Translations under genes and position numbers: made by a program | The notes under the pieces: model-generated | The model's input: only the letters and a program-made list of their open reading frames with translations | Databases searched by the model: none | What the model was told of the DNA's origin: nothing | Assembly: GCA_045601325.1 (NCBI GenBank) | Contig: JAZRZI010000021.1 | Location: 38,191-102,190, forward strand | DNA length: 64,000 bases | Origin: Bacilli bacterium | Lineage (GTDB): Bacteria > Bacillota_I > Bacilli_A > RFN20 > CAG-826 | Reading direction: 5' to 3' | Shown here: piece after piece, positions 1 to 64,000 of the stretch | Position numbering within the stretch: position 1 is the first letter of the stretch | Layout of the letters: the number at the start of each line of letters is the position of its first letter

Positions 1-207
1 ATCAAATTTGTTAAATCTGACGTTGCGGTATATAACGATAAAGATTTTGAATTTGGTCCTATTTTAAGAAAAGAGAAAAGCGCGGTATTTAAAGAAAAAT
101 ACGAACAAAGAATTTCTGAAATTGATCATCTATTGTCTATGAAATTACCAGATAACAGATCGGACGAACTCACTAAAGAAAAAAATAAAATTTTAGGGGT
201 GTTATAG
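1..207 (+). CDS. 3' end of a CDS that begins upstream of the window (C-terminal 68 aa, stop at 205-207); identity unknown, possibly the gene that precedes nif3/yqfO in Bacillus-type order
   Basis: Open frame 1 from position 1 to TAG at 205-207 (…DHLLSMKLPDNRSDELTKEKNKILGVL*). The Nif3 gene starts 2 nt downstream. Confidence 0.3.
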   Translation: MKFVKSDVAVYNDKDFEFGPILRKEKSAVFKEKYEQRISEIDHLLSMKLPDNRSDELTKEKNKILGVL

Positions 208-208
208 T

Positions 209-979
209 ATGGAAACATATACATTACTTAAAAAATTAGCTAAAAAATTCCCAAAACGCATTGCTAAACAAAACCACGATTGCGTTGGATTGATGACAGG
301 AAAACTTCCTTTGGAAGTCAAAAAAATTGTTCTATGTTTAGACATGGATTGGCAAATAGTTGATCAAGTTGAATCTATTAAACCTGATTTAGTTATCACT
401 CATCATCCTTTTATATTTGGTACCAAAGCAAAGGTATTCAAATATGACATTTCAAAAAAAGAATTGAGCGATAGAATGGATGCTCATAATATTCCTGTTT
501 ACAGTTTTCACACAAATTTTGATACTGGCGTAGATGGTATGAATGATGCTATAGCAAAAGCGTTGAATCTAAAAAATATCTATGCACCTATAAATAATCA
601 AATGATGAGGATAGGTGAACTTGAGAGCGCTTTGGACATTAATGATTTCGCTAAATATGCTCAAGAAAAATTAAATATTGAATACGGACTCCTAGTTTCT
701 AACGGCAATAAGGAAATTAAGAAAGTTGGCATCATTGGTGGCGGTGGCTCCAGAAGTTGGCTGTTAGCCAAATTAGAAGGATGTGACTTATACATCTCTG
801 GTGACGCACCTCATTATGTAAGAAGAGACATAATAAATGCTAATTTTAACTATCTCGATTTCCCACATGAAATTGAAAAGATTTTTATGCCACAAATGAA
901 AAAGCTTCTCCTTGATATTGATGATTCATTAGAGGTTATCATCATCGATCACGAAAAAGCTCCAACTATTATTCACTGA
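209..979 (+). CDS. Nif3-family dinuclear-metal protein (YqfO/YbgI-like; GTP cyclohydrolase 1 type 2 homologue)
   Basis: 256 aa; HHPFIFG metal-binding motif; RBS AGGGGTG. Its 3' end overlaps the convergent ispH by 11 nt. Confidence 0.75.
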   Translation: METYTLLKKLAKKFPKRIAKQNHDCVGLMTGKLPLEVKKIVLCLDMDWQIVDQVESIKPDLVITHHPFIFGTKAKVFKYDISKKELSDRMDAHNIPVYSFHTNFDTGVDGMNDAIAKALNLKNIYAPINNQMMRIGELESALDINDFAKYAQEKLNIEYGLLVSNGNKEIKKVGIIGGGGSRSWLLAKLEGCDLYISGDAPHYVRRDIINANFNYLDFPHEIEKIFMPQMKKLLLDIDDSLEVIIIDHEKAPTIIH

Positions 980-1808
980 TATTATTTAAATAATCAAAGA
1001 TTGCATCAATTGTTGATGGTGGAGTGGATGCCCCACCCGCAACTAAGATGCATTTTTTGTTTTTTAATGCATTACAGTCAATTTCAGACACGTTCGATAC
1101 CATTATCACACAAGAATCAGGGTGTGTTGTCTTTGCTATCTCAAATAGTCTATTTGTATTGCTTGATGCTTTGTCTCCAACGATTACAAAGCAATCTATA
1201 TCATTTGATGCTTCAATAATTGCTTGCTGTCTCAATCTTGTTGCGTTACAAACTTCGTTTTCAATTCGTGCATTTGGGTAGAATGATTTTATTTTTGCGT
1301 AAATGCCTTTTAATGAGCTTGAGTTAATAGTGGTTTGGTTTATTACAATTATTTCATCGTTGCATGGTTTAAAGCCGAACTCATCATTCATATCGTAAAA
1401 AAGAACATTATTTGAATAAGATAGTGCCGCTAAAGCCTCATCGTGTTTTTTAATACCTATATAAATAATTGGTTTTTGAGTTTTTTTGATTAAATCAATA
1501 TTGTGTTGAACTTTTGGGCATGTAGCATCATACAATTGCAAATGTTTGTCGTCACAAATTTGATAAGTCGATTTTGAATGACCATGCGCAGATAAAACAA
1601 CAACACTGCCATCCTGAAGATCATCTAATGATGGTACAGAAATTATTCCCTTTTTACTTAGTTCATCAATTACTTCTTGATTGTGAACTAACATACCAAG
1701 CACATAGACCTTTTCATTTGGATGTTCTTCCTTAGCTTTGTGCGCTAGCGAGATAGCACGTAGTACACCGGAGCAATAGCCATATGGTTGCATTTTTTCA
1801 ACTTTCAT
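969..1808 (-). CDS. ispH: 4-hydroxy-3-methylbut-2-enyl diphosphate reductase (IspH/LytB)
   Basis: 279 aa; conserved Cys residues (CSGV…, DATCP…, NATR) typical of the IspH Fe-S enzyme family. Confidence 0.85.
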   Translation of the reverse strand: MKVEKMQPYGYCSGVLRAISLAHKAKEEHPNEKVYVLGMLVHNQEVIDELSKKGIISVPSLDDLQDGSVVVLSAHGHSKSTYQICDDKHLQLYDATCPKVQHNIDLIKKTQKPIIYIGIKKHDEALAALSYSNNVLFYDMNDEFGFKPCNDEIIVINQTTINSSSLKGIYAKIKSFYPNARIENEVCNATRLRQQAIIEASNDIDCFVIVGDKASSNTNRLFEIAKTTHPDSCVIMVSNVSEIDCNALKNKKCILVAGGASTPPSTIDAIFDYLNNISE

Positions 1809-1859
1809 AATTGATTTATTTTTCCTTTTTATATGCTAACATAATTACGAGGTTTTAAT

Positions 1860-2747
1860 ATGAAAAATGATAATTTATTAATTGGATCACACGTTTCAAT
1901 GAATGGACCTGATTTTTATTTAGGAAGTGTTAAAGAAGCATTAAGTTATGGTTCAACTTGCTTTATGTTTTATACTGGCGCACCACAAAATTCTATAAGA
2001 AAGCCATTAGATGAGCTTAAAATCAGTGAAGGCAGAACTCTATTAAGAGAAAATAACATAGATGAAAGTAAAATTGTTGTTCACGCTCCATATATTGTTA
2101 ATTTAGCTAATTTAACAAAACCAGAAATGTTAGAGATGTCTAAATCGTTCATTATTAGAGAATTACAACGAACAGCTGGCTTTGGCGCAAAAACCTTAGT
2201 TTTACATCCCGGTGCTCATGTTGGTCAAGGATCTCAAGCAGGAATAGAAATATTGGCAAAAAATTTAGGTGAAATTTTTGATAAGGATGGAACCGATGTA
2301 AAAATTGCCATTGAAACAATGGCTGGCAAGGGCACAGAAATAGGAATTAGCTTTGACGAAGTATCGGAAATAATTAATCTTTGCAATCACAAAGAACGCC
2401 TTGGTGTGTGTCTAGATACATGTCATATAAGCGATGCTGGATACGATATAAATAATTTCGATGAAATTCTAAATGAATTTGATGATAAAATTGGTTTAGA
2501 AAGATTACTTGTTATTCATTTAAATGATTCTAAAAATCCTCAAGGTGCTCATAAAGATAGACACGAAAACTTAGGCTATGGCTATATTGGCTTTGATGTT
2601 TTAAATAGTATCGCTCACAATCCATTGCTTTCTAATGTTCCAAAAATTCTTGAAACCCCTTATGTAAATGAAAAATCTCCTTATAAGCGAGAGATTGAAA
2701 TGCTCAAAGAAGGTTCTTATATCGATGATTGGAGAGAAAATCTCTAG
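1860..2747 (+). CDS. nfo: Endonuclease IV (AP endonuclease, Nfo; xylose-isomerase-like TIM barrel)
   Basis: 295 aa; HAPYIVNLA and HLNDSK motifs of the Nfo family. Confidence 0.85.
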   Translation: MKNDNLLIGSHVSMNGPDFYLGSVKEALSYGSTCFMFYTGAPQNSIRKPLDELKISEGRTLLRENNIDESKIVVHAPYIVNLANLTKPEMLEMSKSFIIRELQRTAGFGAKTLVLHPGAHVGQGSQAGIEILAKNLGEIFDKDGTDVKIAIETMAGKGTEIGISFDEVSEIINLCNHKERLGVCLDTCHISDAGYDINNFDEILNEFDDKIGLERLLVIHLNDSKNPQGAHKDRHENLGYGYIGFDVLNSIAHNPLLSNVPKILETPYVNEKSPYKREIEMLKEGSYIDDWRENL

Positions 2748-3805
2748 TTTAATTTATTAATTTCTTCAACTAAAGTTTCAAAGGCTTTGTCCTCTGGAAC
2801 TTTTTTTATGACTTTGTTTTTTTTGAATATCGCATATTCGTGGTAACCACCCGCGATACCAATATCAGCATTTTTAGCTTCACCAGGACCGTTTACTATG
2901 CAGCCCATAACAGCAACATGAATAGGTTTATTAATAGTCTCTAAATAATCCATAACGCGTTTTGATAAAGAAGTTACATCAACTTGAGTACGTCCACATG
3001 TAGGACAAGAAACTAGAGTTGGGTAGTTTGGATATAGCCCACAATCGTGAAGGAGTCTTTTTGCCGCGATAACTTCATCTATTGGATTTCCAGAAATAGA
3101 GATTCTTATAGTATCGCCAATGCCCTCCAATAAAAGAGGAGATAATCCAGCTGAACTTCTGATCAATGAGATATCTTTAAATCCGGCTTCTGTTATTCCT
3201 AAATGTAATGGATAAGAGAACTTTTTGGCCGCTAGCCTATAAGCTTCTATCGTTTCTAAAATATTAGAACCTTTCAAAGAAATGACAATGTCATCAAAAC
3301 CATATCTTTCTAAAATAGCTATATGTTTTTGAGCGGATTCAACTAATTTTTCCGCAGTGTATTTATTTGAATAATCATGAACTGTCTTGTCTAATGACCC
3401 TGAATTAACACCAACGCGGATAGGAATGTGCTTTTCTTTAGCTTTATCTACAACTAATTTAATTCCTTCTTCACTGCCTATATTTCCAGGATTAATTCTA
3501 ATTTTATCAACTCCATTATCCATAGCTATTAAAGCCAATCTATAGTTAAAATGAATATCAGCAACTATTGGTATTGAGGTTAATTCTTTGATTTGTTTAA
3601 TTGCATAGGCATCTTTTTCATCCATAACGGAAACTCGCATAATGTCAGCACCATATTTAGCGCATTCATTTATTTGCGAGGCAACCTCTTTATAGTTTTC
3701 TGTTTTGATGTTACACATTGATTGGATAAGAACCTTATTCCGACCACCAATAGTAAGCTTGCCAATATTTACTCTCTTTGTTTGTTCACGAATATTCATA
3801 TACAC
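2744..3805 (-). CDS. ispG: 4-hydroxy-3-methylbut-2-enyl diphosphate synthase (IspG/GcpE)
   Basis: 353 aa; GcpE family with CPTCGR and GCIVNGPGE Fe-S motifs. Convergent 4-nt overlap with nfo. Confidence 0.85.
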   Translation of the reverse strand: MYMNIREQTKRVNIGKLTIGGRNKVLIQSMCNIKTENYKEVASQINECAKYGADIMRVSVMDEKDAYAIKQIKELTSIPIVADIHFNYRLALIAMDNGVDKIRINPGNIGSEEGIKLVVDKAKEKHIPIRVGVNSGSLDKTVHDYSNKYTAEKLVESAQKHIAILERYGFDDIVISLKGSNILETIEAYRLAAKKFSYPLHLGITEAGFKDISLIRSSAGLSPLLLEGIGDTIRISISGNPIDEVIAAKRLLHDCGLYPNYPTLVSCPTCGRTQVDVTSLSKRVMDYLETINKPIHVAVMGCIVNGPGEAKNADIGIAGGYHEYAIFKKNKVIKKVPEDKAFETLVEEINKLN

Positions 3806-3901
3806 GCATTATACCACCGCGTTAAAACTTCCGCATAAAAATATATTTGACATCAAAATTATCTATGATAAGATATATTGCGACTCCAAGGAGAGAAATT
3901 T

Positions 3902-4066
3902 ATGGCAAAAGAAGATAGAATCTCATTAACATTAAAGTGCACAGAATGTGGTGAAGAAAACTACTTAACATCTAAAAATAAAAAGAAACATGCAGAACGT
4001 CTTGAACTTAAGAAATACTGCCCAAGATGTAAGAAAATGACACTTCATCGTGAGAAGAAGAAATAA
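3902..4066 (+). CDS. rpmG: 50S ribosomal protein L33
   Basis: [21 protein letters not shown]…CPRCKK zinc-ribbon L33. Start moved to the internal ATG preceded by the RBS AAGGAGAG; the ORF track begins at 3878. Confidence 0.85.
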
Positions 4067-4067
4067 A

Positions 4068-4092
4068 AGTAGGCTTTGCCTATTTTTTTTCG
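4068..4092 (+). terminator. Intrinsic terminator after rpmG
   Basis: TAGGC-TTT-GCCTA hairpin followed by TTTTTTTT. Confidence 0.55.
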
Positions 4093-4095
4093 CTT

Positions 4096-4725
4096 ATGAA
4101 AAAATTAGATATTATTCCGTTTGTCTATAACGATTACGACGATTTGTGTTCAAACACTTATATCGTTATCGATAATCACAGCAGATGCATTGTTATTGAT
4201 CCTTCTAAAGATTATAACGGTATTATTGATTATATCAATAAACACAAGCTTTCTTTAAAAGGAGTATTTTTAACTCACACCCATTTTGACCATATGAGGG
4301 GTGTAGATAGATTGATATTTTGTTTTAAATGTCCTTTTTATGTCGGTTGGAACGATATACAAGCACTGAAAAATCCAAATATAAACGGTATTGAAAACAT
4401 TGTTGTTAATAGCGAAGCGATAGCGGTGTCGGAAAAGGATTCGTTTGACTGTTTAGCAGAAGAAATTAGAATATTGGATTTGCCTTATCACACAATTGGT
4501 TCTATTGGTATATATTTTGAAAAGTCAAAAATCCTATTTAGTGGAGATTCTTTGTTTAAGCATTCTATCGGTCGATATGATTTTCCGACATCATCTAGGA
4601 AAGATAAAGATAATACATTAGCAAAGCTAATGAATTTGGACGAACATACGAAAGTTTATCCTGGCCATGGTCCATCAACCACTATAGGTGAAGAACGAAA
4701 ACTAAATCCGTTTATTAAAAGATAA
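4096..4725 (+). CDS. MBL-fold metallo-hydrolase (hydroxyacylglutathione hydrolase-like)
   Basis: 209 aa; THTHFDHMRG metallo-beta-lactamase motif. Confidence 0.7.
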   Translation: MKKLDIIPFVYNDYDDLCSNTYIVIDNHSRCIVIDPSKDYNGIIDYINKHKLSLKGVFLTHTHFDHMRGVDRLIFCFKCPFYVGWNDIQALKNPNINGIENIVVNSEAIAVSEKDSFDCLAEEIRILDLPYHTIGSIGIYFEKSKILFSGDSLFKHSIGRYDFPTSSRKDKDNTLAKLMNLDEHTKVYPGHGPSTTIGEERKLNPFIKR

Positions 4726-4771
4726 TTATTTGTTATAATTACAAAGTATTTATAAGAAAGGACTTAACTAA

Positions 4772-5329
4772 ATGATTAACGTTACAGAATTAAGACCAGG
4801 CAATTACTTTGTTGAAGATGGTAACATATATCAAGTTCAAGACATCCTTCTCAACAAAACTGCTATGAGAAAGATGGTGGCAAAAGTAAAAGTCAAAAAT
4901 ATGCGCTCAGGCGCTATCACTGAAATTGCTCGTAATAGTGGAACAATGATTGAAAGCATTCGATTAGACAAAAGACAAATGCAATATCTTTATGACACAG
5001 GAGATTTCTTGGTTTTTATGGATCAAGAGACATATGAGCAAGTTGAATTATCCAAAGATCGCCTACAATGGGAAATGCAATTCCTGAAAGGCGAAGAAGT
5101 CGTTGATATCACTTCCTATGAAGGTGAAATTCTTGGTCTTACATTACCTGCTAAGGTAGCACTTAAAATCACTATATGTGAACCAGCTGTTCGCGGTGAT
5201 ACAGTTAATAAACCAACAAAGCCTGTTACAGTTGAGACTGGTTTAGAACTTCGTGTTCCAATGTTCATCGAAGAAGGCGATACAATCTATGTTCGCACAG
5301 ACACAGGCGAATATGATGGAAGAGCATAA
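4772..5329 (+). CDS. efp: Translation elongation factor P
   Basis: 185 aa; typical EF-P N-terminus (…ELRPGNYF…) and length. Confidence 0.9.
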   Translation: MINVTELRPGNYFVEDGNIYQVQDILLNKTAMRKMVAKVKVKNMRSGAITEIARNSGTMIESIRLDKRQMQYLYDTGDFLVFMDQETYEQVELSKDRLQWEMQFLKGEEVVDITSYEGEILGLTLPAKVALKITICEPAVRGDTVNKPTKPVTVETGLELRVPMFIEEGDTIYVRTDTGEYDGRA

Positions 5330-5344
5330 GGAGAATTAGAATTT

Positions 5345-5560
5345 ATGGGTGTAGGTGGAATTATCGGCATTGCAGTCGGAGCTTTAATTGTTGGTTTAAT
5401 TGTTGGCTTTTTTGTAACAAGAGCATTGTTCAAAAAACAACTAGAAAAGAATCCTCCAGTTAATGAAAAAATGATTAGAGCTATGCTAACATCAATGGGC
5501 AGAAAGCCTAGTGAAAAGCAAGTTCGTGAAATCATGAGATCAATGAACGCTGCAAAGTAA
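5345..5560 (+). CDS. UPF0154/YneF-family small membrane protein
   Basis: 71 aa; N-terminal TM helix then a charged tail; RBS AAGGAGA. Same neighbourhood as yneF/plsY in B. subtilis. Confidence 0.7.
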   Translation: MGVGGIIGIAVGALIVGLIVGFFVTRALFKKQLEKNPPVNEKMIRAMLTSMGRKPSEKQVREIMRSMNAAK

Positions 5561-5573
5561 ATTAATTCGATAA

Positions 5574-5600
5574 AAGGGCCTCAAATGAGGCCTTTTTATT
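5574..5600 (+). terminator. Intrinsic terminator after the UPF0154 gene
   Basis: GGCCTCA-AA-TGAGGCC followed by TTTTTATTTT. Confidence 0.6.
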
Positions 5601-5617
5601 TTGCTGTGGAAAACTTA

Positions 5618-5650
5618 AAGAAAAAGAAAACCCTATTTTAAATAGGGTGA
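5618..5650 (-). terminator. Intrinsic terminator after plsY
   Basis: Minus strand: ACCCTATTT-AAA-ATAGGGT followed by TTTCTTTTTC. Confidence 0.5.
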
Positions 5651-5682
5651 TTAACTTAAAATCTACTAATTTTCTACTATTA

Positions 5683-6447
5683 TTATTTCATCCATGATAT
5701 CTTACGTTCTTCGTGATTTTTAAGACGTTTTATATTTTCATGGTGTTTAACAACAATGATTATTGCCATAAAAGTTACGGATATAGACCATATGAATGAA
5801 GGCACTAAAGTATGTCCGTACATTGGTAAAGGAAACATACTTGGTGGAATGATTTTTGTTACGCAAAGAACGGACCAAACCCAAGAGCACAGTGTTAAAA
5901 AGCATGCTGCCACTATGCTAGAAAGAGAAACGTATTTTGAAATTTTCAATACAATTAAGTAAATGATTCCGGGTATTACACCAAGTAACCAAGATGACGC
6001 TATCATCAATCCCATAAAAGAAGAAACGCCTTTTCCACCTTTGAATTTTGCGAATATTGGCCAACAATGGCCAATAATAGTGCCTAAAGGTGTTAACCAA
6101 TATGCTGGCCAAGATACTAAATAAGCAGAATTGAAACCTAAATTGTTAACGCTATCAATTCCTGGACATAAAGATTGACCATTATTAATTTTCGCAAATG
6201 TTAAAAACGCCCAAACACTCCAAAGTGGAGCAATGCATTTAAACATATCAAGAATAATAACTAATAATCCAATTTTTTTGCCGAACAATCTACCAGCGTT
6301 TGTACCACCCGCATTATGTGATCCGTAATCTCTCGGATCTTTATGGAAAAATAGTTTACCAATCCAAACGGATGTTGATATCGAACCAAAAATATATCCG
6401 ATGAGCAAACAAATTATTCCAGTTAATATATTAATAAATATATTCAT
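5683..6447 (-). CDS. plsY: Glycerol-3-phosphate acyltransferase PlsY (acyl-phosphate dependent), with a roughly 30-aa internal insertion
   Basis: 254 aa; HNAGGTNAGR and FKGGKGV PlsY motifs. It is about 50 aa longer than typical PlsY because of an insertion after TM2. Confidence 0.8.
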   Translation of the reverse strand: MNIFINILTGIICLLIGYIFGSISTSVWIGKLFFHKDPRDYGSHNAGGTNAGRLFGKKIGLLVIILDMFKCIAPLWSVWAFLTFAKINNGQSLCPGIDSVNNLGFNSAYLVSWPAYWLTPLGTIIGHCWPIFAKFKGGKGVSSFMGLMIASSWLLGVIPGIIYLIVLKISKYVSLSSIVAACFLTLCSWVWSVLCVTKIIPPSMFPLPMYGHTLVPSFIWSISVTFMAIIIVVKHHENIKRLKNHEERKISWMK

Positions 6448-6547
6448 TTTCTTAGCCTTTTTATGACGCTTTTTATTCTACTAAATTACTTTATATTTGT
6501 TAATTATTTTGTATATAATTAATGGCGAAATCGGGGGTATTCGTATT

Positions 6548-8494
6548 ATGGCAAATGAAAATTTAAACAAAACATACTCTGCTGATGATATCCAAATATT
6601 ACAAGGACTTGAAGGCGTTCGTAAGAGACCAGCCATGTACATTGGCTCAACAAACCAAACTGGTTTGCATCATTTAGTTTGGGAAGTCGTTGATAATGCG
6701 GTCGACGAAGCATTAGCAGGATTCGGTAATAGAATCGTAGTAACCATCCATAAGGATGGTTCTTGTTCAGTTTTAGATGAAGGACGTGGTATTCCGGTAG
6801 AAATCGGTAAAAACTCCACTCGTCCTGCCGTCGAAATTGTTTTTACAGAATTACACGCTGGTGGTAAGTTCAATAACGCAGTTTATAAGAGTGCTGCTGG
6901 CTTACATGGTGTAGGCGCATCTGTTACTAACGCATTATCTTCTTATTGCGATGTCATCGTATACAAGAATGGCACAATCAATCACATTAGATTTGAAAAT
7001 GGTGGAACATTAGTTACACCATTAGAGCAAATTGGAACAACTAAAAAGCATGGCACATTGGTTAGATTCAAACCTGATGCAACAATATTTTCAACCGTTG
7101 ATTTTAAAAGAGAAATTATTGCTCAGCATTTACAAGAGTCAGCGTTTTTAATGAAGGGCGTTCATTTTATTTTGAACGATGAACGTACTGGTGAATACCA
7201 AGAATTTTACTATGAGGAAGGATTGCTAGCCTACGTTAAACAAATTAACGCAAACAAGAAAGGAATCAGCGATGTTGCTTCATTCAATGATCTTGATTCA
7301 GGTACTGGTATAGCCACTGAAATAGCTCTTCAATACTGCACAGAAGATTATAATGAAACTATCCTTTCTTACGTTAATAACGTAAGAACAAAAGAAGGCG
7401 GAACTCATGAAGTCGGCTTTAAAGCTGGTATAACAAAAGCTGTTAATGAGTATGGGGAAAACAATAATTTACTCAGAGGAAAGAAACTTGAAGGTAGCGA
7501 TATTAGAGAAGGATTAACAGCTATTATTTCTTTAACTATTCCTGAAAAATATCTCGAATTTGAAGGACAAACTAAAGGAAAATTAGGAACTCAAGAAGCT
7601 ACATATATTGTAAGCAATGTAATTTACAATAAATTTACATATTTTTTAACCGAAAACAAAGAAGTCGCGTTAACTATTATTAAAAAATGTGTTGATGCAC
7701 AGACAGCTAGAATTGCAGCAAGAAAAGCAAAAGAAGATGCTAGAACCGCTAAAAAGGTAAAAAATGAAGTAATTTTGTCTGATAAATTGACACCTGCACA
7801 AAGCAAAGATTACGCCAAAAACGAATTGTTTATTGTCGAGGGTGATTCCGCTGGTGGCTCTGCAAAAAAAGGAAGGGATAGATTACACCAAGCAATATTA
7901 CCACTACGTGGTAAACCATTAAACACAGATGGTGAACCTGCTAGCAAAGTTTTAAAGAACGAGGAAATTGCGACCATTATTAACACAATTGGTGCTGGAC
8001 ATAGTCAAGGTTTTGATATTGAAGATATTCGTTATGGAAAAATCATTATTATGACAGATGCTGATACCGATGGTGCCCATATCCAAACGTTATTATTAAC
8101 ATTCTTCTATCATTATATGAGACCATTAATTACAACCGGTCATGTATTTATAGCTGTACCACCTTTATATAGAATATATAAAGAAGATGGCAAAAAGAAA
8201 ATTCAAGAATATGCTTGGGATGATGAAGGATTAGAAGCCGCAAAGAAGAAAATCGGTGCTGGCTATAAAGTCTCACGTTATAAAGGACTTGGTGAAATGG
8301 ATGCAGACCAATTGAAAGAAACTACCATGGATCCAAAAACTAGATTATTACTTAGAGTTGATATAGAGGACCCAATTCTCGCTGAAAATCGTGTTGCTAC
8401 TTTAATGGGCAAGGATACAGCAATAAGAAAGAAATGGGTTGAAGAAAATATCGATTTTAACGAAGTTGATTCATTCTTGAAGGAGGTCAAATAA
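6548..8494 (+). CDS. parE: Type IIA topoisomerase ATPase subunit, most likely topoisomerase IV subunit B (ParE) rather than GyrB
   Basis: GHKL ATPase and TOPRIM motifs (EGDSAGGSAK, PLRGK). Start set at the internal ATG with RBS GGGGG, MANENL…; the ORF track begins at 6497. The plsY-parE-parC order matches B. subtilis yneS-parE-parC, and no dnaA, dnaN or recF lie nearby. Confidence 0.75.
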   Translation: MANENLNKTYSADDIQILQGLEGVRKRPAMYIGSTNQTGLHHLVWEVVDNAVDEALAGFGNRIVVTIHKDGSCSVLDEGRGIPVEIGKNSTRPAVEIVFTELHAGGKFNNAVYKSAAGLHGVGASVTNALSSYCDVIVYKNGTINHIRFENGGTLVTPLEQIGTTKKHGTLVRFKPDATIFSTVDFKREIIAQHLQESAFLMKGVHFILNDERTGEYQEFYYEEGLLAYVKQINANKKGISDVASFNDLDSGTGIATEIALQYCTEDYNETILSYVNNVRTKEGGTHEVGFKAGITKAVNEYGENNNLLRGKKLEGSDIREGLTAIISLTIPEKYLEFEGQTKGKLGTQEATYIVSNVIYNKFTYFLTENKEVALTIIKKCVDAQTARIAARKAKEDARTAKKVKNEVILSDKLTPAQSKDYAKNELFIVEGDSAGGSAKKGRDRLHQAILPLRGKPLNTDGEPASKVLKNEEIATIINTIGAGHSQGFDIEDIRYGKIIIMTDADTDGAHIQTLLLTFFYHYMRPLITTGHVFIAVPPLYRIYKEDGKKKIQEYAWDDEGLEAAKKKIGAGYKVSRYKGLGEMDADQLKETTMDPKTRLLLRVDIEDPILAENRVATLMGKDTAIRKKWVEENIDFNEVDSFLKEVK

Positions 8495-8496
8495 CT

Positions 8497-18496: not shown

Positions 18497-18538
18497 ACCA
18501 TTATTTTATAATGAAAATATTGATTATGTTAACCAAAA

Positions 18539-20371
18539 CTATAATAATTTGATAATTTGTTCAGGAAGTAATCCAAAAGATTCTTTTTGCTCACGTATTG
18601 TTGCATGCTCAATAAATGTTAAAGGAATTGCTTTAACAATAACGTTACCCTTATATCCAGCTTTAATAAGTTCAAAACAAAGAGATTTAGCAAAACCGTT
18701 CTCTGTAGCGTATGAATCATAAATAATAATTTTTGAATAAGACATTAAGACATCTATATTCTTTTTAAGAATAGGTTTTTGATATATAGCATTTAATAAT
18801 GAACAATTTATCTTCTTTTCTAAAATCATCTTTTTAAGTTCGACTGTTGCAGGTCCAGTCGAAACGATTGCGGTTCCTGTTCCAGAAGTTTCTAAAACCC
18901 ATTCTCCGAAAGATAACGACGCATTATCGTTATCATCCTTTTCAAGGTTTTCTCTAGGATAGCGAATAGCAAAAAGACCATGATTGTTAAGAGATTCTTT
19001 TAACAAAGAATTAATTTCACATCTTCTCGATGCCATTGCGACAACAGTATTAGGCATATCTATGATAAAAGATTCATCAAATATGCCTTGATGAGTATTT
19101 CCATCTTTTCCTACGAGCCCACTTCTATCAAGTAGTAATGTCACATTCAAATTCATTCTAGCAATATCATGGCTAAATTCGTCATATGCTCTTTGAGAAA
19201 ATGTTGAGTACATAGATATGAAGGGGTGATATCCTTCTTTCGCTAAACCAGCAGACATAGTTGCCGCATGTTCTTCAGCAATTCCAACGTCCAAACATCT
19301 TGATGGAAATTCTTTAAAGAGTGAATCTAGACCACTGCCCAAAGATGTTCCTGGAACAACGGTAATGATTTTATCATTATCTTTCATAATGTTTTTAACT
19401 TCATCACTAACAGCTAGCGACCAAGTAAAATTCTTAACACCGTTAATCTCACCGGTTTCTTTGTCAAATGAAGAAACACCATGCCAAATGCCTGTTTTAT
19501 CTTCTTCGGCAAACTTGTATCCCTTGCCTTTAATTGTTTTCAAATAAACAATACAAGACTTATCTTGATTCTTTGCTCTCAATAAAGCTTTTTCAACCGC
19601 TTTTATATCGTGACCATCAACAGGGCCAATAACCGAATAGCCAAGACTATCAAACATGCCCATCTTTATAAGATGTCTTTTAAACCAGTTCTTTGTTTTA
19701 TAACCAAAGGAATACAATGGTTTGCACCAATGAGTAATTTTTTGATAAAAATGTTTTGATTTTCTATAAAAGTTTGAAGTTGAAAAACGGCGGAACATTT
19801 TAGACAAGCCACCAGTTGGTTGAGAAATCGCCATACCGTTATCGTTCAAAACAATAATCATTTTATGATCTTTAGATGCATTGTTTAGTCCTTCCATTGC
19901 CAATCCGTTTACAATTGATGAATCTCCTATATAAGCAACAACATCATATTTTTGTTTAGAATAGTCACGAGCTAAAGCAAATCCATTTGCAACGCTTATC
20001 GATGTTGAACTGTGGCCACATTCAAAATGATCATAAGAAGACTCTGAAACTTTTTGAAAGCCTGAAACTCCATCTTTTTCTCTTAATCGTTCTAAAGAAC
20101 GTCCTGTTAAGATTTTATATGCATAGCATTGATGGCCTACATCGAAAACAATCTTATCTTTAGTAAAATCAAAAACTCGGCAAAGAGCAATTGTGGAATC
20201 AACAACACCAAGGTTGGATGATAAATGACCACCTTGTATTGAAGTTATATCCACAATATATTCAGAAATATCTTTGCTTAAAACACCCAACTCTTTATAA
20301 CTTAGATTCTTCAAGAATTCAGGTGATTCAATATTTGTAATGTCAAACTTTGTTTGCTTCTTATTTTTCAT
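18539..20371 (-). CDS. dxs: 1-deoxy-D-xylulose-5-phosphate synthase
   Basis: 610 aa; ThDP-binding GDG…N motif (IGDSSIVNGLAMEGLNNA) and transketolase-like C-terminus. Confidence 0.85.
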   Translation of the reverse strand: MKNKKQTKFDITNIESPEFLKNLSYKELGVLSKDISEYIVDITSIQGGHLSSNLGVVDSTIALCRVFDFTKDKIVFDVGHQCYAYKILTGRSLERLREKDGVSGFQKVSESSYDHFECGHSSTSISVANGFALARDYSKQKYDVVAYIGDSSIVNGLAMEGLNNASKDHKMIIVLNDNGMAISQPTGGLSKMFRRFSTSNFYRKSKHFYQKITHWCKPLYSFGYKTKNWFKRHLIKMGMFDSLGYSVIGPVDGHDIKAVEKALLRAKNQDKSCIVYLKTIKGKGYKFAEEDKTGIWHGVSSFDKETGEINGVKNFTWSLAVSDEVKNIMKDNDKIITVVPGTSLGSGLDSLFKEFPSRCLDVGIAEEHAATMSAGLAKEGYHPFISMYSTFSQRAYDEFSHDIARMNLNVTLLLDRSGLVGKDGNTHQGIFDESFIIDMPNTVVAMASRRCEINSLLKESLNNHGLFAIRYPRENLEKDDNDNASLSFGEWVLETSGTGTAIVSTGPATVELKKMILEKKINCSLLNAIYQKPILKKNIDVLMSYSKIIIYDSYATENGFAKSLCFELIKAGYKGNVIVKAIPLTFIEHATIREQKESFGLLPEQIIKLL

Positions 20372-20404
20372 TTTACTAAAAATATACTAATTATTTACTA
20401 ATCT

Positions 20405-20608
20405 TTATTTGTTATCTCTGATATCAATAATTTTTTCAACTTTTTCTTCAGCTTCTGTTAATTGTCGCTCCATTTTAGCTATTAATTGTTTGCCTTCTTC
20501 ATATAGCTTTAAACTTTCATCCAAAGGAAGTGTCTCTTTTGAGATACTATCCACTATTTCTTCAAGTCTTTTCATGCATTCTTCAAATTTAATTTCATTT
20601 TCTTCCAT
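20405..20608 (-). CDS. xseB: Exodeoxyribonuclease VII small subunit
   Basis: 67 aa; coiled-coil XseB pattern (FEECMKRLEEIV…LDESLKLYEEG). Lies directly downstream of xseA. Confidence 0.8.
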   Translation of the reverse strand: MEENEIKFEECMKRLEEIVDSISKETLPLDESLKLYEEGKQLIAKMERQLTEAEEKVEKIIDIRDNK

Positions 20609-20611
20609 AAT

Positions 20612-21748
20612 TTATTCCTCAACTTTTGTGACTACACTCTCTACTTTTCCTAGGGAAAATTCGGTATTTAGTGTATCGCCATTCTTTAGATTCGTTGTGT
20701 CAGTGATTACTTTGCCTTCACTATTTGTGACAATGGAGTAACCTCTATCCAATATGCTTTTTGGATTTAGATTATCTAATTGTTCGTTTTTAAACTTAAG
20801 TGTATTTTTCAATTCACGAATCTTTTCATGTATGATTCTATCAAGTTCTTCTTTCGAAGATTCCAAATCATCTTTCATATTTTCTACTATGTTTTGAATT
20901 GATTCACCCATCTTATCAATACAATTTTGGAAATACAGTTCAAGTTCTCTTCTATCAACTGTTGCTAGTTCAGCTGCACCTGTAGGTGTACTCGCTCTTT
21001 TATCAGCGGTATAATCGACCAGTGTTGTATCAATTTCGTGGCCAACAGCTGCAATCACAGGCATTTTACTATTAGCAACAGCTCTCACAAGTCTTTCATC
21101 ATTGAAAGCGCCGAGATCTTCACTAGCTCCTCCACCTCTTCCAATAATTAAGGTATCAAGATCATATTCTTGTGCTTTCATAAATGCTTCATATAATTCT
21201 CTAGGAGCGGAGTCACCTTGAACCGAACTATAGAAAACATATATATCTGCTATAGGATATCTTCTTTTTATATTTGTGAGGATATCTTTAATCGCAGCGC
21301 TATTTCGGGCTGTTATAACGCCGATTTTCTTTGGGTAAATATTTATATCCCTTTTTCTAGAAATGTCGAACAGACCCTCTATTTGGAGTGTTTTTTTGAG
21401 TTTTTCGAGCTCTAAAAGCATCGCACCTCTGCCAACTTGGTTTATTTCATAACAAATTAGTTGGTAAGTGCCTCTAGCTGGATAAGCATCAACACTAGCT
21501 AGTACAACAACCTCATCACCATTCTTAGGCAAAAAGACTAGTCTAGAAGCATAACTATTAAACATAGCTACGTTTATAAGCGAGTCTTGGTCTTTTAAAG
21601 AGAAATATAAATGCCCGTTTGCTCCAGGCTTAAAATTAGAAATCTCTCCTTTAACATAAATGTAATGCAAATTTTCGTCTTGAGATAAGATTGCCTTGAT
21701 ATATTTGTTAACTTCTAAAACTGTATATACTTGTTTATCACCAAGCAT
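20612..21748 (-). CDS. xseA: Exodeoxyribonuclease VII large subunit (short form, 378 aa)
   Basis: N-terminal OB-fold (YIKGEISNF…GHLYFSLKD) and catalytic core; shorter than the B. subtilis XseA of about 450 aa. Confidence 0.8.
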   Translation of the reverse strand: MLGDKQVYTVLEVNKYIKAILSQDENLHYIYVKGEISNFKPGANGHLYFSLKDQDSLINVAMFNSYASRLVFLPKNGDEVVVLASVDAYPARGTYQLICYEINQVGRGAMLLELEKLKKTLQIEGLFDISRKRDINIYPKKIGVITARNSAAIKDILTNIKRRYPIADIYVFYSSVQGDSAPRELYEAFMKAQEYDLDTLIIGRGGGASEDLGAFNDERLVRAVANSKMPVIAAVGHEIDTTLVDYTADKRASTPTGAAELATVDRRELELYFQNCIDKMGESIQNIVENMKDDLESSKEELDRIIHEKIRELKNTLKFKNEQLDNLNPKSILDRGYSIVTNSEGKVITDTTNLKNGDTLNTEFSLGKVESVVTKVEE

Positions 21749-22164
21749 TATTTAAGAACCTCATTTAAAATGCCATTAATGAATTTAGCTTGTTTTTCTT
21801 CGACATATTTTTTAGCTAATTCAACCGCAACGTTAATAACAACCCCTTTTGCAACTTTTTCTACAAAATAGAAATGAGAATAAGACATAAGCAAAATAGC
21901 TTGTGTTAATAATGGAAGTCTATCCCAAGACCATTTTCTTAAAAAAGGGATAAATGCAGTTTTGATTTCACCATATTTATTCAAAGAGACAAAAACTATC
22001 TCTTTGATATAGGTTGGAACGGATTCATATTCCATTTCACATAGTGAAGAAATTAATTCTTTTGCGTCTCTAAAAGTTTCCCCATTACCGATTGCATAAT
22101 CTGTAAGCTCGTTATAAATAACAGTCATCGCGATGTAATGTTGCTGATTTCTTGTCATTTCCAT
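21748..22164 (-). CDS. nusB: Transcription antitermination factor NusB
   Basis: 138 aa; NusB length and helical pattern. Position matches yqhY-nusB-xseA in B. subtilis. Confidence 0.75.
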   Translation of the reverse strand: MEMTRNQQHYIAMTVIYNELTDYAIGNGETFRDAKELISSLCEMEYESVPTYIKEIVFVSLNKYGEIKTAFIPFLRKWSWDRLPLLTQAILLMSYSHFYFVEKVAKGVVINVAVELAKKYVEEKQAKFINGILNEVLK

Positions 22165-22176
22165 AATATCAATCCC

Positions 22177-22515
22177 CTATTTAATAATTGATGCTACCTT
22201 AACTTGGACATCAAAAGGCACTTGTTCCGTAGACACCATAAAAGTATTATTGATTTCATCAATTATCTTTCGAGAAATTTCTTGAATATTGGTACCTTTA
22301 ATAACATCAACTGTAACTTTTATATGTGCAATACCATTAATAATTGTAGTTTGTACAGGAGCATTTAATTTGAATATGAATTTTTTTACAGTTTTTGCTT
22401 TAGCGATACCTGGAATTCTTGAAAGCGCTTGATCAGTAAGTTCGTCAAAAACTTTTGCAGAAATACCAATCTTGCCAGTTTTTGAAAAGTTGTCTAAATA
22501 AATGTAGTTTGCCAT
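22177..22515 (-). CDS. Asp23/Gls24-family (alkaline shock protein-like) protein
   Basis: Asp23 family features. Start chosen at the internal ATG (MANYIYL…), which removes a 22-nt overlap with tkt and has an AGGT RBS. The ORF-track start at 22545 is the alternative. Confidence 0.65.
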   Translation of the reverse strand: MANYIYLDNFSKTGKIGISAKVFDELTDQALSRIPGIAKAKTVKKFIFKLNAPVQTTIINGIAHIKVTVDVIKGTNIQEISRKIIDEINNTFMVSTEQVPFDVQVKVASIIK

Positions 22516-22523
22516 ATCATTAC

Positions 22524-24488
22524 CTATTTTTTGCAGTTCTTGCAAAATGATACTAAAGTATCTACGTTGAAACCAAAATGATTTAAAGCATCTTTTGCTG
22601 GTGCGCTTGTGCCAAATGTGTCAACGCCAAAGTTGTGTTTTGCATATTTTGTCCATCCAAAAGTTGAAAGCATCTCTATAGAAACTCTATTTTCCCAAGG
22701 AAGATCTAAAACGCTATTTTTGTATGTTTCATCTTGTTCATCAAATATTTCCCAAGAAGGCATAGACACTACTTTCGAATCAATGTCACATTCTAATAAT
22801 TTCTTTTGCGCTTCAATAGCTAAGCTAACTTCTGAACCAGTAGCGATTAAAATTAAATCAGCCTTTTTATTAGCTTTGCTAATCACATAAGCACCTTTAG
22901 AAAGACTATCACTGCTGCTATTTGCGAGCAAAGGTAATCCTTGTCTAGAAATAATCAAAGCTGTTGGTGTTTCCTTGGACTCGAGCGCAACGTGCCATGC
23001 AGCATAAGTTTCTCTTTCATCACAAGGTCTAATTACTTTCATATTTGGAATGCTTCTCAAAGCAACTAAATGTTCAATAGGTTGATGAGTTGGACCATCT
23101 TCACCAACTGCAATAGAGTCATGTGAGAACAAATAAATAGCTGGTAAGCGTGACAATGCTGCCATCCTTATAGCGGCTTTCATATAATCAGAGAAAACAA
23201 AGAAACTTCCAACATATGTTCTAACACCACCGTGTAAAAGCATACCATTTTGGATACTTGCCATCGCAAATTCTCTAATTCCAAAACAAATATTATGACC
23301 GCCTCTATTACCAGGAGCAAAATTAGTTCCATTAGTTAATTTTGTTTGTACCGAACTAGCAACATCAGCGGAACCACCGATTAAATTAGGCAATGATTCC
23401 ATATATGCATTCAGGGCTTTGCCTGAAGCGACACGAGTGGAATTTGATGAGCCTTCTACTAATTCAGGTTTGATTTCTTGCAAAACACTATCTAAAGATA
23501 GACCTGATAAGTTTATAAATTGTTTGTATTCATTAGGATAAGCTGTTTGATATTCGCTACATACTTTTTGGTACTCAGCAAAAGCTTTGTCGCCACGTTG
23601 ATAAAATGTTTCTTTGAAATGTTTGGTCACTTCTTCAGGAATAAAGAAGTCTTCATGATCAAATTGATATGAAAGTTTTGCGACTTTGCCATCCTCAACA
23701 CCTAAAGGTGAGCCGTGAACTTTGTTGGTTCCTTGTTTAGGAGCACCAAAACCAATAATTGTGTGAACCAATATCAAAGTAGGCTTATCAGATTTCTTCG
23801 CTACACAAATTGCATTATCAATATCATCAATATTATTTCCATCGTTTATTTCGATTGTATTCCATTCGGATGCTTGGAAACGTTTGATTATATCCTCGGA
23901 AAAAGACATACCAAGACCACCATCAAGTGTAACTTGATTTGCATCATAGAATAAAATCAATTTGTTTAACTGTTGATGACCCGCGAACGAAATGGCTTCT
24001 TGTGAAAGACCTTCTTGCAAACAACCGTCACCACACAAAACGTAAGTGTAATGGTTCATCAATTTAATGCCATTAGGATAAGAACTTTTAATAAACTCTT
24101 CTGCTAAAGCCATGCCTACAGCTTGGCCAATGCCTTGTCCTAAAGGACCCGAAGTTGCATCAACGCCATCTGTCCAACGAAATTCTGGATGTCCAGGTGT
24201 TTTAGAACCTAATTGTCTAAAATTCTTTAAATCATCAAGAGAAATATTATAGCCACATAAGTGGAGCGTTGAATATAGAAGTGAAGATGCATGTCCAGCG
24301 CTCAAAACAAACCTATCTCTATTACACCACATTGTATCTTTTGGCGTGGCAATAAAATGGCGTGTGAAAAGCGTGTACAAAATAGGAGCGCTGCCTAAAG
24401 CCATTCCAGGGTGTCCTGATTTAGCTTTATTAGTTGTGTCAATACATAGCGATCTTATTGTTGCAATAGACAATTCTTCAATATTCAT
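22524..24488 (-). CDS. tkt: Transketolase
   Basis: 654 aa; ThDP motif GDGCLQEG, with the transketolase pyrimidine-binding and C-terminal domains. Confidence 0.9.
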   Translation of the reverse strand: MNIEELSIATIRSLCIDTTNKAKSGHPGMALGSAPILYTLFTRHFIATPKDTMWCNRDRFVLSAGHASSLLYSTLHLCGYNISLDDLKNFRQLGSKTPGHPEFRWTDGVDATSGPLGQGIGQAVGMALAEEFIKSSYPNGIKLMNHYTYVLCGDGCLQEGLSQEAISFAGHQQLNKLILFYDANQVTLDGGLGMSFSEDIIKRFQASEWNTIEINDGNNIDDIDNAICVAKKSDKPTLILVHTIIGFGAPKQGTNKVHGSPLGVEDGKVAKLSYQFDHEDFFIPEEVTKHFKETFYQRGDKAFAEYQKVCSEYQTAYPNEYKQFINLSGLSLDSVLQEIKPELVEGSSNSTRVASGKALNAYMESLPNLIGGSADVASSVQTKLTNGTNFAPGNRGGHNICFGIREFAMASIQNGMLLHGGVRTYVGSFFVFSDYMKAAIRMAALSRLPAIYLFSHDSIAVGEDGPTHQPIEHLVALRSIPNMKVIRPCDERETYAAWHVALESKETPTALIISRQGLPLLANSSSDSLSKGAYVISKANKKADLILIATGSEVSLAIEAQKKLLECDIDSKVVSMPSWEIFDEQDETYKNSVLDLPWENRVSIEMLSTFGWTKYAKHNFGVDTFGTSAPAKDALNHFGFNVDTLVSFCKNCKK

Positions 24489-24537
24489 AATACGTCTCCT
24501 TTAGTAGTTTTTTAGTATATCTTACAATAAATTGTAA

Positions 24538-26265
24538 TCATTCTTTTATGATAGAAATTCCTAAATCCTTTAATTGGTCTTCATCTACTTTAGATGGGGC
24601 ACCACTCATCGGGCAAACTGCTGCTAAGTTTTTAGGGAAAGCAATGACATCTCTAATGTTATCAGTTCCACCTAAAATCATAGTCAATCTATCCAGACCA
24701 AATGCCATACCTGCGTGTGGAGGTGTGCCATATTGGAATGCATCAATAAAGAAACCGAATTTTCTTTTAACATCTTCGTCTGTTAAGCCTAATACTTGGA
24801 ATATTTTCTTTTGAACATCTTGGTCATAGATTCTAAGTGAACCACCACCAGCTTCATAACCATTAATGACAATGTCATAAGCTATGCTTAAAACTTTTGT
24901 TGGATCACTATCTAAATATTTAAGATCCTCATCTCTAGGTCTAGTAAATGGGTGATGAGTGCTTGTTATAGCGCCATTTTCGACATCTCTTTCAAATAGA
25001 GGGAAGTCAACAACCCATAATAAATCGTAAGTGTTAGGTTTGATTAAGCCTAATTCGCGAGCATATTTACAACGTAAAGCGCCCAATAATGGGCACACAC
25101 GGTTATATGCACCTGCAGCAATGATGACAATATCTCTGTTTTGAACGGAAAAAATGTCTATGAGACTTGTTTTTTCGCTTTCTGAAAGGAATTTAACGAA
25201 TGAGCCAGTAAACTCTCCGTTTTCCATTTTAATAACACTCAAACCACCCAAACCGAACTTTTTAGCTTCAAGTGTTAAAGAGTCTATGACTTTTCTAGAA
25301 GTGACTTCTGCTACTCCTGGAACACAAATACCTTTAATTGCTTCAGCGGATAAGAAACCGCCAAATGTTGTATTCGCAAATGTACCATTCAAATCATGAA
25401 GTTCAATTCCAAATCTTGTATCAGGTTTATCACTGCCAAATCTTTCCATTGCTTCCTTGAAAGGAAGTCTACGTAAAGGAAGTTTAACTTCATAGCCGAT
25501 AGTTCTTTGGAAAATATCTTTAATCAACCCTTCCATCATCGTTAAAAATTGGTCTTGACCTAAAAAACTTGTTTCAATATCAATTTGAGTGAAATCAGGT
25601 TGCCTATCAGCTCTTAAATCTTCATCTCTAAAGCAACGAGCTATTTGATAATATCTTTCAAAACCACCAATCATTAATAATTGTTTAAAAATTTGTGGGC
25701 TTTGTGGCAAAGCATAAAATTCACCATGATGAATTCTTGATGGCACCAAATAATCTCTAGCGCCTTCTGGTGTTGACAAAGTCAAAATTGGAGTTTCTAC
25801 CTCACAGAAATGCAAATTGTCCAAATAATTATGAACCGCCATCTTAATTTGGTGACGTATATCCATATACCTTTGCATACAAGGACGTCTTAAATCGAGA
25901 TAACGATATTTCAAACGTGTATCTTCTAACGCATCTGTATCGTCAGCAATAATTAAAGGCGTTGTTTTAGCTGTATTAATTACCTTGATATCTTCAGCAA
26001 CAATTTCAATGTCACCAGTTTTCATTTTTGCGTTTGGTGTTTCGCGGAGTTCAACTTTACCAGTAACTTGAATAACAAATTCATTTCTAACATCAGGGCA
26101 TTTTTCGGAGTCTTTAACCATGATTTGCATAATGCCAGAACGATCTCTTAAATCAATAAACAAAATAGAACCGAGATTACGACGTCTGCTAACCCAACCA
26201 ATAAGTGTTACTTTTTTGCCAACATCACTAGATGTTAATTCAGTATTCCAACATGTTCTTTCCAT
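24538..26265 (-). CDS. aspS: Aspartyl-tRNA synthetase
   Basis: 575 aa; class II motifs (FRDEDLRADRQPDFTQID, GLDRL). Start overlaps the hisS stop by 1 nt (TAATG). Confidence 0.9.
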   Translation of the reverse strand: MERTCWNTELTSSDVGKKVTLIGWVSRRRNLGSILFIDLRDRSGIMQIMVKDSEKCPDVRNEFVIQVTGKVELRETPNAKMKTGDIEIVAEDIKVINTAKTTPLIIADDTDALEDTRLKYRYLDLRRPCMQRYMDIRHQIKMAVHNYLDNLHFCEVETPILTLSTPEGARDYLVPSRIHHGEFYALPQSPQIFKQLLMIGGFERYYQIARCFRDEDLRADRQPDFTQIDIETSFLGQDQFLTMMEGLIKDIFQRTIGYEVKLPLRRLPFKEAMERFGSDKPDTRFGIELHDLNGTFANTTFGGFLSAEAIKGICVPGVAEVTSRKVIDSLTLEAKKFGLGGLSVIKMENGEFTGSFVKFLSESEKTSLIDIFSVQNRDIVIIAAGAYNRVCPLLGALRCKYARELGLIKPNTYDLLWVVDFPLFERDVENGAITSTHHPFTRPRDEDLKYLDSDPTKVLSIAYDIVINGYEAGGGSLRIYDQDVQKKIFQVLGLTDEDVKRKFGFFIDAFQYGTPPHAGMAFGLDRLTMILGGTDNIRDVIAFPKNLAAVCPMSGAPSKVDEDQLKDLGISIIKE

Positions 26266-27797
26266 TATTTATTTTTCTCCTCAAGGCATTTACATACCTT
26301 TGTTTTCGCACATTCGCAATCAGTTTTACCGCATGGACAAGCTTCAATGTTTAAGCATGGCATTTCACCACAACCATAACCGCATTCACAATTACAGCCA
26401 CAACCACATTTATGATCGTGATGGCAACAACAACCATCTCCATGATGATGTTCATGGCAACAACAACCATCTTCACGATGTTCGTGACAGCAACATTCAT
26501 CATCACATTCACAATCGTGTTTTTGTTCAATAAGTTTTGATACTTCTTCTAACAATTTTTCCAATCCAATATTATATTGTTCGGTTGTAGATAAGTCTTT
26601 GATAATGACTTCGTCATTAGCTAATTCATTTTCACCGATGATAACTGCAAATTCAGCATTCTTCTTTTCAGCTCTTTTAAACATGCTTCCTAATTTTGCA
26701 TTATCAAAACACATCTCAGTAGGATAGCCTGCCATCCTAAGCTCATTAGCCACCATCATTGAAGTAACTTTTGTGCTTTCACCCATAGGCATAACGTAAA
26801 AAGCTAAGCTATCTTTTATATGATCACCGAGTATATCATCATCTGTTAAAACTGATACCAGTCTTTCGACACCGAATGAAAAGCCAATTCCTGGTAATTT
26901 AGGTCCACCTAATTCACCGATCAAATGTCCATAATGTCCACCAGCACCTATTGCGCCATAGTTATTACCTTTAGCGCTAGTATAATGGAATTCGAAAACT
27001 GTATCACTATAGTAGTCAAGTCCTCTAACTAATGTATCGTCAACTTCAAATGGAATTTGTAATTCAATCAATGTATCTTTGATAAATTCAAATCTTTGTT
27101 TTGATGCTTCTGTTAAATAAGCAGACATTTTAGGAGCGTCTTTTACGATTTCTTGATCTTCTGGAACTTTGCAATCCAAAATTCTAAGTGGATTAAGTTC
27201 ATAACGGCTCTTGCAATCTTCGCACATATTTATAATATGTTTAGCAAAGAATTCTTTAAGAGCAACCTTATAGGCTTCTCTGCTTTCATCATCGCCTAAT
27301 GTATTGATTTTAATGACAACATTTTCAAGACCTAAACTTTGTAGAATAGAATATGCAAGCACAATAACTTCGATATCATTTAATGGGCTGTCATGTCCAA
27401 CAGATTCGACGCCAAATTGATAAAATTGACGATATCTACCCAATTGTGGTCTTTCGTATCTAAAAACAGGGCCGACATAATAACACTTTACAGGAAGTTC
27501 TTGTGTTAAAAGCATTTTATTACATACTAATAATCTAGCGATTCCAGCTGTGAATTCAGGTCTTAAAGTAATGCTTCTGCCACCTTTGTCGTCAAAGGTA
27601 TACATTTCTTTTCTAACAACATCACTACCTTCGCCAACACCGCGAATAAATAATTCACTATGTTCAATAACAGGTGGTCTTACTTCGTGAAATCCGAATA
27701 ATTCACAAAGATTCTTCATTAATCCTTCAACAACATTAAAGGCATTTGCTTCTTCACCAATAATGTCGTGGGTTCCTTTAACTATGTTAATTCCCAT
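26265..27797 (-). CDS. hisS: Histidyl-tRNA synthetase carrying an unusual 85-aa Cys/His-rich C-terminal tail
   Basis: A HisRS core of about 425 aa (class II motifs; GGRYD-like GAGGHYG; anticodon-binding domain), then a tail encoded at 26268-26522: KHDCECDDECCCHEHREDGCCCHEHHHGDGCCCHHDHKCGCGCNCECGYGCGEMPCLNIEACPCGKTDCECAKTKVCKCLEEKNK. Confidence 0.85.
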   Translation of the reverse strand: MGINIVKGTHDIIGEEANAFNVVEGLMKNLCELFGFHEVRPPVIEHSELFIRGVGEGSDVVRKEMYTFDDKGGRSITLRPEFTAGIARLLVCNKMLLTQELPVKCYYVGPVFRYERPQLGRYRQFYQFGVESVGHDSPLNDIEVIVLAYSILQSLGLENVVIKINTLGDDESREAYKVALKEFFAKHIINMCEDCKSRYELNPLRILDCKVPEDQEIVKDAPKMSAYLTEASKQRFEFIKDTLIELQIPFEVDDTLVRGLDYYSDTVFEFHYTSAKGNNYGAIGAGGHYGHLIGELGGPKLPGIGFSFGVERLVSVLTDDDILGDHIKDSLAFYVMPMGESTKVTSMMVANELRMAGYPTEMCFDNAKLGSMFKRAEKKNAEFAVIIGENELANDEVIIKDLSTTEQYNIGLEKLLEEVSKLIEQKHDCECDDECCCHEHREDGCCCHEHHHGDGCCCHHDHKCGCGCNCECGYGCGEMPCLNIEACPCGKTDCECAKTKVCKCLEEKNK

Positions 27798-27806
27798 ATT
27801 TACCTC

Positions 27807-30035
27807 CTAATGGATAATTCTTGTTATCTTATAAATACCTGTAACACTTCTTAGAACATTACAAATATCATTCAATCTTTTTGCATCACTTATCATAATG
27901 GTCATCGCAAATGTAGCAGTTAAATTGCTATTATTTAATTTAGCGTGAATTGAGTTCACAGTAACTTTATTAGACGTTAAAGTCATCATGATATCAGTTA
28001 ATAGATTAGGTCTATCACTGCCCTCAACTACCATATCAACTGGGTAAGTTGCAAATTCTAAATCATTTCTCCAGAACACTTCTACTAAACGTTCTTTTTC
28101 ATTAGCAACATTTGGACAGTTTTTGCGATGAACAGTGATTCCTTTACCTTTGGTAATGTAGCCAACTATATCATCGCCCGGAATAGGTGTGCAACAATTT
28201 GCAAGAGAAATCGCAATAGAGCCAACACCTTTACAATAAACTGGACACTGGGATCCAGATTTTGTTTTAACACGACCACCAACAGGAATTTCTATTGGTC
28301 TTTTAATTCTTAAGAATTCAATGATTGCACTAGCTGTAGGCTTTCTTCCAGCTACAGCAACAAACAAATCGTCTATGGTTGAACAACTAAAATTGTCTAA
28401 TGTTTTTTGATCGGAAAGATACGCAATCATTTCTTCTTCGGAAACACTTCGATCTGCAAATGCATCCAAACACGATTGCTTGCCTTTTGCGATTTTTTCT
28501 TCTCTAATCATATCGGCGTTCTTTTTAGCTAAGAACTTTTTAATGTGAGATTTAGTAGTCGATGAACACACAAAATCTAACCAGCCTTCGCTAGGTCCGT
28601 TTGATGTTTTTGAAGTTTTGATTTCCACCATATCACCTGTTTTTAAAATAGTGTTTAGTGGCACCATCACACCGTTAACTAATGCACCAACTGTGCTATC
28701 GCCAACTTTAGTATGTATTCTATAAGCAAAGTCAACTGGTGTACTTCCATTTGGAAGTTCAATAACCTTACCTTTTGGAGTGAAGATATAAACGTTAGCT
28801 TCGAAAATATCTTTTGATATGTTGCTCATAAACTCAGTAGCATTTTCTTCTGAATTTTCAGATGAAATAGAAACAAAATCTCTGAACCAGTGCAATTTAT
28901 TTTCGATTTCTTGTTGTTCGGCTTTAGCGTTATAAGAACCTTCTTTATATGCCCAGTGAGCAGCAATGCCGGTTTCAGCAATTTGATCCATTTCTTTAGT
29001 TCTAATTTGTACTTCATAGAAGTTTCCATCACCAGAAACTATTGTTGTATGTAAAGATTGGTACATATTTGGTTTAGGCATCGCAATATAATCCTTGAAT
29101 CTACCAGGAACAGGTTTGTAAAGTTTGTGAATTAAACCGAGAATTTCATAACATTGAATTTCTGTATCTGTAATAATTCTAAGCGCTAAGATATCATATA
29201 TTTCTTCGAAAGGATGCCCTTTCACATACATTTTTCTATAAATAGAATTAATAGATTTGACACGAGAAGAAATTTCAAATTCAATATTGTGTTCAAATAG
29301 ATAATCAGCAATTCTCTTTTTGATGTTATCCAAAGACTTGCCCATTGTTTTAGCCTTTTTGGAGAGAAGCTTTTTAATATCATTAAATTTTTCTGGTTCC
29401 AAATACTTTAAACATAAATCTTCAAGTTCGCTTTTAATGCGATCAAGACCTAATCTATGGGCAATTGGTGAGAAAACTTCCATCGTTTCTTTAGAAAGCG
29501 CTATTTGTCTTTCAACAGAAAGAGCTGCTAATGTTCTCATATTATGCAATCTATCAGCAAGTTTGATAATAATAACTCTTATATCTTTGGCCATGCCGAT
29601 AAGAATCTTTCTATGATCCTCAGCATCAAAATCCTGGGCATTAAACTTAGATAATTTTAATCTTTGAATTTTAGTTAAGGAATCTACTATTTTTGCAACC
29701 TCACTGCCCCATCTTTTTTCAATTTCATAGATTTCAACATCGGTGTCTTCAACAACATCATGCAAAAAAGCAGCACAAATTGTGTCAGGACCAGCATGTA
29801 ATTCGGCGCATATAAAAGCAACTTCAACTAAATGATGATAATAAGGCTCACCGCTTTTTCTAAGTTGACCATCGTGCTTAGAAATAATGAAATCATAAGC
29901 ACTACGAATCTTTTCTCTATCATTTACCGAAGAAATATATGATGCAAATTGATCATAAACATCATCGAATGTATGAAGTGGATATCCACCATTAACTAAA
30001 ATTTTATTTTTACTTTCCATAACAAAAAATATCAT
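27807..30035 (-). CDS. relA: Bifunctional (p)ppGpp synthetase/hydrolase Rel (RelA/SpoT family)
   Basis: 742 aa; HD hydrolase motif (HDVVEDT), synthetase domain, TGS and ACT domains. Confidence 0.85.
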   Translation of the reverse strand: MIFFVMESKNKILVNGGYPLHTFDDVYDQFASYISSVNDREKIRSAYDFIISKHDGQLRKSGEPYYHHLVEVAFICAELHAGPDTICAAFLHDVVEDTDVEIYEIEKRWGSEVAKIVDSLTKIQRLKLSKFNAQDFDAEDHRKILIGMAKDIRVIIIKLADRLHNMRTLAALSVERQIALSKETMEVFSPIAHRLGLDRIKSELEDLCLKYLEPEKFNDIKKLLSKKAKTMGKSLDNIKKRIADYLFEHNIEFEISSRVKSINSIYRKMYVKGHPFEEIYDILALRIITDTEIQCYEILGLIHKLYKPVPGRFKDYIAMPKPNMYQSLHTTIVSGDGNFYEVQIRTKEMDQIAETGIAAHWAYKEGSYNAKAEQQEIENKLHWFRDFVSISSENSEENATEFMSNISKDIFEANVYIFTPKGKVIELPNGSTPVDFAYRIHTKVGDSTVGALVNGVMVPLNTILKTGDMVEIKTSKTSNGPSEGWLDFVCSSTTKSHIKKFLAKKNADMIREEKIAKGKQSCLDAFADRSVSEEEMIAYLSDQKTLDNFSCSTIDDLFVAVAGRKPTASAIIEFLRIKRPIEIPVGGRVKTKSGSQCPVYCKGVGSIAISLANCCTPIPGDDIVGYITKGKGITVHRKNCPNVANEKERLVEVFWRNDLEFATYPVDMVVEGSDRPNLLTDIMMTLTSNKVTVNSIHAKLNNSNLTATFAMTIMISDAKRLNDICNVLRSVTGIYKITRIIH

Positions 30036-30106
30036 ATACTCTTTTCTTTATTTTTTAAAGAAATATGAAATATACGGTATCAATTAAAGACTAAGAAATG
30101 TCTTTT

Positions 30107-31873
30107 TTAATTATTCTCGAATTGCAATTTATAGAGTTTGTAGTAATATCCTCTATTTTTTAATAGAGTTTGATGATTTCCTTTTTCCACTATTTCGCCA
30201 TGTTGTAAAACAATAATCTGGTCGGACTTTTGTATAGTTGATAGCCTATGCGCAACGACAAGCATTGTACCAATGGATTTCATTTTTTCCAAAGATTCTT
30301 GAATCAGAACTTCGGTCTCGGTATCAATGTTAGCGGTCGCTTCATCGAGAATTAATATTTGTGGTTGATGTAAAACAGTTCTAGCAAATGAAAGCAATTG
30401 TCTTTGGCCTTGAGAGAAGTTTTCACCTCTTTCAATAACTTCCTCTTCTAATCCTTTATCGCTTCTATTTATAAAAGTGTCTGCATTAACGTATCTACAT
30501 GCTTCATTAATTTCATCATCGTTAAACGATTCGTCATGTAGGGTAATATTAGAACGTAATGTTCCCGAGAATAAGAAGACATCTTGCAGCATTTGTCCAA
30601 TTGCTTTTCTTAAGTATTCAACTTTAATTTTTGAAATGTCGATATCGTCAATTAAAATTTGTCCTTTTTGTATTTCATAATTTCTCACTATAAGGCTTAA
30701 AATTGTTGTTTTACCCGCACCTGTTGCGCCAACAAAAGCACATGTCTCTTTTGGATTAATAACAAAGGAAACATCTTTAAGAATCCAATGCTCTCCTTTG
30801 TATGCAAACCAAACATTTCTAAATTCTATCTTTCCTTCAAAATGATCTATTTCAATTGCGTCATCTTTATCAAGAACATCAGGTTTAACATCCAACAAGT
30901 TGAATAAACGTTCTGAAGCCGTCATAGCCTTTTGGATATTATTGAGTTGGTCAGCAATATTTTGAACAGGGTTAAAGAATTTAGAAAGATACATATAAAT
31001 CTCTAATACTTCACCACTCGTGTTGCCATATTTATATCCTAGGTAGAAGGTCAATGCCATTGCGCCATAGTAAATTAAACTAATTAAAGGACGATAAATG
31101 CCAAAGGCAAGAGTTACTGAATAACGAGCTTTTCTCAATCTGTTATTCTTCTCCATAAACTCTTCATCTTTGCGTTTTTGTTGGTTGAAAATTTGAATAA
31201 TCTTCATGCCGGAAAGATTTTCACTTAAGAAAGTATTGATATCGGAAACATAAGTTCTTTCTTTTCTAAATATTTTTGTTACTATCGAACGGAAAACTAA
31301 AGAAATTGCAAGAACAACAGCCACGAAAATAAGCATAAATAAAGCAATTTTCCACGATAGAATAGAAAGTAATATATATGTTCCAACAAGTGTAAGGACA
31401 TTAGTGGCTAAATTAACCAAAACATTTGTAAATAAATCACTCATCGAGGCGGTGTAATTAGTAACTCTAGTAACTAGCGAACCAACAGGCATGTCGTTAA
31501 ATTGGTTCAAAGACATATTTTCAATGTGCTCAAATACTTCCATACGAACATTGTAAATAATCTTTTGACCAGTTTTTTGAAGAATCATAGATTCTAAATA
31601 CAAGAACAATTGACCAACAATTGTTATTCCAAGATATCCACCGGAAAGCATTAAAATGAAGGTTAAGTTAATCTTTTCAGGACCACTTTGCAAGTTATCA
31701 GTAATCATACCTACAACCTTAGGGCCAACTATGTTAAAGGCAACATTTGCAAGCATTAAAATGAAGGCAAAAATAAATTTGCCCATTTCTGGTTTGATAT
31801 ACTTAAAGACACGTTTAACCATTTGCTTAAAAGGAATTTTAACATCGCCTTTTAACTTATCTATATCTTCCAT
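30107..31873 (-). CDS. ABC exporter fused permease/ATPase subunit, the partner with a degenerate signature motif
   Basis: 588 aa; six TM helices plus an NBD; Walker A GATGAGKTT; Walker B ILDEAT; signature degenerate (FSQGQRQL). Confidence 0.8.
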   Translation of the reverse strand: MEDIDKLKGDVKIPFKQMVKRVFKYIKPEMGKFIFAFILMLANVAFNIVGPKVVGMITDNLQSGPEKINLTFILMLSGGYLGITIVGQLFLYLESMILQKTGQKIIYNVRMEVFEHIENMSLNQFNDMPVGSLVTRVTNYTASMSDLFTNVLVNLATNVLTLVGTYILLSILSWKIALFMLIFVAVVLAISLVFRSIVTKIFRKERTYVSDINTFLSENLSGMKIIQIFNQQKRKDEEFMEKNNRLRKARYSVTLAFGIYRPLISLIYYGAMALTFYLGYKYGNTSGEVLEIYMYLSKFFNPVQNIADQLNNIQKAMTASERLFNLLDVKPDVLDKDDAIEIDHFEGKIEFRNVWFAYKGEHWILKDVSFVINPKETCAFVGATGAGKTTILSLIVRNYEIQKGQILIDDIDISKIKVEYLRKAIGQMLQDVFLFSGTLRSNITLHDESFNDDEINEACRYVNADTFINRSDKGLEEEVIERGENFSQGQRQLLSFARTVLHQPQILILDEATANIDTETEVLIQESLEKMKSIGTMLVVAHRLSTIQKSDQIIVLQHGEIVEKGNHQTLLKNRGYYYKLYKLQFENN

Positions 31874-33663
31874 TAGTTGCCTCCTTCCACTTCTTTTTCT
31901 AATTGTTGTAAATAAACCATCTTCTTATATGTTTCAGATGATTTTAATAAGTTTTCATGGGTGTCAAAAGCTTCAACATATCCTTGATTCAAAACAATGA
32001 TGCGATCCATCTTTGAAATTGTTGAAACACGTGAAGCAATTACAATAGTTGTTTTGCCTGCACGTTTTTCATTTATATTTTTCAAAACTTGTTCTTCCGT
32101 CTTAACATCAACTGCGCTAACAGAATCATCAAGAATCATAATAGGAGCGTCTTTAATAAAGGCGCGTGCAATAGAAACACGTTGTTTTTGGCCACCTGAG
32201 AGAGTTACACCACGTTCTCCAGTTACTGTTTCATATTTATCTTTAAAACCTTCGATATCGTCTTTAACGCACGCGAAATCAGCGGCATCAATAATCTCGT
32301 TATCTTTTAAATCGCAGTTTGAAAAAGCAATATTGTTTTTAATCGTGTCAGAGAATAAGAAATTATCTTGTGGAACATAAGCAATATTCTCTCTAACTGA
32401 GTTTATGTCTAAAGACATAATATCTTTTCCATCAATAAAAATCGTGTTTTCATCGACATTATAAAGTCTTAATAAAACATTAACTAACGATGTTTTTCCA
32501 CTACCAATTTTTCCTACAATACCAATCTTTTCTCCAGCATTAATCTTAAGATTAATATCATGCAAGCCACAGAATTTTTTAGTTTTATAGAAAAATGAGA
32601 AATTCTTAATTTCTATTTCTCCTTTACAATCCTCTAACATTATTGCGTTTTCTGGATTTTTAATATCTTCAGGCTGATGCAAGAAATCTGTAATACGTTT
32701 TAAGGAGGCCTTTCCTCTTGAACGCATATTAATAATTTGACCCATCGCAATAAGAGGCCAAACAAGCGAATCAAAATAACCAATAAATTCGACAAGCATT
32801 TCAGGTTTTAAATTAAATTTATAGCCAAACAAGATTGCGCTTTCGGATGTAATAGATTGATAGACAAAGTAGCCACCTAAGCCCAAAATCAAACAGCAGA
32901 TGAGTCCGCATAAAATTTCGATAAGAACATCAAAAATAACCGCTACTCTTACGAAATCAATATTCACATCTTTATTCTTTCTAGCTACTTTAGCAAAAGC
33001 GTGAATTTCTTTGTTTTCTTTAACGAAAGCCTTAATAACTCTAATACCAGTAAAGTTTTCTTGTGAGAAATCATACAAGGAATCGAATGCTTGTTGTCTT
33101 AATTCCCATTTTTTGGACATGAATTTTTCAGCAAGAGCGCCCCATAAAACAATAAGTAAGACAGGTATCAAAGTTACAATAGTTAATGGCAAAGTTAGTC
33201 TAAACATTTTAAACAATGTAAGTATAGTTAGGAAAATACCATCGAACAGCATTATCGTTCCCCATCCTAAATATTCTTCAACTGTTTCAATGTCGCTTGT
33301 AAACCAAGCCATGACATTACCAACCTTATTATCATGATAATAAGAAAGTGATAGTCTTTCGCTTTTTAAGAACATATCATGACGAATATCTGCTTCAATT
33401 TTGCTAGATGCTTTGAAAATAGTAAATCTCCAACACACTCTTCCTAAAAACATAGTTAAACCCACGACCAAAGTAATCCCGATTGCTTTAAGCATTTGAG
33501 ATTCAATATCTACTGGTTGCTCTTTAATGATCTTAACAATTAAAGCTAACTGTTCAGGTATTAGGAGTTGCACATAATCAACCGCAATAAGGGCGACAAT
33601 TCCTATCAAGAACAAAAACCAATATTTTAAATAATATTTTCTTAAGTATTTATTGGAAAACAT
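31873..33663 (-). CDS. ABC exporter fused permease/ATPase subunit, the partner with a degenerate Walker B
   Basis: 596 aa; Walker A GKIGSGKTS; signature LSGGQKQR; Walker B ILDDSVS, with Asp in place of the catalytic Glu. Shares 1 nt with the downstream subunit. Heterodimeric exporter architecture like LmrCD/BmrCD. Confidence 0.8.
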   Translation of the reverse strand: MFSNKYLRKYYLKYWFLFLIGIVALIAVDYVQLLIPEQLALIVKIIKEQPVDIESQMLKAIGITLVVGLTMFLGRVCWRFTIFKASSKIEADIRHDMFLKSERLSLSYYHDNKVGNVMAWFTSDIETVEEYLGWGTIMLFDGIFLTILTLFKMFRLTLPLTIVTLIPVLLIVLWGALAEKFMSKKWELRQQAFDSLYDFSQENFTGIRVIKAFVKENKEIHAFAKVARKNKDVNIDFVRVAVIFDVLIEILCGLICCLILGLGGYFVYQSITSESAILFGYKFNLKPEMLVEFIGYFDSLVWPLIAMGQIINMRSRGKASLKRITDFLHQPEDIKNPENAIMLEDCKGEIEIKNFSFFYKTKKFCGLHDINLKINAGEKIGIVGKIGSGKTSLVNVLLRLYNVDENTIFIDGKDIMSLDINSVRENIAYVPQDNFLFSDTIKNNIAFSNCDLKDNEIIDAADFACVKDDIEGFKDKYETVTGERGVTLSGGQKQRVSIARAFIKDAPIMILDDSVSAVDVKTEEQVLKNINEKRAGKTTIVIASRVSTISKMDRIIVLNQGYVEAFDTHENLLKSSETYKKMVYLQQLEKEVEGGN

Positions 33664-33666
33664 AAT

Positions 33667-35232
33667 CTATTGCTCGCTTTTAGAAAGAGTTTTAATTAAA
33701 AACTCAGTTGTGTTATATCCTTTGTATGAATTGATTCTTAAATTACCTGTAATATCAATAAATTGATATTGAGAAACATATTCTTTGCTAAAATTAAATC
33801 CTGTTATTCTACTTGATTGACCAATAGGTGACAAAATGTGTTCATTGGTTTTTGAATAACGTAAGGAATATGTATTAATGTGTTCGATAAGCAATAATGG
33901 AGTAGGCCAATTTTCACCAAATGGCGAAAATGATTTAATCAAATTGTAGTTGTCTAAAGAAATATCGATTAAACCAAAAGGAATAGTCTTCTTAATAGGC
34001 TTTACAATTGGATGGCTAGCGCAATATTCTTCGAACATAGAGTAGAATTTATCGAATTGATCGACAGATACTGTGCATCCACCCGCTAATGCATGACCAC
34101 CAAAGGCGGATAATGTATCTTTAATTTCGTTGAATGCATCAACAACATTAAAACCTTCAGGAGCGCGGCAAGAACCTTTGTAAGAAGTACCAGAGTTATC
34201 TAAAGTTAAAACAATAGTAGGGATTTGATACTTTGAACAAATGTGATTTGCTACAAGACCTAATAGGCCTTCTTTGATATCAGTTTTATAAATAACAAAT
34301 TTTTGTTTTGAATCTATTTCGGGAACAGATTCAATGCATTCCTTTGATATATTTTTACGTTCTTCATTGATATTATTTAGCCAATCTATGTAGTTTAATA
34401 TTTTTTCTCTGTTTTCTGACACGAATAATTGAACAACATTATTTACTTCGGTGTTTTCTATTAAACGTCCGACAGCATTTATTTTCGGAGCTATTTTCAT
34501 GCCAATTGTAGTTTCGTTATAAGGTTCGTCTTCTTTCAATAAGTCAAATTGCAAAAACTCACCATTGACATAATTTCCAAAGACAAGTCTTAAAAGATTT
34601 CTGTTATAGAGTTTAAGAGGCATCATATCTGAAACAATAGAAACGGAGGCTAGTGTTGATAAATATTTATCAAACCTTCCTAAAAATTCTAAAGAGAAAA
34701 TGAAAGCAACCATCGCTCCACTGGTTGAAATTTCTCCCAAATTTGAAACGGTTGGATGAAGTATCTTATCAGCATATGGTAATGTTTCTTGAGTGCTATG
34801 ATGGTCTAAAATCACCACATTTACACCATGATCTTTTAAATATTTGATTGGTTCAAATGCTGAAATGCCGTTATCAACAGTAATAACTAATCCATATCCT
34901 TTTTCTACAATTTCAATTGATTTATTGAGGGTTAAACCATATCCATCGAGATATCTACTTGGAATATAATAATCAACGTGAACATTAATATAGGAAAACA
35001 TCTTGACCAAAATCGATGTTCCCATAATGCCATCAGCATCATAGTCTCCATAGATAAATATCTTTTTATTTTGATCGATAGCGTTCTTTACAAAACCGCT
35101 AACATCTTTAACGTTTGAAAAATTATGGCCTTCTAAAAAGTTATTTTCATCGACATTAAAGTTGATACTCTTATAAGTATTTTCATCGATTTCATAAAAT
35201 TCAAGTAAACGTTCGAATAATGTCTTAGCCAT
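33667..35232 (-). CDS. recJ: RecJ-like DHH/DHHA1 single-stranded-DNA exonuclease (short form, 521 aa)
   Basis: DHH motif (YGDYDADGIMG, DHH) and DHHA1 (GGHALAGG). Position matches secDF-recJ-relA in B. subtilis. Lacks the C-terminal extension of about 250 aa found in full-length RecJ. Confidence 0.65.
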   Translation of the reverse strand: MAKTLFERLLEFYEIDENTYKSINFNVDENNFLEGHNFSNVKDVSGFVKNAIDQNKKIFIYGDYDADGIMGTSILVKMFSYINVHVDYYIPSRYLDGYGLTLNKSIEIVEKGYGLVITVDNGISAFEPIKYLKDHGVNVVILDHHSTQETLPYADKILHPTVSNLGEISTSGAMVAFIFSLEFLGRFDKYLSTLASVSIVSDMMPLKLYNRNLLRLVFGNYVNGEFLQFDLLKEDEPYNETTIGMKIAPKINAVGRLIENTEVNNVVQLFVSENREKILNYIDWLNNINEERKNISKECIESVPEIDSKQKFVIYKTDIKEGLLGLVANHICSKYQIPTIVLTLDNSGTSYKGSCRAPEGFNVVDAFNEIKDTLSAFGGHALAGGCTVSVDQFDKFYSMFEEYCASHPIVKPIKKTIPFGLIDISLDNYNLIKSFSPFGENWPTPLLLIEHINTYSLRYSKTNEHILSPIGQSSRITGFNFSKEYVSQYQFIDITGNLRINSYKGYNTTEFLIKTLSKSEQ

Positions 35233-35239
35233 AGTTATT

Positions 35240-35263
35240 TAAAAGGCTACCTGAAGGTAGCCA
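35240..35263 (-). terminator. Hairpin with a short U-run between secDF and recJ (attenuator or weak terminator)
   Basis: GGCTACC-TTCA-GGTAGCC followed by TTTTAAATAACT, then the recJ ATG. Confidence 0.4.
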
Positions 35264-35269
35264 TATCAA

Positions 35270-37918
35270 TTAGTCGTTAATACCAATGAACACTGCTTCT
35301 TCAGGTTCAGCTGATTTTTGTGTACTAATATTTTTGTTTCCTTTTGATTTTTTCTTCTTAGGAGTTCCTTTACGTTTGAACAATTTAAAGAAGAATTGAG
35401 CGATAGGCATCAACAATGTACGGATCATAAAGAAGATGACTGGGCAACCTACAGCAATTGTTGCAAATAAAGAGGATGACATATATGTTGCATTAGTCAT
35501 AGCGAAGAATAATACGCCAAGAATGAACATACATACAGAGAGATCTTTTAATGTATCACTTGATGATGCTGTTGATTTTATAGAAAGTTCATTTCTAGCT
35601 TCAACACTATTGTCTCTGTTCTTGGTTTCGTAGAACATTTCTTTATCTCTATTTGCAATAACAATTGAAACGATTAAAGAGAATAAAGCGAATAACGGGA
35701 AGCAAGCAAGGGCCATTTGAGTTACTGGCAATCTTGTTAAACAAACAACGCCAAGAATAATTGTTGGAGCAACCACAGAAAGAGCAAGAGTTGCTAAACC
35801 ACGAGATAATCCATATCTTAATGAGAGATAAACAACCGTAATTGCAATAGCAACTGCTGTGCCTAAAACGATTGGTCCGATTTTAATAGAAGCAGTGATG
35901 TCTTTATAAACTCTTGATGTCTTTAAAGTCATTGTAGCTTTGCTATCAATATCTAATTCAGAGATTGCGGAAGATAAGACAACATTAATTTTGTCATCAA
36001 TTTCAGCTATTTCATCAGTTTTAAATGTAGCATTCCAATCTTCGGTAATATTCTTATCTAAAGTTATAACAAAGAAATAATGGTCAACGTCTTCGCTTTC
36101 AACGATTTCGCAATAACCTTGTGGGGTTGTAAATGATTCAACACACTCATTTAATGCAACGGCATTATCTTTATCACCTTCTTCATAGACCATCATATTT
36201 GAAAGAATAGATTCTCTAATGAAACTTTCTGATAAAGCTGAGTTAGATGTTGTTGTTTCAACATAAATTTGAGTTGGGTTGACATCACCTTTGCCACGAT
36301 ATGTTTGTCCACCATTTAAAGAGGTGAAAGTAATTAATCCTGCAACAGAAGCAACAAATAAGACTAAAGCAGCAATACCGGCTGGTTTCTTTTTAGCTGT
36401 GAAGTCAACATCAGCATTTTCACCAAAATAAGATTGTTTTTCTTCGTTAATGAGATTTGGAACTTTACTCTCAGTAATTCCAAAATGGGAATATTTATTA
36501 ATCATGCAAGTAGCATTTGTTAATAACCACATCATTCCTCTAAATAGTAAGAGGTTAAGAGCGATGGAAGCTAAACCACCAATGACTGTAATAGCAGCAA
36601 ATGTTCTCATTGTTGTGCCACCAAATACGTAGCTTAATGCACCAATAAGGATTAAAGCAACGTTAATGTCAACAATAGCTAAAGTAGATTTTTTAGCAGC
36701 TTCAGCATTTGCTTTCTTCAAAGTTCTACCTTTATAAGCTTCTTCTTTAAGCTTCCAGCAATAGACAACACCACTTGTAATTGATGCAAGAGCAACTGCA
36801 ATTAGGGCAACAATGCCGAACAATGAGAATTCAGCGGAGAACCAAACAACAGAGCAAGCACCTACAAATAATGACAATAAAGTATTGGTTAAGATAGTAA
36901 TACTGCCAAGTTTGAGCCATAAACCTATGAACAAAGTTATAGCAACGATAGAAAGAATAGTTGCGATAAGAACTGGTCCAACAGCAATGAAGTCACCATT
37001 AACTAAAGATTCTAATTTAGCTGGTGAAGAAATTGCTTCTTCAAAGATGTTAGTAACTTTGTAATTGAGTTCACCAGAATTGATTAAGTTAACATAGAAT
37101 CTTGCGTTAGCATAAGCTGTTTCTTTTTCTTTAACAGTGGCAACATTATCACCATTTCCATCTAAATTAATTAATGAATAAAGTTTGTTGTTGTCATTAT
37201 CTGGGAAATATTGAGATTCATCATCGGCTTCAACTCTGAATTTCATTAATAAATGTTCTTGAGCCTTAGCTTTGACCATTTCATCATCACTATTCAAAGC
37301 ATCGAATGAACAAACTTCTTCGTCGAAGTCGTACCATAAATATAAATAATAAAGAGTAGATTCATTACCTTCGCTATCAGTGGTTGTTTCGCCAGCTTCG
37401 GTTTTGTTGTCTTTTTGTGCGTCACGGGCAACGCTTAATAATTGAGAATATTCACTGGAGGAAGTATCAACAGGCAAAACAATTGCTGGATAAGTATTAA
37501 CATCATCAATAAAAGCATCTTTACCCTCTTGTATGAAAGCATCAGGTAAAATGTATGTATCATAATTAGATAAAGCTAAAGAACCATTGAATGATAAGTA
37601 AGTTGCAATTCTAGCATAATCAGAACTTGTTTCTTGGGATAAGATCAATTTGATTGTATCTTCACCTTGGATTTGAAGTTCGTATTGAGATACTTTTGCT
37701 AATTCCAATCTTCTAATCATTTCATCAGCAATTTCTTCTGCTGCGCCTTCTTCAAGTTCAGCATCTTCGTTTTCTTTATCGGAAATTCTAAATGTAATTT
37801 CACGACCATCTTGGAATTGAATGTTTGATGTAGTCTTAGCAAAAATTCCACCAAAAGATACTGCAACAAGTGCAATAGATGTCACTGCTAAGATAATGTA
37901 AGCCCATAATCTGCGCAT
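35270..37918 (-). CDS. secDF: Protein translocase SecDF fusion
   Basis: 882 aa; N-terminal signal-anchor, large extracytoplasmic domain, and two six-TM blocks. Lies downstream of ruvAB as yajC/secDF does in B. subtilis. Call rests on topology and position. Confidence 0.6.
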   Translation of the reverse strand: MRRLWAYIILAVTSIALVAVSFGGIFAKTTSNIQFQDGREITFRISDKENEDAELEEGAAEEIADEMIRRLELAKVSQYELQIQGEDTIKLILSQETSSDYARIATYLSFNGSLALSNYDTYILPDAFIQEGKDAFIDDVNTYPAIVLPVDTSSSEYSQLLSVARDAQKDNKTEAGETTTDSEGNESTLYYLYLWYDFDEEVCSFDALNSDDEMVKAKAQEHLLMKFRVEADDESQYFPDNDNNKLYSLINLDGNGDNVATVKEKETAYANARFYVNLINSGELNYKVTNIFEEAISSPAKLESLVNGDFIAVGPVLIATILSIVAITLFIGLWLKLGSITILTNTLLSLFVGACSVVWFSAEFSLFGIVALIAVALASITSGVVYCWKLKEEAYKGRTLKKANAEAAKKSTLAIVDINVALILIGALSYVFGGTTMRTFAAITVIGGLASIALNLLLFRGMMWLLTNATCMINKYSHFGITESKVPNLINEEKQSYFGENADVDFTAKKKPAGIAALVLFVASVAGLITFTSLNGGQTYRGKGDVNPTQIYVETTTSNSALSESFIRESILSNMMVYEEGDKDNAVALNECVESFTTPQGYCEIVESEDVDHYFFVITLDKNITEDWNATFKTDEIAEIDDKINVVLSSAISELDIDSKATMTLKTSRVYKDITASIKIGPIVLGTAVAIAITVVYLSLRYGLSRGLATLALSVVAPTIILGVVCLTRLPVTQMALACFPLFALFSLIVSIVIANRDKEMFYETKNRDNSVEARNELSIKSTASSSDTLKDLSVCMFILGVLFFAMTNATYMSSSLFATIAVGCPVIFFMIRTLLMPIAQFFFKLFKRKGTPKKKKSKGNKNISTQKSAEPEEAVFIGIND

Positions 37919-38017
37919 AATCTTTCCTCCTATGCGTATAAAAACACACGCGCAATACGCGTCTATGTATAAGACTACTACAAAGTCATTATTATTTCAA
38001 TAATAATATTAAATAAA

Positions 38018-38046
38018 CAAATAAAAAGCTTCGGTTAACCGAAGCA
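38018..38046 (-). terminator. Intrinsic terminator after ruvB
   Basis: Perfect palindrome GCTTCGG-TTAA-CCGAAGC followed by TTTTTATTTG on the minus strand. Confidence 0.6.
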
Positions 38047-38047
38047 A

Positions 38048-39052
38048 TTAAAATAGTTTTTCTTGATGGATGATTTTTAAATGTTTATAGGCCTTATCAT
38101 TTGCAATTCTGCCACGAGGTGTTCGATCAATAAATCCTATTTGAATTAGATAAGGTTCATATACATCTTCAAGGTTCATAATTTCCTCACCTATTGCGCT
38201 AGCTAAAGTTTCCAAACCAACAGGACCGCCTTTGAACCTTTCAATTAAAGTTTCGAGATATTTTACATCAACATCATCCAAACCAATTTCATCAACTTTT
38301 AAAGCTGATAAAGCATACATTGCATCCTCTAATGTGATGTTTTCTTTGCCACTATAATTGGCAAAATCTCTTACTCTTCTAAATAATCTATTTGCAATAC
38401 GTGGAGTTCCACGACTTCTCTTTGCTATTTCATAAGCAGCTTCTTTTGAAATGCCTGTATTAAACACTTTAGCTGTTCTAAGAACGATTTGTTCAACTTC
38501 ATCAATATCATAAAATGATAATTTTTCTGTGATGCCAAATCTCGCTCTTAAAGGTGAACTTAAGTTACCAGCACGTGTTGTTGCACCAATTAATGTGAAA
38601 GGTGGCAAATCTAATGTAATAGCGCGACTTCCAGATTCTCTATTGATAACAACAGAAAACTTAAAATCTTCCATTGCGGTATATAAACTTTCTTCCACCA
38701 CTCTAGGTAGGCGGTGTATTTCATCAATGAATAAAATATCACCAGGTTCAAGTTCTGATAGCAATGCAGCTAAATCACCTGTTTTTTCTAAGCTTGGTCC
38801 ACTAGCCACATGAATATGAGAATGCATTTCATTTGCTACAACATCAGCAAGTGTTGTCTTTCCTAATCCAGGAGGGCCATATAAAAGAATATGATCAAGA
38901 GACTCTTCTCTATGAAGAGCAGCACCAATGAAGATTTCTAAATTCTTTTTCAAATCTTTTTGACCAACATATTCTTTTAATGTCTGAGGTCTTAATGATA
39001 GTTCTTCTTGTTTATCTTGGGAACATGGATTGGCATCGAGTAATCTAGACAT
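38048..39052 (-). CDS. ruvB: Holliday junction branch-migration helicase RuvB
   Basis: 334 aa; AAA+ Walker A GPPGLGKTT; RuvB C-terminal winged helix. Confidence 0.9.
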   Translation of the reverse strand: MSRLLDANPCSQDKQEELSLRPQTLKEYVGQKDLKKNLEIFIGAALHREESLDHILLYGPPGLGKTTLADVVANEMHSHIHVASGPSLEKTGDLAALLSELEPGDILFIDEIHRLPRVVEESLYTAMEDFKFSVVINRESGSRAITLDLPPFTLIGATTRAGNLSSPLRARFGITEKLSFYDIDEVEQIVLRTAKVFNTGISKEAAYEIAKRSRGTPRIANRLFRRVRDFANYSGKENITLEDAMYALSALKVDEIGLDDVDVKYLETLIERFKGGPVGLETLASAIGEEIMNLEDVYEPYLIQIGFIDRTPRGRIANDKAYKHLKIIHQEKLF

Positions 39053-39060
39053 ATAAAAAC

Positions 39061-39624
39061 CTACTTCTTCTTAAGTTCGTTTAATTTTGTGAGAGCAATT
39101 CTGAGAATTTCTTCCGGAGTTGCATTTGGTTCGTTTATAGTTGCAAGCACTCTTTCGATAGCAGCACCTTTAAATCCCATTTCTTTGAGAGCATCACTGA
39201 CATCATCATAAACAGTTGGGTCTCCTTTTGTACCGGTTAATTGTCCTTTTAAATCAAGAATAATTTGTGCGGCTGCTTTTCCACCGATACCAGGCAACTT
39301 TTTAAGGAAAGTAACATTGTTACTTGCAATAGCGTTAACAACTTGTTCAGGTGTTGTAGCGGATAATGCCCCAATAGCAGTTTTTGGTCCTAAACCTTTT
39401 ACTTTAATAAGAGATAAGAATACCTTCTTTTCATCTTCGGTTCTAAAGCCTACAAGGTATTGTTCATCCTCTCTAACTACGTTATATGTGTAAACAAGTA
39501 CCTCATCACCAATAACGTATTCATCAATATGGGAGACTAAAACTTGATATCCAACATCGTGAACATCAATGATGACGGTATCTTCGTCGATATTACTAAC
39601 TTTTCCTCTTAAGAAATAAATCAT
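39061..39624 (-). CDS. ruvA: Holliday junction DNA-binding protein RuvA
   Basis: 187 aa; OB domain followed by tandem HhH motifs (GLGPKTA, LPGIGGKAA). Confidence 0.85.
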   Translation of the reverse strand: MIYFLRGKVSNIDEDTVIIDVHDVGYQVLVSHIDEYVIGDEVLVYTYNVVREDEQYLVGFRTEDEKKVFLSLIKVKGLGPKTAIGALSATTPEQVVNAIASNNVTFLKKLPGIGGKAAAQIILDLKGQLTGTKGDPTVYDDVSDALKEMGFKGAAIERVLATINEPNATPEEILRIALTKLNELKKK

Positions 39625-39635
39625 AATTGTTCCTC

Positions 39636-39734
39636 CTATTGATATATTCCAATGAAAACAAACACAAATATAATCGCAATGACTGCTGCAATTAAAGAAC
39701 TTAAAATAGCAATTTCAACTCTGCGCCTGTTCAT
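39636..39734 (-). CDS. Candidate small ORF: 32-aa single-TM peptide (MNRRRVEIAILSSLIAAVIAIIFVFVFIGIYQ) between nadE and ruvA
   Basis: Not in the ORF track because it is under 60 aa. ATG lies 2 nt after the nadE stop, preceded by AGAGGA inside the nadE 3' end. Its TAG stop sits inside the ruvA RBS (AATAGGAGGAACAATTATG). Positive N-terminus followed by a hydrophobic helix. Confidence 0.3.
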   Translation of the reverse strand: MNRRRVEIAILSSLIAAVIAIIFVFVFIGIYQ

Positions 39735-39736
39735 TT

Positions 39737-40474
39737 TTATCCTCTAATAAATTCTTTAGGTGTTGGGATTGGCGATCTCTTGTGTTCACTAATTTTATGA
39801 AGATGTTCAATTCTTTGTTTAACAGCATCTGAAACGTCACCACCAAGCAAATAAGAATCTAAATCATTATATGTAATGCCCATTTCACCTTCATCTGTTT
39901 GTCCCTCAAACAAGCCTGCAGAAGGTATTCTTTCGGCAAGATTGTTAGAAACACCTAATATTTTGGCAGCTTCCACTACTTCTGATTTTGTCAAATAAAC
40001 GATAGGTAACAAATCAGCTGCACCATCACCATATTTAGTAAAGTATCCAGTGTATCTTTCATCCATATTATCAGTACCAAGTACCAATCCACGATGTTTT
40101 TGAGCGTAAGCATAAAGAATAGACATTCTAATTCTAACCTTAAGGTTAGATAATGTGGAAATGTCAAGTTCATGACCAATAGAAATGAATTTTTCTTTTA
40201 AAGAATGATAAGCTTCAGTTGCATCAATAACCAAGTAGTTAAGATCTAATTGGTTCGCTAAATCTAGGGCATCTTTTAAATCATTTGGATTAGATTCTAT
40301 CGGCATCATAATGCACATTAACTTATCTTTGCCAACCGCTTTTTTAGTTAAAGAAGCAACAAGTGATGAATCAACACCACCAGAAAGACCTAGGACATAG
40401 GTATTCATGCCTGTAGATTGCAAATAATCTTTTATAAAAGATTCGATTTCGTTTAAATATTCATTAAGTTTCAT
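39737..40474 (-). CDS. nadE: NH3-dependent NAD+ synthetase
   Basis: 245 aa; PP-loop SGGVDSS. Confidence 0.85.
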   Translation of the reverse strand: MKLNEYLNEIESFIKDYLQSTGMNTYVLGLSGGVDSSLVASLTKKAVGKDKLMCIMMPIESNPNDLKDALDLANQLDLNYLVIDATEAYHSLKEKFISIGHELDISTLSNLKVRIRMSILYAYAQKHRGLVLGTDNMDERYTGYFTKYGDGAADLLPIVYLTKSEVVEAAKILGVSNNLAERIPSAGLFEGQTDEGEMGITYNDLDSYLLGGDVSDAVKQRIEHLHKISEHKRSPIPTPKEFIRG

Positions 40475-40476
40475 AG

Positions 40477-41754
40477 CTATCTCACATAATCAAAAGAAAA
40501 ATCATCCAATATGACTGTATCTCCATCCTGGGCCCCCATATTTTCTAAGGCATCATCAATACGTAATTTTCTTAATCTCGACATTAAAAGCATCATACCT
40601 TCATCGGTTGATATATTTGTCATACGATAGAATTTAATAATTTTTTCACCAGTAATTCGCCATTCGCGTTTACCAGTCTTTTGAATTTCAAATTCTTTTT
40701 GTTCTTCATCTAAAGTATAGATCTTATGGTCTAATTCTTGTTCTTCTTCTGCGTAAAGAGGGAACAAAGGTGTTGATTCAATCAAATCAGCGCATTTATA
40801 TATGAGTTCATCAATGCCTTCCTCTGTCAATGCAGATATTGGAATGACATCACATTTAGTATGTGCTTTAAACTCTTCTAATCTTTCTAATGCACCATCT
40901 TCATCCATTTTACTAGCCACTATTATTTGTGGTCTTTTATCCAAACCAAAACCATAATTTTTAAGTTCTTGGTTAATAACAACAAAATCATTATATGGAT
41001 CTCTACTAGATTCGCCCATATCGATTATATGAACAATAACACGACATCTTTCAATGTGTCTTAGGAATTGAAGGCCAAGGCCTTTTCCTAAATGAGCGCC
41101 TTCGATAAGTCCTGGCAAATCCGCCATGACAAAAGAACGTTTATCCTTAGTATTAACAACTCCTAGATTTGGAACAATAGTTGTAAAAGGATAATCTGCT
41201 ATTTCAGGTCTTGCTGCTGAAACAACACTTAAAAGTGTTGATTTTCCAACACTAGGATAACCAACTAGACCAACATCAGCTAATAGTTTAAGTTCAAGAA
41301 TTAATCTTTTAGATTCTCCTGGCTCACCATTTTCTGCAATTTTAGGACATCTATTGGTCGGAGACTTAAAACAGCTATTGCCTCTTCCACCTCTTCCACC
41401 TTTAGCGACTCTTATAATTTTTCCATCTTCGTTTAAATCACCAACAAAAACATGGCCTTCTTCTTCAAAAATAACAGTACCGACTGGAACTTCCACAATC
41501 ATATCTTGTGCATTACATCCGTACTGATTCTTAATATCTCCTTTTTCTCCGTCTGCACCTATGAAAGCCTTAGAGTGTCTGAAGTTGAATAAAGTATTAA
41601 CTTTGCTATTTGCTTTTAGATAAATAGATGCACCACGACCACCATTACCACCAGCAGGTCCGCCTTTAGCGATATATTTTTCATGTAAAAAAGCAATGGC
41701 GCCATTGCCACCTTTTCCACTTCTAACTTCAATAATTGCTCTATCAATGAACAT
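40477..41754 (-). CDS. obg: GTPase Obg/CgtA
   Basis: 425 aa; Gly-rich Obg fold and G domain (GYPSVGKSTLL). rpmA-obg order as in B. subtilis. Confidence 0.9.
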   Translation of the reverse strand: MFIDRAIIEVRSGKGGNGAIAFLHEKYIAKGGPAGGNGGRGASIYLKANSKVNTLFNFRHSKAFIGADGEKGDIKNQYGCNAQDMIVEVPVGTVIFEEEGHVFVGDLNEDGKIIRVAKGGRGGRGNSCFKSPTNRCPKIAENGEPGESKRLILELKLLADVGLVGYPSVGKSTLLSVVSAARPEIADYPFTTIVPNLGVVNTKDKRSFVMADLPGLIEGAHLGKGLGLQFLRHIERCRVIVHIIDMGESSRDPYNDFVVINQELKNYGFGLDKRPQIIVASKMDEDGALERLEEFKAHTKCDVIPISALTEEGIDELIYKCADLIESTPLFPLYAEEEQELDHKIYTLDEEQKEFEIQKTGKREWRITGEKIIKFYRMTNISTDEGMMLLMSRLRKLRIDDALENMGAQDGDTVILDDFSFDYVR

Positions 41755-41789
41755 TTTGAAAATACCTCATATGTATTATACATACATAA

Positions 41790-41819
41790 ATAAAAAAAGA
41801 CCACAAATAATGTGGTCTT
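41790..41819 (-). terminator. Intrinsic terminator after rpmA
   Basis: AAGACCACA-TTATT-TGTGGTCTT followed by TTTTTTTATTT on the minus strand. Confidence 0.6.
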
Positions 41820-41837
41820 ATCTGAATAAAATTTTAA

Positions 41838-42122
41838 TTATTCGTTTGGAACAACTTTCACAGCTTTACGATCTTTACCAACACGATAGTATTTAACAAT
41901 ACCACTAGCTGTTGCAAAGATTGTATCGTCTTTACCAATTTTTGTATTTTCTCCTGGATAAATTCTAGTACCTCTTTGACGATAGATAATAGAACCACAG
42001 TGGCACCATTGGCCATCAGCAACTTTAGCACCTAAACGACGACCAGCAGAATCACGTCCGTTCTTAGTAGAACCGACACCTTTTTTGGAAGCGAAGAGTT
42101 GTAAATTTAATTTAAACATCAT
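41838..42122 (-). CDS. rpmA: 50S ribosomal protein L27, with the N-terminal propeptide cleaved by Prp
   Basis: …[20 protein letters not shown] matches the Firmicute L27 propeptide and its F|A cleavage site. Start set at an internal Met with a GGGTG RBS; the ORF track begins at 42134. Confidence 0.8.
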
Positions 42123-42139
42123 AATGTAATACACCCTTT

Positions 42140-42445
42140 CTAAAGATTTTTGATTTGAACGAATTTAGGATATTCTTCAGCAATTGTTTTAAGTTGAACA
42201 ATAACTGTTTCTATCACAATTTCGTCATGAGAAGAAACTTTACCTTTAGGCTGCAACATAGCATATCCCTCGGATAATACAAATTCATAATCTTTAATTT
42301 GCTCAATATTATTGAATCCACCCGTGACTACAGCAGATACTGCAGCGCAAATTAGATCATTACCATATTCAGCACTATTGGAGTGTCCTTTGACTTCCAA
42401 TGATCTGAATTTGTTTTCTTCTTTCGTGATTAATACTTTAATCAT
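42140..42445 (-). CDS. Ribosomal-processing cysteine protease Prp (YsxB family)
   Basis: Lies between rplU and rpmA; conserved His…Cys pattern ([19 protein letters not shown]). ATG start chosen just after the rplU stop; the ORF track uses an upstream TTG at 42469. Confidence 0.7.
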
Positions 42446-42449
42446 TTTG

Positions 42450-42758
42450 TTAGTTGTTAATGCTTTCAATGACTAAGCAAGTATATGGTTGACGATGACC
42501 TTTTGTCTTATGTTCGTTAGCCTTTGCTTTGTACTTGAAGACACGGATTTTCTTTGATAAACCTTGTTTTTCGACTTTAGCTGCAACAGTAGCTCCTTCA
42601 ACATATGGAGTACCAACAACAACTTTTTTGTCTCCAATTAAGAGAACTTTGTCAAATGTGTAAGTAGAACCAACTTCTGCATCAATCTTTTCGACAAAGA
42701 TTTTGCTACCTACTTCAACGCGAACTTGTTTACCACCAGTTTCAATAATTGCGTACAT
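42450..42758 (-). CDS. rplU: 50S ribosomal protein L21
   Basis: [17 protein letters not shown] canonical L21 N-terminus with a strong RBS AAAGGAGGG; the ORF track begins at 42785. Confidence 0.85.
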
Positions 42759-42913
42759 AATGTCCCTCCTTTTAAATAGATTCACTAAGGACTCGCTATG
42801 AAGGTACTTCTTAAGAAGTTTAGGAACCTTTTCTATGCGGTTGTAGCTAGTGAGGCGACAACGTTAGTAATATAACATAAGTTATAAAATAAGGTCAAAT
42901 ATTTTTTAATTAA
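42759..42913 (-). ncRNA. Possible ribosomal-protein L21 leader (autoregulatory 5' UTR)
   Basis: Non-coding stretch of about 150 nt upstream of rplU containing short GC-rich paired segments (GTTGTAGCTAGTGAGGCGACAAC), in the position where Firmicutes carry the L21 leader. Not checked against a covariance model. Confidence 0.25.
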
Positions 42914-43594
42914 TTAATAATCTTTCAAACATTTTTCGAAAAAAGAATAATAACAAGAATCACAAATAATAAGATGATCAAGCAACTTAATCTTTAACCT
43001 TTCACACAGTGATAGAAGTTCTATTGTAAAAGAAATATCATTGTTAGATGGAAATGCATTATTACTAGGATGATTATGAGCAATATAAAAAGTATTGCAC
43101 CCACAAGACAAAACAGAATTGATAATAAGGCTAGGAGAAGAGATTAACGTATCTTCGTTTCCTATAGATATAACTTTTTCTTGAATTATTGACTTTCTAT
43201 AAATAGAAATAACTACTAGTTTTTCACTAATTTCATTACCAATTTTATTTTTCACTAGATTAGCTATAAAGTTATTATCTAAACGTTTCTTTTTATCAAT
43301 TAATTCAGCTTCTTTAGTCCGTTCACAAAGCTCAAAAACCGCGGTTAATTTCAAAGCTTTAGAATCTCCTATACCTTTGTATTGTTTAAACTGTCCATAG
43401 CTCATTTTCGAAATATTCTCTAACCCACAATTATCATTAAGAATTGTATTTGCAATTTCTAATGCTGATTCACTTTTGGACCCACTACTAATGATAATAG
43501 CCAAAAGTTCGGTTGTTGATAATTGTTCAATTCCTAAAAGTTTAGCCTTTTCTCTAGGCCTTTCAAAAATTGATAAGTCAATTATTCTAGCCAT
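42914..43594 (-). CDS. radC: RadC-like JAB/MPN-domain protein (UPF0758)
   Basis: N-terminal HhH-like region (DLSIFERPREKA…LSTTELLAIIISSG) and a JAMM-like motif HNHPSNNAFPSNND. Start set at the internal ATG directly after the upstream small-ORF stop; the ORF track begins at 43618. Confidence 0.75.
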   Translation of the reverse strand: MARIIDLSIFERPREKAKLLGIEQLSTTELLAIIISSGSKSESALEIANTILNDNCGLENISKMSYGQFKQYKGIGDSKALKLTAVFELCERTKEAELIDKKKRLDNNFIANLVKNKIGNEISEKLVVISIYRKSIIQEKVISIGNEDTLISSPSLIINSVLSCGCNTFYIAHNHPSNNAFPSNNDISFTIELLSLCERLKIKLLDHLIICDSCYYSFFEKCLKDY

Positions 43595-43596
43595 GA

Positions 43597-43779
43597 TTAG
43601 TTCCAAGTAAATTTCCAACCACCAGGAATTTGTGCTGTACCTTTTTTAGAAAAGAAAAGTTTGTAAACAACTATCGCCATTACCGCAACACACATAATTG
43701 CCATAATAGTAGTAACAGTAAAGGCTGCGCCAGTTACTTTGTTTTCTAATTCGTTTTCATTTAAAGCAATGTAGTTCAT
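43597..43779 (-). CDS. Small single-TM membrane protein (60 aa), hypothetical
   Basis: GGAGG RBS 6 nt before the ATG; hydrophobic core AAFTVTTIMAIMCVAVMAIVVY. The valS terminator hairpin upstream sequesters the RBS. Confidence 0.4.
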   Translation of the reverse strand: MNYIALNENELENKVTGAAFTVTTIMAIMCVAVMAIVVYKLFFSKKGTAQIPGGWKFTWN

Positions 43780-43834
43780 AAAAAAACCTCCTACTTATTA
43801 ATAGGAGGATTTTTCAATTTTTTTCAAAAAAATC
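43780..43834 (-). repeat. Copy B of the same leader element, upstream of the 60-aa membrane-protein gene
   Basis: Plus strand: aaaCCTCCTAcTTATtaATAGGAGGatttttcAAtttttttcaaaaaaa. Same order of CCTCCT, loop, AGGAGG and the T-run/CAAAAA block. The gene ATG lies 6-9 nt past the GGAGG. Confidence 0.5.
43781..43808 (-). terminator. Intrinsic terminator of valS (CCTCCTA-N8-TAGGAGG plus U-run); its 3' arm is the RBS of the 60-aa ORF
   Basis: Perfect 7-bp inverted repeat at 43787-43793 and 43802-43808, with a T-run on the minus strand. Confidence 0.5.
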
Positions 43835-46429
43835 TTATAAAAGTTTTCTTTTCTTCTCTAATAAGGAAACTAAATTTTCCTTATGCTTAGCGAGTTTTTC
43901 TTTTTCTAACTCTATTTTTGCAGCTGGAGCCTTAGAAACAAAGTTAGGATTTCCAAGCATTTTCTCACCTCTAGCAATCTCTGATTGTTCTTCTAAAATT
44001 TCTTTTTCAATTCTTGCTAAAATCTCATCTTTGCCTGCTTCATTGACAATTAATAAATCAGCGAAGTCATATATTTTTAACTCGCCATTCATATGAACGA
44101 TTTCCTCACCGACAAATTTAAGCTCAGAGAATGTAAACTTACTCAAATAAGTTTCAAAACCGTTAAACATATCTATTTTTAAATTCAAAGATAATTCTAA
44201 TTTAGCATTAGGAGCAATCTTGTTTTCAATTTTATAATTTCTTACATCTCTAACGATATCAATAATGAGTTCAACTTGTTTATCCTCTGATTCATCGATA
44301 AGATCATTTTCCACTATTGGGTAATCTTCCAACATAATAGATTCTTTATGGCCAGGCATATTGAGATATAACTCTTCTGCAATAAATGGAGTGTATGGAT
44401 AAATCATCTTAATGATAGATTTCAAACATTTAGCAAGAACTTGTCTAGTTGTCTCAACTACAGTTTCATTTTCTGAATAAAGAGATACTTTGCTCATTTC
44501 AAGATATTGAGAACAGAAATCATCATACACAAAATTATATAAATGGCTACTCGCAGCATTGAAATCATATTTATCCATATTCATGCTGACAGAAGCTATT
44601 GTCTTTTCAAGTTTATTGATAATCCATTGATCAACTGGTGAAAAATTAGTCTTATCTAATTCTTTTTCCATAAAGCCTTCTGGAAGTATGCTTAGAACAA
44701 ATCTAGCAGAGTTCCAAATTTTATTAAGATAGTTAGTTGATGCAACAATCTTTTCATCAATATAACGCATATCTTGTCCTGGTGTCGAATTGGTTGTTAA
44801 GAAATATCTGAGAGCATCAGCACCATATTGGTCTATAACAGCAATTGGATCAACGCCATTTCCTAATGTTTTAGACATTTTACGGCCCAATTCATCTCTA
44901 ACCAAGCCATGAATCACAACTTCCTTAAATGGTCTTTGTTTTGTCATTTCTAGTGATTGGAAAATCATACGACTAACCCAGAAGAAAATAATGTCATAAC
45001 CTGTTACTAATACATCAGTAGGAAAATATCTTTCTAAATCTGGGGTCTTATTTGGCCATCCCATTGTAGAAAATGGCCATAACGCTGATGAGAACCAAGT
45101 GTCCAAAACATCGCTTTCTTGTTCGTAATTTTCAATATCTTTTGGTGGATCCATTGACACGACGACTTCACCAGTGTGCTTATTAAAATAAGCAGGTATT
45201 CTATGTCCCCACCATAATTGACGAGAGACACACCAGTCTTCAACATTTTCCATCCATTGCGTAAAGACTTTTTCAAATCTTTCAGGAACAAAGTTAACTT
45301 TGCTATCTTTATCTTGATTTGCCAATGCTTGTTGAGCAAGAGGCTTCATTCTTACGAACCATTGCTTAGAGAGCATAGGTTCAACAACACAATGTGTTCT
45401 TTCAGAATGGCCAACAGGGTGAACAATATTTTCAATTTTCACCAAATTTCCAGACTCTTTTATATCGTTGACCAATACTTTTCTACATTCAAAACGATCC
45501 AAACCAACATATTTGCCACAAAGTTCGTTCATTGTAGCATTCTTATTAAATATAATTGGCATCTTTAATCCATATTTTTTACCAATTAAAAAGTCATTTG
45601 GATCATGAGCAGGTGTACATTTCATAGCACCTGTACCAAATTCGATATCAACATATTCGTCTGCGATAATTGGAATTTCTTCACCATTAGCAGGGTTGAT
45701 AACATTTTTGCCGATATACTTTGTGTATCTTTCATCGTTTGGATTAACAACAACACATGTATCGCCAAACATTGTTTCAGGTCTAGTTGTAGCGACAGTT
45801 AATGCTTCATCAGTGCCAACAATGTGATATAAGAAATAAAACATTTGGCCAGGATCATCTTCATGAATTACTTCAACATTTGACAAAGCAGTTCTTTGAA
45901 CAGGGTCCCAGTTAATGATTCTTTCGCCTTGATAAATCAATCCTTTATTATATAAATCAACAAATACTGTACGGACAGCATAGTTAAGACCTTCATCAAG
46001 GGTAAACCTTTCTCTCGAGTAATCTAATGATAGCCCCATTTGAGCCCATTGATCGTGTATGCTATTTGCATATTCATCTTTCCACGCCCAAGCGGTTTTC
46101 AAGAAATCCTCACGCGAAATTTTGGTAACATCAACACCAGATTTGCTCAATTTTTCCATTACTTTTGCTTGTGTAGCAATACCAGCGTGGTCCATACCTG
46201 GAAGCCATAAAACATCAAAGCCCTTCATTCTTTTATAACGAGCAATGATATCTTGGATTGTTGTATCCCAAGCATGGCCGATGTGAAGTTTACCAGTTAC
46301 ATTTGGAGGTGGAATAACAATTGAAAATGGTTGTTTAGACATATCACCTGCAGTGAAATAACCATTTTTCTTCCAATTTTCATACTTTCCAGCTTCTACT
46401 TCTTTGGAATTGTAACGTTTTTCTAACAT
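43835..46429 (-). CDS. valS: Valyl-tRNA synthetase
   Basis: 864 aa; class I HIGH (PNVTGKLHIGH) and KMSKS (KMSKTLGN) motifs; C-terminal coiled coil. Confidence 0.9.
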   Translation of the reverse strand: MLEKRYNSKEVEAGKYENWKKNGYFTAGDMSKQPFSIVIPPPNVTGKLHIGHAWDTTIQDIIARYKRMKGFDVLWLPGMDHAGIATQAKVMEKLSKSGVDVTKISREDFLKTAWAWKDEYANSIHDQWAQMGLSLDYSRERFTLDEGLNYAVRTVFVDLYNKGLIYQGERIINWDPVQRTALSNVEVIHEDDPGQMFYFLYHIVGTDEALTVATTRPETMFGDTCVVVNPNDERYTKYIGKNVINPANGEEIPIIADEYVDIEFGTGAMKCTPAHDPNDFLIGKKYGLKMPIIFNKNATMNELCGKYVGLDRFECRKVLVNDIKESGNLVKIENIVHPVGHSERTHCVVEPMLSKQWFVRMKPLAQQALANQDKDSKVNFVPERFEKVFTQWMENVEDWCVSRQLWWGHRIPAYFNKHTGEVVVSMDPPKDIENYEQESDVLDTWFSSALWPFSTMGWPNKTPDLERYFPTDVLVTGYDIIFFWVSRMIFQSLEMTKQRPFKEVVIHGLVRDELGRKMSKTLGNGVDPIAVIDQYGADALRYFLTTNSTPGQDMRYIDEKIVASTNYLNKIWNSARFVLSILPEGFMEKELDKTNFSPVDQWIINKLEKTIASVSMNMDKYDFNAASSHLYNFVYDDFCSQYLEMSKVSLYSENETVVETTRQVLAKCLKSIIKMIYPYTPFIAEELYLNMPGHKESIMLEDYPIVENDLIDESEDKQVELIIDIVRDVRNYKIENKIAPNAKLELSLNLKIDMFNGFETYLSKFTFSELKFVGEEIVHMNGELKIYDFADLLIVNEAGKDEILARIEKEILEEQSEIARGEKMLGNPNFVSKAPAAKIELEKEKLAKHKENLVSLLEKKRKLL

Positions 46430-46646
46430 ATAATTCTCCTTTGGGCAAAAATAAAACGCCCTTCTAAGGACGCTTGAAGCGCGGTACCACCTTAGTTCGT
46501 TTATTCAACGCACTTTATTCTCCTATTATTCGTTAGGCAACTATTCCTCCAAAGCGACCTTCACTATCTATTTGCGCCAGGCTTCCACCATCCCTAGCTC
46601 TCTATAGCAACTTTAATAGTTACTCTTCTTTTTCACCGGAATGAAT
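46430..46646 (-). promoter_or_regulatory. T-box riboswitch leader upstream of valS
   Basis: The minus-strand RNA carries the T-box consensus AAGGTGGTACCGCG (reverse complement of 46481-46494). Next comes a terminator hairpin (AAGCGTCC…GGGCGTTTTATTTTT) whose 5' arm overlaps the T-box, allowing antiterminator/terminator competition. Confidence 0.8.
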
Positions 46647-47225
46647 CTAGAGCATCTTTTCTATTAATGTTCTAAGATTATTTAATGTTTTTTGCTCGTT
46701 TGAAGAAGTTAAGAAGACATTCTCGTTAGAAATATCAACTTCATTTAAATGCTTGATGAAACGAGCTTTTTCACTTTGATTGACTTTGTCTACTTTTGTG
46801 GCAACAACAAAGAAATTAATTTTATTATCCTTAAGATAATTAAAAATTTCAATGTCATTGTCGCCAAGCTCTCTTCTAGAATCAATCAACAATAGAACGA
46901 GCTTGAGATGTTTGCTCTCGGCAAAATAAGTAGACATCATTTCGCCAAATAAAGCATCCAAATCTACCCCACCCTTAGCAAAACCATAACCAGGAGCATC
47001 AACAAGATAAAATTTGTTATCGATGTTGAAATAATTTAGCAACTTGGTATGGCCAGGCTTGGAAGATGTAAACGCTAAGTCTTTTCTAAAACATAGCGCA
47101 TTTATTAAAGATGATTTACCAACGTTACTTTTGCCAACAATCAAAACCTCTGGAAAGCAATCTTTCGGTGCTTCTTTTAAACCAGGAGCAGATTTGACAA
47201 AAGTAGCGTTTTTATAGTTAATCAT
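46647..47225 (-). CDS. engB: Ribosome-biogenesis GTPase YsxC/YihA (EngB)
   Basis: 192 aa; G1 motif GKSNVGKSSLINAL. Follows lon as in B. subtilis. Confidence 0.85.
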   Translation of the reverse strand: MINYKNATFVKSAPGLKEAPKDCFPEVLIVGKSNVGKSSLINALCFRKDLAFTSSKPGHTKLLNYFNIDNKFYLVDAPGYGFAKGGVDLDALFGEMMSTYFAESKHLKLVLLLIDSRRELGDNDIEIFNYLKDNKINFFVVATKVDKVNQSEKARFIKHLNEVDISNENVFLTSSNEQKTLNNLRTLIEKML

Positions 47226-47230
47226 TTTAA

Positions 47231-49558
47231 TTATTTAATTAATGCAACTTTTATTGCATCGTCTACACTGGACATATATTTAATATCCAATGCTTCTTTA
47301 ACTTCTTTAGGAAGCTCACTTACATCCTTCTTGTTGTCTTTTGGAACAATAATAGTAGTAATTCCACTTCTCAAAGCAGCAAGGGATTTTTCTCTTAAAC
47401 CACCAATAGGCAAGGCGTTGCCTCTTAAAGTAACTTCGCCTGTCATAGCAACATTAGGGTCAACAGGTGTTTTGCTCAAGCAAGAAATAATAGCAGTTGC
47501 AATTGCAACACCAGCACTAGGACCATCTTTTGGTATAGCACCTTCAGGAACATGGATATGGACATCTACGTTTTGGAAGATATCTGGATCAATTCCATAA
47601 CGCTCTGCGTTTGCTTTAACATAGTCTAACGCAATTGAAGCGCTTTCTTTCATAACGTTACCTAGATTGCCAGTTAAAACTAATCCGCCTTTTCCTTTGA
47701 AGTTATTAACTTCAATTGGAAGAATGTCACCACCATATTGTGTGTATGCTAGGCCAGTCACAACACCTATTTGTTTGTTGTTTTCTTTCTTAGAATCTTC
47801 AAATATAGGAGTGCCTAAGTATTTTTTAACTTGTTTAACATCAATTTCAATTGTGTCAATCTTAGGGTTTTTAACAATAGCTACTGCAACTTTTCTTAAA
47901 CAGTTTGCAATTTTTCTTTCTAGGTCACGAACTCCAGCTTCTCTAGTATAACTACGAATAATAAATTTAATCGCATCATCCGTAAAAGAAGCTTGTTCAG
48001 ATTTGAGACCATTTAGAGAAATTTGTTTTTTAATCAAATGCTCTTTTGTAATATGCACTTTTTCAAGTTCGGTGTATGAAGATAATTCGATTAATTCCAA
48101 ACGATCTCTTAATGGAGCTGGGATATTTTCTAGATTATTTGCTGTGCAAATAAACAAAACATCACTTAAATCATATGGCTCTTCTAAATAATTATCATTA
48201 AATTGGTTATTTTGTTCTGGATCTAATACTTCAAGCATTGCACTTGCAGGATCTCCCTTATAAGAACTTGCCAATTTATCTATTTCATCGAGTAAGAATA
48301 CAGGGTTGATTACGCAAGCTTTTCTCATACCTTGGACAATACGTCCAGGCAACGAACCAACATATGTGCGTCTATGTCCGCGTATTTCAGCTTCATCAGA
48401 AATACCACCCAAAGATGCTTTGAAGAATTTTCTTCCTAAAGCTCTAGCAATAGATTTTCCTAAAGAAGTTTTACCAGTTCCTGGTGGACCATAGAAACAT
48501 AAAATAGGTGATTTGAGATTACCGGTTAATTTTTTAACCGCTAAATACTCCACTATTCTTTTCTTTGGTTCCTCTAGGCCATAGTGATCTTCATCTAGTA
48601 TCTTTTCGACATTTTTAAGATCATCATTGTCTTCAGTTTTTTGCCACCATGGAACATTCATAACAACGTCGAGATAGCTTTGAATCAAGGCCCCTTCTAA
48701 TGAACCATTAGGCATCATATCGAACTTTTTAAGTTCGGATTTAACTTTTGCCTTAATGTAATCTGGATAAGGGTTAGATTCCAATCTATCAAGAATCGCA
48801 TCCGGATCATTCAAAGAATCTGTATCTTCTCCAAGTTCTTTTTTAATCGCTTTCAATTTTTCTCTAAGGTAATATTCCTTTTGAGATTTTTCAGCTGACT
48901 CACGAACTGAATTGGATATTTCAATATCAATTTGATTCTTTTGATTTTCACCATTTAGCAACACGATGATGAGTTGCATCAATGTCTCTTGATTTTCAGC
49001 TTCTAATAATTCTTGCTTTTTAGCATGAGGCGCTCCGACAAATCCTGCTAGAGAGTAGCAAAGCTCGGCTGCGTTTGTTGCCTTATTTACTGTATTAGAA
49101 ACGCTTTTTGGCATTTGACTAATAAGGTTAGGCATTGATTCGACAGCTTTAACAACTGCATTGCAAATAGCTTTATTCTTCTCTTCGCTAATTTCTGGCA
49201 TATCTAAGATATCACCTTGTGCAGCGAAATAGCTTCCGGTTGTATCAAATGCAATGTTGGCTAATGAAACACGTTCAATAACTTCAACACGTACTTTAAC
49301 ACGACCGTCTTTTTCTGAAGCCATAATTATATGGCATAAAGTGCCAGTTGTACAAAGATCATCCAAATTCGGATTATCGATGTCAGCTTCCTTTTGGCTA
49401 GTTACAAAAATCAAAGAATCAGCTTCTTGGCGTGCTGCCACTACAGCATTGACAGAAAAATCTCTGCCAGCTTCAATGACTTGTTGATTGCCAGGGAATA
49501 TAACAAGGCTTCTAGTAATGAGAAGAGGAAGAGTCAAAGTTTGAACTTTTTTAGACAT
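47231..49558 (-). CDS. lon: ATP-dependent Lon protease
   Basis: 775 aa; LON N-domain, AAA+ (GPPGTGKTS) and Ser-Lys protease domain (DGPSAG…K). Confidence 0.9.
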   Translation of the reverse strand: MSKKVQTLTLPLLITRSLVIFPGNQQVIEAGRDFSVNAVVAARQEADSLIFVTSQKEADIDNPNLDDLCTTGTLCHIIMASEKDGRVKVRVEVIERVSLANIAFDTTGSYFAAQGDILDMPEISEEKNKAICNAVVKAVESMPNLISQMPKSVSNTVNKATNAAELCYSLAGFVGAPHAKKQELLEAENQETLMQLIIVLLNGENQKNQIDIEISNSVRESAEKSQKEYYLREKLKAIKKELGEDTDSLNDPDAILDRLESNPYPDYIKAKVKSELKKFDMMPNGSLEGALIQSYLDVVMNVPWWQKTEDNDDLKNVEKILDEDHYGLEEPKKRIVEYLAVKKLTGNLKSPILCFYGPPGTGKTSLGKSIARALGRKFFKASLGGISDEAEIRGHRRTYVGSLPGRIVQGMRKACVINPVFLLDEIDKLASSYKGDPASAMLEVLDPEQNNQFNDNYLEEPYDLSDVLFICTANNLENIPAPLRDRLELIELSSYTELEKVHITKEHLIKKQISLNGLKSEQASFTDDAIKFIIRSYTREAGVRDLERKIANCLRKVAVAIVKNPKIDTIEIDVKQVKKYLGTPIFEDSKKENNKQIGVVTGLAYTQYGGDILPIEVNNFKGKGGLVLTGNLGNVMKESASIALDYVKANAERYGIDPDIFQNVDVHIHVPEGAIPKDGPSAGVAIATAIISCLSKTPVDPNVAMTGEVTLRGNALPIGGLREKSLAALRSGITTIIVPKDNKKDVSELPKEVKEALDIKYMSSVDDAIKVALIK

Positions 49559-49585
49559 ATAATTCCTCCTTAATTAATAAATTAA

Positions 49586-50875
49586 TTATTTGTTATTGTT
49601 GAATAAGAAATCTTCAATTCTTTGCATTTTGATTTGGTTTTTAAATTCACCTAATGAATTTGCTAAAGCTTTCTTAACATCATCGATTGTCATCTTATAT
49701 TGATCTGCGATCTTAGACATTTCGAATTCTAAGTCTGCCTCAGTAACTTCGAGGTTTTCAAGTTTACCAACTTCTTCCATGATGACATAACCAGTGACAT
49801 CTTTAAGAGCTTCTTTCTTTAAGTTTGCTAAGAAGTCTTCTTCTTTTTGTCCAATATATGTCAAATATTGTTCAAGTGTTAAACCGGATTGAGACATTCT
49901 TTGTTCTAAGTCTTGTTTACGGCTTTCAACTTGTGAATCTAAAATCTCATCAGGAATATCGACAGTAGAATCTTTAGCAATTGTATCGATAACTTTATTA
50001 ATGTATTCTCTATGAGCTTGAGCAGTCTTATTATTTAAGATTTCAGCTTTCTTAAATTCATTTAATTGTTCAACCGTTTCTACGTTTGCGATGTGCTGTT
50101 CTTTAACAAATTCATCATTTAATTCAGGTAATTTCTTTTCTTTCACTTCGTGAATGTCGCATGCGAATTCAGCATCTTTACCTGCTAATTCAGGAACATA
50201 TTGTGTTGGGAATGTGACTTTAACAACAACGTGTTCGCCAGCTCTATGTCCAACTAATTGTTCTTCGAAACCAGGAATGAATTGACCGGATCCTAATTCT
50301 AATTCGTGATTTTCTGCGGAACCACCATCGAATTTTTCGCCATTGATTGTGCCAACGAAATCCATAACAACGATATCACCATTAGCAGCTTCGCCTTCCT
50401 TAATAACTAAATTAGCGTTGTTCTTTAATAAGGCATCAATAGATTTTTTAACTTCTTCTTCACTGACAGATGGTTCTGTCTTGCCGATTGCTAAATCTTT
50501 GTACGCGCCTAATTTAACTTCAGGTGCAGTAACAATAACAAACTTAACTTCAAGTTCAGTATCACTTAATTTTGTTACATCAACCTTTGGTTGTGCGTAT
50601 GGGTGAATACCATCTTTTTCAATAATATCTTGATAAATTGTAGGAAGTAAACCATTAATAGCTTCATCCATGACCTTTACTTGGTCAACTCTAGCTTTTA
50701 CTAAGTTAGCAGGTGCTTTACCTTTACGGAAACCGTCAACAGTGACATTGGCAGCTAATTTCTTAAAAGCTTTGTCTTGAGCAGCTTTCCAACTTGTTTC
50801 GTCAACAGTAACTAATACTTCAACGTGGGAGTGCTCTAATTTTGTTACTTTTCTTTCCATGTGTATATCCTCCAA
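49586..50875 (-). CDS. tig: Trigger factor
   Basis: 429 aa; ribosome-binding N-domain, FKBP-like PPIase middle domain (GFRKGKAP signature) and C-terminal domain. Confidence 0.85.
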   Translation of the reverse strand: MEDIHMERKVTKLEHSHVEVLVTVDETSWKAAQDKAFKKLAANVTVDGFRKGKAPANLVKARVDQVKVMDEAINGLLPTIYQDIIEKDGIHPYAQPKVDVTKLSDTELEVKFVIVTAPEVKLGAYKDLAIGKTEPSVSEEEVKKSIDALLKNNANLVIKEGEAANGDIVVMDFVGTINGEKFDGGSAENHELELGSGQFIPGFEEQLVGHRAGEHVVVKVTFPTQYVPELAGKDAEFACDIHEVKEKKLPELNDEFVKEQHIANVETVEQLNEFKKAEILNNKTAQAHREYINKVIDTIAKDSTVDIPDEILDSQVESRKQDLEQRMSQSGLTLEQYLTYIGQKEEDFLANLKKEALKDVTGYVIMEEVGKLENLEVTEADLEFEMSKIADQYKMTIDDVKKALANSLGEFKNQIKMQRIEDFLFNNNK

Positions 50876-50959
50876 ACATGTGCTTTTTGATTATAAAGAA
50901 AATATTCTTTAATAACAAGAAGAACGAGAAATAATATTAAATATGTTTATTTATAAGAT

Positions 50960-51868
50960 TTAAAAATCTTCTAAAGATTGTCTAATTTGACTAATATAAT
51001 TTTGAACTTTATCTAAAGATAAGTTATTGTCGAAGCAACGCTCTTCAAGTGTTTGACCATCTTTTTGATGAATATACTCCATAGATAATTGGTAAAGAGC
51101 TTCAACTAGTTCTGGATCATCGTACTGAATGTAAGATGGGTAAACATAAAGTAGGTGTGTAGATAAAATCTGAACAGCATTTTCGCTTAAGACAGGATTT
51201 TTGAATGATGAATCTAAATTTTTAACTAAATTATTGAATTCGTCACCAATAAAAGGAGGTATTAATTCTTTAGGATTAACGTTAACAATTTCGTTGATGT
51301 GTGTAAATTTAAAAACCTTATCCACTTGTTTTTGGACGAGTAAAAGCAACGCAAAGGATCTAATTGATTGCTTTGGAAAATTCACTAATATATCGGATAT
51401 AATCGTTATAAAACGATTAATATCTTTATCTCTGATTGAGTCAAGACCGATAAGAACCTCGTTAGAATCTTTAGAAGTGAGAAGTTTACCAATTTCTGCA
51501 TCTCCCATTTCTTTGCATGCATAACTTCTCTTCTCTTCTGCCCTAATGAAGTTTGGCATTTCCCTTAATATTTCTTCTACCTGTTGAGAAGAATACGGTA
51601 AATTTTCATAATAATGAAGTTTTTGATACGCTTCATCAAATTTATCAAGTAAACAAAGAATTTCAATATGTATTTTAATAAGGATGGAAAGATTGATTTC
51701 AAGTATGCTTTGATTTTTGTTGATTACATTCAATGACTCTTCAGCTTTTCCAAGAGCAAGAAAAGCACTAACGCGATAAAACAAATCGTTAGCGTCAGTA
51801 GAATTCTCGGTAATTTTAATTACCAAAGAATATTGTTTTTTATCCATTAAACTTTTCAAACTGTCCAT
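50960..51868 (-). CDS. Hypothetical cytoplasmic protein (302 aa)
   Basis: Long ORF, predicted helical; no motif I recognise. Confidence 0.45.
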   Translation of the reverse strand: MDSLKSLMDKKQYSLVIKITENSTDANDLFYRVSAFLALGKAEESLNVINKNQSILEINLSILIKIHIEILCLLDKFDEAYQKLHYYENLPYSSQQVEEILREMPNFIRAEEKRSYACKEMGDAEIGKLLTSKDSNEVLIGLDSIRDKDINRFITIISDILVNFPKQSIRSFALLLLVQKQVDKVFKFTHINEIVNVNPKELIPPFIGDEFNNLVKNLDSSFKNPVLSENAVQILSTHLLYVYPSYIQYDDPELVEALYQLSMEYIHQKDGQTLEERCFDNNLSLDKVQNYISQIRQSLEDF

Positions 51869-51923
51869 ATAAAAAGTATTAATTTAGTAGATATTTAGTA
51901 GATATTACTTTGTAAACCTAATA

Positions 51924-52298
51924 TTAGCCTATATAAGAAACATTAGGTATATACAAGAATATAAACAAAGAAACAACTGTGACAATAATTACTGCGCTAA
52001 TAACAATGCAAGCAATTAAAAGTTCCTTTTTATCTGTCTTTTTTAAACCAACACTAGCTGTGATCAATGATGGAATAGCAAGTGCCAAGTTAACAATTGT
52101 AAAGAGAATTGGTAAGCCACCAAAACAAATAAATACGATGACTTTTGCAAACACTTCTGCAGCATCTTCACTAGCATTTAAATCTTTCAAAAGATTGATT
52201 CCTAAAACATAAACAAGTACGGTCAATACCGTTATGCCTAAGTTAACAAAAGTTAGAACTGCTGAGGAAACTTTATTTCCTTTTCCATTTTTCGCCAT
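51924..52298 (-). CDS. Hypothetical small integral membrane protein (124 aa, 3-4 TM)
   Basis: Hydrophobic segments; AAGG-like RBS. Confidence 0.4.
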   Translation of the reverse strand: MAKNGKGNKVSSAVLTFVNLGITVLTVLVYVLGINLLKDLNASEDAAEVFAKVIVFICFGGLPILFTIVNLALAIPSLITASVGLKKTDKKELLIACIVISAVIIVTVVSLFIFLYIPNVSYIG

Positions 52299-52479
52299 AA
52301 TGTTAAAATTCCTTTCAATAAATATTTGAAATATTATTTTTATTATACTACTTCACTGTTCGCAAAACAATTGCACTAAATTAGTCATTAAACAAATATT
52401 TTTTACTCTAAAATTATAAAAAATAATTTATGTAATTTTTTTCTTATACAACTCTATGTTTTTTTGCTACACTTATTGA

Positions 52480-52499
52480 GTTGTTATATTGCTAACAAC
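52480..52499. promoter_or_regulatory. Perfect 7-bp inverted repeat GTTGTTA-N6-TAACAAC; candidate operator in a divergent promoter region
   Basis: Read directly from the sequence. It lies about 57 nt upstream of the kinase-like gene start at 52557, inside a 258-bp divergent intergenic region. Confidence 0.35.
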
Positions 52500-52556
52500 A
52501 TTTATTGCAAAGCAGTCAAAAAATCGAATAATTGCTGAATTGGAGGTAATTAGATT

Positions 52557-53030
52557 ATGAAGACTCTATTTGTGTTAAGCGCTAGACCAGCTTGTGGCAA
52601 ATCAACATGGGCTAAGCGTTATCAATCCGTTCACGATAATACATATATTATCTCAAGTGATGCTATTAGATTTGAAATCACAGGTAAAACAGACGATTTC
52701 AGCAAGCAAAAGGAAGTATGGGAATTATTCTCCAAAAGAATTCACGAATATGCTCAAAAAAGCAAAAACGTTAAAGTAATCCTTGATGCACTATGTGATT
52801 TAAATTCACTTAGAGAAAAATATGTAAAAGAAAACCCAGAATTTGATGAATACATCTTGGTTTTGTTCCCAAGAACAGAAGATCAAATCCGTTACTATAA
52901 TAAAAAACGTCCAGAAGATTCGATAGTTCCTGACGAGGCCTTAAATAACTTGATAGATAAATGGGAAGAACCAAACGAAAAAGTCAAAAAATTATTTAAT
53001 AAAATAATTACTGTTGAATTAGACAAATAA
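52557..53030 (+). CDS. Stand-alone P-loop kinase resembling the 5'-kinase domain of polynucleotide kinase (T4 Pnk/PNKP-like)
   Basis: 157 aa; Walker A RPACGKSTWAKRY (compare GCPGSGKSTWAREF in T4 Pnk); ILDALCDLN resembles the Pnk Walker-B/lid region. No fused phosphatase domain. Confidence 0.5.
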   Translation: MKTLFVLSARPACGKSTWAKRYQSVHDNTYIISSDAIRFEITGKTDDFSKQKEVWELFSKRIHEYAQKSKNVKVILDALCDLNSLREKYVKENPEFDEYILVLFPRTEDQIRYYNKKRPEDSIVPDEALNNLIDKWEEPNEKVKKLFNKIITVELDK

Positions 53031-53066
53031 AAATAGCTGCTTAATTTGAATAAGCAGCTATTTTTT
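53029..53066. terminator. Bidirectional intrinsic terminator (AGCTGCTTA-N7-TAAGCAGCT) flanked by A- and T-runs
   Basis: Perfect 9-bp stem; AAAAT upstream and ATTTTTT downstream. Sits between the convergent kinase-like gene and the CofE-like gene. Confidence 0.6.
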
Positions 53067-54258
53067 AATCATTTGTGTAATTATCAAAATAACCTTGAAC
53101 AAGTACTACCGGAGTTCCTTTATCGCCGGAGCCACTAGTTAAGTCACAAAGTGAACCAATCAAATCAGTAATTTGTCGAGGTGTTGTTCCTTGAGAAGCC
53201 ATGTTACCAACAAGGTTACCACCTTTCTCTTTAATAGAACGTTTGATGGCTTCCTTTAATTCTTCGCCTTTTAGATCTTTATATTGGTTATCAGCGAGGT
53301 ATTTTAATTTTAGTTCGTTAGGTGTGCCCTTTAAACCTTCTGTGTGAAATGGAGAAACAACTGGATCAGCTAGTTCCCAAATTTTTCCCTGTGGATCTTT
53401 GAAGGCACCATCGCCATAGACCATAACTTCAAATTTGCATCCGGTCTTTTCTAAAACAATTGCTTGTATCTCTTCTACTAATGATTGTGCGTCCCTAGGG
53501 AACAACTTAACTTTATCTTCGGTAGCTTTATTAGAGCCTAATAATCCATAATTTTGGTTATATCCACTGCCATTAACACTTTGTGTTAATATATCATCCA
53601 ATCCCAATACGATTTCAGCACCGTTTTCTTTCAATAAACGTTTGCTTCTTGTACGTGTATGAATGTCACATGTAAGAACTTTTTTAGTATAGTTGAGAAT
53701 AGATTTTGCTTGGTTGCCAAACACTATTTCACATTCAGCGCCTTGTTCTTCAATTAATTGTTTGTAATAAGTGATGTAATCAACACCTGTGAATTCATGA
53801 AGAGTAATACCAAATAATTCTCTCCATTTTTCTAAAGAAAGAACATCGCTATATGGGTTAACACCTTTTTCATCAAGTTGATCATATGTTAATAAAGCAT
53901 TTCCCACTTCATCAGATGGGTAAGAAAGCATTAAAACAATTTTCTTAACACCTCTAGCAATTCCTTTCAACAAAATAGAAAATCTATTTCTAGAGAGAAT
54001 TGGGAAAATAACACCGATTGTGTCATATCCGAGTTTATTTTTGACATCAGTAGCAATATCATCAATTGTGCAATAGTTGCCTTGTGCACGAGCCACTACT
54101 GATTCAGTAATAGCAATAACATCACGATTGTGTAATTCGAAGCCATCACTTTCAGCAGCTTCAATAACGCAATCGCTAACAATTTTAGCTAAGTTATCTC
54201 CTTCTTTAATAATTGGGAGTCTAATTCCTCTTGATACAGTTCCAACGCAACGTGACAT
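53065..54258 (-). CDS. CofE/FbiB-like gamma-glutamyl ligase family protein (397 aa, with an insertion)
   Basis: N-terminus LPIIKEGDNLAKIV…VIAITESVVARAQGN and C-terminus GDKGTPVVLVQG match the CofE fold motifs (LIKEGDDLAELI…, TSKAVSKAEGR, GDEGTPVVIVRG). Confidence 0.5.
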   Translation of the reverse strand: MSRCVGTVSRGIRLPIIKEGDNLAKIVSDCVIEAAESDGFELHNRDVIAITESVVARAQGNYCTIDDIATDVKNKLGYDTIGVIFPILSRNRFSILLKGIARGVKKIVLMLSYPSDEVGNALLTYDQLDEKGVNPYSDVLSLEKWRELFGITLHEFTGVDYITYYKQLIEEQGAECEIVFGNQAKSILNYTKKVLTCDIHTRTRSKRLLKENGAEIVLGLDDILTQSVNGSGYNQNYGLLGSNKATEDKVKLFPRDAQSLVEEIQAIVLEKTGCKFEVMVYGDGAFKDPQGKIWELADPVVSPFHTEGLKGTPNELKLKYLADNQYKDLKGEELKEAIKRSIKEKGGNLVGNMASQGTTPRQITDLIGSLCDLTSGSGDKGTPVVLVQGYFDNYTND

Positions 54259-54263
54259 AATTG

Positions 54264-55679
54264 TTATTCTCCTTTAGAAACTATGTTTCTAGCAATATAA
54301 ACGCCACAGGCAGAAGCTTGAGCAACACCACGTGTGATGCCAGCACCATCTCCGCCAACATATAAGTTTTTGATGTTTTTAACTTCAAGTTTATTGTCAA
54401 TTTCAGGGTGAGCTGAATAATATTTTGCCTCAACACCATATAGCAATGTGTGTTCAGTAGCAATACCAGGAGTAACCTTATCTAATGCTTGAATCATTTC
54501 AATAATTGATTTCATTGTCTTATATGGGAGGACTAGGCATAAATCTCCAGGAACAGCTTCTTTAAGAGTAGGTCTAACAAAGCCTTCTTTTAATCTCTTC
54601 TCTGTTGTTCTACGACCCATTTTAATATCGCCGAATCTTTGAACAATAACGCCACCACACGCTAATTGATTAGCAAGCGAGGAAATCTTTTTAGCGTATT
54701 CATTAGGTTCTTTGAATGGTTCAGAGAAATGATGAGAAACTAATAAAGCAAAGTTTGTGTTGTTACTAGATAGCTTGGAATCATTATATGCATGTCCATT
54801 AACATTAATAACACCTTCGTAATTTTCAACAACAACATGACCTCCTGGATTAGAACAGAAAGTACGAACTGTACTTCCTACGGAAGTCTTGTATAAAAAT
54901 TTGCCTTCATATAAATTTGTATTAATTTCATCCATGATTAAGTTTGGACATTCGACACGTACACCGATGTCAACTTGAGTTTGCGACATGGTAACATTAC
55001 GTTTTTCTAAAATATTGCTTAACCATTCGCTACCTTTTCTACCAACACCTAAAACGGTATATGTTGATTCAATAACTGTGCCGTCTTCTAAAATAACACC
55101 TTTGCATTCATTGTTTTCAACGATGATGTCTGAAACTGATTTTCTGAAGACCATTTCAATCTTGCCTTCTAGGTCATTAAAGATTCTAGTCAAGATTTTT
55201 AAGTTTTCTTCTGTGCCGAAATGACGAACTTTACTTCTTAAAAGCCTTAAGCCAACAGACATAGCACGTAACTCAATTTCACGAACTTTAATTGTATCCG
55301 GATTTGTTAACACTTTGGTTGCACCGAAATGCAAATTGATTTCATCAACATAGTTGATTAAATCCATCAACTCTTTATCATCGATATAATCAGTTAACCA
55401 ACCACCAAATTCTGTTGTAATATTAAATTTTCCATCAGAATAAGCACCAGCACCACCAAAACCATTTGTTATGCTGCATGCTGGAAAGCATTCTTGAATG
55501 CCTTCGGCGTTACTTGGACATTTTTCTAATCTGTGTTCTAAAACAGGACATCTTCTTTTTGAGATGTCGTGCCCACGATCGATTAATATAATTTTTAAAT
55601 TTGGATTTTTTTGAATTAACTCATAGGCGCAGAAATAGCCTGTTGGGCCTGCACCGACAATTGCTACATCGTATTTCAT
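54264..55679 (-). CDS. FAD-dependent oxidoreductase (uncharacterised COG2509-like dehydrogenase)
   Basis: N-terminal Rossmann dinucleotide motif VAIVGAGPTG; 471 aa. Confidence 0.65.
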   Translation of the reverse strand: MKYDVAIVGAGPTGYFCAYELIQKNPNLKIILIDRGHDISKRRCPVLEHRLEKCPSNAEGIQECFPACSITNGFGGAGAYSDGKFNITTEFGGWLTDYIDDKELMDLINYVDEINLHFGATKVLTNPDTIKVREIELRAMSVGLRLLRSKVRHFGTEENLKILTRIFNDLEGKIEMVFRKSVSDIIVENNECKGVILEDGTVIESTYTVLGVGRKGSEWLSNILEKRNVTMSQTQVDIGVRVECPNLIMDEINTNLYEGKFLYKTSVGSTVRTFCSNPGGHVVVENYEGVINVNGHAYNDSKLSSNNTNFALLVSHHFSEPFKEPNEYAKKISSLANQLACGGVIVQRFGDIKMGRRTTEKRLKEGFVRPTLKEAVPGDLCLVLPYKTMKSIIEMIQALDKVTPGIATEHTLLYGVEAKYYSAHPEIDNKLEVKNIKNLYVGGDGAGITRGVAQASACGVYIARNIVSKGE

Positions 55680-55681
55680 AA

Positions 55682-57172
55682 TTAGCTCTCCTTGAGGAAT
55701 AAATGTTTTGCGTGGCTAATAGGTTCTTCAGTCACATCAATGCCTAACTTTTTAAAAGTATTTAAGTCGGCAGGGGATAAAATTTCAGATGAATGGGCTT
55801 GTAAGCCTTTCAATAATGGAATTTGTTTTAATGCAATTTCCGCTATTGGGTTGTTGTTTGCTTGAATCGCTAAAGCAATAAGTGTTTCTTCGGCGTGAAT
55901 TGTTGGATTTCTATTTCCTAAATCTTGAACTTTCAATTGTTGAATAGGTTCAATAACTGATGGGCTAATTAAAGGAATTGAGTCATCAATTTTTGCAAAT
56001 GTTTTCAGAGCATTAAGAAGCAAGGCAGCACTGGAAGTAAATAAATGAGAACTCTTTCCAGTAATGATCTTTCCATGTGGCATTTCCATAGCCATGCTTG
56101 GTCTTCCGCACTTGGAAGCCTTATCTAAAGCGGCTTGAACACATTTTCTATCAGCTTTAGTAACACCGGCTTGATTCATAAGCATTTCTTCTTTTTGAAC
56201 CGCTGTGTCTTTAAATAATCCTAAATAATTATTTTTAAGAGCTTGGTAGTAACGTCTAATGATTTCGTTACGACTTGCTTTATTACAAATGTTTTCATCT
56301 TTAATGGCGAAACCAGCCATATTGACACCCATATCAGTTGGTGAATTATAAGGTGATTTTCCATAAATCTTTTCAAATATTGCTCTTAGCAATGGGAATG
56401 CTTCAACATCTCTATTATAGTTGACAGATAATTTGCCATATGCCTCTAAATGATATGGATCAATCATATTAACATCGCTCAAATCAGCAGTAGCTGATTC
56501 GTATGCTAAGTTAATTGGGTGCTTAAGTGGTAAATTCCAAATTGGGAATGTTTCATACTTAGCATATCCTGCTCTAATACCGTTCTTATTATCATGATAG
56601 AGTTGAGACAAACAAGTTGCCATTTTGCCACTACCAGGACCAGGAGCAGTAATAACAACTAAAGGATGAGTGGTTTCGATATACTCGTTTTTACCAAGTC
56701 CTTCTTCGCTAACAATTGTTTCAATATTATATGGATAGCCATTAATTTCGTAATGACGATAAACTTTTATTCCGTTTTTCTCTAATTTGGCTTGGAATTT
56801 CTTAACTAAAGAAACATCTTTATAGAAGGAGAAGACAACGCTTCCAACATACAAGTCAGCCTCGCGGAAAGCATCGATTAATCTTTCAACTTCTTGTTGA
56901 TAAGAAATACCAAAATCATTTCTCATTTTTTGAGAATTGATATCATCTGAATTAACGACGATTACGATTTCAACCTTTTCTCTTAAAGTGAGAAGCATTT
57001 TTAATTTGCTGTTAGGAGCAAAACCAGGCATAACTCTTGATGCATGATAGTCATCGAATAATTTGCCACCAAATTCAATATAAAGTTTGTCACCAAAATT
57101 AGAGATACGTTTAAGAATCTCTTCTCTTTGAATCTTTAAATAAAGGTTTTTATCAAATCCGATTTTGCCCAT
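55682..57172 (-). CDS. UPF0371/DUF1846-family protein with a P-loop-like motif
   Basis: 496 aa; N-terminus MGKIGFDKNLYLKIQREEIL typical of UPF0371; internal ITAPGPGSGKMATC Walker-A-like motif. Confidence 0.5.
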   Translation of the reverse strand: MGKIGFDKNLYLKIQREEILKRISNFGDKLYIEFGGKLFDDYHASRVMPGFAPNSKLKMLLTLREKVEIVIVVNSDDINSQKMRNDFGISYQQEVERLIDAFREADLYVGSVVFSFYKDVSLVKKFQAKLEKNGIKVYRHYEINGYPYNIETIVSEEGLGKNEYIETTHPLVVITAPGPGSGKMATCLSQLYHDNKNGIRAGYAKYETFPIWNLPLKHPINLAYESATADLSDVNMIDPYHLEAYGKLSVNYNRDVEAFPLLRAIFEKIYGKSPYNSPTDMGVNMAGFAIKDENICNKASRNEIIRRYYQALKNNYLGLFKDTAVQKEEMLMNQAGVTKADRKCVQAALDKASKCGRPSMAMEMPHGKIITGKSSHLFTSSAALLLNALKTFAKIDDSIPLISPSVIEPIQQLKVQDLGNRNPTIHAEETLIALAIQANNNPIAEIALKQIPLLKGLQAHSSEILSPADLNTFKKLGIDVTEEPISHAKHLFLKES

Positions 57173-57256
57173 GACTAAAAAATATTAGCACCTTTTTAAT
57201 AGCCTTTAAATAATTTTTATATTATTTTAAGAAGCGTGTAGTATCATGTAGGATAA

Positions 57257-64000: not shown

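Follow-up and report, generated by a model that had tools for sequence, protein, structure and literature searches.

Three closely packed minus-strand genes, the last of them encoding a relative of the coenzyme F420 ligase CofE, raise the question of what pathway they serve in a 64,000-nucleotide stretch of DNA (the window) that offers no F420 context. A preliminary description had placed them in one small-molecule or peptide modification pathway. The three ORFs are real and lie exactly where that description had put them, and its domain calls were right: DUF1846 N- and C-terminal domains in the first product, an FAD-binding N-terminus and PF21688 in the second, and PF01996 F420_ligase in the third. 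The motifs it had named, GPGSGKMATC, VGAGPTG, PIIKEGD, ITESVVARAQGN and SGSGDKGTPVVLVQG, were all located. The features of the locus are the following.

53029-53065, no strand assigned: bidirectional hairpin resembling an intrinsic terminator, 15-bp stem and 7-nt loop
53065-54258, minus: "long" CofE-like gene (PF01996 superfamily), 397-aa ORF
53575-54024, minus: inserted Rossmann-like alpha/beta domain, about residues 79-228 of the CofE-like protein, placed by profile alignment and model secondary structure
54264-55679, minus: COG2509/VP0956-type FAD-dependent oxidoreductase gene, 471-aa ORF
54267-54275, minus: Shine-Dalgarno of the CofE-like gene, AAAGGAGAA, read from the sequence within the 3' end of the FAD gene
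55476-55550, minus: insert motif Cys-x9-Cys-x9-Cys-x3-Cys (C44, C54, C64, C68) within the FAD-binding domain
55682-57172, minus: pyrJ-like gene (DUF1846/UPF0371), 496-aa ORF
55686-55693, minus: Shine-Dalgarno of the FAD gene, AAGGAGAG, read from the sequence within the 3' end of pyrJ
56612-56641, minus: P-loop motif GPGSGKMATC, residues 178-187 of the PyrJ-like protein, read from the translation
57173-57256, minus: 84-bp AT-rich intergenic region upstream of pyrJ, candidate promoter region
57257-57925, minus: HAD-family phosphatase gene, 222 aa (Pfam HAD_2, 3.3e-27)

Organization of the operon

Measured from stop codon to ATG, the gaps are 2 nt between pyrJ and the FAD gene and 5 nt between the FAD and CofE-like genes, so the tight packing claimed earlier held, although the lower bound of its 3-5 nt spacing did not. 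Both downstream genes have a strong ribosome-binding site embedded in the preceding gene. The hairpin, with its 15 pairs and an A-run and a T-run, one on each side, agrees with the bidirectional terminator that had been proposed and is common to the three-gene unit and a convergent 157-aa kinase-like gene. These short gaps, the embedded Shine-Dalgarno sequences and the single terminal hairpin show that the three genes are arranged as an operon, as the preliminary description had held.

The 84-bp gap described as a promoter exists, but a consensus scan of 57173-57256 returned no minus-strand sigma-70 promoter; a search of it found no Rfam element, and the HAD gene further upstream is not separated from the DUF1846 gene by any convincing terminator. 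Since neither a promoter match nor a convincing terminator precedes pyrJ, transcription may start further upstream, and the HAD gene possibly belongs to the same transcription unit. Its product is weakly similar to sugar-phosphate and pyrimidine 5'-nucleotidase families, and it is not conserved beside the FAD/CofE-like pair in related loci.

Identity of the three gene products

The first product matched PF08903 (3.3e-168) and PF20921 (1.1e-55), the two DUF1846 domains, scored 764 bits against NCBIfam PRK13663 (cut-off 631) and aligned without gaps over 490 residues, at 54% identity, with S. pneumoniae SPD_0310/SPRM200_0309 (PDB 7F00). In a 2024 preprint, purified-enzyme assays and genetics identify SPD_0310 as PyrJ, an ammonia-dependent CTP synthase that makes CTP from UTP using ATP and free ammonia and works by itself in vitro (bioRxiv 10.1101/2024.09.24.614635); an earlier paper had proposed that SPD_0310 binds haemin (PMC9238395). 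PyrJ (PDB 7F00, 3BH1) and gene 1 have in common the two-domain architecture, a Firmicute host and the P-loop motif, which differs only by M to L in the pneumococcal protein. By sequence, gene 1 is a PyrJ orthologue and a predicted ammonia-dependent CTP synthase; it differs from PyrJ in that its activity is a prediction and in its operon with the FAD/CofE-like pair, a context absent from the searched passages of the preprint. Because the orthologue is a self-sufficient CTP synthase, we rejected the earlier assignment of the DUF1846 protein as an anonymous NTP-dependent activating enzyme of a shared pathway.

In the second product, GxGxxG lies at residues 9-14, GIDA is the top Pfam match, Pyr_redox_2 and PF21688 FAD-depend_C (4.4e-11) also match, and residues 168-466 match PDB 3NLC, "uncharacterized protein VP0956" (2.6e-23). 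Our search for literature on the COG2509/VP0956 family found none. More than 8000 database clusters contain homologues at 75-78% identity. The PF21688 C-terminal domain is common to gene 2 and VP0956, a COG2509 "uncharacterized FAD-dependent dehydrogenase", whereas the four-cysteine insert and the conserved CofE-like partner set the gene 2 subfamily apart. This four-cysteine motif, a possible metal or Fe-S site, is nearly invariant in one alignment (A2, 20 homologues at 36-74% identity), invariant in another (A3) and missing from the FAD homologue of locus L083.

The third product matched PF01996 F420_ligase (2.1e-56) over residues 11-389 against a 218-position model, which indicates large insertions. 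The sole significant PDB fold matches to its AF2 model (pLDDT 93.8) were the CofE structures 2PHN, 2G9I and 7ULD, at 13-14% identity, with a Foldseek probability of 1.0 to 2PHN and 7ULD. Profile searches thus kept gene 3 in the CofE superfamily, to which it had been assigned as a member without F420 gene context. Residues 15-68, 243-282 and 364-390 align with Af-CofE 13-57, 112-150 and 196-222, and relative to CofE there are two inserts, one of about 36 aa and one of about 120 aa; the latter, an insertion singled out earlier for checking, is Rossmann-like by profile alignment and AF2 model. In the model, a new Rossmann-like domain is added to a CofE fold. Within that domain, S89-R-N91-R92 and D116-E-x-G-N are invariant across 48 bacterial and phage members; GDGAFKDP, GTTPR and SGSGDKGTP are further invariant motifs that set the protein apart from CofE. 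The metal ligands of CofE reportedly include Asp and Glu, with residue numbering said to be given by Nocek et al. in 2007; the positions that we take to be these ligands correspond to L240 and S377 in a weak profile alignment, whose output shows only the Glu of "MGEGG" among them. Should this correspondence be correct, the protein may have a remodelled catalytic site.

The database name "coenzyme F420-0:L-glutamate ligase" and its like would make gene 3 a true gamma-glutamyl ligase for F420 or another deazaflavin or flavin. Its Pfam family and core fold are those of CofE and the FbiB N-terminal domain (PDB 2PHN, 7ULD), with which it keeps an N-terminal "PxIKEGDD...ES/TV..A.G" and a C-terminal "G.G..G.P.V.V.G", and its neighbours include several flavoproteins, namely the FAD protein, ThyX and IMPDH/FMN_dh-like TIM barrels. 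However, it scores 47-55 bits against CofE equivalog models with cut-offs of 180-274, lacks the C-terminal segment bearing the ring-stacking R234, has the F92 region replaced and carries invariant motifs of its own. Pfam scans of essentially all ORFs of at least 150 aa in the window found no cofC, cofD, cofG or cofH, as the preliminary description had stated, and no folC, pyrG or guaA; nor did about 200 related loci with annotated neighbours contain cof genes. The hosts are gut Clostridia, Bacilli and their phages. We consider F420 ligation extremely improbable and predict, from a fold match at 13-14% identity, that the CofE-like protein is an NTP-dependent amide (gamma-glutamyl-type) ligase acting on a non-F420 substrate.

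Conservation and gene neighbourhood

The CofE-like protein is 75-80% identical across classes, with more than 8000 homologue clusters at 77-84% identity (1674 representatives at 50% clustering). The FAD gene precedes it by 2-15 nt in loci L001, L003, L092-L098 and L195-L203, is adjacent but divergent in L066 and overlaps it by 4 nt in L083, where the two proteins are 33% and 37% identical to those of the window. The FAD and CofE-like genes are thus a conserved, translationally coupled pair and a co-conserved unit, as had been suggested; the pair is very widespread and highly conserved, and is present both in the clade of the window and in the lineage at 33-37% identity. The order in the window is pyrJ-FAD-CofE-like; it is FAD-CofE-like-pyrJ in L096 and L098, FAD-CofE-like-udk-ORF-pyrJ in L201 and CofE-like-pyrJ without FAD, at 33% identity, in L084 and L085. 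Since pyrJ is found with the pair in no fewer than four arrangements, the trio is linked, yet forms no fixed pathway. Many of these adjacencies come from related genomes rather than from independent events.

Among 80 species-level genomes with an approximately 75%-identical CofE-like gene, the FAD gene adjoins it in just 3, and just 2 have DUF1846 within 8 kb; the triad recurs in several gene orders but is not fixed as the earlier neighbourhood claim implied. At 45-50% identity, the FAD homologues are mostly unlinked to the CofE-like gene. One could therefore ask whether compact packing has brought together unrelated housekeeping genes with independent functions by chance: the triad is missing from 77 of the 80 loci, the window is a dense housekeeping region, and PyrJ is self-sufficient. 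Against this, adjacency of the FAD and CofE-like genes takes at least four independent forms, one of them the overlapping genes of the 33-37%-identity lineage; FAD adjacency in 3 of 75 loci has p ~3e-5 under a crude 2/2500 chance model, and there are four gene orders in which pyrJ lies near the pair. Linkage kept through rearrangement argues for selection, and chance clustering appears distinctly improbable.

Across bacteria and jumbo phages, the neighbours of the CofE-like gene include glutaminase-less GMP synthase, IMPDH-family proteins, SHMT, ThyX, NadE and uridine kinase. A GMP synthase without a GATase domain is encoded immediately after it in 24 of 75 loci, which belong to Clostridia, Negativicutes and Erysipelotrichales; where a GuaA neighbour has any GATase domain, it is a remnant. 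An IMPDH-family gene occupies the +1 position in L090 and phage loci, and a NAPRTase fusion occurs in L086; jumbo phages place SHMT (L179, L180, L193) or ThyX (L185) beside the CofE-like gene, and phage locus L187 has an NH3-type NadE. Phage neighbours are weak evidence because clustering of nucleotide genes is usual in phages. Unlinked FAD homologues adjoin AICAR formyltransferase and IMP cyclohydrolase.

These surroundings bear on the earlier three-step scheme, in which DUF1846 activates a small molecule or peptide, the flavoprotein oxidizes or reduces it and the CofE-like protein ligates it. While the operon architecture and the recurrent co-location of the three genes accord with such a scheme, nothing spoke for peptide modification: no precursor peptide, transporter, RiPP- or NRPS-type gene lies nearby, neighbours elsewhere are core nucleotide and one-carbon enzymes, and the CTP synthase activity assigned to DUF1846 is partner-independent. 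We regard the scheme as very improbable; an F420 or peptide-modification pathway was rejected for this operon given the sub-cut-off CofE scores, the missing cof genes and the nucleotide-enzyme neighbours.

Possible roles of the ligase-flavoprotein pair

The ammonia-only synthetases among the neighbours (PyrJ, GuaA without a full GATase and the L187 NadE) raise the idea that the ligase and flavoprotein form a glutamine-independent system for nitrogen delivery or amidation that serves or parallels them. Glutamate would be attached to an activated substrate by the ligase; oxidation of the C-N bond by the flavoprotein would release 2-oxoglutarate while the nitrogen stays. In CofE chemistry, GTP-dependent O-phosphorylation comes first and the amine of an amino acid then attacks; this would parallel the PurA step of the PurA/PurB route, and very high conservation would fit a protein with several partners. 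This proposal is purely inferential, however, and we know of no such nitrogen-delivering pair; PyrJ acts alone with NH3 in vitro, high gut ammonia is enough to account for lost glutaminase domains, and most CofE-like/guaA loci lack FAD. Nitrogen delivery is improbable.

FolC2-type folate polyglutamylation is the leading specific candidate, though not established and, in our estimate, doubtful: the CofE-like protein would be a dihydrofolate/folylpolyglutamate synthase, with a folate-linked redox flavoprotein, supplying polyglutamylated folates for purine and thymidylate synthesis. The precedent is Chlamydia trachomatis CT611/FolC2, a CofE-family protein from an organism that makes no F420, which complements an E. 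coli folC mutant (PMC1971073, PMC4161248). FolC2 and gene 3 both belong to the CofE family (COG1478) outside F420 contexts, FolC2 having been recruited to another cofactor. The folate-dependent SHMT and ThyX in jumbo phages fit this likeness, as do the 10-formyl-THF-dependent AICAR formyltransferase beside unlinked FAD homologues and the GIDA match of the FAD protein; GidA/MnmG and TrmFO enzymes use FAD and methylene-THF. The window has no folC, including in the valS-radC gap, which we take to be its position in Bacillus. On the other side, the neighbours seen most often (guaA, IMPDH family, pyrJ) encode enzymes that do not use folate, and no bacterial locus examined has a folate-biosynthesis gene next to the CofE-like gene, whereas FolC2 lies in a folBKPA cluster and the likeness is at CofE-family level. 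A SEED table of 2007 gives FolC2 for Chlamydiae only. Many Lachnospiraceae and Oscillospiraceae with the CofE-like gene presumably also carry canonical FolC, in which case a simple FolC replacement would be redundant.

We favor, at roughly even odds (about 0.5), a broader reading: the operon links a CTP synthase with a conserved module of two enzymes, an NTP-dependent amide ligase and a flavoprotein, whose substrate would be a molecule of nucleotide or one-carbon metabolism other than F420. That most genomes carry the CofE-like gene beside neither FAD nor pyrJ counts against it. The CofE-like enzyme would phosphorylate a substrate carboxylate with an NTP, probably GTP, and then form an amide with an amine, probably L-glutamate, while the inserted domain, through its SRNR and DEVGN motifs, may accommodate a substrate unlike that of CofE, anionic and resembling a nucleotide or pterin. 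A product serving nucleotide or one-carbon metabolism would explain the pyrJ, glutaminase-less guaA, IMPDH-family, udk, nadE, SHMT and thyX neighbours. The flavoprotein would oxidize or reduce the molecule handled by the ligase, an arrangement resembling mycobacterial FbiB, in which a flavin domain is fused to the CofE domain. FbiB combines its ligase with a flavin-dependent redox domain (PMC8498797) of the nitroreductase-type FMN class, whereas the partner of gene 3 is a FAD/COG2509-type protein.

Operon architecture and transcription signals

Reading of the open reading frames placed three minus-strand genes exactly where the preliminary description had put them. The features of this operon are as follows:

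55682-57172, minus strand: gene 1, a DUF1846/UPF0371 protein of 496 aa (ORF reading)
55686-55693: strong Shine-Dalgarno sequence AAGGAGAG, within the last codons of gene 1
54264-55679, minus strand: gene 2, an FAD protein of 471 aa (ORF reading)
55476-55550, minus strand: C-x9-C-x9-C-x3-C motif in the FAD-binding domain of gene 2, recognized by its near-invariance
54267-54275: strong Shine-Dalgarno sequence AAAGGAGAA, within the last codons of gene 2
53065-54258, minus strand: gene 3, a CofE-like protein of 397 aa (ORF reading)
53029-53065: hairpin with a 15-bp stem flanked by an A-run and a T-run, one on each side, common to the operon and a convergent 157-aa kinase-like gene

The genes are as closely packed as had been described, although the gaps are 2 nt (genes 1 and 2) and 5 nt (genes 2 and 3) rather than 3-5 nt, and the Shine-Dalgarno sequences embedded at both junctions have the appearance of classical translational coupling. 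Based on this architecture, namely a shared strand, minimal spacing, coupled ribosome binding sites, a terminator at the end and none inside, the three genes are predicted to form a single operon. The hairpin at its end corresponds to the bidirectional terminator that had been proposed, and GC content is ~32-35% throughout.

The 84-bp gap 5' of gene 1 was likewise confirmed, although its assignment as a promoter region was not, since a consensus scan found no minus-strand promoter in it. An Rfam search found no RNA element in the operon or ahead of it, this gap included, and a terminator scan gave no convincing hit in the stretch separating gene 1 from the HAD gene that precedes it. Since no promoter was found in the gap and no convincing terminator follows the HAD gene, the transcription unit may begin further upstream; because no strong terminator precedes 53029, it could conceivably span six genes. 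A promoter-like site (TGGAAA-17-TATAAT, 60452-60424, minus strand) lies ahead of three further same-strand genes. Two genes that overlap by 4 nt precede the HAD gene on its strand (57928-60452, minus strand): one encodes a 286-aa membrane protein without a Pfam match, the other a 531-aa secreted protein resembling class-3 lipases. The gene converging on the operon at the shared terminator (52557-53030, plus strand) encodes the 157-aa P-loop kinase-like protein, which is AAA_33/KTI12-like and weakly similar to adenylate kinases. At L201, a homologous locus, a uridine-kinase-family gene occupies the slot directly after the CofE-like gene.

Gene 1, a predicted CTP synthase, and its flavoprotein neighbor

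Gene 1 carries the full-length N- and C-terminal DUF1846 domains in Pfam (PF08903, 3.3e-168, residues 4-335; PF20921, 1.1e-55, residues 341-492) and scores 764 bits against NCBIfam PRK13663, above the cut-off of 631. It is 54% identical over 490 ungapped residues to the Streptococcus pneumoniae protein of PDB 7F00 (SPD_0310), and the P-loop GPGSGK(M/L)ATC is conserved between the two. According to a 2024 preprint (bioRxiv 10.1101/2024.09.24.614635), SPD_0310 is synthetically lethal with pyrG and cytidine rescues this lethality, while the pure protein, named PyrJ, converts UTP to CTP with ammonia and not glutamine. In the same preprint, PyrJ is described as having two domains, one P-loop ATPase-like and the other cytidine-deaminase-like, and ~31% of pyrJ-carrying genomes are reported to lack pyrG. 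In C. difficile, the DUF1846 gene is essential (PMC12157513). We predict that gene 1 is a PyrJ orthologue and an ammonia-dependent CTP synthase. The Walker-A-like motif noted earlier is thus present, but its interpretation as the mark of an unknown activating enzyme gives way to that of a known, self-sufficient CTP synthase; the PyrJ family has been known since 2024, and gene 1 is not new.

Annotation of the 64-kb window revealed no pyrG. The window also encodes a 245-aa NAD synthase of the NH3-dependent type, without a glutaminase domain, between obg and ruvA (39737-40474, minus strand). Considered with PyrJ, this enzyme makes the organism appear to lean on ammonia-dependent amidation enzymes. 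Among phage protein families, phrog_30143 ("unknown function") matches the full length of gene 1 (5e-186), from which we infer that PyrJ-type CTP synthases are also present, unannotated, in phages.

Gene 2 combines an N-terminal GxGxxG FAD fold, in which G9, G11, and G14 are invariant in the homologue alignment, with a PF21688 C-terminal domain, as in COG2509/VP0956-like proteins. Its sole informative solved relative is PDB 3NLC, "uncharacterized protein VP0956", and the literature searched contained no work on the COG2509/VP0956 family. Four cysteines inserted in the FAD domain (C44, C54, C64, and C68) are nearly invariant in homologue alignments, which suggests a putative metal or iron-sulfur site; the distant FAD homologue at L083 is without this motif. 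A structure model of gene 2 built from a shallow alignment reached a pLDDT of 54.7. The protein is abundant, with >8000 database clusters at 75-78% identity.

The long CofE-like protein and the F420 question

Gene 3 matches the whole 218-position model of PF01996 (F420_ligase, 2.1e-56), but the match is stretched across residues 11-389. It fell below the cut-offs of all three CofE equivalogs, TIGR01916 (47.4 vs 180.65 bits), NF009809 (54.8 vs 274 bits), and NF009810 (16.3 vs 304 bits), and these matches were confined to residues 13-70. From 27 diverse homologues, AlphaFold gave a confident model (pLDDT 93.8, pTM 0.90), and the only significant PDB matches that Foldseek returned for it were the Archaeoglobus fulgidus CofE (Af-CofE) structures 2PHN, 2G9I, and 7ULD, with a probability of 1.0, a TM score of 0.53 on the target, and 13-14% identity. 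The earlier assignment of the third gene to the CofE superfamily therefore holds.

A low-scoring profile alignment pairs residues 15-68, 243-282, and 364-390 of gene 3 with residues 13-57, 112-150, and 196-222 of Af-CofE. Relative to Af-CofE, gene 3 has a net insertion of ~120 residues, which in the model forms a Rossmann-like alpha/beta domain, plus another of ~36 residues. Among the 48 family members compared, from bacteria and phages, S89, N91, R92, D116, G238, L252, P254, P299, P360, T382, and P383 are invariant, and the motifs ITES..A..GN, DEVGN, GDGAFKDP, GTTPR, and SGSGDKGTP are nearly so. Since several of these residues fall inside the insert, the insert is predicted to be functional. 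By this weak alignment, two CofE metal ligands may be replaced, by L240 and S377.

CofE catalyzes the GTP- and Mn2+-dependent ligation of L-glutamate, and the genes of the F420 pathway include cofC, cofD, cofG, and cofH (fbiA/C/D). Af-CofE holds the F420 ring with F92, G153-C155, and R234 of the partner subunit (PMC10861534). By the low-scoring profile alignment, gene 3 ends 7 residues past the motif aligned to Af-CofE 194-220, with no counterpart of the R234 segment, and the F92 region is the stretch supplanted by the ~120-aa insert. No cofC, cofD, cofG, or cofH gene was present in the fully scanned 64-kb window, as had been noted before, and no cof gene was found among the annotated neighbors in related loci. 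With the R234 segment gone, the F92 region replaced, and no cof gene in the window, a role for gene 3 in F420 synthesis is very unlikely. Gene 3 thus resembles CofE in its PF01996 membership and fold but differs from it in failing the equivalog thresholds, in having lost the ring contacts, and in lacking F420 genes alongside.

The label nevertheless travels with the family. Gene 3 is represented by >8000 database clusters at 77-84% identity, and where these are named at all, they are called "coenzyme F420-0:L-glutamate ligase", which is very probably wrong for the long form. Species-level genomes of Clostridia, Negativicutes, and Erysipelotrichales contain at least 593 relatives at 72-79% identity; clustering at 50% leaves 1674 representatives, and full-length members extend down to 33% identity. 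As far as the literature searched shows, neither the long CofE-like subfamily nor its flavoprotein partner has been characterized, and both are systematically misnamed. Annotation pipelines give the F420 ligase label to a gene found in thousands of Firmicute genomes from gut and rumen, and in some very large phages, where no other F420 trait is present. Such mislabeling can spread into ecological conclusions: a 2024 study counted viral "cofE" as an exclusive methane-metabolism gene (PMC10904782), and the genes so counted may be mislabeled members of the long CofE-like family. Judging from sequence comparison, the unusual conservation of genes 2 and 3 (75-80% identity across bacterial classes) probably marks an important function for both proteins.

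Co-conservation, gene neighbors, and a proposed role for the pair

The FAD gene adjoins the CofE-like gene in only three of 80 genome loci (L001, L003, and, divergently, L066), and DUF1846 lies within 8 kb of the CofE-like gene in only two. The conclusion first drawn from these loci, that the triad is not co-conserved, was partly reversed by distant members and by loci seeded with the FAD protein. The CofE-like gene directly follows the FAD gene in L092-L098, a clade whose FAD proteins are 71-78% identical to that of the window, and does so, with gaps of 2-3 nt, in every informative place among L195-L203, which derive from two further FAD proteins. In the distant L083, the two genes overlap by 4 nt, and their products are 37% (CofE-like) and 33% (FAD; E = 1e-74, full length) identical to those of the window. 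The pyrJ gene is upstream of the pair in the window, immediately downstream of it in L096 and L098, and downstream in L201, where the uridine-kinase-family gene and a further ORF intervene. The L084 and L085 loci have no FAD gene, and there pyrJ comes after a CofE-like gene whose product is 33% identical. Around FAD homologues at 45-50% identity (70 loci), neither CofE-like nor pyrJ genes were found nearby.

Given the pair in one clade and in the distant L083 lineage, pyrJ in several orders, and the unlinked homologues, FAD and CofE-like are a true two-gene module in part of their range. The pyrJ gene is recurrently but loosely attached to it, in a cluster kept through rearrangement. Conservation of the neighborhood was therefore observed for the pair but not for a fixed triad, and overall the preliminary description stood as an observation and only in part as an interpretation. 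The recurrent linkage adds genomic context for PyrJ, a possible drug target. The pair is a large, highly conserved, and experimentally approachable module with a misleading annotation and a link to a newly discovered essential enzyme.

The CofE-like genes of L084 (8001-12537) and L085 have lost several family-invariant motifs (GTTPR and GDGAFKDP) while remaining upstream of DUF1846/PyrJ, and may be degenerate or regulatory copies; the genes after DUF1846/PyrJ encode a type III pantothenate kinase and the S component of an ECF transporter. The CoaX gene next door in L084 raised the reading of an alternative CoaBC (a CTP-dependent ligase plus flavoprotein), which was dropped because only this locus pointed to it and its CofE-like gene is degenerate.

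Other neighbors came from nucleotide and cofactor metabolism. The CofE-like gene is followed directly (-35 to +91 nt), in 24 of the 75 genome loci, by a gene that encodes a 333-aa GMP synthase with a PP-loop and C-terminal domain but no glutaminase domain. These loci (within L006-L079) belong to Clostridia, Negativicutes, and Erysipelotrichales; the Beduini enzyme (443 aa) keeps only a glutaminase remnant (GATase positions 1-76 of 190). Examples directly downstream of the CofE-like gene are:

L023, 9216-10217: glutaminase-less or remnant GMP synthase
L032, 9172-10503: glutaminase-less or remnant GMP synthase

An IMPDH/GMP-reductase family gene lies 16 nt downstream of the CofE-like gene in L090, and an NAPRTase-nicotinamidase fusion lies upstream of it in L086. 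A scan of viral contigs (IMG/VR) found gene 3 homologues on 24 contigs (L171-L194), many of them 117-380 kb, with phage hallmark genes; many are low-GC jumbo phages with T4-like portal, DnaB, SNF2-intein, and ClpP genes. Neighbors on these contigs include IMPDH-family genes (five loci), SHMT (three loci), ThyX, and an NH3-type NAD synthase. PHROGs and BFVD contain no counterpart of the long CofE-like gene. Among metagenome loci (L101-L170), unlinked FAD homologues (45-50% identity) often sit just after a stand-alone AICAR formyltransferase and a PurO-type IMP cyclohydrolase. What these neighbors have in common is that they act late in the synthesis of nucleotides and cofactors or depend on folate. 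Another long CofE-like gene, with 39% identity (L081, 8001-9206), is found on a 94-kb contig beside RNA polymerase Rpb1, RCC1 repeats, a family-X DNA polymerase, and NUDIX; this contig looks like giant-virus or eukaryote-associated DNA.

By analogy with CofE, gene 3 would still use an NTP to form an acyl phosphate, which an amine, most likely the one of glutamate, would then attack; its substrate would differ from F420, be anionic, and be bound by the insert. The flavoprotein may modify the same substrate, an arrangement reminiscent of FbiB, in which one protein combines a CofE domain with a flavin-dependent reductase domain (PMC8498797). The pair is a variant of CofE/FolC2-type ligases and not a categorically new system. 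A bolder and less likely reading, with a probability of roughly one in eight, is that its two enzymes form an unrecognized system within the central nucleotide metabolism of anaerobic Firmicutes and their jumbo phages, which would work alongside the ammonia-only synthetases PyrJ, GATase-less GuaA, and NadE. In one version, glutamate rather than glutamine or free ammonia would be the nitrogen donor, through NTP-dependent ligation and then flavin-dependent oxidative release; in the other, the pair would make a nucleotide-type cofactor of a new kind that carries glutamate. The nitrogen-transfer version, independent of glutamine and serving the ammonia-only synthetases, is speculative but would be compatible with the data. 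The recurrent links to PyrJ, glutaminase-less GMP synthase, and folate enzymes provide an experimental handle on the function of the pair.

Experiments have placed a CofE-family enzyme outside F420 synthesis in one case only, that of Chlamydia FolC2 (CT611), which replaces FolC (PMC1971073, PMC4161248) and which the SEED supplement shows only in Chlamydiae. Like FolC2, gene 3 is a CofE-family protein with no F420 genes alongside within the window, and folate glutamylation of this type would fit in part: SHMT and ThyX, whose adjacency spans four jumbo-phage loci, and the AICAR formyltransferase beside unlinked FAD homologues agree with it, whereas the guaA, IMPDH-family, and pyrJ neighbors need no folate and gene 3 is not clustered with folate genes in the window or the bacterial loci examined. 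No folC was found in the 64-kb window, including the gap between valS and radC. There, valS (43835-46429, minus strand) is directly followed by radC (42914-43618, minus strand) with no folC between them, unlike the valS-folC arrangement of Bacillus. A T-box leader (46463-46645) lies ahead of valS, and an L21 leader is located at 42778-42852.
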